NCBI RefSeq assembly: GCF_009914755.1
Contig: NC_060929.1
Source: the human T2T-CHM13v2.0 reference genome, Homo sapiens
DNA: 64,000 nucleotides
Direction: 5' to 3' (one strand)
A program made the translations under genes and the position numbers. Shown piece after piece: positions 1-64,000 of the stretch (its first letter is position 1; every line of letters starts with the position of its first letter). The notes beneath the pieces were generated by a model. The model searched no databases, had not been told where the DNA came from, and worked only from the letters and a program-made list of their open reading frames with translations.

Positions 1-663
1 TAAATTTTAGCTCAATAGATCTTTGTCATTAAATGTTTAAAACTTTATTTTCCAAATTAGACTTTGAAAGTTTTTTCCCGATTTGGACTTTTTCATTAAC
101 TTTGTCAGATTTGTGTATATATTGAGTATGAGCATGTGAGCCAAAATCTGCTTAGATTTGGGGGAATATAGAAATAATTAAGTGGGTATTTTCCTCCAAG
201 ATATCCACTCTAATGACAGGTGGCAATGGCAGATGCAACTGCTTCACAATGAGATCAGTATTATAACAAAGTGAAGTAGTAGTTCTATAAAATTTGGAAA
301 GGGAAATACTGCTTTTAAATGGAGCAGTTGAGGAATTAGCCTAGATAAAATACAAGCGTTTTCTGAGTAAAGAAGTAATTTAGGATATTTTAGAGAGAAG
401 GGGCAGCATTATCAATACCCAAAGACAATTATTGTACAGATATTAACTAGATAGGCTTGGACGGCCTCACCAATACCTTAATTTTAGGAACTGGAAAACC
501 TGAAGTAATTCTCAACTTGAGTTGAATGGGCGATGACAGGACATAGAGCTGGAGAGAGGAATACATGTACATCTAAAGTTAATCTGGCACTCATTATGTC
601 CTAGATGCTTCATGTATTTTATCTCTTTTATTTTCACGACATGATAATTCTTCGTTGAGTGTT

Positions 664-801
664 TTTGAAGGTTAATTTCATGTGTCAACTTGACTGGGCT
701 AAGAGAGGCCCAGATAACCTGTAAAACATTATTACATTGTTTCTGGGTCTTTCTGTTTGTAGCATACATATACATATATGTATATGGAGACTCCTAATAC
801 A
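664..801 (+). mobile_element. MLT2-family (ERVL) solo LTR, internally deleted
   Basis: 5' part GGTTAATTTCATGTGTCAACTTGACTGGGCTAAG...CAGATAACCTGTAAAACATT matches the MLT2 start. 3' part GGAGACTCCTAATACA matches the MLT2 end. The middle is reduced to a (TA/CA) stretch. Confidence 0.8.
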
Positions 802-1279
802 GTTTTAATATACAGGGGATAAAGGGATGTATTTAAGAGAGATTACCCAAAATAAAATGTGTGGAAACTGGAAATAAACCCAGTTGAAAATTTTAGCAAA
901 TGCTTACTGATTGATTGTCATAGCTCAATAATTTGTTAACTATAGCCATATTGTTTCCACAAAGGGCAATGATTTATATAAATAAAATGTATAATGATTT
1001 ACATAAATTATAATAAAGAATTTTTGGTTTTTCCTAAAGTAAGTGGAAAGTAGTAACATGATTAGATCTGAGATATAGAAACACAAGTCTAGCACCCAGC
1101 CCCAGGGATAATGGTGAAGGAAAGGGGATTAACAGTTTTAAAAGGTATTTTTAATAGACAAGACAAAGTAATTGTAAGTAGGGTAGTGCATGTAATTTTT
1201 TCACAAGACTGGAATGAAGACATATTAGGAGGTGAATTTTTGAAAAGTAGGTAAAGAAGGAAGATCTTTGATGCAGTGA

Positions 1280-1345
1280 ACACTTTTATGTGCCAGATAC
1301 TTTGTGTATATCTGTATATTATCTCACATGAATCCTCACAACACC
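1280..1345 (-). mobile_element. MIR fragment
   Basis: TATGTGCCAGATACT...TATTATCTCACATGAATCCTCACAACACC resembles the antisense MIR 3' end. Confidence 0.6.
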
Positions 1346-2677
1346 TTCTTTTTTTTCTTGGTTAAGATTTCCAATTCCATTAATGGAAACCACCCTACTC
1401 CACAATTCTTAAAATTGGGGATAATCTTAATAATTGTGAAGCCATTACCTGTAAGGGGTTATCACCACTCCAAATACCACCAGCAGTGGGGCCCATTATT
1501 GACAATTTATAAGTATAAAAGTCTAAGCTTAGCTTAGCCATGTCCATTTTTTATCAAAGGCTTGTCTCAAGATCAGTTGTGTATAAAAGAGAGAAAATGG
1601 TAGATGTGTGTGTGATTTGGAAATTCTGTGTGATTAACATGTGCTTTTTCATTTTTTTACAGTGGTAGATTTGAAAGCATCAGGAGGCTTTGGAAAAACA
1701 TAAAAACTCAATTCAGAGGGTCTAAGCCCTGTCATTCCTGTACTTCCATCCAGAACACTGCCTATTCTATGAGGAGAAACCAAATGCTTCATAGATAGCA
1801 CACCAAATTTCTGGCACCCTTTCTTAGGCCTTTAAATCTTTTTTACTGTTCCTTAGCAACTCTGTTGGAATACTAATGGTTTCGTATTTTCACACCACCA
1901 CACCACATCTATCCTCAATAGCCCATGGTGGAAACAAGAATACACAGTAGAGAACATATTGGACTCCATGTGCACCAAAACCAGTCTCAATATCTGGAAA
2001 GTTAAACTGTCTGGAAGGCAGTCATAATAACTCTAAGAGCTCTGCACATATCTCAGTTTTTTTCCAGGGAAATACAGGAAAGCTTGGGAACACATGCCAA
2101 AGAAGAGGCTGTTCAATCAGAACAGGGTCCTTTAGGCCAGCTAATATCACCTGGGAATCCTGACACTGTTTCCAGTTCAAGTTTAGGGAAATTGCTCAGA
2201 ATCAATCTTAGCTAATTCTTGACTTATTTTACTCTAATTTGTTCTTCTTATATTTACACTCTTCACTCTGTAGTTTTTGCTTTATATTATTTAGTTCTTT
2301 TGAATTAGGTCCTGCCGAGTTGAAGCTCAGTCATTTGATCACAGATGTCACTCTCTGCTCATCACAGTGATCTTGACATATCGGTTCTTCTCAAGTGGTA
2401 ACTGCTTATTCCAGACCCTCCACTGCCAAAACTCAAAGTCGCTCCTTTATGAGCCAACATCTGGCTCAGTCTCCCAGCCTTCAGAAGGGCAGAAGGAAGT
2501 TGGACAAGTAACATCGAATACTTCAAAGAAGTTGAAGTTGGAGGCTGAAAATCGCCCTCCTAATATTTCAGTTTACAAAAGGTGCAAATCACCTTTTTTT
2601 TTTTTTTTTTTACCTTCTTTTAACAAAGTCAAGAGAAAAACTCTTTAGACCTGCAACAGATGTGCATGAGAATTAGG

Positions 2678-2746
2678 CTCATTGTTTTGCTTGGCATTGG
2701 CGCATTCTTTACAAAGCACATGCCCCAGGCATGCTGGTTACGTAAC
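2678..2746. promoter_or_regulatory. Candidate enhancer motif cluster (SOX, p53/p63-like, PAR-bZIP)
   Basis: CATTGT (2680-2685), GCACATGCCC-C-AGGCATGCTG (2716-2736) and the perfect palindrome GTTACGTAAC (2737-2746), in sequence with no recognisable repeat. Confidence 0.3.
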
Positions 2747-3544
2747 TGTTATAGTAGGCTGCCTTCCTTCATAATGCATAGACTATTATTAGTACAGCTT
2801 AGAAACATTACTCTCCAAATGATGCCAAAAAGCATTTCATGAGACATAATATCTCTTCAGGCCTTTTACTGGACTCATGTTATATAAAGCTCAGAGGGAC
2901 CGTCTTCAAAAGAGGCTCTTGCTTGAGGGCATTGCCTAAGAATTTGTTAATATTTTTAATTAATGGAGATCCATGACTTCGAAATAACAGTCTGAAAAGA
3001 GGAATGAAATAAAGATTGAAGAATCTTATCTATGAGATTTGACCGTTTTGCTCTTGGGAAGCAGTGCCTATTTGGTTGACCACACACTGCAAAACACAGG
3101 ATTTCCCACAGATGTTATAATTCTCAGAAACACATGCACACACAACTCCGCTAAACAGAGTGTTTCAACATATAAATGTCATTTTATAATGAAACATCAT
3201 TAAACTACAACCCTTAGAATGGAACGATTTTAGTGCCAGCAATTGCAATAGAATGTGGCTATGGAAATGAAGGGGAAACTTTGGATCTTAAAGGCGAAAA
3301 GTTCAATTAAATGTGTATCTTTAACATGAAGTTTGCTTGTAGGTGAGAATATGTTGTATTTACTACATTTGAGACTCATTTTTTCTCAGGCAAAAGATAC
3401 CACGTTTAGATATTAGTTATATCTACAAGTTCTGTCTTCCACTAGTAATTGCTCTTTTCTTCCCACTGCATTGGACTGTAAACAATTCCTCTAGGCACAT
3501 TTCTCCTGTGAACTCTACTGTGGAAGGGTAAGTAAAAGTGCAGC

Positions 3545-3700
3545 CTCACTCTGCCACTTTAATTCCTAGCAAAATTACTTAGACTTTCTGAGTTTAAGAG
3601 CTTCAACTGTAAAATGGGAATTAGTAGTTTCTTTCTTATAGTCTTTTAGAGTTGTTAAGAGAAAAACATAAATAGCATGTAAAAACCACCTGGTATAATA
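3545..3700 (+). mobile_element. MIR
   Basis: CTCTGCCACTT...TTACTTAGACTTTCTGAG...CTGTAAAATGGGAATTAGTAG core. Confidence 0.7.
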
Positions 3701-4599
3701 CAGAGAACACAAGTCAGACTAAAGACATTTTGATTCCTATATTCTGGATATAAAAATCATAGTTTTATTAACTGAAGTAAGACTTAGTTTTCCTTCTTTG
3801 AAAGCTTCACCTCTAATTTCAGTATTTATTTTGCAGTAGGTTAATGTTTGGTCTTTTGTTGAATATACCAGCTTTGATCACTGAAACCTATTCAATGATT
3901 CAGTGATTCAATAGGATTCAATGATTCATTGAAACCTATTTCAGTATATTGAAAATAAACATATTTCTGTTTACTAGGCAAATTATTCATTCCAATTTAG
4001 ATATTTTTAGTTAAATCATAATCCATTTCTTATTTTCTCAATTAAGTGCATACTCTGTTAAAAAATTTTCTAAATAAAAGATACAAATCAAGAAAACAGT
4101 CTGTCTTTCTTTTAAGCAGCTATTTTAAAATTGCCAATTCTACTTTTTTTGCCCACAACTTCCCTCTCCCCAGTTTGTGTATGTTGGATGAAGTAGAGCC
4201 TGGTGAGTGAACAGAGGGGCTGGGAGAAGAAGTATGTAGGGAGTCAATAGGAAAGCCCAGGTCCAAAATGCCTGGGAGCAATACTAATATTCATCCATCA
4301 ATCGTCTGTTCATAGGATCTGGTTGTTTGCATCTGGTCTAAGTTCTGATTGGTAGTACTGAAGCCATGCAGATTGTTGCATATTTTTACAACCACCCTTC
4401 TCAGGAGGGAACTTGAAGATCACCCAGTCTGTATGGATTGAATATTCCAAAAAAGTCTGAAAACAGAACTCAGATTGAGGACTAGAGTACTAGAGTCATA
4501 GTTAATGAATTAGAATGAAATGAAATTTTGATGTAAACTACACATCTGATGTGTCTGATGTTAAAGCCCAAACATTTAATACACATACATCCTAGTGCC

Positions 4600-4680
4600 T
4601 CCTAGTCTTAGACAGAGATGAGTTTAAATGCTGCTTCGCTACTCATGTGCTGTGTTACCTTGAGTAACTTTCTTATAGAT
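4600..4680 (+). mobile_element. MIR fragment
   Basis: GAGTTTAAATGCTGCTTCGCTACTCATGTGCTGTGTTACCTTGAGTAACTT. Confidence 0.5.
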
Positions 4681-5689
4681 TATTTTTCATAAGCAATTTT
4701 AAGACTGTTGTTTTACTCATTACAAATAAATATTACAGACATATGTGAACTCTTAAAACACAGTACTTTTTAGATAGCTCTTTCTTCCCCTGGATACCCA
4801 GTATTATATTGTAGTGAGTCAATTGTGGTTTCCATTGCAAAGAACCATCTAGCAACATGACTTGCCTTCTGAAATTTGTCACCAATCCTCTTAAAATGTA
4901 TAATTTTATTTTATATGGTAACCTTCAAAAAATATGACAGAAAACTTGCCATGAAGTCTAGTCTTAGAGCCAATTAATTTGATTTTCATAAATTAGCTAT
5001 AGTTATATTTTGACTTTGTTTTGGTTTTCAGGATGGATAATTTTAAATTCACTTTGTAATTAGAATCCATTTCAAAGTATTTTTCGTGAGTTCCTTTTCC
5101 ATTCAATTCTTTAGACTCATTTTTATCTTAAGATTTTCCCCGTAATTACCAATTATGTTAGTATTAACAATTATGTTAGCATTAAAGTGGCTATTTAAAA
5201 AGTGACAAACATATTCACATTATAGATAGTAATATTAATATTTAACAAGAGTTTAAATTATTACTGGTAAAATAATGTTGATTTTTTAAAGTTTTGGGCA
5301 AAAAATCAAGTTAAAATGAAATGCATATTTTATAAACAAAATTACAGCATTTTTCTTTTTTTCCTGTTTTGAATTTAATTAATTCACCCTTGCTCTGTAA
5401 TTTTTTTTATGTAATGGAATACAACCTCTACAGGACTTCATGATTTTATCTGTTCTTCTAATCAGACACTGTAAAAGACTTGGAATGAGTAAAGACGACT
5501 TGAAGAAGCATTAAGTTTCCATTTCCATTCAAATTCATATTATATTGTTTCAATTTCAGCATATTCTAGTTTTCATTATATATTTTGTCTTAGATATAAG
5601 TGATTTATTATAATCACTTGATAAATTGATTATAATAAATCAATTTATAATAAAAAAATTGATAAACTGGATGTTTCAGCCTTACTAAT

Positions 5690-5880
5690 AGCATTATTTA
5701 TTGAGAATATTTAATGTAATAAGCATTTTACAAGCATTACCTCCCATTATTATTTCAATCCTCTGAAATAGGAACTCTCATTAGTTCTGTTTTGTAAACA
5801 GGAAGGCCTAGCCTCACAGAGTTAAGTAATTTTTCCACAGCGGTATTGCTCGTCAGAGGTGAACAGAACCTGAACTCCAG
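5690..5880 (-). mobile_element. MIR
   Basis: ATTTATTGAG...TTTTGTAAACAGGAAGG...AGAGTTAAGTAATTTTTCCACAG...TGAACTCCAG is an antisense MIR core. Confidence 0.7.
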
Positions 5881-6259
5881 TTTTGGAACATTTAGAGAAA
5901 AATAAAAAGGAGAGTCAATATATTTCTTTTTTGTGGGTTTCTTTTTAAAAAGTGCAACTTACTTTTGATCTGGAATAATCATATTGCATTAAAGTATTTT
6001 CTCTTCAAGTCTCAATTAACTACACCCAGTCAATTATAATCATTGAAATATTTAGATGCTGAGTTTTAATAATACAATTCATGGGGTCATTTATGACAAT
6101 TTATCATATTCACTTAGCAATGACACAATTTCACGGGTGAAATCATGATACCAGGATTGGACAAAATAAATAAATAAAAAGATCTGGCCATATTTTCACT
6201 GCTTTGTGTTTCCTCCTTTGAAATTGGTCCCCAGCAATAAAGTATTAAGGGCCGATAGA

Positions 6260-6480
6260 CACTGGCAAGAATGCTCAAACTCACTAACATTAAAATAAAT
6301 GTAATTAAACTTTGATTTAAAAAATTGATGATTCATATTAGTAAAAAATTGAAAAAGTTCTTAATGTTGGATATGTAAATGGGAATAATATGTTTGGAGG
6401 GAAATTTAGCAATAATTTTCAAAACTAAAAATGTGTAAACCTTGGACATAACCTTCCTATTTCTAGGAAAATTTTCTACT
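6260..6480 (+). mobile_element. Old L1 (L1ME-like) fragment
   Basis: GAATGCTCAAACTCACTAAC and GTTTGGAGGGAAATTTAGCAATA resemble degenerate L1 ORF2 3' sequence. Confidence 0.45.
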
Positions 6481-6689
6481 TGTCAACCCCCTGTATATTG
6501 GAGCTATGCATAGCATCAACTTTCTTGATTATTGTATAAAGTAATTAATTGCATCTAACAGTTAATAATAGCAATTAATGGTTGTATAAGCAGCTAATTT
6601 GCATCTAGCCATCTTAAATTTGTAATAACCTTAAAAAGCAACCATTTGATTTCATTTAATCTACCTTACTTCATGTTTTTTCTTTTTTT

Positions 6690-7020
6690 ACAGAAAAAAT
6701 ATATTTATTTGGAAATCAGGTATTGCAACTGGAATATATGTATCATAGTAAACTGTGTGCATATTCAGGGAAATAAGGATTTTAAAGAAAAAAATTAGGA
6801 GGATTACATAATTGTTTTGAAATGATTATATTTAGCTACAAATAAGAATAAGTGTGATGCCAGTCTGAGGTTGGAGAGAAAGTTACTAGGAAGATGTTCT
6901 CACAGAAGTATATTTGTGAAATGCAGTGGCCTTTGAGCAAGGTTGTGATTTTTGTAGTCTTTTGTGATAGCATTGGTTGTTGGGCAGGGTTAACACTAGC
7001 GACCCAATTTTGATTTTGAC
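6690..7020 (-). mobile_element. MER67-like ERV1 LTR (U3-R only, ending ~14 nt after AATAAA)
   Basis: Reverse complement starts GTCAAAATCAAAATTGGGTCGCTAGTGTTAA and contains CTATCACAAAAGAC..CACAACCTTGCTCAAAGGCC..CAAAACAATTATGTAATCCTCC as in recalled MER67. TTTATT at 6704-6709, with the poly-T at 6676-6689. Confidence 0.7.
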
Positions 7021-7074
7021 CTGTCTTCTAGCTATAATAAAATATACAATACACTGTCGTTAACTATAGTTACC

Positions 7075-8485
7075 TTTTTCCTCTTTTGACCGAGGTTTTT
7101 CTCTGAATGCATGTCAGATTAATCATATTGGACTTAGGTGTTGATGTCCCACCGTGCTAGGATGGAGTTTTGTCAGTTGTTGGTCTTGTTCCACAGTGAG
7201 GGAAGAGAATGGTGGCTAGGAGTCATTGTCAAAACCCTTTTAGCCATATTTGAGCAAGAAGAGAGGTTCGCCAGGGCGTGACCTCAAGCTAAGTCTACCT
7301 GGAGTCCATTATTAAGCTCAATTTTGTCTGTTCTTAGCATCAGCCCAAAGTGTTAGGCTAACATTATTTTATTAGGAGTTGCACTTTTGAAAACATTCAG
7401 CAAGTAATATATACAAAGTTTATAAAGGGAAAATGCAGAATAAGTTAATAGTAATATGACATTTCCAGCTTGCATAATGATTTTGAACCCGGATCCTAAG
7501 CTTCAAAACAGCCAGTTGAATAAATCAAACGACCCTAGGGAATTAGATGATACCTATTGTAATCATGTGGCCTGTTTTCTTTTGTATATATTCCCAGAGG
7601 AATATCTCCAGTTACAGTCTGTAGTATTAGCAATTGCACAGACATATTCTCATTTAAACAATGGATATTAAAAGATTCCTTAGGTTAGGTTCTGTCAAAT
7701 TATTAGAAGATACTCATAGTGAAATTTCTATTACACTATTATCCTGCCAAATAAAAATGGTAGGCATTAAGAGGGGTTCAACCGGGAGGCGGGGCTTGCA
7801 GTGAGCCGAGATCGTGCCACTGGACTCCAGCCTGGGCAACAGAGGGAGATTCCGTCAAAAAAAAAAAAAAAAAAAAGAGGGGTTCAAATTTCCTTATGCT
7901 ATGAATTTTTGTTCTGACATCTTAGAAAAAGCTGTTAACAGAGTGAAACCATCAGCTACCTCAGTTGGCTTGGTAAACTATTTGTGTGGCCCACATATCA
8001 GATACGAGACTTGTTTCTTAAAACTTGTTTCAGCTTACAAGGTTTCAGGAATAGGACAGTTTTTGTTTTTAGTTAGAGAATTGTAGCCAAATAATGCAGG
8101 AAGTTAGTAGAATTCAGAATCTACTGTAGTCTACAGGTAGATAATAACTTCAAGAGAATGCACAGAGCTACAGTCTAATAACAGATATATTACAGTTTTC
8201 TTTAAAAATATATTTTTTTCTCTCCACTTTGACCACATAGAAATCTCAGATTTAAAAATTTATTGAGGCTAGAAAGCAAACCTAGGCAGACTTTAGATTT
8301 TACTTACAGTCTTAAGATTCCTGAGCCTGCCAGAAAGTGACAATATTTCTTTAAAATAAACACAGGCTAGGAACTCTTGGAACCATGCATTTAAGGCACA
8401 TTCTCAACTATGATATTTCAGTGAAGGCCTTGGTAATATAACCAAAATTTCCAATTGTATCCTGCTATAAAGAGAATGCAGATTT
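7075..8485 (-). mobile_element. ERV1 (MER4-group) internal 3' region
   Basis: Lies directly upstream of the LTR on the minus strand with a polypurine tract (reverse complement AAAAGAGGAAAAAGG near 7073-7087). Composition resembles non-autonomous MER4-group internal sequence. Confidence 0.55.
7782..7876 (+). mobile_element. 5'-truncated AluY
   Basis: Right-arm end with the AluY-type GCTTGCAGTGAGCCGAGATC, pure A tail, and perfect TSD AAGAGGGGTTCAA (7769-7781 / 7875-7887). Confidence 0.92.
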
Positions 8486-8643
8486 TTTCAAAAAATTATT
8501 GATACATAATATTTGTGTATATTTTGTGGGTACATGTGATAATTTTTACATGCATATAATGTGTAATGAGTAAGCCAGGGTAATTAGGATATCCATTACC
8601 TCCATTTATCATTTCTGTGTGTTAGGAACTCTTCAAGACCTGC

Positions 8644-10930
8644 TGGTATGGTTTGGTGGTGTCCTCACCCAAATATCATCTTGAATTCCCATGTGTTGTG
8701 GGAGGAACCCAGTGGGAGGTATTTGAATCATGAGGGCAGGTCTTTCCGTGCTGTTCCCATGGTAATGGATAAGTCCCATGAGACCTGATAGTTTTATAAG
8801 AAAGAGTTTCCTTTTTCTCTGTACCAGCTCTCTCTTTACCTGCCAGCATCCCTGTAAGACGTGACTTACTCCTCCTTGCCTTCCCGCATGGTTGTGAGGC
8901 CTCTCCAGCATGTGGAACTGTAAGCTGTCTATTAAACCTCCTTATTTTGTAAATTCCCTAGTCTCAGCTATGCCATTATCAGCAGCATGAAAATGAAATA
9001 ATACAGTAAATTGGTACCAGTAGGGTGGGGCACTGCTGAAAAGATACCTGAAAATGTGGAAGCGACTTTGAAACTGAGTAACAGGCAGAGAGGTTGGAAC
9101 AGTTTGTGGGCTCAGTAGGAGACAGGAAAGTGTGAGAAAGTTTGGAACTCCTTAGAGACTTGTTGAATGGCTTTGACCAAAATGTTGATAATGATATGGA
9201 TGATTAAATCCAGGCTGAGGTGGTCTCAGATAGAGATGAGTAACTTGTTGGGAACTGGAGCAAAGATGACTCTTGTTATGTTTCAGTGAAGAGACGAGCA
9301 GCATTTTGCCCCTGCCCTAAAGATGTATGGAACTTTGAACTTGAGAAAGATGATTTAGTATATCTGGTGGAAAAAATTTCTAAGTAGCAAAGCATTCAAG
9401 AAGTTACTTGGGTGCTATTAAAGGCATTGTTTTAAAAGGGAAACAGAGCATAAAATTTTGAAAATTTGCAGCACAATGCAATAGAAAAGAAAATTCCATT
9501 TTCTGGGGAGAAATTCAAGCCAGCTGAGGAAATTTGCATAAGTAACAAGCAACTGAATGTTAATCACCAAGACAATGGGGAAAATGTCTCCAGGGCATGT
9601 TAGAGGCCTTTGTGGTAGCCCCTCTCATCACTGGCCCAGAGGTTTAGGAAGAGAACATGGTTTCATGGGCCAGGCCCAGAGTCCCTCTGCTGTGTGAAGT
9701 CTAGGGACTTGATGCCCTGCGTCCCAGCCACTCCAGCCTTGACTAAAAAGGGGTCAAGGTACAGCTTGGGCTGTGACGTCAGAGGGTGGAAGTCCCAAGC
9801 CTTGGCAGCTTCCACGTGGTGTTGAGCCTGTGGGTGCACAGATGTCAAGAATTGAGGTTTGGGAACCTCTGCCTAGATTTCAGAAGATGTATGGAAATGC
9901 CTGGATGCTTAAGCAGATGTTTGCTGCATGGGCGGGACCCTCATGGAGAACCTCTGCTAGGGCAGTGCCTAAGGGAAATGTAGGGTCGGAGCCTCCACAC
10001 AGAGTCCCTCCTAGGGCACCATCTAGGGGAGCTGTGAGGAGAGGGCCACCATCCTCCAGACTCCAGAATTGTAGATCCACTGACAGCTTGCACAGTGCAC
10101 TGGAAAAGGTGCAGACACTCAACACCATCCCATGAAAGCAGCCAGAAGGGAGGCTATACCCTGCAAAGCCACAGGAATGGAGCTGCCCAAGACCATGGGA
10201 GCCTACCTCTTGCATCAGTGTGACCTGGATGTAAGATATGGAGTCAAAGGAGATCACTTTGGAGCTTTAAAATTTGACTGCCCCACTGTATTTTGGACTT
10301 GCCTGGGGCCTATAGTCCCTTTGTTTTGGCCAATTCTTCCCATTTGGAATGGGTTTATTTACCCGATGCTTATACCCCCATTCTATCTAGAAAGTAACTA
10401 ACTTGATTTTGATAGTACAGGCTCATTGGTGGAAGGCACTTGCCTCATCTCAGATGAAACTTTAGTCTGTGGCATTTTTAATGAATGTTGAAATGAGTTA
10501 AGACTTAGGGCAACTGTTGAGAAAGCATGATTTGTTTTGAAATGTGAGGATATGAGATTTAGGAGGGGCCAGGGGTGGAATATGGTTTGGTTGTGTCCTC
10601 ACTCAAATCTTATCTTGAATTCCCACGTGTTGTGGGAGGTACCCTGTGGGAGGTAATTGAATCATGGGGGCAGGTCTTTCCCATGCTATTCTCATGATAG
10701 TGAATAAGTCTCATGAAACCTGGTGGATTTCGAAGCAGGAGTTTCTCTGCACAAGCTCTCCCTTTGCCTGCTGCTATCCATGTAACATGTGACTTGCTCC
10801 TCTTTGCCTCTGCCATGACTGTGAGACCTCTCCAGCCATGTGGAACTGTAAGTCTGTTAAATCTCTTTCTTTTGTAAATTGCCCAGTTTCAGGTATGTCG
10901 TTAACAGCAGCATGAAAATGAACTAATACA
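8644..10930 (+). mobile_element. Full-length THE1B (MaLR): LTR 8644-9005, internal, LTR ~10579-10930
   Basis: Two THE1B-type LTRs ending TAATACA, internal region starting GTAAATTGGTACCAG, perfect 5-bp TSD CCTGC (8639-8643 / 10931-10935). Confidence 0.95.
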
Positions 10931-12568
10931 CCTGCCTTTTAGCTACATTAAAATATACAATATGATGTTGTTAACTATAGTCTCCATACTTTGCTATCAA
11001 ACATTAAAACTTATTCCTTCTAACTAAATAATTGTACGCAGTAACTAACATTCTCTTTATCCCTCCAACCCACACACATACTCTTCTCAGGCTCAAGTAA
11101 CTATGATTCTACTGTCTACCTCCATGAGACTAACATTTTTAGCTCCAACAAATGAGTAAGAACATGCCATATTTGTCTTTCTGTGCCTAGATAAATTCAC
11201 TAAACTTAAGGACTTTCAGTTCCATCCATGTTGCTACAAATGACATATTTTTATTCCTTTTCAGGAATGAGTAGTATCCCATTCTGTATATATACAAAAT
11301 TTTATTTATACATTCATTGGTTGTTGGACATGTAGGTTGATTCCATATCTTAGATATTGTGAATTATGCTGCAGTAAATATTGGGGTGCAGGCATCCCTT
11401 TGATATACCAAATTCATTTTCTTTAGATAAATATACACCAGTGAAATTGGCAAATCATATGGTAGTTTTTAGTTTTTTGAGAAAACTTCATATTGTTTTC
11501 CATAATGGTTGTACTAATTTACATTCTCAACAACAGTGTATGAAAGTTTACTTTTTTTTCCACTTTCTCACCAGCATCTGTTTAGTTTTTCTGGATAATA
11601 GCCATTCTAACAGGGATAAGATGGTAACACATTAGAGTTTGGGTTTGCATTTCCTTAATGCTTCATGATGTTGAGCATTTTTTAAATAAACCTGATGTCC
11701 ATTTACATGTCTTCTTTTGAGAAATGCTTATTCAGATCCTTTGGCCACCTTTTAATGGGTTATTATTATTATTACTATTTTTGCTGTTTGGTTGTGTGAG
11801 TTCTTTGTATAGCCTAGATGCTAGTACTTTGTTAGATGAATAGTTTACAAGGTTGTCTCTTCACTCTGTTGGTTGTTTTTTTTTACTATGAAGAAGATTT
11901 TTAGTTTAGAAGAGTCCCATTTGTCTATTGTTGGTGTTGTTGCCTGCAATTTTGAAGTCTTAACCATAAAATTTTTGCAAAAAACAATGTCTGGAGTGCA
12001 TCCTATATTTCTTCTGAAATATAGTATTTTTTATGCTTCAAGTTTTATGTTCAAGTCGTTTCATTTTTAGTTTACTTTTCTAAATGGAGAGAGACAGGGG
12101 TTTACTGCATTCTTCTGCATACAAATATTCAATTTTCCTAGCCCCATTTATTAAAGAGGATGCCCTTTCCCCAGTGTATGTTCTTGGAATCTTTGTCAAA
12201 AATCAGTTGACTATTAATACATGAATTTGTTTCTGGGTTCTCTATTCTGTTCCATTGGTCGATATATCTGTTTTTATACCAATGCCATGCTGTTTTGGTT
12301 ACTATAGATTTGTAACATGTTTTTAAGTCAGATAATGTGATGCCTCTAGCTTTGTTCTTTTTGTTCAGAATTACTTTGGCTAATAGGCTTTTTAAGAATT
12401 CCATACAAATTTTAGAATTTTTCTTCTATTTGTGTGGAAAAAATGTCATGGGTATTTTGATAGGGATTGCATTGAATCTGTAGATTGTGTGGGTAGTATG
12501 ATAATTTTGACAATATTAATTCTTATGGCCCATGAGCATGGTATGTCTTTTGATTTGTTTGTGCCCTC

Positions 12569-14885
12569 TCATATGGTTTGGCCGTGTCCCCACCCAAATC
12601 TCAATTTGAATTGTATCTCTCAGAATCCCCATGTGTTGTGGGAGGGATCCAGGGGAAGGTAATTGAAGCATGGGGGTCGGTCTTTCCCATGCTATTCTCA
12701 TGATAATGAATAAGTCTCATGAGAACTGATGGGTTTATCAGGGATTTCCACTTTTGCTTCTTTCTCATTTCTCTCTTGCTGCCACCACGTAAGAAGGGCA
12801 TTTCACCTTTCACCATGATTCTGATGCCTCCCCAGTTATGTGGAACTGTAAGACTAATTAAACCTCTTTTTCTTCCCAGTCTCGGGTATGTCTTTATCAG
12901 CAGTGTGAAAATGGACTAATATAGTAAATTGGTACCAGTATAGTGGGGCATTGCTGAAAAGATACCTGAAAATGTGGAAGTGACTTTGGAACTGGGTAAT
13001 AGGTAGAGGTTGGAACAGTTTTGAGGGCTCAGAAGATAGGAAAATGTGGGAAAGTTTGGAACTCCTTAGAGACTAGTTGAATGGCTTTGACCAAAATGCT
13101 GATAGTGATATGGACAATAAGGTCCAGGCTGACGTGGTGTCAGATGGAGATGAGGAACTTCTTGAGAACTGGAATAAAGGTGACTCTTGATAAGTTTTAG
13201 CAAAGAGACTGGTGGCATTTTGCCCCTGCCCTAGAGATATGTAGAACTTTGAACTTGAGAAGGATGATTTAGTGTATCTGATGGAAGAATTTTCTAAGCA
13301 GCAAAGCATTCAAGATGTGACTTTTGTACTGTTAAAGGCATTCAGATTTATAAGGGAAGCAGAACACAAAAGTTTGGAAAATTTGCAGCTTGACTATGCC
13401 ATAGAAAAGAAAAACCCATTTTCTGTGGGTGAAATTCAAGCTGGCTGCAAAAATTTGCATAAGTAGCAAGGAGCCTAATGTTATCCCCAAGACCATGGGG
13501 AAAATGTCTCCAGGCCATGTCAGAGACTTTCATGGCAGCCCTTCCCATCACGTGAAAGCAACCAGGAGGGAGGCTTTACCCTGTAAAGCCACAGGACCAG
13601 AGGCCCAGGAGGAAAAAATGGTTTCTTGGGACAGGCTCATGGTCTGCATGCTGTATGCAACCTAGGGACTTGGGTGCCCTGTGTCCCAGCTGCTCCAGCC
13701 TTGGCTGAAAGGGGCCAACATGCAGCTTGGGCTGTGGCTTAAGAGGGTGAAAACCCCAAGCCTTGGCAGCTTCCACATGGTGTTGAGCCTGTGGGTGTAC
13801 AGAAGTCAAGAAACGGGGTATGGAAACCTCCACCTAGATTTCAGAAGATGTATGGAAATGCCTGGATACACAGGCAAAAATTTGCTGCAGGGATGGGGCC
13901 CTCACGAAGATCCTTTGCTACAGCAGTGCAGAAGGGAAATGTGGAGTCAGAGCCCCCAAACAGAGTCCCTATTTGGGACTAGTGGAGCTGTGAGAAGAGG
14001 GCCACAATTGTCCAGACCCCAGAATGGTAGATCCACTGACAGCTTGCACTGTGCACCTGGAAAAGCCTCAGACACTCAACATCAACCCATGAAAGCAACC
14101 AGGAGGGAGGCTTTACCCTGTAAAGCCACAGGGGTGAAGCTGCCTAAGACAATGGGAACTCACCTCTTGCATCAGCATGACCTGGATGTGAGGCCTGGAG
14201 TCACAGGATATCATTTTGGAGCTTTAAAATTTGACTGCCCAACTGGATTTTGGACTTGCATGTGCCCTGTAACACCTTTGTTTTGGCCAATTTCTCCCAT
14301 TTGTTATGGCTGTATTTACCTTATACCTGCACCCCCATTTTATTTAGGAAGTAACTAGCTTTTGATTTTTCAGGCTCATAGGTGGAAGGGACTTGCCTTG
14401 TCTCAGATGGGACTTTGGACTGTGGACTTTCAGGTTAATGTTGAAATGAGTTAAGACTTTGGGTGACTGTTGGGAAAGCATGATTGGTTTCAAAATATGA
14501 GGACATGAGATTTGGAGTGGCCAGGGGTGGAATACTATGATTTGGCTGTGTCCCCACCCAAAAATCAACTTGAATTTTATCTCTCAGAATTCCCACATAT
14601 TGTGGGAGGGACCCAGAGGAAGGTAATTGAATCATGGAGGCTGGTCTTTCCCATGTTATTCATGATAGTGAATAAGTCTCACAAGATCTGATGGGCTTAT
14701 CAGGGGTTTCTGCTTTTGCTTCTTCCTCATTTCTCTCTTGCTGCCACCATGTAAGAAGTGCATTTCATCTCCCTTCATGATACTGAGGCCTCCCCAACCA
14801 TGTGGAACTGTAAATCTAATTAAACCTTTTTTTCTTCCCAGTCTCAGGTATGTCTTTATCATCAGCATGAAAATGGACTAATACA
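12569..14885 (+). mobile_element. Full-length THE1A (MaLR): LTR 12569-12923, internal, LTR 14533-14885
   Basis: THE1A-type LTR text such as TTGTATCTCTCAGAAT and GGGTTTATCAGGG..CTTTTGCTTC. TSD CCCTC / CCATC. Confidence 0.95.
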
Positions 14886-15568
14886 CCATCTTCCATTTCT
14901 TTCGTCAGTGTTTTATGGTTTTCATTATCTAAATCTTTTATCTGCTTCATTAAATTTTTTATTAGGTATATCTTTTTCTGTTGCTTTTGTAAATAGGATT
15001 GCCTTCTTGATTTCAGCTAGCTTTTTCAGCTAGTTTGATATTGGTGTATATAGAAAGGCTACTGATTTTTGTATGTTGACTTTGTATCCTGCAACATTAA
15101 AAAATGTGTTTATCTGAACTATGAGGTTTTTTGGTGGAGTCTTCTGGCTTTTCTAAATATAAGATCATATCAGCAGGGAAGAGACACAATTTGACTTCAT
15201 CTTTTCCAAGTTGGATGTCTTTTATTTCTTTCTCTTGCCTGATTGCTCTGGCTATGACTTCCAGTGTTACATTGAATAGGATTGGTGAAAGTGGGCGTCT
15301 GTGTACTGTTTCAGTTCTTAGTGCACAGACTTTCAGCTTTTTCCCATTCAGTATGATGTTAGCTGTTGTTTTGTCATATCTAATCTTTATCATTTTGCAG
15401 TATCTTCATTCTATGCCTAATGTGTTCAGAGTTTTTATCATAAAAATGGTGTTGAATTTTATCAAATTATTTTCCTACATCTATTAAGACAATTGTTTGT
15501 TACCCTTCATTCTATTGATGTGACACATACTGTTTATTGATTTGCATATACAGAGCCATCCTTGCATC

Positions 15569-16461
15569 TATTGACAACAATTTAAAAAGTCAAACTCTGT
15601 AAAATATTTTTCAGAGATTTATTCTGAGCCAAATATGAGTAATTAAGGTCTAAGGCACAATATCTAGAGGCCCTGAAAGCATGTGCCCAAGATTGTTGAG
15701 TTACAGCTTGATTTTATACATTTTAGCAGAAGTTACAGACAGACATCAATCAATACATGTAAGGTATACATCAGGAAGAGGGGACAACTTGAAGTGAGGG
15801 TTTCCAGGTCATAGGTGGATTCAAAGATTTCTTGGTAATTGGTTAAAAGAGCTAAGCTCTGTCCAGAGAATTGAAGTCAGCAGAAATAAATGTTTGTAGT
15901 TAAGATAAGGGGGGTTGTGGAAGCCATGGATCTTGTCATGCAGTTGAAGTTTCCAGGTGGCTGGCTTCAGAGAGAATAGATAGTAAATATCTCTCATTAG
16001 ATGCTAAAATGTGCCAGACTCATAGGTAATCTCTTCTGGATCAGAGAAAGACCTGGAAATGGAATAGGATTCTCTACAGAATGTAGATTTTATTTTGACA
16101 AGAGATAGCTTTGCAGGGCCTTTTCAAAATATGTCAAAGAAATACATTTAGGGGTAAAATACTGTGATTTCTTTCAGAGCCTGCTATCTGTTATGTGATG
16201 CTATACTACAGTCAGGTTGGAATTTTGTATCTTATTGCTGCAAAGAGTCTGTTTTGTCTCTTTTAAGATCTCTGCTTTAATGTTAATGCTGATTGGTTGT
16301 GCTTGAGTTCTAAAGGGCGGAGGGTATAGTGAGGCATGTCTGGCCCTCCCTTTCCATCATGGCTGGAACTATTTCTTCAGGTTTACTTTGGAACACCTTT
16401 AGATAGGAAGAAGGGTCCATTAAGTCAGTTGTGGGGCTTAAAACTTTATTTTTGATTTACT
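15569..16461 (-). mobile_element. MER4-group solo LTR (MER4D/E-like)
   Basis: AGTCAAACTCTGTAAAATATTT..GAGATTTATTCTGAGCCAAATATGAG at one end, reverse complement GTAAATCAAAAATAAAGTTTTAAGCCCC at the other. 4-bp TSD CATC / TATC. The L1 resumes in register. Confidence 0.85.
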
Positions 16462-18254
16462 TATCTCTGGCATATATTCCACTTGATCATGGTGTATTAT
16501 CTTTCTAATGTACCAGTGTTTTGTTGGGGATTTTTGTGTCTATGTTCATCATGGATATCAGCTTATAGTTTTCATTTTTATTGTGTCTTTGTCTGGTTCT
16601 AGATCAGGGCAAGGCTGGCCTCAAAGAATGAGTTGGGGATATTTTTCCTCCTCTTTAATGAAATACTTTGAGGAGGATTGGTTTAATTCTTCTTTATAAG
16701 CTTGGTATAATTCAGCAGTGAACCCATCTACTCCTGGGCTTTTCTTTTTTGGGTGACTTTTTTATTACTGATTCAATCTTATTACTTGTTTTTAGCATGT
16801 TCAGGCTTTCTATTTCTTCCTGATTCTATATTGGTAGGTTGCTTATTTCCAGGAATTTATCACTTTCTCTATGTTTTACAGTTTGTTAGCATATAATTGT
16901 TCAGAATAGTATTTGTTATGAATAGTCTCTTCTTTTGTATTTCTGTGGTATCATTTGTAATGTCCCGTTTCAGCTTATGATTTTGTTTATTTCAATCTTC
17001 TCCATTCTTTTCTTGGTTAGCCCAGCTAGTGGTTTATTGATTTTGATTATCTTTTCTAAGACCACCTTTTTGTTTAGTTAATACTTTGTTTTATTTTTTA
17101 AATGTTTATTTTGTTTAGTTATTCTCTGAGCTTTATTATTTTCCCTTTCTACTAACTCTGGGTTTGGTTTGCTCTTGCATTTTTAGTTCCTTGAGACACA
17201 GTGTTAGATTTTTCTTCAAATCTATTTTTTGATGTGTTTATTGCTATAAAATTTCTGCTTAGCACTGACTTTGCTGTATCCACAGGTTTTGATTTGTTGT
17301 GTTTTTATTTTCATTTGTTTCAAAATATGTTTTATTTTCTTCTTTATTTCTTCATTAACCCAATGGTCATTTTGGAGCATGTTATTTAATTTCCTTGTAT
17401 TTGTTCAATTTCCAAGGTTCTTCTGGTTATTGATTTCTAATTTTACTCACTTATGGCCTGAGAAGATAATTCATATGATCTCAATATTTTTAAAAATTTT
17501 TGAGGATTTTTTTTGGTATGTGTGTCCTAACATGTGGTCTCTCTTGGAGAATGTTCTATTTGACTATGAGAAAAATCTGTATTCTGCAGCTGTCGGATAA
17601 AATACTCTATAAATGTGTATTAAGTCTATTTGGTCTAAAATGCCATTTAAAGCCAATATTTCTTTGTTGATTTTCTGTGTAAATCATCCATCTAATGCTG
17701 AGAGTAGGGTGTTGAAATCACCACCTATTATTGTAACAGAGGCTATAACTCACTTTAAGTCTAATAATATTTACTTTATATATCTGGATGTTCCAGTGTT
17801 GGGTGCACATATTAGAATTGTTAAACAATCTTGCTGACTTGGTTTATTATTACATTATGATCTTCTTTGCATCTTATTACAGTTTTTGACTTAAAGTCTT
17901 TTTTTATCTGTTACAAGTACAGCTTCTCCAGCTCACTTTTGATTTCATTTGCATGGAATATGTTTTCCATCCCTTTACTTTCAGTCTCTATTTCTAAAAG
18001 ACAAAGCACATTTTATCTTTACAGCAAAGTGTGCTTCTTGTAGATAGCATATAATTGGGATATTTAAAAAAATCTATTCACCCAGTATATATATTTTTAA
18101 GAGGATCATTTAATCTGTTTATACTCAAGCTTATGATTGATATGTTAGGACTTATTTTTATCATTCTGTTAATTGTTTCCTAGTTGTTCTTTATGTATAT
18201 ATTATATAAAGATATATATTATTTACATAACATATATTGTGTATGTATATATAT

Positions 18255-18576
18255 ATTTTTCTTTTCTTTTCTTTTCTTTTTTCTTATGTTTTTGAGACAG
18301 GGTCTTACTCTGTTGCTCAGGTTGGAGTGCAGTGGCATGATCACAGCTTATTGTAGCCTTGACCTCCCGGGCTCAAGCAGTTCTCCTGTCTCAGTTTCCT
18401 GAGCAGCTGAGACAACAGGCATATGCCACGATGCCTGGACAATTTTTAACTTTTTTTGTAGAGATTGGATCTCCTTATTTTGCTCAGGCTGGTCTTGAAC
18501 TCCTGGGCTCTAACAGTCCTCCTGCCTTGGCCTCCTAAAGTGCTGGGATTATAGGCATGAGCTACCGTGCCCAGCC
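18255..18576 (-). mobile_element. AluJ
   Basis: Antisense Alu with J-type GATCACAGCTTATTGTAGCCTTGACCTCCCGGGCTCAAG and a degenerate T-rich tail. Confidence 0.92.
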
Positions 18577-18735
18577 TTTCCTTAGTTTTTTATGATTTTA
18601 TTTCTGTGATTATTCTTTGGTAGCTTTCTGTAGTGGTAACATTGGAGTTCTTTCTCTTTCATGTTTTTGTACTTGCTTTACCAGTATGTTTTTATGACGG
18701 TAGATATTGTCCTATTGCTTTCAGGTTTACAACTC

Positions 18736-19312
18736 TGTGATGGTTAATATTAGCTATCAACTTGATTGGATTGAAGAACGCCTAGATAGCTGATAAGGTA
18801 TTGTTTCTGGTTGTGTCTGTGAGGGTGTTACCAGAGGAGATTAAAATTTGAGTAAGTGGACTGCGAGAGGAAGACCCACTCTCAGTGTGTGTGGGCACCA
18901 TTCAATCTGCTGCCAGCGTGGCTAGAACAAAGCAGGCAGAAGGTGGGATAAGCTAGTTTGTTGATTCTTCTCATTTCCGTCTTTCTCCCGTGCCAGAAGT
19001 TTCCTTCCATTCCTCTTGTGCTTGGACATCAAACTCCAGGTTCTTCGGCCTTTGGACTCTTGAGCTTACACCAGTGGTTGCCAGAGGCTCTCAGGCCGTT
19101 GGCTACAGATTGAGGGCTGCACTGTCAGCTGCCCTACTTTTGAGGCTTTTGGACTCAGACTGAGACACTACAGCCTTTTCTCTTCCTCAGCTTGCAGACA
19201 GCTTATCATGAGACTTCACCTTGTGATTGTGTGAGTCAATTCTCCTTAATAAACTCCCTTTCATATATACATATATCCTATCAGTCCTGTCTCTCTGGAG
19301 AACTCTAATACA
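18736..19312 (+). mobile_element. MLT2A2-like solo LTR (ERVL)
   Basis: TGTGATGGTTAATATT...CTGGAGAACTCTAATACA, with 5-bp TSD AACTC / GACTC. Confidence 0.9.
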
Positions 19313-22300
19313 GACTCCCTTAAGCATTTCTTGTAGAGCTTTTTTCTTGCCATTCTTACAATTCTCTCTTTGACTTTTGCCGGTTTGACTACCATGTGCC
19401 ATGAAAATTACTTTTTCAGTTTTATTTCCTTGGGGCTTTCTGAACTTCCTGTATTTGCATGTTTAAATCTCTTGTTGGGCTTGGGAGTTTATCAGGCATT
19501 ATTTTCTTAAATATGTCTTCTATGTCATTGTGCTTCTCTTCACATTTTGGAATGTTTAAAATTCATATAATTCATGTATTTAGTCATTTTATGGCATCTC
19601 ATATGTCACATAAGCTTTCTTACTTATTTTTTTATTATTTTCTCTTTTCTTGGTATGAATTGGCAATTTCAAAATGTCTTCAAGTCCTGAAATTCTTCTG
19701 CTTGATATAATCTATGGTTAAGCTCTTGATTGTATTTTATTTTATTCCTTGAATTCTTTAGTTTCAGGACTTGTATTTGGTTCTTTTTAAAGATAGCAAT
19801 CTTTTTTGAATGTCTCATTCATTCCTTGAATTGCTTTTCTAATTTCTTTGTATTTTTAATATGTTTTATTTTGTATCTCACTGAACTACTTTAATATCAT
19901 TATTTTGAATTCTTTTTGTGGTATTTCATATTTTTTTCCCCATTTGGCTCTGTTGCTGGAGAATTATCACGTTCCTTTCAAGGTGTCATATTTTCTTGCT
20001 TTTTTATGTTTCTTATGTACTTATGCTTATGCACATCTAGTAACAGTCATTTCTTCCAATTTTTGGATTGACTTTCATAGGGGATGATTTTTTCCTGAAA
20101 GTGTATCTATGGTGTTCGTTGGTTAGAACAGTTTTGATTCTGAGTGAGTGCAGTAGCATAGTCTCTGTATAATTTCTTTGGCTATAAACAATATCAGTAA
20201 TATCTGTGATTTCCTTAGTGGCTTAGGCTTGAGCTGTTAGTGAGGCTATGATGAAGCTTTGCTGAGGATGCAGACTCCAGGCGTGCCAGCCCTCAGGCCC
20301 CAGTGGTGGAAACAGTAGCCTGAGCTTGCTTGTCCTTGGGCCCTTGGGCAGTGTGCACTGTCATCAGTGTTAATGGGTCCAGGTGGGCTGATTCTTGATC
20401 CTCCAGGTGGCTTGCTTGGGTATCAGCAGTGGAAGAAATGCACTGAGTAGGTGGGCATGCATGTCTTCAGGCCCCTGGGCAGCATGTGTGGCATGGGCAA
20501 TGGCACTAGCAGTGATGGGAAAAAACCCTGGGCTTGCAGGCAGCACAGGATGATATTTTCTGTGGCTGCAACAAGCTGAGTGGTCCAGTCTTCAGGACTC
20601 CAGGCGGTACAGTCAAGTGGGTGCTAGAAGTAGTGGTGGTGGCAGGCTGGGTGAGTTCATGCTCAGGTCTCCAGGAGGAGTGCACAAATGCCAGTGATGG
20701 TATATGGGGTGTGATAATCCCTAGGCCCCTGGGGCACTGGAGGAGCAGTGCCACACCAGGTGGACCTATCCTCAGGCTCTTCAGTGGTGCTTTTGGTCAG
20801 GAAAGGGTAATACTCAGCCCTCCAGGCAGTGTGCTTTTGTGGTGGCAGCTATGATAGCCACTGAGAGGGTTGGGGGAAGCCTGATCTCAGGTATATGCAA
20901 GTGCACAGTTGTCCTGCTGCTGTTGAGGGCTGAATTGCTGTCAGTGATAGCAGCTCCAGGCAGGCAGCTTTGGGGCTTTGTGAAGTGCATGTTTTTGTTC
21001 CCTTTGTCCTGGAGGCAGCCTCCTCTCTGTGCTTCACTTCCCATTTCTGGGTATATAGTACACCGTGTGGGTTAGAGTGCTGGGGACCCTGCTGCACTCC
21101 CGGGGGTCCAGTTGGTATTGCATAGCAGCAGCCCTCTGAGTGGACATGGGGAGATGTCAGTGTTTCCAGGGATGTAGAGATGCAGGAGCTGTTGGGCCCT
21201 CAGGCAGAATGCAGGCTGGGAGGCTGGGCACTCAAATGGCGCCATGCTCTAACTGCTTGGGTCTCAGGGGTGTGTGGGATCCAGCATGAGATCTCTCTCC
21301 CTGGAACAATGCCATTGCTCCCAATACTAGTCTCAGGGCTCACAGAAATGAGGGGCTCTTCTGTGGCTAGGGTTCCAGGAATCCATAGTGGGACTGTAGA
21401 TTGCTGAATATCTCTCACTTGTCTTTTTCCTCTGCACTGGGAAGCTTCTCCAGGCTCCCAGATGATCCCAACTGAACCAGCTACCTCACTGTCCACTTCT
21501 TCCATTTCTCAGGTTTTTTTTTTTATTTCTCTACTGAATTCCAATGTTATCTCTTAGATGCTCCATTTGTTGTTTGATTACATACTCACTATTTCTGTTC
21601 TTTGTGGAGGAGGTGATGCCTTTAGTCAGATATCTTCTACTTTACTTCATCTTTAAATTGCAAAAGTACTATGTATTTATTATAATATTTCAAACAGTAT
21701 AGAGATGTACACATTTCCTACTCTAACCCCAGGAAAGCAACATTCTAATTTTGATAACTGAGCACACGATATAAATTAGATTGGAGCCCTTGTGTGAATT
21801 GGAAATGATTTCCTGGGGTCCTCAGTTCATTCTCAGCAGCTACTAGACATGTTGAGAAAAATCTGTTCATTCTAATAATTGTGTCAGACTTGGATCATGG
21901 TTTGCTAATTGAGATAACCTTAAACAACATGAGAATAATAATCAGTCAGTCAGACCAACCCCTCTAAATTACCAACATGGATACATAGCCACTAATGTTA
22001 CTCAAGCACCAATTGTCATAGGTAGTAAATCTCTTATGATTTTCTGCCAAATGCATATCTTTCTCAGATATTTGTTAACAAAATATTGGAAAAGTATTAT
22101 CAGATATTCTCCACCCCAAGTAATTAAGAAACACCAAAAATATTGGGGAAAATTTGATGAAATGTTTTGAAATTAGATTGAAGAAAGAATTGAAATGAGA
22201 TAGAATAGCTAGAAAACCTTTAAGACTTTAACCATCCACTTTAACAGTCTCCCTGTTAATATGCAGCAGCATAGGCCACTTGTATGAGAACAAAAGCCAT

Positions 22301-22948
22301 GACTTAAAATTATAAAACTTTAAGGGACATTAAAATGTTAGGCTTATTTATCTTATTTTAAAGATAAGAGATGCTGAGAGAGTTTACATATCTTGAGGTC
22401 AGATTTTAAGATCAGACTGCTAGTTGGAGATACGTCTGTTTAAGAATGGACTCCTCCCAGTCTCACCACAGCTCTTTCCAGAAGCCGTGCATGGCATTTC
22501 TCTCCACTATTCTAGGGCTTGCTGAACAGTCTCGCTCTTTTCTAACCCTTAATACCCTTGCCTTTTGTGGGAAGTGATTGAAATAGAGAAAGAGAAAAAA
22601 GATCACAGGTGTGTATGTAAATATCCATGTATTCATTATTAAATTATTTATGAAGCACCAAATACGCCATTCTAGTTTCTGTGCATAAAACAGTGAACAA
22701 AGTGATTCTTTGAAGCAAATCAATAAATTTTTTATTATTTTAAAGCCTCCTCTTATATTAACTTGGACTTTTTAATCTTATCCATACTTCAACATTTCCA
22801 TGCTTTTTTTCTGATTATAGAAATTTAATAATTTTAAAGAAGCGACTGTATATATCATAATTGCCCAATATAAAACTTAGATTTTTTATTTATTATAGGC
22901 ATCAGTAATCCAGAATTCCAAGTATCTCTAGCATTTCCCAAAGGAATT

Positions 22949-24853
22949 CTTCATCCCTGGGATGCAACACTGGTTCAACATACACGAATCAATAAACGTA
23001 ATCCATCACATAAACAGAATCAATGACAAACACCACACTATTATCTCAATAGATGCAGAAAAGGCTTTCTATAAAGTTCAACACCCCTTCAAGCTAAAAA
23101 CTCTCAATAAACTAGGTATTGATGGAATTTATCTCAAAATAATAAGAGCTATTTATGATAAACCCACATCCAATATCATACTGAGTGGACAAAATCTGGA
23201 AGCATTCCCTTTGAAAACCAGCACAAGACAAGGATGCTCTCTCTCACCATTCCTATTCAACATAATATTGGAAGTTCTGGCCAGGGCAATAAGGCAAAAG
23301 AAAGAAATAGAGTGTATTCAAATAGGAAGAGATGAAGTCAAATTATCTCTGTTTGCAGATGACATGATTGTATATTTAGAAAACCCCATTGTCTCAGCCC
23401 AAAAACTCCTTAAGCCGATAAGCAACTTCAGCAAAGTCTTAGTACACAAAATCAATATGCAAAGATCACAAGCAGCATTTGTATACACCAAGAGTAGACA
23501 AACAGAGAGCCAAATCACAAGGAAACTCCCATTCACAATTGCTACAGAGAGAATAAAATACCTAGAAATACAATTCACAAGGAATGTGAAGGACCTCTTC
23601 GAGGAGAACTACAAACTACTGCTCAAGGAAATAAAAGAGGACACAAACAAATGGAAAAACATTCCATGCTCATGGACAAGAAGAATCAATATCGTGAAAA
23701 TGGCCATACTGCCCAAAGTGATTTATAGATTCAGTGCTACACCCATCAAGCTCCTATTGACTTTTTTCACAGAATTAGAAAAACTGCTTTAAATTACTTA
23801 TGTGAAGGAGAAATAAAATCCTTTACAGACAAGCAAATGCTGAGGGATTTTGCCACCACCAGGCCTGCCTTACAAGAGCTCCTGAAGTAAGCAGTAAATT
23901 TGGAAAGGAAAAAGCAGTACCAGCCACTGCAAAAAACATGCAAAAATTTAAAGACCATAGCCACTATGAAGAAACTGCATTAACTAATGGGCAAAATAAC
24001 CAGCTAGCATCATAATGACAGGATCAAATTCACACATAATACTACTAACTTTAAATGTAAATGGGCTAAATGCCCCAATTTAAAGACACAGACTGGCAAA
24101 TTGGATAGAGTCAAGACTCATTGGTGTGCTGTATTCAGGAGAACCATCTCACATGCAAAGACACACATAGGCTCAAAACAAAGGGATGGAGAAATAGGAA
24201 CACTTTTACACCGTTAGTGGGAGTGTAAATTAGTTCAACCACTGTGGAAGACAGTGTGGTGATTCCTCAAGGATTCAGAACTAGAAATACCACTTGACCC
24301 AGCAATTCCATTACTGGGTATATACCCAAAGGATTATACATTATTCTACTACAAAGACACATGCACACGTATGTTTATTGCAGTACTATTCACAATAGAA
24401 AAGACTTGGAACCAACCCAAATGCCCATCAATGTTAGACTGGATGTAGAAAATGTGGCACATATACACCATGGAATACTATACAGCCATAAAAAACGATG
24501 AGTTCATGTCCTTTGCAGGGACATGGATCAAGCTGGAAACCATCATTCTCAGCAAACTAACACAGAGACAGAAAACCAAACACTGCATGTTCTCACTCAT
24601 AAGTGGGAGTTGAACAATGATAACACATGGATACAGGGAGGGGAACATCACACACTGGGGCCTGTTGGGGACTTGGGAGCTAGGGGAGGGATAGCATTAG
24701 GAGAAATACTATCTGGTTGATGATAGGTTGGTTGATGATAGGTTGATGATGATGGGTTGATGGGTGCAGCAAATCACCATGGCGCATGTATACCTATGTA
24801 ACAAACCTGCACATTCTGCACATGTATTCCAGGACTTAAAGTATAATAAAAAA
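22949..24853 (+). mobile_element. Rearranged L1PA (PA7/8-like) in three out-of-order segments
   Basis: ORF2 RT region 22949-~23797, then ORF1 end / ORF2 start (ATGACAGGATCAAATTCACAC at 24015) ~23798-24190, then ORF2 end plus 3'UTR 24190-24853. Confidence 0.9.
22962..23792 (+). pseudogene. L1 ORF2p reverse-transcriptase fragment (276-codon open stretch, not a host gene)
   Basis: Translation has [37 protein letters not shown] and WKNIPCSW. No endonuclease domain or promoter upstream. Confidence 0.9.
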
Positions 24854-25301
24854 TTTATTCCAATCATAAAAAACACTCTCCATCAAAGCCAAAAATTACT
24901 CCACACCTGTATCATTGACTCCTCTACTGAAAATTGATCATGGCAAGTCTTCCTGCTGAGCTCTAAGATGACCTTTCAATTAGCTCAGTGTTCCAAACAG
25001 CAATCAATGGGAGATTTGCCATCCTGAGCCTATTCTGTAAAGAATGTTCCAAAGTTTCATCTGTTTTTCCAGAAAAAAAAGGAAATAATTTTGAACTAGG
25101 TAGGATAATCACATATTTCAGGATAGGATTTTGTAGCTAGGATAATCATATATTTCAGTTTGTTCATGACAGCTTCGGTTTTCATCCCAGCACAATTATT
25201 ATCAGAACCATCTTCACTCTCAAAATTATCACAGTTTGGACAACAAATGATATCACTACTTTAGTTGTAGTGTATTATAAAGACCACGATGCAGGTTGTT
25301 T

Positions 25302-25616
25302 TGTTGTAGAAAAAAACGGGTTCTTGCCACACAACCAGGAAAAGTTAGTCACGTAGACAATTAGAAGGGTAAGGGGGAAGGGAATTAACTGGCAAAGGGG
25401 AAAAAGAAAAATAACTCTCAGCAAAGTCAGATACATAGAATTCTGCTCACAGGTTTTCTGCCTCACAGACTGAACCACCCAGGAACAGGAGAGGCCAGGC
25501 TCCTTCCTCCTGCAAACAGCGGGAACTTCCCAAGGCTCCACTCCATCCTTCCCGTGTGCAGACCAGTGGGAAATTCTCCTGGGACCTTCCCCCTTATCTT
25601 CCTCTTGCATCTATCA
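25302..25616 (-). mobile_element. ERV1 solo LTR (MER61/MER48-like)
   Basis: Reverse complement TGATAGATGCAAGAGGAAGATAAGGGGAAGGTCCC...CTACAACA, TG..CA termini, 4-bp TSD GTTT on both sides. Confidence 0.8.
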
Positions 25617-25748
25617 GTTTTAACTACGATGACCTTTGTGTTTGAATAACTATCTTGGAAACAAACAACAACAAACCTGATCGTCATGATGCATGTTTAA
25701 GTCCAGCTGTAGAGACATACCTATATTTACATAAAGAAATAGCTTCCT

Positions 25749-25870
25749 GGTCTGAGTGCCATGGCTCACATCTGTAATCCCAGCATTTGGGAGGATTGCT
25801 TGAGGCCAGGAGTTTGAGACCAGCCTGGCCAACAAAGCGAAACCCAGTCTCTGTTAAAAAAAAAAAAAAA
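25749..25870 (+). mobile_element. FLAM / free left Alu monomer with a small internal deletion
   Basis: Single Alu monomer followed by poly(A). Approximate TSD AAAGAAATAGCTTCCT / AAAGAAAAATAGTTCCT. Confidence 0.85.
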
Positions 25871-26749
25871 GTATAATTAAAGAAAAATAGTTCCTAGGCT
25901 TTTCAAAGAATAAAGCACATCTTCTGCACTTTTAGTTACCAATAGTTGTGCTATAACAATTAATTGCTTCCTCAAGTATCTAATTCTTGTGTATATAATA
26001 ATTAGTTGAAATTTCAAGGAGTAAAATCCTAAAAGGTTTACTGAATATCCCATGTGGGTCAAGTTCTTTCTAAGTGATTGAAGCAATTCACTATCTTCAA
26101 GAGTTTTATTATATTCTTATCTTCAGATGAAAGTTTTAAAAATGATCTCATTCACATTAGACCGTCTTTTATGAACTAGTGCATATGCTTATGTTTATTT
26201 TTAATAAATTAATTTTTATGCCTTAAATTGAATTATGTATATTTGCATATAGTAAGTCAAGTTTATGTAATGCATGTTTATTTGTATAGTTGTAATAGAG
26301 TTTCTATTTTCTGAATAAAGTTTTGGTAAAAAACATTTTGTTTAGCCATGGACATTGGCTGCTAAGAAACAGCTTTCCTGATCTTTGTCTTCCTGCAAAC
26401 ACTCATGAATTAACTTACAAACAATAAAGTCCTGAAAATGTCAATGACTAAGTGATTTTTAATTACTTTTTGACTTATCTTCTTTGAAACTTTAAAGATA
26501 ACCTTTTAACAGAAATCGGCAGTCTAATATGCCATTCATCAGAGCAAACCTTAAATCTGTAAAAACTGTAAAAAAATCTGTAAAACTGTAAAAAAATACC
26601 CTGTTACACACATTCACATACACACAGAGCATTTGCAAATAACTTCATAGTTTTTATAAACCTCAAAAACAATCATTGGAATCAAATTATTAGTTAAGAC
26701 TTTCCCAGTTGAAAAAATATAAAACCAAGTCAAGCTGATTTTAATAAGA

Positions 26750-27060
26750 AACTGAGAAGCTCAGGGTAAAGCTCATTTCCAACAAAGTTGAAACCAGATG
26801 TTCAAATAGTGTCATCAGGAATCTGTGCCTCTGCTCTCCTGTGATAAGAGTGGCAAGAGGACCATCTGTAGTTTAGACATTCAATTTTAACACTTTTAAT
26901 ATCCTTGTGGGAAAGAGAGCTTCTTTTTGCAGTAAAATCCCAGGTTAGAGACTCATTGACCTGGCTCAACCCATATGCTAATCCTTGAACCAGTCACTAT
27001 AACTAGTGTGCACTAGATGTTCTGCTGTTTGGGTATGAGTCACAGATCCATTGTTGGAGT
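26750..27060. mobile_element. Ancient MaLR (MLT1-type) LTR remnant
   Basis: GAGACTCATTGACCTGGCTCAACCCATATGCTAATCCTTGAACCAGTCACT resembles old MLT1 LTRs. Confidence 0.4.
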
Positions 27061-27799
27061 AAATGAGGGGTGAGTGGGGCGGGGGGGAAGTTTATGAATG
27101 AATAATTGAGGTACTATCGGCAAAAGAAGTGAGGGATGAGATGCTGAGAATGGCAACAGAAACAATAGATGCCACTGGAAAACTCTAAGATTTCATAGAG
27201 TCCTGATTAAGAACTCTATTAAGGACAAAAAAAAAATGGTAAACAGTATAAATAAATTTTTATCATTATTCACATTTTAGATGGCAATGATAATATGATT
27301 TTTATCATTGAAAAAACATGTTAGAAAATATCAAGTATTTTTCTTACCAATGAATGTAAATTCTGTTTCCATCCACAATGCATATCTTCCAAATGCAGTT
27401 ATTAGTTATATTTTTTAAGCATGGTTTTATAATAAGGTTTGGAGAGCTTTAGAATGGAAATATTTTTAAAATGTGCTAGCCAATGACAGAAGTGTTGGCT
27501 GCATTATATGTGCTAAAAATGTGGTAAACAATTCTGCTAAAATCTACTAAAAATAACTTGTAGGATTATGCAAAATTATTTCCTTATTCTGAATTGAATT
27601 AACTGTAAAGACTTAAGCCATAAATATCTAGGCTGTGTTGGAAAAAAGTCTGCTCCATGTTCCTCCTTCCAGTCTGTTAGGAAGGGTTCTATGGATGTCA
27701 CTATTAATGCTCTGAAGAAAAAAGAAACAGAAGTGTAAGAATTGAAACATAAACAAAAGATTTTAGTTAGATTAAGTGGCCATTTACCTAAAGTCAATC

Positions 27800-28760
27800 A
27801 AAAACGGTCACAGTCAATAAACTATTTGGATTAATGATATAATTTAATGAAATCATAAAGTTGGTTAAAATAATGAATAGTATAAAATCAATATTATTCC
27901 CTTCTATACCAATTATAACCAAATATAAATGACAATAAAACACTTAAAATACCCATGTAGCTACAATGTATTTGGGACTTAGCTTAACCAAGAATACAAT
28001 AAATTAATTTTCAACCAAGTATTTTGTGGAAAAATTTCACACTTAATAATAAACATAGAAGATGATCTGAATAAGTTGAGGGACATCACTGGCTTTGATT
28101 GACCACGTAAAATAATTATTTTTAATTAGTATATTTCTCTTCAGAGTTCACAGGAAAAAAGCTTATGAAGAGATTATCATATTTATTGGTAGCTAGAGAA
28201 ATAACAACTATATAACTATATGTCATTTTAGATATATTAAGAACCCGGATAATGCCAAGTGTATCTCAGGATGTGGACTATAGGAGCTCTCATTGCTGCA
28301 GGCTTTTTAGAAAGCAGCCAAGCAGTACTTAGTAAAACCAAATATTCATATGCCTTATGAACTAGCAATTTATATCCTGGACGTATAGCTCAAAGACATT
28401 CTTATAGAAGTTCACATGAGAAAATGCACAGGTTATTTTTTGCAGCATTGCTTAAGATATTGGCAAGTTGGATTATCTCCAAACATCTGTAATTTCAGGA
28501 TGGGTAGGTAGATGTGGTGGATGTACACTGTGATGTACTACTCGGAAACACTAGAGAATAGGTCAGATGAACACGCATGTTGAAAACAACATGCTTAGCG
28601 AAAAAAGTAAAAATCACTAACTCTACAGTTCAATATCATTTTAGTAAGCTAAAAATATAAGAACAAACACAATTCACTTTTATAAGACTACATAGAAATA
28701 AATTTATACATATCAAACATATTAGAATAATTCACCCTTTTGGAAGAGAAAGGAATGCAT
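27800..28760 (+). mobile_element. L1ME-type fragments
   Basis: Degenerate ORF2 3' and 3'UTR motifs: GATGATCTGAATAAGTTGAGGGACAT, ATAATGCCAAGTGT..GGATGTGGA, TATGAACTAGCAATT. Confidence 0.6.
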
Positions 28761-29269
28761 GAGGAATAGTTAAAATATACTAAATAATTGAATTGAAAGA
28801 CTAATGGTGGTCATTTGCCATGAATTGAGGTGCATAATTAACTTTCTAAAACAGAGTGGAAGAGAGGGAGAGAGAGAAAATTTATTTTATAAAATATAAA
28901 AGTCAGTGGTCCCTACATTCAAGAGTTTTGCAGTCTAACTTCATCTACTATACTATAATGTTTAGAAGTGATTTTTTCCAGAATATTTTAATATATTTTT
29001 TCAACATATCAATATTTTGCACTCTAAACACAAGAACATTTTTAGAGTCATTGCTATGTTAAAATAATCTCTGTAACATTTTGGGCTTTCTTAAAGGTGG
29101 GTGCTGTTCAAGTGCATCCTTCCCAAACACTTACATAGTAGTGGGGCCTTCAAGCTGTTAAGAATTGTTGGGCAGGATAATCCTTAAGGCCTGTAGCAAA
29201 GATAAGTTTAATTCTTAAGATGCAAGTTATGATAGTTGTAAAGGCAGAGAAGCGGGAGTCTGGGGCCCA

Positions 29270-30860
29270 TGCAATGGGGAAAGAATCCCTAGTTAATATG
29301 GTGTTGGGAAACTGCCTGGACATATGCAGAAAGCTGAAACTGGATCCCTTCCTTACACCTTCTAGAAAAATTCACTCAAGATGGATGAAAGACTTAAACG
29401 TAAGACCTAAAACCATAAAAACCCTAGAAGAAAACCTAGGCAATACCATTCAAGACATAGCCATGGGCAAAAACTTCATGACTAAAACAGCAAAAACAAT
29501 GGCAACAAAAGCCAAAATAGACAAATGGGATCTATTTAAATGAAAGAGCTTCTTCATAGCAAAAGAAACTATCATCACAATGAACAGGCAACCTACAGAA
29601 TGAGAGAAAATGTTTGCAATCTATCCATCTGACAAAGGGCTAATATCCAGGATCTACAAAGAACTTAAACAAATTTACAAGAAAAAAACAAACAACTCCA
29701 TCAAAAAGTGGGCGAAGGATACGAACAGGCGCTTCTCAAAAGAAGACGTTTATGCAGCCAACAAACGTGAAAAAAAGCTCATCATCGCTGGTCATTAGAT
29801 AAATGGAAATCAAAACCACAATGAGATACCATCTCACACCAGTTAGAATGGTGATCATTAAAAAGTCAGGAAACAGGACAGGCACGGTGGCTCACACCTG
29901 TAATCCCAGCAGTTTGGGAGGCCCAGGAGGGTGGATCATGAGATCAGGAGATCGAGATCATCCTGGCTAACATGGTGAAACCCCGTCTCTGCTAAAAATA
30001 CAAAAAAATAGCTGGGCGTGGTGGCAGATGCCTATAGTCCCAGCTACTCAGGAGGTTGAGGCAGGAGAATGGCATAAACCTGGGAGGCAGAGTCTGCAGT
30101 AAGCCAAGATCATGCCACTGCACTCCAGCCTGGATGACAGAGCAAGATTCCGCCTCAAAAAAAAAAAAAAAAGAAAAAGAAAAAGAAAAAGGGAAACAGA
30201 TGCTGGAGAGGATGGAGAGAAATAGGAACGCTTTTACACTGTTGGTGGGAGTGTAAATTAGTTCAACCATTGTGGAAGACAGTGTGGCAATTCTTCAAGG
30301 ATCTAGAACTAGAAATACCATTTGACCCAGCAATCCCATTACTGGGTATATACCCAAAGGATTATAAATCCTTCTATGATAAAGACACATGCACACGTAT
30401 AGTTATTGTGGCACTGTTCACAGCAGCAAAGACTTGGAACCAACCCAAATGTCCATCAATGATAGACTGGATAAAGAAAATGTGGCACATATACACCATG
30501 GAATACTATGCAGCCATAAAAAAGGGCGAGTTCATGTTCTTTGGAGGGACATGAATGAAGCTGAAAACCATCATTCTCAGCAAACTAACACAAGAACAGA
30601 AAATCAAACATGGCATGTTCTTACTCATAAGTGGGAGCTGAACAATGAGAACACATGGACACAGGGAGGGGAACATCACACACCAGGGCCTGTTGGGGTC
30701 TGGGGAGCTAGGGGAGGAATAGCATTAGGAGAAATAACTAATGTAGATGATGGGTTGATGGGTGCAGCAAACCACTATGGTACATGTATACCTATGTAAC
30801 AAACCTGCACGTTCTGCACATGTACCCCAGAACTTAAAGTATAATAAATAATAATAATAA
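29270..30860 (+). mobile_element. 5'-truncated L1PA (PA7-like) containing an AluY
   Basis: ORF2 C-terminal peptides ([42 protein letters not shown]) and a complete 3'UTR ending CTTAAAGTATAATAAA(TAA)n. Confidence 0.95.
29876..30190 (+). mobile_element. AluY
   Basis: Full dimer with GAGATCGAGA, CCTGGCTAAC and GAATGGC diagnostics. A/(GAAAAA)n tail. GGAAACAG flanks both sides. Confidence 0.93.
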
Positions 30861-31129
30861 TTTTGGCAAATTGGGATAGAAGCCCAAATGAGGAAATTAT
30901 TTGTAGGAATATAGAGGGGCACAAAAATATTTTTTTGCAAAGTGGTATCTGTCTGGAAGGGGGAACCTAGAAGTCAAAGCAAGTTTTAGATGGGAAGAAT
31001 GTGGTCAGACTGAGTAGTACAGAAAAAGAGATATTTAAAGACTTGATAGCTACATTGCAAGTAATTCATTTTTCTTCAAGCTAAGGGAAAGTAGAATGCT
31101 TTGACAATGGAAATAAGAGGTAAGTTAAT

Positions 31130-31330
31130 TCTAGTGGTTACCAACATGTAATTGAGGATCACATGACCTCAATATCTGCATCTATCATAGAGGAATTATA
31201 ACAATGTTAAGCTCATAAATATATTTTGAGGATTAAATGAGTTAATTCATGTATAGGACATGGGGCATAGCAAACATTTGATAAGTGCCACGCATCATCA
31301 TCAGTACATAGCAAGCATTCAATAATACTA
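31130..31330 (+). mobile_element. MIR
   Basis: TTGAGGATTAAATGAGTTAATTCATGTA core. Confidence 0.6.
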
Positions 31331-31829
31331 GTTGTCAATGTCACTGTTAACATGAAATGGAATTTCTGTGACACTAACTCTATACTACTCTTAAAACTTT
31401 GCTTCTTTATTTCTAAAACAAATCATTCATTTCAGCTCATTCATTTCTCAGGTGCTTAAATGCATAGGAAAATATTATTTCTTCCTTCAAAGAGAAATAG
31501 AAAAGGAAATTTATGATTAAGAGACAAGATCCAGAAGCACTAATATGTAGTTCCCTTGAGGAAACTTACAGAGATGCAAAGAAGAGGATCTATAATTTAC
31601 CTTCAAGGGAAGTGGGATGGAAGCGATATTTGTCAGGTAGAAGTAGAGAACCAGAGCAGAGCAATGTCAGAATGATTGCACAGAATAGAGAATCAAGGGA
31701 CCTGAATGTTGTGGTTCTGCTATCTAGCTATTGAATGCATTTGGAGAATTACTTTCTAGTTTTAGTTTTCAGATGATCAAAATGCAGATGATACTTTGTT
31801 TCTTAAGAAAAAATCGAAGTTTACTGGAT

Positions 31830-32090
31830 CTGTCAATTAGGCTCTGTGGCTGCATGTAGTGACCTAAAAACAATTTCCTAACCAAATAACTATGTATTTT
31901 CCTCACTTACAAGAAGTCTGAAGAAAGTAAGTCCAATATAGGTGTAGCATCTCCACAATGTCATTCATGTCCTGGATTCCTTCTTTATGCACCAAAATAA
32001 ACTTTAAATCTCCAGTAGACTTCCAAACACATCTTTTTTTGTCTGCACTCTGCCACATGGTAACCTCAGCTGCCACTGGGTGTATAAACT
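31830..32090. mobile_element. Ancient MLT1-type LTR remnant
   Basis: GTCAATTAGGCTCTGTGGCTGCATGTAGTGAC..CTCACTTACAAGAAGTCTG..CCACATGGTAACCTCAGCTGC. Confidence 0.45.
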
Positions 32091-32184
32091 ACCCTCAGAA
32101 TAATTTCAGAGTAATTTGGATAAAATAGCAGAAAAACTTCAAATTAAATATTAAAATAAAATTTATATGCTACTAAGAGTGAAT

Positions 32185-32370
32185 ACAGAGTATTTAATAT
32201 GTGCCAGATCCTGGTGTAAGGGCTTTTTGTATATTAATTCATTTCACACTTTCAGAAGACTTATAGTATGTATCACTGTTATCCTATTTTACAGATGGGA
32301 AAACTGAAAGACGTTTGCTCATGATCTCTCAGCCATCCTGGCTACAGGCTCTGGGTTTCTAAGTCAACAC
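32185..32370 (-). mobile_element. MIR
   Basis: TATGTGCCAG..TATTAATTCATTTC..ATCCTATTTTACAGATGGGAAAACTGA. Confidence 0.75.
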
Positions 32371-33224
32371 TGGTTTCTACATATAAAATTAAAGCAAAAA
32401 ATAATTGAAATGTTTAATTCCTAAATTTGGAATATTAAAAATGCATTTCTTCCAGCTTTAATAATTCTAGAAAAAGTTCAGAAATGTAAACATCATGTAA
32501 AAACTTTTTTTGTCTTCCTTATACTATCTTCTACTACTCCTTTATTGCTAGTATAGTGTCCTTTATTTTTTAAGACAACTTCAAAAATATAGTTGAAAAT
32601 GTAAATGCTTGCTGGGCTACTGCTATTTTTTAAATCTTGATAAAATAAGCATTTAAACTTGTTTTATTGTGTTCTACATTATCTTATCTGGTTATTTGAC
32701 TTATTAGATATAATATTTTAACATATAAAGAGAGAAATATTACCTTAAGAAAGAAACAGTTATAAAGTGATTGTAAAGATTTATATTTCAGAATATTTTG
32801 ACAGTTCTATAATGCACCTTTGGAAATACGTTCTTGTCATATGCTTTGTCTTACTCAACAGCAATTTAATGCCAGCTGTGTAGCTTTAGTTGCGGTAAAA
32901 TCAATTTTAATTTTAGTTCTATGTCTAAAAGTATATTTGTTAAATAAAATTGATGTCAATTCACCTCTACCCGAGTTTAGGTTTCGACAGATGTGTCAAA
33001 ACAGAGAATCTTAAAATGATAGTGTTTGTCTTTAATTTGCCTTCATCAGATTGCAAAACTCATGTATCCCAATTATATATAGAAAATACATATATATTTT
33101 TCTGCTTTTTGATGCTCTTAATTCCTATTATAATAATCCCTGAACTTAAAGATAATGCACATGGATAGAATGTTGAAGTCACTACATCTACCATTTAGGT
33201 TCATCCCTATTTTATTTCTCTCAA

Positions 33225-33362
33225 AATATAGTCCATGCCTCAAAATCATTTGAGGAACTAATTAAAATTGCATATAACTCCAAACATATAATCATATTCT
33301 CTGAGGGCAGGCTCCAGAAATTGCATAGTAAAATGCGTACTAAAATTTGAAGTTCACTGCAA
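33225..33362. mobile_element. MER5-family hAT MITE remnant
   Basis: AAAATCATTTGAGGAACTAATTAAAAT..TCTCTGAGGGCAGGCTCCAGAAATTGCAT..TTTGAAGTTCACTG. Confidence 0.5.
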
Positions 33363-33799
33363 CATTATGCTCTGCATTTTAGTGACTGTTAGAAATCCGG
33401 AGAGAACAGGCTCTTCTGTGTGATTTCTTTTATTCTTCTGGCAGAAATCCTTCAACAGAGTAGAAAACTAGAACAAGAAAAATGCCTTCTGATTATTTAA
33501 GCATTAAAGCAATGCTTATTTTAGTGGGCTTTGTGAAATAGGGACATTTAAATTAAGCCGTCTTTCCCTGGGAACCATTCGGTTTTCATTGCCCCACTTC
33601 TAATAGGCAGCATGTCTAAGATGATTCAACCTTGGTCTCTTAAGTGTGGCACAACTCTGCCAGAATGTCCTGACTAAGAGGACATCCAACCCATTTAGGA
33701 GGTTTGGGTAATTTTTGGTTGTAAAACTTGAAGAGTTTCTTGTTTTCTTTATTCATCTTGTATGATGACTATTTTACCTTTTTTCTTGTCTCTCAAACC

Positions 33800-35310
33800 T
33801 GAAAAAATAATGAAACCTTTAGAAGAGACTTTCTTCACTTTCCCGACACCAAAACTGCACACTTTTCTTTCTCTGCACCAATTTGCTACTTGTTGTCTTC
33901 TCAAAAACACAAGATGTCTCCTCATCTATAAAAAGCCAATCTAGAAACCAAACTCCTACTGCATTTTTAAGGACTTCTCTCCCTCTATCTCTGCTACTGA
34001 CCCTTCCTATATTATTAAATTCTTCCCTCTACTGGATCTAATTAATTTCATTTAAAATTTACATCATTCATATTCTACATTTATGTGTAATTTGGATTTA
34101 TATCATCCATATTTATATCATGAGATTTATATATACAAGTTTTAAAGACTTGTGTCTCCAATTGCCCACTACGTACCTAAAACGTGGATGTTTTACAAGC
34201 ATTGTAATCTTCATGAGTTCAAAACTAAACTACTGGTTTTCCTCTGCATATCCCTTGCTCTTTTATTTTTACCTTTTCCAGTAAATGGCACACATGTAGT
34301 TAGTCAAGACAGAAACTCGACATCTTAAATTTTATCCTGCAATATTAATATCGACTTCCCAAATAATGTCTCTAAATCTTCCATTTCTATCCATGCCAAC
34401 CATCATCATCCACCATCATTATCCTAATGAAATTATCCTAAATTTTGTTACCTATCTCCTGAGCAATTTAATGGATTTCTGATGGTTTTCCCAATTTTTC
34501 CATTACCTCTTCTAATCTATTATTCACCAAGCAGCTGAAATAATTATTATTAGCATTCTTGCATCTTGCCTTTTTACCTTTCAATTTTTACTTTTTCTAG
34601 CTTGGTTGAGGTATAATTGACAAATAAAAATTGCATAATTTTGAGGTATACAGCATGGATGTTTTAATATAGGTTTACTTTATGAAATGATCACCACCAG
34701 CAAGCTAATGAACATATCCATTGCCTCTCATAGTTACCATGCTTTTTGTGATGAGAACATTTAAGATCTACTGTCCACAAATTTCAAATGTACAATACAG
34801 TACTATTAACGATAGCCTCCAGATCTTACTCATCCTGCATAGCCGTGCATATCTACAACCATTAGCATACTTTGTATTACACATAGAATGAAAGCAAAAC
34901 TTCTTACTGCCTATAGTACCTTGTACAATCTGGGCTTGAATTTCTTCTCCAAACTCATCTCAGCTCCTTCTCTGCTACATTTGAAACACACTAGTCTCCC
35001 TCGTCTTCTGTACATTTTTAGGCTCAACCAAGCACTTTCTCAACTCAGGGACTTTTCAAACACTTTTCTGCCTAGAATTCTCTGTCTTGCTGCTTTTATA
35101 AGGATTGTTCCATCAGACCTGGAATTGATCTTCTGTTCCTTGGGAAGTCTTTTCTTGTTTATCCCTATGTAAGTTCCCCATATATTTCCTCAGTTCATCT
35201 TGGGTGTTTTCTTCTTGTCATTTATCAAAATTTGCAATTATGCATGGCTTTAAAAATTGTTTATTGTCTCTCTCTCATTAGGCAAAAACCATCATAGTGG
35301 TAGGGATGGT
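33800..35310 (+). mobile_element. L2 remnant, interrupted by an L1 3' fragment
   Basis: Pyrimidine-rich L2-like motifs: TTCAAAACTAAACTACTGGTTTTCC, CAGTAAATGGCAC, CTATTATTCACCAAGCAGC, CTCAGGGACTTTTCA..CTGCCTAGAAT. Confidence 0.6.
34590..34845 (-). mobile_element. L1MA9-like 3' end
   Basis: TTGAGGTATAATTGACAAATAAAAATTG..GAAATGATCACCAC..CATAGTTACC..GAGAACATTTAAGATCTAC. Confidence 0.8.
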
Positions 35311-35821
35311 GTCTGTTTTCCTGATCAAAAAATATTTGAAGTTTGGCAAAGTGCTAAAACAAATGGAGTTGTGTTTTAAATAATCCTTTAGGAAATATAC
35401 TGGCTGTCCAGTTAGAAATCTCATATTGGCAGAAGTCTCTTTGGACATAAAATATAACATTGTAAAGAAAACGTAGCTGATGGGAGGGTAAGACCATGTC
35501 TTCTATGTCTTCAGCAAGTATCTGTTCCTAGTGTCAAGAATCAGAGGTATGCATGGCTTGTTGTGTCTTGGTTTAAGCCAATTATATGTGTTTTGTGAGT
35601 TTTTTTTTAAACTGGGAGTTTACTGACATGTCAGAGCACAGAAGTTTACAAAAAAATCTTCTAGTCTTTATCATCTTAAATCTGTATTCGTTCAGTTCTT
35701 CTTATGGGTGTTCCGATCTTAGATTTGCTATTCTATTTATTTATTATTATTATTTATCCATATTTACAATAAGTATTAAAGTGATTTTTCTAGGTGTCTG
35801 TTTTTATACATACTTTTCTGG

Positions 35822-36050
35822 CCATTTATTCAATAATAGTGAATACCTCCCAGATACTTAACATGATACCAGGCAATAGAAATGTCTATGATAGTAAGGC
35901 CTATTCAGTGCTCCCAAGAGCTTGAAGGCTGTGGGAGAAAAAGGTAAACAACAAAGTTCAGAAGGCTATATAGTGTGTAAAGTGTGGAATGATTGTTTCT
36001 ACATGTAGAAATGAGAGGGAATTTTTTTATAGATTCATAGAGGAAGTGGC
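35822..36050 (-). mobile_element. L2 3' fragment
   Basis: CATTTATTCAATAATAGTGAATACCT..GTGCTCCCAAGAGCTT. Confidence 0.45.
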
Positions 36051-37399
36051 CAAAGCAAAGCATTTCTTCTGTCCCCCGTTAACCCTGGGCCTGGCTCCCT
36101 CACCTGCTTTCTTTATTACTCAATTTTATTCCTTTTTTTCACTTGATTAAAATGATTTTTGAGTGCACTGAGCATTACTATAATCTAATGAACAACATCA
36201 TTCTTGTTAAAAAAAATTCCTAGAGAAAAACAGAAAACACATTACTGTTTCACTACTTCACTTAAATAAAAATGATAATTACTTTTAAAAATGCAAGATT
36301 TCTATGTAGTTTTCATCATTGAGATTTCTTATTTCTAAATCATCAACCATTTTTTCTTTTGTATGTATAAATGTATTTTAATGTACATCAAACATATATA
36401 TATATACACATTTCAATCTAAGCATGAGATTTTATGAATATAATTGTGTCAAGCCAGATTAACATGCATGACTAAGTAAACAATTAGGAAATAAATTCTA
36501 AGCAAATAACTGCAAAGGTGGTATATGGAAGTGGCAAAATTGTGATAGTGGAATTTAGGTGAGTAAAGTTTAAAAAGTCCTGGACTAGATGCTTTTCATG
36601 GTCATTCTGAGCTGTAACATTAAATGCTTTTATGAAATCTCGTTATTTTGGGAGACACTGAAACTTCTGAGGCTGAAGTGTATATGGAAATAGTATCAAA
36701 AAACTCCATCTAGAGATCGCCTAAGAAAGCTCAGAACTTTATCTGAGATGTGCATTAAATCCCTTAGAATATGAGCATGGCCTTTAGGGCAAACATTTGC
36801 TCCTGCAGGACAGGTGGGGTCAGTAGGGTGAGGGAAAGTAAACTGTAATGGCTGCAAATAAAGATTCCCTGAAGGGATACTGAGGTTCCTAGGGCATGAA
36901 AATAACTCTTATCACAAAAGTAAACTTTTTGGTGCAGATTATACTAGTGAAAATATTGAATCATCTTTCTATTCTTCCTGTGTAAAATGGTTCAGAAATC
37001 ATAATTATATGAAGAAAATTTCAAAGAATAAAGAGCAAAAGAAATAGGAAAAGCATAGAGGTATATCAGAAAGTCAATTAATAAAAACCTTGTATGTGCA
37101 GATTCTTGGGATTTTTTTACATATGTCAGTTTTTTTGAGTTGCAATTTGCTGTGATGCACTTCCTTATTGAAAATAAATATTCACCCCTGCATTTAAATT
37201 TTTTGTGGAGACTCTAAAATTTAATACATTGTTCAGACTGTAAGTGTAACCATGACTTTGTGGTTTCAAGATATGCGATTCAATTAATTTCCCTGTAAAG
37301 AAGAGCAAGGAATGAACTTCTTTCTTTTTTTTCTGTTTTTGGTCCCAGCAGAATTTCTTTTATTTGTGCATGGTTTTAATACAAAACTTAAATATTCAT

Positions 37400-38803
37400 T
37401 AATTATATGAGTCAAATTTTATTTTGGTAAAAATATCTCTGTAACATGAAATATATATGGCATAAAATTTTATTTTGGTAAAATAGTCGCCACTTATTTT
37501 GTAGTGTACAAATTGGTGACATTAATCACATTCACAATATTGTGCAACCAGCATCACTATCTATCTCAAAATGTTTTCATCTCAAACAGATATTTAGTAA
37601 CCATTAAGCAATAACTCCTTAATGACCCCTCACCTTTGCCCCAGTAATCCCTAGTTTACTTACACATTTTTCCATTCAATATTTCATAAAATTGCAATAA
37701 TAATAATTGTCCCCTTTTATCTTGCTTATTTCACTAACATAATGTTTTCAAGGTTCATCCTTGTTGTAACATGCATCAGAGGTATTTCTTTTTATTGCTG
37801 AATAATATTCCACTGTGAGCATATACCACATTATGATTCATCATTCAACTATTGATAGATACTAGAGTCATTTCCACCTTTTAACTAATGTGTGTAATGC
37901 TAAAATAAATATTGATATACAAGCATCACTTTCTGGACCTGTTTCCAGTTTTGGGGGGTACATATCTGAAGGTGGAATTGCTGGCTTATATGGTTTAACT
38001 TTTCAAGAAATGGCCAAACTTTTCCATAGCAGTTGCTCTATTTTACATTCATATAAGCAATGAATGAGAATTTCAGTTTCTCCAATCATTTTTAAAATTA
38101 TGTCTATCCTAACAGGTATAAAATGATATCTTATTACGGTTTGGATTTGCATTTTCCCCATGATTGATGATGTTGAGCAACCTTTCATGCGCTTACTGGC
38201 CATTTGCATATCTTCTTTGGAGAAATGTCTATTCAAGTCATTTGACCATTTGTTTTCACTGGGTTGTCTTTGTGTTTTTGAGTTTTAGGAGTTTTTGTTA
38301 TATACTCTGGATATTAAACCCTTATCAGATGCATGATTTGCAAATATGTTTTTCAATTATGAAGGTTTTCTCATTCTACAGGTTGTCTTCTCAATTTTAT
38401 AATAATGTCTTTAAGTTACAAAAGTTTTTAAGATTGATGAAGTTCAGTTTATTTTGTCTTTTGTTACTCGTGCTTTCAGAGTCATATCTAAGAACCTATC
38501 GCCAAATCTAAATTCATGAAGATTAATACATTTTATTTTTAGAGTTTTATAGTTTTAGTTTTTATACTTAGATCATTGATCCATTTTGAGTTAATGTTTC
38601 TATGTGATATGAGGTAGACCTCCAATTTCATCATTTTTTATGTGGAAACCCAGTTGTCCCAGCACCATCATTTGAAGGGACTGTTATTTACCCACTCGGT
38701 GGACTTGGCATTCTTGTCAGAAATAAATTGCGCAGAGATATTTGAGTTCATTTATGGATTTCCAATTCTATTCCATTGATATATATGTGTATCCTATGCC
38801 AGT
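37400..38803 (-). mobile_element. L1MB-type 3' portion
   Basis: 3'UTR CATTCACAATATTGTGCAACC, ORF2 peptide MNRHFSKEDMQMASKRMKGCSTS (38003-38236, minus strand). Confidence 0.88.
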
Positions 38804-38836
38804 CTTTTGCTCAATTTTGCTTTCTTTTTTTCTTAA

Positions 38837-38912
38837 CCCATTTCCCATTTAGAAAAAAAAAAAAGTGCAGCTTGCTGCCAGCACAGTATTCTTGGGGCAA
38901 ATGGAAAATGAT
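38837..38912 (-). mobile_element. MER75A-like piggyBac MITE
   Basis: TTAA|CCCATTTCCCATTT-AG(A)nGTGCAGCTTGCTGCCAGCACAGTATTCTTGGGGC-AAATGGAAAATGAT|TTCA. Terminal inverted repeats and a TTAA target. Confidence 0.85.
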
Positions 38913-39421
38913 TTCAAGAGGCCTTTCTCTAAGTTACATAAGTGAATAGTCCTCATGACCTGGATCTCTCAGTAATATTATCTGAGGAACTGTAAGGATT
39001 ATTATTTTTTTATGTTTGACTTATGTTTAAGTTTCTGTCTCTTTTAAAGACATAAGTAATGCCATGTACTTTTCATGATTTTTGTGCATCCATGTTTTCT
39101 ATGTTTATAAAAATATTCAAACAAATCATTGTCGATATGGGGCCTTATTCTTTACAGGGCATGTGTCTTGAAGTTAGAAGTGATATTCAGTCTCAGCTTT
39201 CCTCCACTAGACTCGTTAGTTCTCCAAAAATAATTATAGAGATGAACCGGAAAAGGAAAGAACTGAAAGCTGAGAGAGGTCGGCCTTTATGGAAAGGAGA
39301 GAGAGGATCCTGCCAGAGTTGATGGGGAGGCTGTATGAAGCAGGGAAGTGCAATGAAGTTGTACTAGCTCTCTCTCATGAAGAGCATAAAGGTCATACAT
39401 TTATTTGAAAGGAAGTGAAAA

Positions 39422-39704
39422 GGCCAGGAGCGGTGGCTCACGCCTGTAATCCCAGCGCTTTGGGAGGCAGAGGCAGGTGGATCACCTGAGGTCGGGATTT
39501 CGAGACCAGGCTGACTAACATCGTGAAACACTGTCTTTACTAAAAATACCAGATTAGCTGGGCCTGGTGGCGCATGCCTGTAATTCGAGAGGCTGAGGCA
39601 GGAGAATCGCTCGAACCCGGGAGGTGGAGGTTGCGGTGAGCAGAGGTCACCGCCATTGCCATTGCAGTCCAGCTTGGGCAACAAGAGCGAAACTCCGTTT
39701 AACC

Positions 39705-39733
<29 letters not shown>
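39422..39733 (+). mobile_element. AluS (Sp-like)
   Basis: GTCGGG, GGTTGCGGTGAG and AACAAGAGCGAAAC diagnostics. Small deletion after TGTAAT, GCCATT duplication, long A tail. Confidence 0.92.
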
Positions 39734-39735
<2 letters not shown>

Positions 39736-39914
39736 AATGCTAATAGTCTGAGGGCCTAGGCTATCTAACTTGCAAGATCTATCTGAGGAGACTTACTGAA
39801 CACTGTTAAAATTAAAATAACAGAGAGAGATCAAGTATAAAAATGACAGTGTGATATCTTTCAAAATAAATTCACCTAGGCTAAAATGAAAATATGCCAT
39901 AATTACTACTCAAT

Positions 39915-40270
39915 TCCATTATTTATTCAAAAATATATTATCAATTACCCTACTATGTGCTACATGTTCTAGAAACTGGGGGGTCATAATAATGAATGTA
40001 CTGTGGACAGTCCACATAAAGAGACTGTCATAAAATGTTATCATGTAAGTAATTATTTAATTATAATTTCAATAAGTATTACAAAGGAAGATTGTGCAAT
40101 GAAAGCATAAAACAGGTGCAAAAATTAATTTTAGACGTTTAAGAAAACTGGAAAAAGTGATGCTTATGCTAAACTTGAAGGAGAAGTAGGAGAATCCAGG
40201 GGAGAAGGAAGAAGAGGCCTGATTATTCTGAGGTAAAAAGATATTTTTGACATTAAAGGAATGGAAAGAT
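39915..40270 (-). mobile_element. L2 3' fragment
   Basis: ATTTATTCAAAATATATTATCAATTACCCTACTATGTGC..TGTTCTAGAAACTGGGG. Confidence 0.65.
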
Positions 40271-40402
40271 GCTTAAAGGGGCCTTAAAAAAAATCTAAAG
40301 AGAGCTCCATAGCTAGACCTAAATACAGTGTAAAATAGAAATAGAGTATTCTTAATGTAAAAATAAAACATTTTTGGAGCATACAAAAGCCTCACATCTG
40401 CA

Positions 40403-40440
40403 GTGTGTGCGTGTGTGCGTGTGTGTGTGTGTGTGTGTGC
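40403..40440. repeat. (TG)n microsatellite
   Basis: GTGTGTGCGTGTGTGCGTGTGT... read directly. Confidence 0.95.
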
Positions 40441-41403
40441 ATGTCTACAATGTTACATCCATAACTAAGAAAGATTCTAGCATGAAAGCCACTTAACTTT
40501 AATATGCTGTGTCCTCTTGGTGAAGAACTGCCACTTCACATCAGTCTTTTAACTAATTTTGTGTTTAAAAGGAACAGTTTTAAGGGAGTTATTTATTTGG
40601 GTCAGAGTTTCTCTACTTTAGATGTAGTTTTAATTTTTAAAGTACTCTATTATATAGCTTATTTGTTAAAAATTTATATTAAGGTTAAGAGATTCCAATA
40701 ACATTGACTGATTAGTTTTTATTGCAGTTCATTATTTATACAATTTATTCTATTTTTATATAGAATATCTTCAGATGAGTAACAAAAATGACTGTTAAAT
40801 TGTCAGACATCAGTAACAAATTAAAAGTTCTTCCTCAACTTTTATGTGTTGGTAGAAGAATCTCTCTGGTATTGCCATTTTGAGTCACTGTAGTCTATGC
40901 TTGTTGGATATGAGTGGATTTAAAATACAGCTTTACGTTTTGAATTAGGAGTGCTGAATACTACCTTATTGTTAACAATATGCCTTTTAAATACTTTGCA
41001 TGTAAGAGGGCAATTTTCAAGAACAGATTAGAATCTAGGATAGTATTTTCTGTCATTATGTCTTTCCTAACATTTTATGTGCTATGTAAAAAATGTCTTG
41101 TAATTAAATACATTTGAAAAAACTTACATTAAACGGCTTTGTTTCTCTTTAATTGTAGATGTTCTCAGAATCTTTAATACGGGAATGTGTATGGTCAGTA
41201 TAGAATGCAGCCTACCTCGGATTTCAGAAACTGATCTGCACAGAACAGCCATGCAATGCCATTTTGGATAATGCTCATCTGTAAAAATATATATAGACTT
41301 TTCCAGAAGATTGAGGGAGAGGTGATATATTAAGAAAAAGAGATGAATGAAATTATGAAAACCCAGAAAGAATGACTTCAGGTTTTTTATAAAAGCAGAG
41401 CAC

Positions 41404-41920
41404 TGAAGGAGTTAAAATGATGCCACCGCAAAATATGCTACCATTCTGGCATATTGACTATTTTGAGTTAAGAGTACTTGAAAAACAGCAGGTGCAACAA
41501 GATCACTTTGAGATTCCTTCTCTTTCTTAACAACAGGTGATGACAGTCCCACATGAAAGATGTCCTCCCTGTACCAGAAGGAAGGCAATATTATTATGAC
41601 CAAGGACAGGAACTTGAAACCCAGAGAATTCTGTACAGACCTTGTTAGAACAATATGTATCTTCTTTTAGCCTTCCCAGATAATTTAGTTACTTTTTCAC
41701 AACTTCCTACTATTTGTCAAATTCAATATGTAAGTATTCAACTCTAATTGCATCTTTGGGCCTTTATTTCCTTATGAAGGCTCCTGTGCCATATGAAACT
41801 TGTATTAACTAAATTTTCATGCTTTTCTCCTGTTGATCTGTCTTATGTCAATTTAATTTCAGGTCTAGGAAAAAAATAACAAACTTAAAAGAGTAAAAGT
41901 AAAATTTTACCTCCCCTACA
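41404..41920 (+). mobile_element. ERV1 solo LTR (MER34/MER39 group)
   Basis: TGAAGGAGTTAA..GCCACCGCAAAATATGC..GGCATATTGACTATTTTGAG...CCTCCCCTACA, with perfect 4-bp TSD GCAC. Confidence 0.85.
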
Positions 41921-42806
41921 GCACCCAATAATCATGAAATATGGATAATGCAATGAAAAGCCAAAAAATATATAAATAAAAAGGAAAATGTAGTGTTGGA
42001 CCTAAACTAACTGATGATCTTTCTAAAATTTGGGCTGGCATATATTTCTTTATATAGAGAAGTCTGTCCCTCACCATGTGAATATCACCTCTCCTACTCT
42101 TCCAATCTACTGTGATTAGAAAGGAAAGCAATGCAACATAATTTTAATGGCTTTCACATTGCCTGAGTTTGGTTTGACTTCAGGCATGTATATTTAATGC
42201 CCATATGTTTTGTTGCTAAATCTCTATGCAGCCCTAGTATTAAAATGCATTATGCATGAAAAGTTCAAATGAAAGAAAAATAAGACAGAGGGATCTGGAT
42301 AGAGAGTATCCAAGGTTCTTTTGAGAGTAAACTCAAAATACATTATAAGAAAAAGCATAACCTCTGTGATTTTAATATAAAACTAGCAATGTCTTCAAGA
42401 AGGGCAATGCCTTTGTTCCTGAAGTCCTGCTTTTGTATTGCATAACTGTAAGATGAAATTTGATCTCACAACTGCAAATAAAGTTTTGATTTGAAAGTTT
42501 ACTTATTTTAACATAAAGACTTCAAAATAACCAGTGAATTGTTCAGAATTTCAAGTAAGCTGCATGCTTTTCTGGGTGAATAGTATTTTAAAATTCTCAG
42601 TGTTATATCTTCTGTGAAAGTCATTCAAAATTACAAATTTCAAGTAGACTATAAACTAGATTGCAATTCTTTTAGAATACAAAATAATAGTTTTAAAGTT
42701 TTTACTAGCTAGCTATAGTGGTAATATAATAAATATAAATTATATAAAACTTCTTTGTTTAATAAACAAGTCTCTTCTACTGAGAAGTGAATTTAAGGTT
42801 GCTGTG

Positions 42807-43576
42807 TATGTGGCCAACAAACATGTGAGAAAGAGCTCACCATTACTGGTCATTAGAGAAATGCAAATCAAAACTACAGTGAGATACCATCTCACACCAA
42901 TTAGAATGATGATTATTAAAAAGTCAGGAAACAACAGATTCTGGAGAGGATATAGAGAAATAGGAACGCTTTTACACTGTTGGTGGGAGTGTAAATTAGT
43001 TCAACCATTGTAGAAGACAGTGTGGTGCTTCCTCAAGGATCTAGAACCAGACATACCATTTGACCCAGCAATCCCATTACTGGGTATATACCCAAAGAAT
43101 TATAAATGATTCTACTATAAAGACACATGCAGCACTATTTACAATCGCAAAGACTTGGAACCAACCCAAATGCCTATCAATGATAGACTGGATAAAGAAA
43201 ATATGGCACAAATACACCATGGAATACTATGCAGCCATAGAAAGGATGAGTTCATGTCCTTTGCAGAGACATAGATGAAGCTGGAAACCATCATTCTCAG
43301 CAAACTAACTCAGGAACAGGAAACCAAACACTGCATGTTCTCACTTATAATGGGAGTTGAACAATGAGAATACATGGACACGAGGAGGGGAACATCACAC
43401 ACTGGGGCCTGTAGGCAGTAGGGGGAAAGGGGAGGGATAATATTAGGACAAATACCTAATGCATGTGGGGATTAGGGGTTGATGGGTGCAGCAAACCACC
43501 ATGGCACATGTATACTTATGTAACAAACCTGCACGTTCTGCACATGTCGTCCAGAACTTAAAGTATAATAAAAAAG
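42807..43576 (+). mobile_element. 5'-truncated L1PA (PA8-like)
   Basis: ORF2 end plus 3'UTR. TSD AAGGTTGCTGTGTA (42795-42808) / AAGATTGTTGTGTA (43577-43590). Confidence 0.93.
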
Positions 43577-44176
43577 AAGATTGTTGTGTAAATCCATTCA
43601 GTGCTCACTGTCTTTAATTGCTTTTATATAATTCAGTATAAAAATAGAATTTATATCTTATATTTAACTATTTTATAGTTTTGAGAAATTGTCCCTAGAA
43701 TACAAGAAGAAAAAAGAACTTACTGTAAAACAGCATCTTTTCACTTACCATCCTAAATATAACAGTTCAAAGTATCAGCTATTTTTAAACATTTGCATCA
43801 GTTACTTTTAAAAGTTGAACCATTCAATTCTTGCATAATAAAACAATATTGAAGTATAATAATGATTCCCATTTAAGTCTTCCTCTTAATCAACTTAGGA
43901 AGAATAACTCTGAAGGCTCATTGTTCTTTTCTCATCTTATTGTAATTCCTCTCTCAATCTCTTTTAGGCATTCAGTGTCCTCCTCTTCCCCTCCTGCTTG
44001 GACCCTACTATCATGAATGTATCCATAACTTGTTATTCATGCAAAAGTATAAATAAAGTTTAACAACCCATAATTTTACAGAGCATTAAATCATTAGAGT
44101 AGATTTATTTTGGAGACATTGTAGGCATCAGCCAGGAAAGTTTATGCGTATATTGGTAACTTATCTCTAAAATGTT

Positions 44177-44205
44177 ATATATATATATATATATATATAT
44201 TATAT
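44177..44205. repeat. (TA)n microsatellite
   Basis: Read directly. Confidence 0.9.
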
Positions 44206-45744
44206 TTTTATAGAATTCTAGCAATCTTTAGAGCCAGGATTCCTGATTTTCCTGAGGGTAAGAAACACGTTAGTTCTTTTATAGCCATTCCTATGGCTCT
44301 AAAGATTTGACATCCACTTCTAACTGATTATAATGATTTCTGAAACTTGGAAAGTCATTTCCAGTATCTAATAAGGTCTTTCTCTCTTAAGGCCCTACAG
44401 ACTTAAGACTCTCCAGTTCCTATGGCCCTTCCACAAGTGTAGGCTGAATTCTCCAGTATGGTTTCATTATAATAGAAAATTATAATAATAAAGTTTACCA
44501 GTGAGAATATTCTATGCTATGAAAACCTATTGTATTTGTTTTTATTCATATATAAACCATGTATGTATTTTTTTTCTGTAGATATAAGAAAAGCAAATTA
44601 GCCTTTGGTCAATGTACTTGGAGGTGTTCTTTCCCTGGGTTCACAGTTCCCTGGCTAGAGCACAGTGGAGAAAACTCAATAGTGGGAAGGATTAGAACTG
44701 GAAATATATGAAGCCTGGAAGGAAAGCTAGTTCCTTACACATTTCTCATCCTGTCACTCATTAGCTAACTCAAATCATTTTAGCAAGTTTTTCCTTTCCT
44801 CCCTGACAGCTCAACCTACTTTCCTGCCTTGAGAAACCTTACCTTAGAATTATAAGCATGAAGCATAGAAAATGAGAACAAGAGGAAGGTGGGAAGTGGC
44901 CTCATTTGAAGAGAGGATGAACGGAGAAAAAAGAAAAGAGCTAAATGCTACTTTTCCTAAATACTTTTATTCTTCCTTTTTTTTTTTCTTCCCAGGGCTC
45001 CTATTCACCAAGAAACTCTTCATTCTTGATCAATGATGATATGGGCAGTTTAATGCTGACAACATTGATCATTAGGAATAATTTGAGTCTTCCTGCTGTC
45101 TGTAGTTTGATGTTTATTTTTACCTAAGGACTAGATATATTCTTAATCATTTCCTCTTTTGAAATACTGTGAAGAAAGCAAAAGAAACTAAAATATTGAT
45201 TCAAACAGAATTTAATCTTCTGAGTTCTTCCAAGGCAGTACCTGGCTCATTAGAATCTATTTTATACAGACTCTGAGATGGCAGACTAAACATGTTAGAA
45301 GAGGTAGGTAGGCATTTAAAAGCTAAATGATCCAATTGTAATTGGTTTGTCCCAGATAGCTGGAGGCCTTGGGAGCAAAAGTATACTATTCTAGTGGCAC
45401 TTGTTTGTTTTAGGAGATCAAACACCAGGAACAAAATTGGCAGGGAAACATCAAATAAAAGTTCTAGAAACAGCATTTCAAGTCAATTGGGTAAAAAGAG
45501 CAAATGAAGAAATGATATCATAATGACTTAATCACCAGTGGCTTGTGGGCTCAGCATATTAATTAAAACATAATTTGAACCTTAGGAAAATCAAACATTT
45601 ATAGAAAGAGTGAAAAATCATAAGTCTCATTTATTCCCTTTGTTCTGCATGAGAATATAGGTTAGCAGGGTCAAGCCCAGGTTATACCTGTCAGCTGAAA
45701 AAATACCTATTTTTCTGTTAGAAAGATGAAGGTGGAAAATTTTA

Positions 45745-45915
<171 letters not shown>

Positions 45916-45966
45916 TTAGATTATAAGGTAAACAGAAGAGAAGACCAAAGATAAAACACAGCTGTC

Positions 45967-46283
45967 TTATTTTTTAATCAGGTTATATTTTTTCCTGCTA
46001 TTGAGTTGCTTGAGTTATTTATATACTTTGGTATTAACCCCTTATGAGATGTAAAATAGTTCCTCATATTCTGTAGGTTATCTCTTTGCTTTGCTGATTT
46101 ACTTTTGCTGTGCAGTTAGTTTGTTGTAATCCCATTTGTCTATTTTTGCTTTTGTTGCCCGTGCTTTTGGAATCATATCCAAAAAATCATTGCCCAGACC
46201 ATTGTCATGGAGGATTTTCTCTGTTTTCTTCTAATTGGTTCGTAGTTTCCAGTCTTAATCAATTAAAATCTTTAATCAGTTTT
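45967..46283 (-). mobile_element. L1MA, inverted 5' segment
   Basis: Antisense ORF2 text TTTTTTAATCAGG..TATTAACCCCTTATGAGATG..TCTTTAATCAGTTTTGA. Confidence 0.85.
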
Positions 46284-47278
46284 GACACCTCTCAAAAGAA
46301 GACATATAAAAGACCGATAGGTATATTAAAAATGCTAATCATCAGGGAAATGCAAATTAAAACCACAATGAGATATCCCTTCATGCCTGTTAGAATGGTT
46401 ATGAAAAAGAGGAAAGATGACAAATAGTGGCGAGAATGTGAAGAAAAGGGAACAAACCCTTGCGTACTGTTGTGGGAAAGTAAATTAGTATAGTCATTAG
46501 AAAAACTATGTGGAGGTTCCTCAAAACATAAAAATAAGACTACAACATAATTCAGCAATCCCATTACTGGGTATATATCCAAGGGAAATAAAATGAATAT
46601 GTCAAAAGATACCTGTATTCCTGTATTTATTTCGGCATTATTCATAATAGCCAAGATATGGAATCAACTTAAGTACCCATTAACAAATGAATAGATAAGC
46701 AAAATGTGTATATATATATATAAAAATATATAGACACATACACACACATATATATCACATTGTATACACTTTGTATACAAAAATATTATTTTGCCATAAA
46801 ATGAGGAAATCCTGTCATTTGCATTAACACAGATAAATCTGGAGAATATTAATGTGAACTGAAGTAAGCCAAGCACAGAAAGACAAATAACTCATGATCT
46901 CACTCATATGTGGAGTCTTAAAAAGTTGATCTCCTAGAAGTAGAGAGTAGATTGGTGGTTACCACAGGCTAGGATAATTGAGAGGGGTGTTGGGGAGTTG
47001 TTGGTCAAAAGATACAGAATTTTTGTTAGACAGAAAGAATAAGTTCAGAAAACTATTGTACAGCATGGTGACTATAGTTAATAATATACAGTATTCTTGA
47101 AAAATGCTGAGGGTGTATGTTAAGTGTTATTTTTTAAAAACTATAACTATATGAGTTAATACATATGTTAATTAGTTAGATTTAGTCACTCCACAAGCTG
47201 TCTATATTTCAAAACATTATGTTGTATGCAATAAATATAGTTTTATCTGTGGATTACAAAATAGTCAGTTAAAAAATA
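46283..47278 (+). mobile_element. L1MA (MA4-6-like) 3' segment
   Basis: CTCAAAAGAAGACATA..GAAATGCAAATTAAAACCACAATGAG, then 3'UTR TATTGTACAGCATGGTGACTATAGTTAATAAT. Confidence 0.9.
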
Positions 47279-47489
47279 CAAAGTTCTTCTCTCTTATTTT
47301 CTAGTATTAATTTCTCTTGCTATCTTAGGTTTAAGGTTGGAGAATCTAAGTGCCACTTCCTTGGGGGGAAGTAAACTAAACTTGATGTTCTAACTCTAAG
47401 TTAATCACTAAATTTTTGTTACTTGGTGGAAAATAAAACACTTATCCCAAACCTATTTTCATTTATTTGTACAGTGAGTACAATCAAGG

Positions 47490-47680
47490 TATACTGAGTT
47501 CAATATATTATTGACTTTTATTAGTTGTATGACTTCAGGCAAGAGATGACATCTCTTTGAGCCTTTTTCCTTACATACAAAACAAGAATGATAATACCTT
47601 CCTCTTAAGTTCCATGAGAAGGATATAAAAATGATTTAAGACAGCATATGAAAAGAATTTGGATCTAGATCCTCAGTAAA
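47490..47680 (+). mobile_element. MIR
   Basis: CTGAGTTCAA..TTAGTTGTATGACTTCAGGCAAG..CTCTTTGAGCCT. Confidence 0.65.
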
Positions 47681-48759
47681 CTTCACTCCTGAGAAAGCTT
47701 ATTTAATTTTAAGGTGATAAACTAATTTTAAATACATTAAAAAAGAATAATTATCTGAAAAAAACACAATATTCCACTAGCAACAATGGAGCAAAGAAAC
47801 TAATTGAAATGACTGCTATTATTCATAATACATCTAAGAAAAACTTATTTGAAAAACTCAATGCATAACTGAAAAAGTATTGAATTTTTGAATCTTCTAA
47901 TAAGTTCATGGCCATTTGCAAATAATTTTAAATATTACAAATGCTTTTCAAGGGAACTGGTGAGTAAAAACCCATTCATTTTATCAGACTAGGACACTTC
48001 TATACAGAGCTTGGTAATTTCCATCAGAAATTACCAGAAAACCTATAAGTAAATAAAAGCCTGTGACTTTTTGGATCAGGAAATATCAGGTGGTAAAAGG
48101 TTAAAGTCATAAGAATAATACTTTTCACGTAATTCTGACTGTTCTGAAGAGGTAGTGGCCTGTTTCATGCTACTGGACATTAATGGTAGTAAAAATTAAT
48201 TAAAAAACCATGCAGAATGTGCTACTAATTCATAAACAGATATGCCTTCGGCTTATAAATATAAATACAAACCTTTGTATGACACACTTTCTGTGTTAAG
48301 CTACTTGAGACCAAAGCTGCCTTATAAACCACCCAGAAAGATAAGTCTGTTGTGAAATTGTTGGATAGCAGATGTTTCACATTGTTGACCAGGGGAGTGG
48401 GAGGACAATTTACAAGAACCCCATTTAGTCTCAGCAGCTCTCTTCCTTATACTGTTCTCAGACAACCATATATTGATTTGCAAAATGTAGAGCTGTTTCA
48501 GAGGTAAACAACTGTGCAGTCAAATGGTAGTTAATTTGGTTTAGGATTTTTGGAATATAAATGATCTTTGTAAACCCTTCAGTTCTTTGTTTGCTAATCT
48601 ATTTTCATTGTATATGCTTATTCACATTAAAGACATTATTTTGAAGTATCAGTTTGTAAGTAATTTCTTCTTGCCACATTGGATGTGAAGAGAGGGAGAA
48701 ATAAGCTTGACACCCCTACTTGTAATACTGGTAGCAGAAACATCTGACACATACAGTAA

Positions 48760-48942
48760 GACTGTGTACTTCTCAGGCTACAGCAACAGTATCAGCTGGG
48801 GATTTGTTAGAGATGGGAATTCTCAGTCTCCAGTCAGAGTTAATGAGGAACTCTGAAGGTGGGGACTGACAAATTGTTCCCTATCTAGCCCTCCAGGTGA
48901 TTTTAATGCATGATAGCTACAGTTTGCCAGCAATTGTTCTAA
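48760..48942. mobile_element. MER5A hAT MITE
   Basis: CAGTATCAGCTGGGGATTTGTTAGAGATG..AATTCTCAG..GAACTCTGAAGGTGGGG..AGCCCTCCAGGTGATTTTAATGCA. Confidence 0.8.
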
Positions 48943-49849
48943 GGATAGGAATTCCATTACAATAAAAACTGTGAAAATAGGATTAAATGAAAAATGTTTG
49001 AAATACTGTGAAAGAAATAAAAGAGGATATTGACTGAATCACAGAAAATTATAATTAATATGAAGTTCAGCTCTTATTTATGTGTGTTGCAGAGGCTAAA
49101 AGCCAATTAAAATCTCAATGTTATTTCTTTTCTATATTCATTCACTGGCTGTTCATGAAATGCACATAATTTTATACAATCCCAACACACTCATACACAC
49201 ACACATGCACAACCTACGTGTGTGTTTGTGTGTATGAGTGTGAGAATGCATAGAGAATTCAAATATATAGGAGTTACTTTTGACTCTGCATTGTTCTGGA
49301 CTAGCTGTGAAATTCTTGTCTTGATTATTTAAAAAAATACATGTCAAATATTCTTTCATAGACATCTGAAATATGTTAATGAAGAGGAGAAAGAGGCAGT
49401 TGTGAAAGATATGACAAGTATGATTTGAGTTTTCTTTTTTTATCTTTTATACAAAGAGATATTTTAGTTAGCCTTGGAAATATTTTAGCCAGTAAATTAG
49501 AAAAAAATTAAAATATTGAGATAGGTCTTTTTTTTAAAAAAAAAAAACTTAAGAAAACAGCACACACTTAATTTTACAGTCAGGTTACACAATTCTAACT
49601 TGATGGGAGGTTAGGTGGTATTGGGAAATCATATTGCACATAATTTAATTTTTCATAAATGTATGTTTGCAGATAATTGGCTTCTATAACAATGTCTTGC
49701 ATAAAATAAGGTTTATGTAAACAAGCTTGATTTCAATTCAAAATACCCTTTGAAACAGAATATTAGTTTTACATCATTTATTATTAGGTTTTCTTACTTT
49801 TAACGGAAATGAGAGAGGATTGAGTAAAGTTGAAATCAGGTTTTGTTAA

Positions 49850-50600
49850 ATTCTTTATTTTGAAATAATTTTAAAATTTAGACACTAGTTGCAAAGATAG
49901 TACAGAGAGTTTCAATATAACCCTTCACTGTGTTTCCCTTAATATTAGTAGCTTACATAATTATGCTATATTCATCAAAATTAAGAAATTAACATTGGTA
50001 TAATGCTACTAATTAAACCACAGACTTAATTTAAATTTCGTTTTCCTGCTAATGTCCTTTTTGTGTTGTAAGATTCAATTCAGGACACCATGTTTCATTT
50101 AGTTGTCATAAAGTGCTTATTGTCCTCAGATCCATGGCAGTTTCTCAGTTTTTCCTTGTTTGTCATGATGTTGACACTTTTGAGGAGTAATGAGTGGATT
50201 ATTTTCTAGTAATCTCTCACTTCAGGTTTTTGTGATGTTTTCACATGGGTACATGATAAACATGAGTTTATTCTGATTTTTCTAATTCTGCGCCTCAGAG
50301 TCATTCCTCCCTCCATTCCACTCCCTTGCTTATTTGTAGCATCTTTCTCAGATAAGGAGAAACCAGACTCCAAATATCCAAAATTTGCTTTTTCAACCCT
50401 AGTATACAAGTAAATTAATTATAGAAACGCTATCCTTTATCCCTGTAAAAGAAAATTTACCTTCTAGACTATAGTGCTTATGAAAGTTCTTTTTGTTTCT
50501 AGCCTTACAGCACCAGTTAAACCATTGTTTGCTAAAGTTACTAGTCAGTGTCTCTTTGCCCACACCTTTTATATGTTATATATTATGTAGTTGTAAAATA
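49850..50600 (-). mobile_element. L1MC/MD-type 3'UTR
   Basis: TTTGAAATAATTTTAAAATTTAGAC..GTTGCAAAGATAGTACAGAGAG..CATTTAGTTGTCAT. Confidence 0.75.
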
Positions 50601-50689
50601 ATTAGCTGTTTTTAAGGAGTAAAATAGTGATTCAATTCTGTTATTTCCAGTTTTCCTTGCATTTCTGATTTGCAACGCTAGTTTTCATG

Positions 50690-51860
50690 TGCAAAGGTTC
50701 CAAGTATCAATGGATCTCTTTCTAGGCTGTCTACTTTGCATGTTGGTATATTTTGTTTATCATTTAAATGAAGATTCTTACAACTTTATAAACAGTTTGA
50801 TACCCGGTAGGACATATTTTCCTTTCTTCTCCTTATTTTAGTTACATGAGTTTGATAATTAGCTTTAAAATTTTTATGGCAAACCCAATTTAGAATTTGA
50901 TAGAATTTATTTTATGAATATTTTAATTTTTATTGGATAGTTTTCCCATCCATTAAGATAGTATATCCCTATATTTTAAATCTTCCTTGATGTCCTTCCA
51001 TAAAATTTTATACATTTTTCAATAAATACTTTCATAACTTTTGTTAATCTTATTCCATTACTCTCCAGTTTTTATTTCTATTATAATAAACTTAAAAACT
51101 TCTATTTCCTAAATGTTTCTAACTGGGTTATTAAAATGATTAATTTTTATACTACAAACTTTCATACACTTATGCAACAAAAGTCACTTACTAATTGTAA
51201 TAAGTAGTCAGTAGATTCACTTGGATTTTATATGAATACATCACACATTTAGCGAACAATGACATGTTTGTTTCTGACATTCTAATCCTTAAATCAATAT
51301 CCCTCTCAATATTCCTCTCTCTGTCTCTTTTTCTCTCTTTCTCTGAATTGTTGTATTACCTGTGTTTCCTAGTCCAACATAAATGACAGTTATAATGCAG
51401 GCATCCACATCTTGCTCCTGTTAAAAGATGTCGTCTAACTATTCACCATTGCATGTGATGTTATCTTTTTTGACAGATGTTCTTTATTGAGTTAAATGAA
51501 TTAAGCTGCTTCCTTTTACACTAAGACTTCATTTTTTAAAAATCATGAATTATTACATTTTTACCAAAATTGTTGTGTGCATTTATTAAGATGATCATTT
51601 GTCTTTTTATTGTTTTTGGCTCAATTTGATGAATTACACCAAAGGATTGCCTAAAGTTTAAAAATTCATTATATTGCTATGCTGTACTTTGTTCTTATTC
51701 CCTATAATCATTTTTCTACATTCTTGGATTTAGTTTGCTAAGAATTTATTTAGAACTTTGCATAAAAATTCATAGTAACATTTAAAATGTTCCTTTTGCT
51801 GTATATATCCTATTTTTACATCAATATAATACAGTTCTTATAAAATTACTTGAAGAACTA
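50690..51860 (-). mobile_element. Highly diverged L1 (L1ME-type) ORF2 remnant
   Basis: Antisense ORF2 motifs GTAGATTCACTTGGATTTT, GGCATCCACATCTTGCTCCTG, CTTGGATTTAGTTTGCTAAGAATTTATT. Confidence 0.65.
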
Positions 51861-52104
51861 TAGATTTCAAAGAGTAAAATGAGAAATTTTTAGTTTCGTA
51901 TTGTACTCTGAAATAGGGAAGACAGGCACAAAGAGAGAATGTAAAAGTTGTCAGAATTTAGATGCTGCCCCTGGAATTGGGGAGCATAGTAACAAAAAAT
52001 ACTTGTAAGTAAGAATGTTTTCACACACTTGAGTTTGTGATGAAGATCTTAACCTGATACACAGATAACTGGAGAAGTGTGTATGCAGGTCTGTATATGA
52101 GAGA

Positions 52105-52110
52105 GTGTGT

Positions 52111-52172
<62 letters not shown>
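52105..52172. repeat. Compound (TG)n(GA)n microsatellite
   Basis: Read directly. Confidence 0.95.
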
Positions 52173-52173
<1 letters not shown>

Positions 52174-52491
52174 GCTGATTTGGGAAGGCATGAAATAAAG
52201 ATGAGAAATTGTAGACATGTGGAAATGTAGGATGGAAAGATCAGGAGAGAAATAAAAATGAAAACTGAATTAATTATTATAGAAAGAGCTTATCAAGGGT
52301 TCATACTGGTGGAATTTTTAAAAATTATTCTTCCACCATTGAGTAAGACTCTCTCATAGAATAAATAAACATTATTTTTGTAAAGTATTTATTTTAAAAT
52401 TGCAGTAGTTGCCCTTTTAACAATATGGCAAAATTTATCATTAATCCTTTGAATTTGTACCTGGTCAAATCCCAGTGACTTCTTGCAACTA

Positions 52492-54125
52492 CAGTCATGC
52501 ATAGTTTAACTATAGATACACATTCTAAGAAATGTGTTATTAGGTGATTTCATGATAGTGTGGCCTTATAGTGTACTTATACAAACCTAGATGATATAGC
52601 CTACTACACACCTATGCTATATGGCATATAGCCTTTTGCTCCTAAACTACAAACCTGTACAGCATGTTACTGCACTGAGCACCACAAGCAATTGTAACAC
52701 TATGGTAAGTATTTATGTATCTAAACGTATCTAAACCTAGAAAAGATACACTAAAAATACAGGATAGAAGATAAAAAATGGAATACATCTATAACGCACT
52801 GATATGTTTTGGCTGTGTCCCCACCCAAATCTCATCTTGAATTTCCACATGTTGTGGGAGAGACCCGGTAGGAGGTAATTGAATCATGGGGCAGGTCTTT
52901 CCCGTGCTGTTCTTGTGATAGTTAGTAAGTCTCACTAGATCTGATAGTTTTATAAGGTGGAGTTTTCCTGCACAAGCTCTCTCTTTGCCTGCTGCCATCC
53001 ACATAATACGTGACTTGCTCCTCCTTGCCTTCTGCTATGATTGTGACGCTTCCCCAGCCATGTGCAACTGTAAGTCCAATTAAACCTTTTTCTTTTTTAA
53101 ATTGCCTACTCTCAGGTATGTCTTTATCTGTAGTGTGAAAACAGACTAACACAGGCACTTACAATCAATGGAGCTTACAGGACATAAAGTTGACCTAGGT
53201 GAGTCAGTGAGTGAGTGGGGAGCGAATGTGAAGGCCTAGGATATTACTGTGTACTACTGTAGACTTTATACATACTGTACACTTAGGCTACATTAAATTT
53301 ACAAAAAAATTTCTCTTTCTTCAAAGATAAAATAACCTTAGCTTATTGTAACTTTTTTACTTTACAACTTTTAAATTTTTATTATTGTAAATTTTTACTT
53401 TACAACGTTTAAATTTTTAAAAAGTTCTTGACTGTTTTGTAATAACACAACTTAAAACACAAACACATTGTACAGCTGTACAAAAATATTGTATTTCTCT
53501 ATATTCTTATCATTTAAACGTTTTATATTTTTAAAGTTTAAAATTTTATTTTTATTTTATTTAAATTTTTTTTGTTGTTAAAAAGTTAGACACAAAAACA
53601 CACGTTAGCCTAGGTCTACACAGAGTCAGGATCATCAGCTTATTTTCTTCCACATCCACATCTTCTCCCACTGGAAGGTCTTCAGGAGCAATAATAAACA
53701 TGGTGCAGTCATCTCCCATAACAATGCCTTCTTTTGGAATACTTCCTAAATGATCTGCCTAAGGTGATTTTACAGTTAACTCTTTTGTAAGTAGAAGGAG
53801 TACAGTCTAGAATAATGATAAAAAGTATAGTATTGTAAACATATAAACCAGTAACATAGTCATTTATTATTATTATCAAGTATTAGGCAGTGTACATAAT
53901 TGTATGTGCTATACATACGACATACATATATATGACTGGCAGTGTAATAGGTTTGTTTTTACATCTGTATTACCACAAACATGTGAGTAATGCATTATGC
54001 TACAATATTATGGCAGCTAAGACATCACTAGGCTATGGAAAATTTTTAGCTGCATTATAGTCTAATGGGACCACCATTGGATCCATCATCTGTCACTGAC
54101 TGAAATGTTATGTACCACATGACTG
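52492..54125 (+). mobile_element. Tigger3b-like (TcMar-Tigger) non-autonomous DNA transposon
   Basis: TA|CAGTCATG...CATGACTG|TA termini, internal TACAAACCTAGATG..TAGCCTACTACACACCTA. About 1.27 kb once the THE1B LTR is removed. Confidence 0.9.
52800..53153 (+). mobile_element. THE1B solo LTR inside Tigger3
   Basis: TGATATGTTTTGGCTGTGTCCCCACCCAAATCTC...GACTAACACA, TSD CGCAC / GGCAC. Confidence 0.93.
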
Positions 54126-54647
54126 TATCTCCTTTGGATGGTTTGCTAAAAAATAAATAGTCATGAAATAAAATGAGAAGAATCAAAGAAAGTCATTGCT
54201 ATGAAATCTATCATATGAATTATTTCAAAAAAACAGAAAAAAGAAAGAAATGAAGGAAGGTCCGATAAAAGGGAAATAAGCCACATCCCTTTGACATGCA
54301 AATAACATAATTTAAAGTTAACAATAGAAATATATACTAATCATTACCAATAATACAGTTATTATAACCTTAAAAACTCTATGAATTACTAAAATCATGA
54401 CTGTCAAACTAACTTATTTATCATATTGTATACCGTCCTTGATGTGTAATGCATGTGCACAAAATATTTTTGATTTTTCACCATTAAGTAAAGTCACTGG
54501 AAAAACATTTGTATTTGGCCATCAGAAAGAAACATTTGATATTTGTCTGGTATGAAGTAGGGGGCCAAAATGAAATAGGAGATCCACACTCTGTGCTACA
54601 GTTCACAATCAGGCTAGATGTTCATAAGCTATAGTCTTATTCGGAAT

Positions 54648-54732
54648 TTTTATATTATATAGCTATTAATTATATATATTATATAATTAATATATATATT
54701 ATAATTAATATATATATTAATTATAAATTTTT
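54648..54732. repeat. AT-only low-complexity, quasi-palindromic repeat
   Basis: (TA)n blocks separated by ATTAAT and TATAAT units. Confidence 0.85.
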
Positions 54733-54954
54733 AAAACTACAATAGAAATACAACACACACAAAAAATCTTTGAATGTAAGAGAATAAGCTTCCTTTCTTT
54801 TGAGGTTCTTTGATGCTACTCCTATTATCACATACACATTTGTCAAGTTTGTGATATGCAATATGTGTCTTTCACAGTGCAGTTATGCTAATCTTTTTAT
54901 TCACATTCCTTGGAAAATATAACTGCCTCTATGCACCAATAAGTGGTATCCCTT

Positions 54955-55218
54955 GTTTATTAGGGTTCCTTAGAGGGACAGAACTAATAGGATACACACA
55001 CACACACACATATGAAGGGATTTTATTAAATATTAACTTACATTATCACAAGGTCCCACAATAGGCTGTCTGCAAGTTTGAGGAGCAAGGAGAGTTATTC
55101 TGAGCCTCAAAAGTGAAGAATGGAGTCCGATGTTTGAGGGCAGGAAGCACCCACCACAGGAGAAAGATGTAGGCTGGGAGGCTAGGCCAGTCTTGCCTTT
55201 CCATGTTTTTCTGCCTAC
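54955..55218 (-). mobile_element. MLT2A1 LTR, 3' half only
   Basis: TATTAGGGTTCCTTAGAGGGACAGAACTAATAGGATA..GGTCCCACAATAGGCTGTCTGCAAG..GGCTAGGCCAGTCT. Confidence 0.88.
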
Positions 55219-55219
55219 A

Positions 55220-55257
55220 TTTTTTTTTTGAGATGGAGGAGTCTCGCTCTGTCCCCT
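55220..55257 (-). mobile_element. Alu tail stub (~35 bp)
   Basis: (T)nGAGATGGAGGAGTCTCGCTCTGTCCCC. Confidence 0.8.
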
Positions 55258-55369
55258 GTATATGTAATGCTTATGATATAAATATGTATGCTTATATATA
55301 ATGCTTATGATATATATATAATGCTTATGATATAAATATATATATATATATGTAATGCTTATAATAACA

Positions 55370-55800
55370 ATTGCTTCAATTTGACCATCAAAGCTCTATG
55401 ATCTGGGTTCATTTCACTTCTATATTCAGCTACACAAAACCCAGTGTCAAACTCTTCCTTTCTTAAATTTATGCCCTTTTCTTATAATGCTGTCATAACT
55501 CCTTTCTGCCTGTCAAAATTCTAACATTCCTTGAGGCCTACTTTTATTCTCACCATCTTTATTTCCTTCCCCTGATGTGTCTACCATTTGTTGTCTTCTC
55601 CCATGAATACTATTACCTATATTTCTTATATTATTCATTTGGCATGTAACATCCATTAATTTGCATTTTATTTTATTTTGTTTGGCTAGTTTTTTTCATC
55701 TAAAGCAGATTTACATTTACAATTGCAATCTAAGCTATGTAGATGTATAATTTCATTTGTTTTCTTTACACCAGAACTAGCATTGCTCTGAACTGAGCCA
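55370..55800 (+). mobile_element. L2 3' remnant
   Basis: CATCAAAGCTCTATGATCTGG..CTGCCTGTCAAAATTCTAACATTCCTTGAGGCC..CCAGAACTAGCA. Confidence 0.55.
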
Positions 55801-55976
55801 AGTTTTGGAGTTCACATCTCTCGGATGAATGATCTATTGAGTCTCAATACAGCCACCTTTTGTAGTAGGAAAGCCCCAGGAAATTATTTTACATTTCTCC
55901 ATGACTCTCTGGAAGTGTTTGAGAGTAAGGATGGGGATAGTGATGCCATTGTGTCTGCTTTACTGTGGCCAGCTCA

Positions 55977-56333
<357 letters not shown>

Positions 56334-57846
56334 TCAGCTTTCCAAGGAGAAAGTGACAGAATCATCCCAGTGGAGCAGATACATCTTATGTGCCTCCTCA
56401 GATTCTCTTGGCCTTCCCTGCCTCTCAGCATTCAGCAGCCTTCTTCATATCAGCTATAGCCAAGGCCTAACAGTTCTGTTTGTGTTTGCCCTGTTTGCTA
56501 CCTGTGGCTTACCATTGCCTATGAACTGAAATCTCTCATAATTGCTGCCACTTCTGGACTCAGAGCAAACACTACACTATTGGACTTTTCAAGAAACTAC
56601 CAAAGTGGTGAGATGACACAATTTGGAAGTGTGGGTTAGCATCTTCCTATAGAGAAAACACAACACTAGAGGAAGCTGTGCAAATAAACGTGATTCCACT
56701 TCTTCCTCCCTGTGAAGAACTTCTGCAAGGCATGATTTCTCAGTGGGGTTTGTCCAGAAATGTCCCTCACAGCTGAGTGGACACATTAGCTGAAGAAACA
56801 GCTTACTGAAGCATGAAGCAGTAGTCTTCATGGTGTCATGAAGTAACAGGATGAGCTGCCTAAGTCATGTATTTTTCCTCTCCTCCAGAGCTCTGAGGTT
56901 ATACCTTCCCAAGAAAGCATCATATTTATTCCCTCCTTCAGGATGGTTTATTAGAAAATCTTGGCTAAGTCACCTCATATCCTAGTGTCCTGAACTTAAT
57001 TGGAGGGTTTTGTTATTTCACTGCAGGGTTTAAAACTTGAAGAAAGGTCAGGATAGGCTCCACATAGAAGTACAAACTCTCTAGTCCTCTCTAAGGCCTT
57101 AAAGTCCAGTAGAGGGTTTTCTCTTCTTTCTGTTTAATTCTCTAATTTTTGCTTTGTGTTTAGAACCAACAAACGTGTTCTTATTTTGATAAAATCTGGG
57201 TCTTTCAAATGAATGCACTCCTCTCCAGACTATTATTTCTGACAAAAAGCTTTTAAAATTCTATTGTGAAAGTCAGGTCTGAGCTATATAATGTTTTTGC
57301 TCTGGCAGCACCTTCTTTCTTCCTGAATCATGGATACTACTGGCTCTATGTGCTCAGAAATCACATTGCAGCAAGAACATTTAAAACCTTATTTGTCCCT
57401 TCAGAAACACAATTTCACTAAATATTATGTGGACTTGGTATGTCTGCTCCTGGTACCCCAACACTGTCTGACTCTAGCTCAGTCAAATCATATGTATGTC
57501 TCTTCATGCATCAGTCACGCTGGAAAATAATGCTAAAGTGAAGCTGTAACCCAAATTTTAGAGAATTCTAGTAAAGAGAGTTTAATTTTGCCCCTACAAA
57601 TCAAGACATTCTTTTTCTTGATCTTTAGGAGAAAACAGAGCTTTATTTGCCCTAAATAATAGGTATGATGTTAACATAGTAGGAACAGAGAGCATGCCTT
57701 TCTCTTCACCTCATTGCCATCAAACAGGAAAAGGGTTATTAGATTATTGAAGCAGAACAGGAGAACAGATGATCCATTTTCTTCATGATCATCAACAAGC
57801 CCAATACTCTGCTACACATTAAAATTAATTTTGCTAAAGCTCAGTC

Positions 57847-57971
57847 AAGAATGACAATATGAAAGCGATGTCTGCTTCACTCTGATCATGTGTTGGGCAA
57901 CAAGGAATAAAAGAATGACAATATGAAAGTGATGTCTGCTTCACTCTGATCATGTAGGCAACAAGGAATAA
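57847..57971. repeat. Two-copy tandem duplication (64 and 61 bp)
   Basis: AAGAATGACAATATGAAAG(C/T)GATGTCTGCTTCACTCTGATCATGT..GGCAACAAGGAATAA occurs twice. Confidence 0.95.
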
Positions 57972-59267
57972 AAATCATGAGGTACCAATGCTTACTGCAA
58001 CGAGCTCAAATTGGCTTGTAGGGTGACTACTTCTATCTGACTTCTTATTTTTCTAAAACTTTGAATGACTCCTTATGGGTGCATATGTGTGTATATTTGG
58101 GTAGACACAACCATGAGTGGTAGAGCCTTGGGAAAGGGGTCAGTGGTGATTATTTTTGCAGAATTGTTCAGGCCTGGCCCTACACCACAAACAACTTGCT
58201 GTCCTCTTACTTATCTCCATATTGTTCAATGCAGCGGAGAAAGAAGTCTGCTTACAAGGTAAATTGTCCTATTTTAAGCTTTCTTTCTCTTGACATGTAG
58301 AAATAAGCCACATTCTAGGACCTGACTCAATAGTTCCATCATTTCTACCAGAAAGTCCTTAAAAAAACAGCTAGTCAACTAGGGAGACTTATAACATTCT
58401 TTTAAAAGTATTAATCATCATATGCTAATATTGAATGAATTTTCCAATTCTACGTAGGACTTTTTATTGCTAATGCTTCAGGCAAGAATGTGGCATCTTG
58501 TTTAAAGAGATTAAAAAGACTATTGAAGAATAAGGATCCAGACAGTCTAACCTATTTTTCTACTGTATCAATTGGAGCAGATGTCACAAAACTCAATATT
58601 CATAGTGATTTGGCTTTATTTTATGAAAACCTGTAAAGAAATGCAATGTAAGAACTGAAAAGGAAATGGTTTTATTTTAAATAACTTTGCAATGAAACAC
58701 AATAAAACGTAAGTATAATTTATACCATTCTTTGACTGACAAATTATTATACTTTGTTATATAAATCGCAGCGTGTACTAAGAATTTCTTAAGATATACT
58801 CATGATTACTCCTGTATACAAAAGAAAAAATTATTTCTCATGAAAAGGCTAATTTAATTTCAGCCTGGGGCAGTAGGGCTTGCTAATCCCTCACTGTTAG
58901 GTAACTTAGATAAAATTTCAGGAAATGATGATAATATTATGAAAGCTACATGGCAAAAAGAAACAATTCCTGCCTTTGTTATAATAAACAGTTCAATACC
59001 TGACAATGCAGGCTCTTTGAACTCTAACTTTTATTTTAGGAGATCTTGTCAAAGCAAAAAATAGGCATAGTCCTGGTCTTCAATCACTTTAGGTAAGTGC
59101 GTTCTCAGAGAGAGATTGTGTAGCTTTATTTGAGGAAAAAAGCAAGAACATGTTCTCTTTCTTATTTGAAATTCTAGGAACAGCTGGAGACTATTTTTCC
59201 CCTTTTACAAAGTCATCTGCCCATGACCAGGTGAGACTATAGAAGTATTTCTTCATTTAGACACTAG

Positions 59268-59482
59268 AGTGGGAATTGTCAAACTTTTTATCTGAAGAGC
59301 TAGATAATAAATATTTCAGTCTTTGCAGGCCACTTGGTCTCTCTCACAACTACCCAACTCTGACCTTGTAGTTCAAAAGAAACTATTGGCAATATGTAAA
59401 TGAATAGGCATGGCTGTGTTCCAATAAAACTTTATTGACAAAAGTAGAATGTGGGCTGGCCATAGTTTGCTGACCTTTCCTG
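59268..59482. mobile_element. MER58A hAT-Charlie MITE
   Basis: CAAACTTTTT..TAAATATTT..GCAGGCCA..GGCATGGCTGTGTTCCAATAAAACTTTATT..CATAGTTTGCTGACC. Confidence 0.9.
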
Positions 59483-60004
59483 TAGAGCATTAGTCTCTTT
59501 TTCAGTTTATATCTTGTTAGTTCCATAAAAAACTTGCTAAGGAAACTGAAAAAAAACCCACTACACACATTTTCACTCCTTTTTCTAGATTTTATTTCTA
59601 ATCAACATAATAATACCAAAGTGAGAAGTATTTGTCACTCTGGCAAGAAGTAATCTCTTTCTCCTCCTGGATATAAACATGAGTTATGTTTGAATAACAT
59701 CTGAAAAATAAAGGACTTTAAGTAAAATGTACCTAAAGAGATGTATTGTAAGAATCAGCCATGTTTAGGGCAGACTGGAAAATAGATACAGAACCAGTTG
59801 AATTGTTGGTACAAGATCCTAGCTGACACTCATTGGTCCAGTATGAAGTGCTAGCCATATGACTCCTTTATTAAGTTATATTTGATGGTGATAGGCTATG
59901 TAATAACTTGCATATACTTAGCTGAAAGGTTGTCTGCCTCTTAGCAAGGGTCACCATGGGAAGGAAATAGCAGCTTTAGAAGGAAGTAGGACTAATAATA
60001 AACT

Positions 60005-60200
60005 ACTGTAATAGTTACTATTTATTGAACATCTATACTAGGTTTTGTAGGAACATAATCTCATTTAATTTTCAGAGTAACTCTTTAAAGTAATTATCGG
60101 GAGCCTTCATTAAGTGGAGGAGAAAAAAAGTCCTAATGAAGTCAGTGGCTTTGTCCCAGTGAGCCAAAAGAATGATGAATTTAGGTTCAACCTGAATTAC
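60005..60200 (-). mobile_element. MIR
   Basis: TATTTATTGAACATCTA..ATCTCATTTAATTTTCA. Confidence 0.55.
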
Positions 60201-60427
60201 AACTTCAAAATGGAAAATAGCACATGGTTGCTATGCAATATCTGGTAGTGACAGAAGCCATAGCAATAGGATATCTTACAGACTCTAGCATCCTAGACAA
60301 TAGCTGAAGGCAGAGGGACAAAGATCCTGTGGGGAAAGGAATTGTCAAGGGCTGTATGTTCAGAGAAACATTCCTAATCTATCATTAAGTAAGCAGTTAC
60401 ATAGATATTTTGGAGAGTCTACGAATT

Positions 60428-60530
60428 AGTGTAACTAAATATCCTGGCTTGCCTAAGACTGAAGAATTTCCTGGAACATAAAACTCAGTGCTAACACCAG
60501 CAATGTCCCTGGAAACCCAGGAGGAGTGTA
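60428..60530. mobile_element. MER94-like hAT-Blackjack MITE
   Basis: TCCTGGCTTGCCTAAGACTGA..TTTCCTGGAAC..TCAGTGCTAACACC..GTCCCTGGAAACCCAGGA. Confidence 0.65.
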
Positions 60531-60563
60531 TTAAGGTGGTTGGGGCTTACCAGAGGTCATAAG

Positions 60564-61426
60564 CAGTGCTGTGCTGAAGCTCATTCATGCATACTCATGA
60601 GAGCTGTTTGTTAAATTTTCAGAAATTTGGCAAGCCATTGTGAAGCAATTATTAAATTTTAAATTATTTAAGTGTATAATTAAATAAATTATGTTAAAAT
60701 ACTTATAAATATTCAAAACTCACTGCCTATTAATTTTAGGCTTTTTTCTTCTCTTGTCTATGATCTTGAGCTTACTTATACTTATTGTAACAATCTGTAG
60801 AGTGGGAAGACCACATAATGGTGAGCTACTTCACATTTCTTTTCAACTCTGCATTTAGCGACATCATGCTTTTAGCTTGAAATAGGGAGGTGTTTTCGTG
60901 TTTCTCTAGAAGTTGATAGGGGAAAATGTTAATAATGCAGACTGAGCTTCAAAATGTATGGTGTCTCTAGCTGTTACAGTGTGAATAGTACAAAAAAAGA
61001 GAAAATATTCTTTAATATTTGAAAGTCATTATTCTTCTCATTAAAATATTAATTCACACCATTGACAAATGAGTATAGCTCCAAATGTCTTAATTTTATT
61101 GTTTCACTTTCTCCTACTCATTAAAGCAAACAAAAATATAACTAACATTGATGTTGCAACTACACTGTCATCAATTTCAACTATATATTGGCAATAAATA
61201 CAAGAGGTTGGTGAAAGTTAACTAAAACTTTATGTGAGAATCAATTAGCTATATGAAATTGACGATAATGAGTATTGTATATTTTATTATTATTGGTAAA
61301 TTGTGTGCCATGTATTCTTTAAATCAGCAAAATTTATGATAAACTTGTACCTGAGTATGTATCCATTTCAGTAGATTTATATAACTACAGAGGGCTCATT
61401 GTTAGCCATTTTCCCATATATCACTG
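60564..61426. mobile_element. MER63-family (C/D-like) hAT element
   Basis: CAGTGCTGTGCTG start, repeated GAGC(C/T)..TTGTTAAA subterminal motifs, ..TCACTG end. Confidence 0.8.
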
Positions 61427-62711
61427 CTTATAAACTATGGGATGAGGAATAGCAGCAAGAAAAACCTAGACCCAGTAGCTAGTGGGTTTGAGTTTATAAT
61501 CTACTGGTTGCTTTATTCAGACATGTTCAGGCTCTAGTGGTAGCTAAGTTAGTTTGTGCATTCCATGTTTCCAAGCAGAAATGGATCTTGAATACAAAGT
61601 TCTGATATTAAATAAAAAGATAGCCATCTTTGTGGGTTCATGTCCTTTATGTACTCTGCTTCAGAAATAAAGTTTCTTTGAGCTTTTGTATTTCTACTTA
61701 AAAATTTACATTAATTTTTATATTTTTTTCCAAAGAGCACTAGATTTTTATTTACCTTAAAAAATCTCTCAAGAGCTGTTTAAAACAAACATTAACCAAC
61801 TTTTCCTCTGTAAATCTTTGAATAAAATTGGTGTTCCAATTGAATGTATTTTGTTCTATAACAGCTTATTCACATACACTTGGCATGTACTTCTTAAATG
61901 TAACCTCATTTGAGAAGTTTTACAGTTACTCATAAAATCCTCTCCAAATAACTTACGCAGATAATAGAACATTATTCTATGAGGTTTAACATTTTATATA
62001 AAAACCAATGAACAAACATTCTCTCTAGCATCACTGTTAAAGAAAAAACAAAAGCACTAATAAAAATACAAAATTCCTTAATGAAAAATATATTTCTCTT
62101 TGAGGATGTTTAACGGTCATACTAATGGTTAATTTTATATTATATGGTTTTAAAAATTATATTATAATATTTTGGTAAGTTACCTATAAATATAAGATCA
62201 TATTATAAATTCTTGAATGATTTATATGATATTTTTTACTTACACATACAGTCAAAAATTAAAATTAAATTTTAAAAAAACCTATGTTAAATTATTCTGA
62301 TAATATATTCCAGAGCCAGTTACTGATATTATTGATGATAAAATAAAGCAGCATTTCTGAAATACTCTAATATTCTTGTCTCTTTGGCTATCATAGTTTA
62401 CCCAATTTTGGAAGCCAGTTGTGCCAACAGTAGCAAGTGCTCACCAACAAAAGTGACTTAGATTATTTCTTGGCACAAAATTGCTTTTTCTCCTTTGACT
62501 TGCTGGCGTTAAGTCTTAGGTATAGGCAATTATATCATTCAGAGCATTTCCAATCTATCCAGCACAATTCCTTCTGAAAACACATTTTGGTTAGATTCTT
62601 AAATTTTGTTCTTTGAGGCACAAGAATTTATACCACCTGAACATCACAAGTCCTATTGAGGCTCAAAAGCATAAAACTGTCTCCTGCTTTCTGATAACAC
62701 TCTATACATGA

Positions 62712-62780
62712 CTTTAAAAATTAACAGAGTTTATATTTTAGAGTAGTTTTGGATTTACAGAAAATCGATCAGTCTAGAGA
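62712..62780 (-). mobile_element. L1MC-type extreme 3' stub
   Basis: TTTATATTTTTAGAGTAGTTTTGGATTTACAGAAAAT. Confidence 0.5.
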
Positions 62781-64000
62781 GGTTAATGTTGGATATTTAT
62801 GCTTTGGTAATGTTTTATGGAAAACCAAGACATTAATAGTTAGAAACATAACACACTAAGAACTATTGAAATTAATTTCTGAAACTTCTGCATTTGCTGT
62901 TCATTTCTCTGAATTTATCTGAAATTTCTATGACTGTTATATCAGTTTATCATCATCACCATCCAACTACTATCTTCAGGAAGTGAACTCTGAAAATCTC
63001 ACATCTCAGAAAAGCTGGTAATTTTCAAGAAATTTCAGAAGAAAAAAACATGACACTATTGAAGTTGAACTAATCTATTTAAATAAAAATCATACTTTCT
63101 GATTCTAAAATCTTTTTGATAGGGCCATCACCAAACCTATAACACAGTATAATTTGCATAAATGTAATGTGATGTTTATCACACTGATAAACGCAAGGAA
63201 AATAAAATGATAATTATTACTTAGGATTTTATTTGCAGTGGTTTCAGAAAGCAGTTTACAAATAATTTTTATGTTATTTACATGTGTAAGCTTAAAACTA
63301 GAAAACTAATTATTCAGGGACACTAATATCTTTACTTGTTTTCATATATTTTTGTTGAATTCTTATATTTTCTAGTCAAATATTAAGGCAATTTTTAAAA
63401 GGATTTCTTTTTTAAATTTAATTTTGATAGGCTTTTCAGGCATTTGGTTAGTAGCAAATAAATAAGGCATTTTTTTTAAAGATAAGATTTAGCAACCTCT
63501 GGGGGCCAACACTATGTGTAATTTTGAATCCAAAGATTATGGCACAGATACTGTCTTTAGTGGCAAGGAAGCTTGGGGTAGAGTTCGCTAATATATCAAA
63601 TGGTTCGGAAAGGAAAATTTTATAATCTTCTGGCTTTGCTATAAATTTAACAATTTATCATGGTATTAGGACTAAATCCTAAAGGTGAATTTATTTAATC
63701 TTTATAAATGGAAAAAGCAATGCAATAAGAGAAATGATTTATGCTAGTATATCAAGCAGAGTGTTGTACACTTTGCCCTTAGGGCAAAGGGAAATCTGCA
63801 CTACAAAGTACAAATCTGTACCACAAATCCGTACTTTATGATGGTGGTAGCACCTGTAAAGATAACTGTGGGTGTATGAGTTGATCTCAAATGAAGAAAA
63901 GAAAAAGAGTAAAGGCATATGGATTCATGAGATTCATAAGAGTTGAAACTGTTAAATCAGTGAGATGTAGAAAGAAATATTATGAGACTGAACACAGTAT

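What the first reader, a model, noticed from the sequence alone, without database searches (positions are those of the whole stretch)
6660..21654. One ~15 kb TSD-bounded unit: ancient L1 3' transduction carrying an ERV tail and ending at the LTR poly(A) signal
Seen in sequence: TCTACCTTACTTCATGTTT (6660-6678) recurs as TCTACTTTACTTCATCTTT (21636-21654, 17/19 identical) exactly at the L1 5' end. The right copy is followed by AA, giving CTTT/AA. The left copy runs into a poly-T (6676-6689), and on the minus strand AATAAA (6704-6709) sits ~14 nt before that tail. Between this tail and the L1's own 3' end (~8486) lie ~1.7 kb of co-oriented ERV1 internal DNA, a polypurine tract and a MER67-like LTR lacking its U5 end. 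Established: L1 endonuclease nicks TTTT/AA, and weak L1 poly(A) signals allow 3' transduction. Inference: a source L1 sitting inside an ERV read through to the LTR poly(A) site and the chimeric RNA was retrotransposed here. Repeat annotation would split this into unrelated pieces. The nested AluJ suggests a very old event.
Basis: partly seen in the sequence, partly recalled or inferred. Interest (0 to 1): 0.8.

Follow-up and report, generated by a model that had tools for sequence, protein, structure and literature searches.

The report
Ancient L1 carrying an LTR-element tail
A very old, nearly full-length L1 jumping gene was copied into this spot together with 1.8 kb of a neighbouring retrovirus-like element, which is a textbook way for L1 to move foreign DNA and is ordinary in kind.

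Summary
A 19-nt direct repeat (6660-6678 and 21636-21654, 17 of 19 identical) brackets a 15-kb unit.

**What the unit contains**
- A minus-strand L1 (about 8489-21635) that is collinear with a 6.7-kb genomic copy and lacks only about 11 nt at its 5' end. It is broken up by younger insertions.
- At its complete 3' end, a co-oriented 1.8-kb 3' portion of an LTR retroelement: internal DNA, a purine tract and an LTR.

**Why it looks like one RNA-mediated insertion**
- The LTR stops 14 nt after its AATAAA and runs into a 14-nt tail. In 12 of 13 other genomic copies the LTR continues about 35 nt further.
- Neither part has a duplication of its own.
- Both flanks are single-copy DNA, so the LTR element does not continue on either side.
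- The empty site reads CTTT/AAAT, which fits an L1 endonuclease nick.

**Mechanism.** One L1-mediated insertion of a chimeric RNA is well supported. 3' transduction from a source L1 sitting inside an LTR element is the most likely route. RT template switching cannot be excluded.

**What stays open.** No source or sibling locus was found: 0 of 79 scored non-self genome matches cross the junction. The names ERV1 and MER67 could not be tested, and no retroviral protein domain was detected.

The mechanism is known. This is a tidy old example of low novelty.

The parts
6660..6678 (.). Left copy of the 19-nt target-site duplication. Its last three T overlap the tail.
   Evidence: It matches 21636-21654 at 17 of 19 positions and is the only match of 16 or more of 19 in the window.
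6676..6689 (-). Poly(A) tail of the inserted copy. It reads TTTTTTCTTTTTTT on the + strand.
   Evidence: It is absent from all 13 other genomic LTR copies aligned; 12 of them carry about 35 nt of LTR terminus here instead.
6690..7030 (-). 3' LTR of an LTR retroelement, lacking about 35 nt at its 3' (U5) end. AATAAA is at 6704-6709 on the minus strand. The 5' end lies at about 7022-7035.
   Evidence: 40 further matches at 39 genomic places, 72-79% identical, the main ones covering about 6692-6986. One search shows the truncation. One search shows the 5' boundary against the two LTRs of L040.
7073..7087 (-). Purine-rich tract (polypurine tract-like) next to the LTR 5' end.
   Evidence: It aligns with the purine run beside the 3' LTR of copy L040.
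7088..8482 (-). 3' internal region of the same LTR retroelement, cut off at its upstream side by the L1 junction.
   Evidence: genomic copies are 71-79% identical and collinear with the LTR in L023/L040; other copies continue past the junction.
7769..7887 (+). Later insertion. A 5'-truncated Alu fragment with an A tail (7782-7876), flanked by a perfect 13-nt duplication AAGAGGGGTTCAA (7769-7781 and 7875-7887).
   Evidence: sequence; it matches Alu copies in the window and in other loci.
8483..8488 (-). Junction A-run (six A on the sense strand). It is shared between the L1 tail and an A5 run that the LTR element itself carries at this point.
   Evidence: four of six other copies have an uninterrupted five-A run (read as AAAAATC, in L004 as AAAAATT) here. 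L1 copies end in a T-run followed by an A-run.
8489..21635 (-). One near full-length L1 with a complete 3' end, a 5' end about 11 nt short, and decayed ORFs. It is interrupted by nested insertions.
   Evidence: collinear with the 6.7-kb copy L039 in seven blocks; weak RVT_1 match at 15100-15405 and Transposase_22 match at 19425-19562, both on the minus strand. define the 5' end.
8644..10930 (+). Nested younger LTR retrotransposon with two LTRs (about 8644-9005 and 10575-10930) and a 5-bp duplication CCTGC (8639-8643 and 10931-10935).
   Evidence: LTRs are 85.7% identical; other L1 copies join 8636 directly to 10936.
12570..14888 (.). Nested block of 2.3 kb that is absent from the reference L1 copy. 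It contains Alu-sized stretches masked in NCBI's file. Not characterised further.
   Evidence: break in collinearity. Masked stretches are those listed in the finding's annotation.
15569..16461 (.). Nested block of 0.9 kb that is absent from the reference L1 copy. Not characterised.
18149..18614 (.). Nested Alu-type insertion or insertions.
   Evidence: matches to Alu copies. It is masked in the annotation.
21636..21654 (.). Right copy of the 19-nt target-site duplication. It is followed by AAAT, so the empty site reads CTTT/AAAT.

Best explanation
The stretch 6660-21654 is the product of one L1-mediated (target-primed reverse transcription) insertion into single-copy DNA.

**Proposed sequence of events**
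1. A source L1 had earlier inserted, in the sense orientation, at an A-rich endonuclease-like site inside an LTR retroelement elsewhere in the genome.
2. Transcription from the L1 promoter ran past the L1's own weak poly(A) signal. It continued through about 1.7 kb of the host element: the 3' internal region, the purine tract, and U3-R of the 3' LTR.
3. The transcript was cleaved and polyadenylated at the LTR's own poly(A) site.
4. The L1 machinery nicked the target here at CTTT/AAAT, primed on the tail, and copied the chimeric RNA almost to its 5' end.
5. A 19-nt target-site duplication resulted.
6. Later insertions swelled the unit from about 8.4 kb to 15 kb. These were one LTR element, Alus and two uncharacterised blocks.

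**Shown:** the anatomy, the duplication, the LTR truncation at the poly(A) site and the single-copy flanks.

**Inferred:** the source locus and the read-through itself.
For: 1. **Duplication.** It is 17 of 19 identical and placed exactly at the tail and at the L1 5' end. It is far beyond chance: 5 of 2,906,909 random pairs reach that level, and it is unique in the window.
2. **Target site.** The empty site reads CTTT/AAAT on the primed strand. This fits the L1 endonuclease preference TTTT/AA, which is established knowledge recalled here.
3. **LTR end.** The LTR ends 14 nt after AATAAA in a 14-nt tail. Twelve of 13 other copies continue about 35 nt to a shared terminus, and 7 of 13 keep an intact AATAAA at that position.
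4. **Collinearity of the LTR-element part.** LTR plus internal DNA are collinear in another copy that has two LTRs. Other copies continue past the junction. The piece here is therefore a 3' fragment.
5. **L1.** It is one collinear near full-length element with a complete 3' end. A 5' end only about 11 nt short fits a transcript started at the L1 promoter.
6. **No separate duplications.** For the L1 alone the best match is 5 nt. For the LTR piece alone it is a 7-nt T-run.
7. **Flanks.** Both are single copy in the genome and unlike the LTR. The LTR element was therefore not resident here.
8. **Junction site.** The junction in the LTR element falls at a run of five A, uninterrupted in four of six other copies and preceded there by T. 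This is the kind of site at which a source L1 would have integrated.
9. **Order of the parts.** L1 on the 5' side, foreign DNA on the 3' side and a second tail is the defining layout of 3' transduction. The abstract of PMC13009371, seen in the listing, states that about 25% of L1 insertions carry such a sequence.
Against: - **No source or sibling locus.** Zero of 39 non-self matches to 8300-8640 and 0 of 40 to 7890-8640 cross the junction. The LTR-element matches are 71-79% identical with no outlier. Only 40 of about 2,400-2,500 first-look candidates were scored in each search, so this is a lower-bound search.
- **Very short A-run at the junction.** It is six A, of which five can be assigned to the LTR element. 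Almost nothing remains of the source L1's own tail. Other old copies of this L1 family also keep only four or five A.
- **No outgroup test.** No empty orthologous site could be examined.
- **Read-through not separated from template switching.** The structure alone does not distinguish the two.
Confidence: 0.68

Rival explanations
1. This is one L1-mediated insertion, but the chimera arose during reverse transcription or at the RNA level. The reverse transcriptase started on the poly(A) tail of an LTR-element transcript and copied 1.7 kb. At the A5 run it switched to the tail of an L1 RNA and copied that to its 5' end. Alternatively, the two RNAs were ligated or spliced before copying.
For: - The model predicts the same duplication, tail and co-orientation as transduction.
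- The junction sits in an A-run that offers microhomology with an L1 tail.
- No source locus with a resident L1 was found.
- L1 chimeras formed by template switching or RNA ligation are documented (passages of 10.1101/2025.02.02.635956).
Against: - In the chimeras described in the passages read, the L1 is the 3' partner on which priming starts, in line with cis preference, and the other RNA is the 5' partner. Here the order is reversed, and the 5' partner is a 6.7-kb L1.
- A switch onto a long tail would be expected to leave a longer A tract than about one extra A. Erosion over time weakens this point.
- 3' transduction is much the commoner route to this layout. This is established knowledge, and the abstract of PMC13009371 was seen.
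Confidence: 0.2
2. Two or more independent events occurred. An LTR-element fragment, or a processed copy of its RNA, and an L1 landed side by side. On this view the 19-nt repeat is a coincidence or belongs to only one of them.
For: - No outgroup empty site was seen.
- The region is AT-rich, which raises chance similarity. Nine of 5,000 shuffles reached the segment score when the T-run was included.
- The left 19-mer resembles the LTR terminus of other copies weakly, at 8 of 12 positions by eye in the alignment.
Against: - The 17 of 19 match is unique in the window and sits at both predicted boundaries.
- Neither part has a duplication of its own.
- Two events would need the L1 to have landed exactly at the 5' end of a processed copy without leaving its own duplication.
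- The flanks are single copy, and the right flank shows no similarity to the LTR: score 24 against a shuffle mean of 26.4.
- The stretch between the 19-mer and the clear LTR homology is a T-run, not the purine/pyrimidine hairpin-like terminus seen in 12 of 13 copies.
Confidence: 0.07
3. The transcript started upstream of the L1, for example at the 5' LTR of the host element at the source locus. The cDNA was simply 5'-truncated near the L1 5' end. On this view it is a processed copy of an LTR-element RNA that happened to contain an L1.
For: It gives the same 3' anatomy. L1-mobilised processed copies of ERV RNA are known for HERV-W (title and abstract of PMC5537654).
Against: - The copy begins within about 11 nt of the 5' terminus shared by 9-10 of 13 L1 copies. 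That would be a coincidence for random 5' truncation, but it is expected for a transcript started at the L1 promoter.
Confidence: 0.05

Closest known systems
L1 3' transduction (read-through of the weak L1 poly(A) signal, with the downstream flank carried to the new site)
   Same: - The L1 has a complete 3' end.
- It is followed by co-oriented non-L1 DNA.
- That DNA ends at a downstream AATAAA plus tail.
- A single endonuclease-type duplication surrounds the whole unit.
   Different: - The event is very old and no source locus can be found.
- The carried DNA is itself a retroelement 3' end, and the poly(A) site used is that of its LTR.
- Repeat annotation would show this as unrelated pieces.
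L1-mobilised processed copies of endogenous retrovirus RNA (HERV-W processed pseudogenes; PMC5537654, title and abstract seen)
   Same: - The 3' LTR ends at the R/U5 border in a poly(A) tail.
- A long L1-type duplication is present instead of the 4-6 bp left by a retroviral integrase.
   Different: - Here the retroelement part does not begin at R of a 5' LTR.
- It begins inside the internal region, fused to the 3' end of an L1.
- It was therefore carried as L1 flank, not mobilised as its own RNA.
L1 chimeric insertions by template switching or RNA ligation (U6/L1 and others; 10.1101/2025.02.02.635956, passages read)
   Same: Two RNAs are joined in the same orientation and share one duplication and one tail.
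   Different: - In those chimeras the L1 is the 3' partner and the other RNA the 5' partner.
- Here the L1 is the 5' partner and is near full length.

Membership tests
L1 3' transduction event | An L1 with a complete 3' end followed directly by co-oriented non-L1 sequence | tested here: met
   the window L1 ends like 6 of 9 other copies, with a T-run followed by an A-run. LTR-element homology starts within the A-run; the L1 is on the minus strand, as is the LTR element.
L1 3' transduction event | The carried sequence ends in a poly(A) tail 10-30 nt after a poly(A) signal | tested here: met
   AATAAA (minus strand, 6704-6709) lies 14 nt before the 14-nt tail; other copies have LTR sequence where the tail is.
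L1 3' transduction event | One target-site duplication around the whole composite, and none around the L1 alone | tested here: met
   17 of 19 at the outer boundaries. The best match for the L1 alone is 5 nt, and for the LTR piece alone 7 nt.
L1 3' transduction event | An L1 endonuclease-type nick site at the end of the duplication | tested here: met
   the empty site reads CTTT/AAAT on the primed strand. The consensus TTTT/AA is recalled, not from a call.
L1 3' transduction event | A source locus with an L1 immediately upstream of the carried sequence | tested here: not met
   0 of 79 scored non-self matches cross the junction. Only 40 of about 2,400-2,500 candidates were scored per search, and the source may have been lost or eroded.
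L1 3' transduction event | An empty orthologous site with one copy of the duplication in an outgroup | not testable with these tools
   No other mammalian genome is held. Both flanks are single copy in this genome, so there is no paralogous empty site either.
Template-switch or ligation L1 chimera | L1 as the 3' partner on which priming starts, with the other RNA as the 5' partner | tested here: not met
   the L1 is the 5' partner. The family description comes from passages of 10.1101/2025.02.02.635956.
LTR retroelement (endogenous retrovirus in the wide sense) | Other copies have two LTRs around the internal region, a purine tract next to the 3' LTR, and LTR ends of the TG...CA type | tested here: met
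   L040 has LTRs at 244-683 and 5960-6369; purine tract and a TG at the LTR 5' end; 12 of 13 copies end, in sense, in CA.
   there was no retroviral Pfam family in 91 open stretches of 6600-22300 or in 46 of 62 open stretches from copies L040 and L041. Sixteen stretches that overlap Alus were left out. The copies are heavily decayed, so this is weak evidence.
No repeat-consensus library is on hand.
HERV-W-type processed ERV copy | The copy begins at R of the 5' LTR and ends at R of the 3' LTR plus tail | tested here: not met
   The 3' end fits. The 5' end lies inside the internal region at the L1 junction.

The most novel reading that the evidence does not exclude
The chimera was not made by read-through. 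It was made by the L1 reverse transcriptase starting on a polyadenylated LTR-element RNA and then switching, at an A5 microhomology, onto a full-length L1 RNA. This would be a chimera in reversed order (L1 as the 5' partner). It would show that L1 enzymes primed in trans on a foreign RNA can pick up and complete a whole L1.
Probability: 0.2. Interest if true: 0.4.

Novelty: new member of a known kind. Interest (0 to 1): 0.22.

Why it matters
This is a clean fossil of L1 moving foreign DNA. The foreign DNA is the 3' part of an LTR element, including most of an LTR with its regulatory U3 region, and it was placed in single-copy DNA.

It shows that standard repeat annotation, which would list an L1, an LTR and internal pieces separately, can hide a single event. 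It also shows that an LTR fragment need not have arrived by retroviral integration.

The mechanism has been known for decades, and nothing here changes it. No gene lies nearby.

Tried and rejected
1. **Whole-region translation.** Stop-free stretches of 40 aa or more were used instead. They gave only two weak L1 matches and no retroviral one.
2. **Retroviral domains in other copies.** A Pfam scan of 46 of 62 open stretches from L040 and L041 found no retroviral family. Sixteen stretches overlapping Alus were dropped.
3. **L005 (C4) as source or sibling.** It has an L1 3' end about 1.1 kb from the same LTR-element family in the same orientation. It was rejected because its LTR-element sequence continues about 340 nt past the window's junction.
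4. **The right flank as a second LTR.** By eye there is a TATTTATT similarity. It was rejected because the local alignment score is 24, against a shuffle mean of 26.4.
5. **The left 19-mer as a diverged LTR U5 end.** It matches at 8 of 12 positions by eye. It was rejected because this is within chance once offsets are allowed (my estimate, about 0.06), and because the stretch between it and the LTR homology is a T-run.
6. **Five L1 copies whose matches ran 10-20 nt past the L1 end.** They were fetched and aligned. None shares the LTR-element part.
7. **Paralogous empty site.** The flanks were searched in the genome. Both are single copy, so no such site exists.

Full report
**Observation**

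The window is human chr5 (T2T-CHM13), and the whole assembly could be searched.
- The left copy runs into TTTTTTCTTTTTTT (6676-6689).
- tttatt, which is AATAAA on the minus strand, is at 6704-6709.
- The right copy is followed by AAAT.

The match is not chance.
- In the 64-kb window, each 19-mer has 16 or more of 19 matches only at itself and at its partner.
- Random 19-mer pairs from the window reach 17 of 19 in 5 of 2,906,909 trials.
- Between the 61-nt segments around the two boundaries, the best ungapped match is exactly this 19-mer. Its score is reached by 14 of 19,694 random segment pairs, some of them Alu pairs, and by 9 of 5,000 shuffles. The shuffle count is inflated by the T-run.

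**The L1**

A 6.7-kb copy of the same family, L039 from C18, is collinear with the minus strand of the window in seven blocks running from 21616 down to 8494. The breaks in collinearity mark nested insertions at 8641-10935, 12570-14888, 15569-16461 and around 18149-18614.

Pfam gives only weak remnants, both on the minus strand:
- RVT_1 at 15100-15405, E = 0.0047.
- The L1 ORF1 RBD-like domain at 19425-19562, E = 0.0007.

At the 5' end, all 39 non-self genome matches to 21200-21720 stop at or before 21636. Aligned copies show that 9-10 of 13 run about 11 nt further before they diverge from each other. The L1 here is therefore near full length and lacks about 11 nt.

At the 3' end, the window L1 ends in a T-run followed by an A-run, as do 6 of 9 other copies. 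None of those copies shares what follows in the window.

**The segment between the tail and the L1**

Positions 6692-6986 match an LTR family: 40 further matches at 39 genomic places, 72-79% identical.

In 12 of 13 aligned copies the LTR runs about 35 nt beyond window position 6692, to a shared terminus that reads ...CA in sense. In the window that stretch is replaced by the T-run and the left 19-mer. Seven of 13 copies keep an intact AATAAA at the same place. The LTR here is therefore cut 14 nt after its poly(A) signal and carries a tail, which is the mark of an RNA 3' end.

Positions 7197-8487 match an internal region, with copies 71-79% identical. That region is contiguous with this LTR in another copy (L023/L040). 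The copy has two LTRs about 5.7 kb apart and a purine tract beside the 3' LTR, as the window has at 7073-7087.

Other copies continue upstream past the point that corresponds to 8487. The window therefore holds only a 3' fragment.

No retroviral Pfam domain was found, either in the 91 open stretches of 6600-22300 or in 46 from two other copies. "LTR retroelement" is therefore shown. "ERV1" and "MER67-like" are not shown, because no repeat library was available.

**The junction**

In sense, the window reads L1 end, T-run, G, six A, and then LTR-element sequence (8499 down to 8480).

Four of the six other LTR-element copies have an uninterrupted run of five A at exactly this point, preceded by T. 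Two things follow.
- Almost all of the A-run can belong to the LTR element.
- The site looks like an L1 endonuclease target, or equally like a microhomology with a poly(A) tail.

**One event or several**
- Neither part has a duplication of its own. The best match is 5 nt for the L1 alone and a 7-nt T-run for the LTR piece alone.
- The left flank (6300-6678) and the right flank (21636-22020) are single copy in the genome. The left flank has itself plus one weak 77-nt match, and the right flank has only itself.
- The right flank has no similarity to the LTR: score 24 against a shuffle mean of 26.4.
- The LTR element was therefore never resident here, and it does not continue beyond the L1.
- The empty site, rebuilt from the flanks, reads CTTT/AAAT on the strand that carries the T-tail. 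This fits the L1 endonuclease preference, which is recalled rather than taken from a call.

Together these results make a single L1-mediated insertion of a chimeric L1 plus LTR-element sequence the only economical reading. I put it at about 0.9.

**Which mechanism made the chimera**

The layout defines 3' transduction: a complete L1 3' end, then foreign DNA, then a second poly(A) signal and tail, all inside one duplication. A 5' end within about 11 nt of the family terminus fits a transcript from the L1 promoter.

The rival is template switching or RNA ligation. In the passages I read from 10.1101/2025.02.02.635956, the known chimeras have the L1 as the 3' partner on which priming starts. Here the order is the reverse.

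A source locus would decide between them, and none was found.
- Zero of 39 non-self matches to 8300-8640 cross the junction.
- Zero of 40 non-self matches to 7890-8640 cross the junction.
- Identities show no outlier.
- These searches scored only 40 of about 2,400-2,500 first-look candidates each, so absence is not proven.

I put transduction at about 0.68, template switch or ligation at about 0.2, and the remaining readings at about 0.1.

**Age**

A complete younger LTR element lies inside the L1 3' UTR, at 8644-10930, with a 5-bp duplication CCTGC. Its two LTRs are 85.7% identical, JC distance 0.158. With a recalled neutral rate of about 2.2e-9 per site per year, that insertion is roughly 35 million years old. 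The host unit is older.

The L1 is 69-73% identical to L039 over its body and about 81-83% over the 3' end. Two mismatches in the 19-nt duplication fit an old event.

**Comparison and novelty**

This is an instance of L1 3' transduction. The abstract of PMC13009371, seen, states that about 25% of insertions carry a transduction.

At its 3' end it resembles L1-mobilised HERV-W processed copies (PMC5537654, title and abstract). It differs in that the retroelement part starts inside the internal region, fused to an L1.

I found no paper on this locus, but I did not search for one specifically. My searches were on mechanisms and on MER67.

The find is a new member of a known kind. It is neat, and useful as an example of what repeat annotation splits apart, but it is not surprising.

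Noticed in passing
window 7769-7887: A 5'-truncated Alu fragment (7782-7876, about 75 nt plus a 20-nt A tail) lies inside the LTR-element piece. It is flanked by a perfect 13-nt duplication AAGAGGGGTTCAA, so it is a much younger L1-mediated insertion.
   Followed up: partly
window 8639-10935: A complete 2.29-kb LTR retrotransposon with TG...CA LTRs and a 5-bp duplication CCTGC sits in the L1 3' UTR. Its LTRs are 85.7% identical. From memory its LTR resembles the MaLR (THE1/MST) type; this was not tested.
   Followed up: partly
window 12570-14888 and 15569-16461: Two further blocks of 2.3 kb and 0.9 kb interrupt the L1 relative to copy L039. Their content beyond the Alu-sized masked stretches was not identified.
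   Followed up: no
L005 (G000:C4:89840270-89843457): A second locus has an L1 3' end of the same family about 1.1 kb from the same LTR-element family, in the same relative orientation, with Alus between them. It is not a sibling, because its LTR-element sequence continues about 340 nt past the window's junction point.
   Followed up: yes
window 8489-8500; loci L005, L006, L042, L043, L045, L046: This L1 family ends in a T-run followed by the A tail. In the window copy the signal now reads AATAAT rather than AATAAA. Whether that change predates the event, which would have favoured read-through, cannot be told.
   Followed up: partly
L040 (G000:C11:22209900-22219800): This copy of the LTR element has both LTRs (244-683 and 5960-6369, 72% identical) and three Alu insertions. 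No retroviral Pfam domain was detected in 26 of its 35 open stretches of 35 aa or more between 600 and 6000 (nine overlapping Alus were left out).
   Followed up: partly
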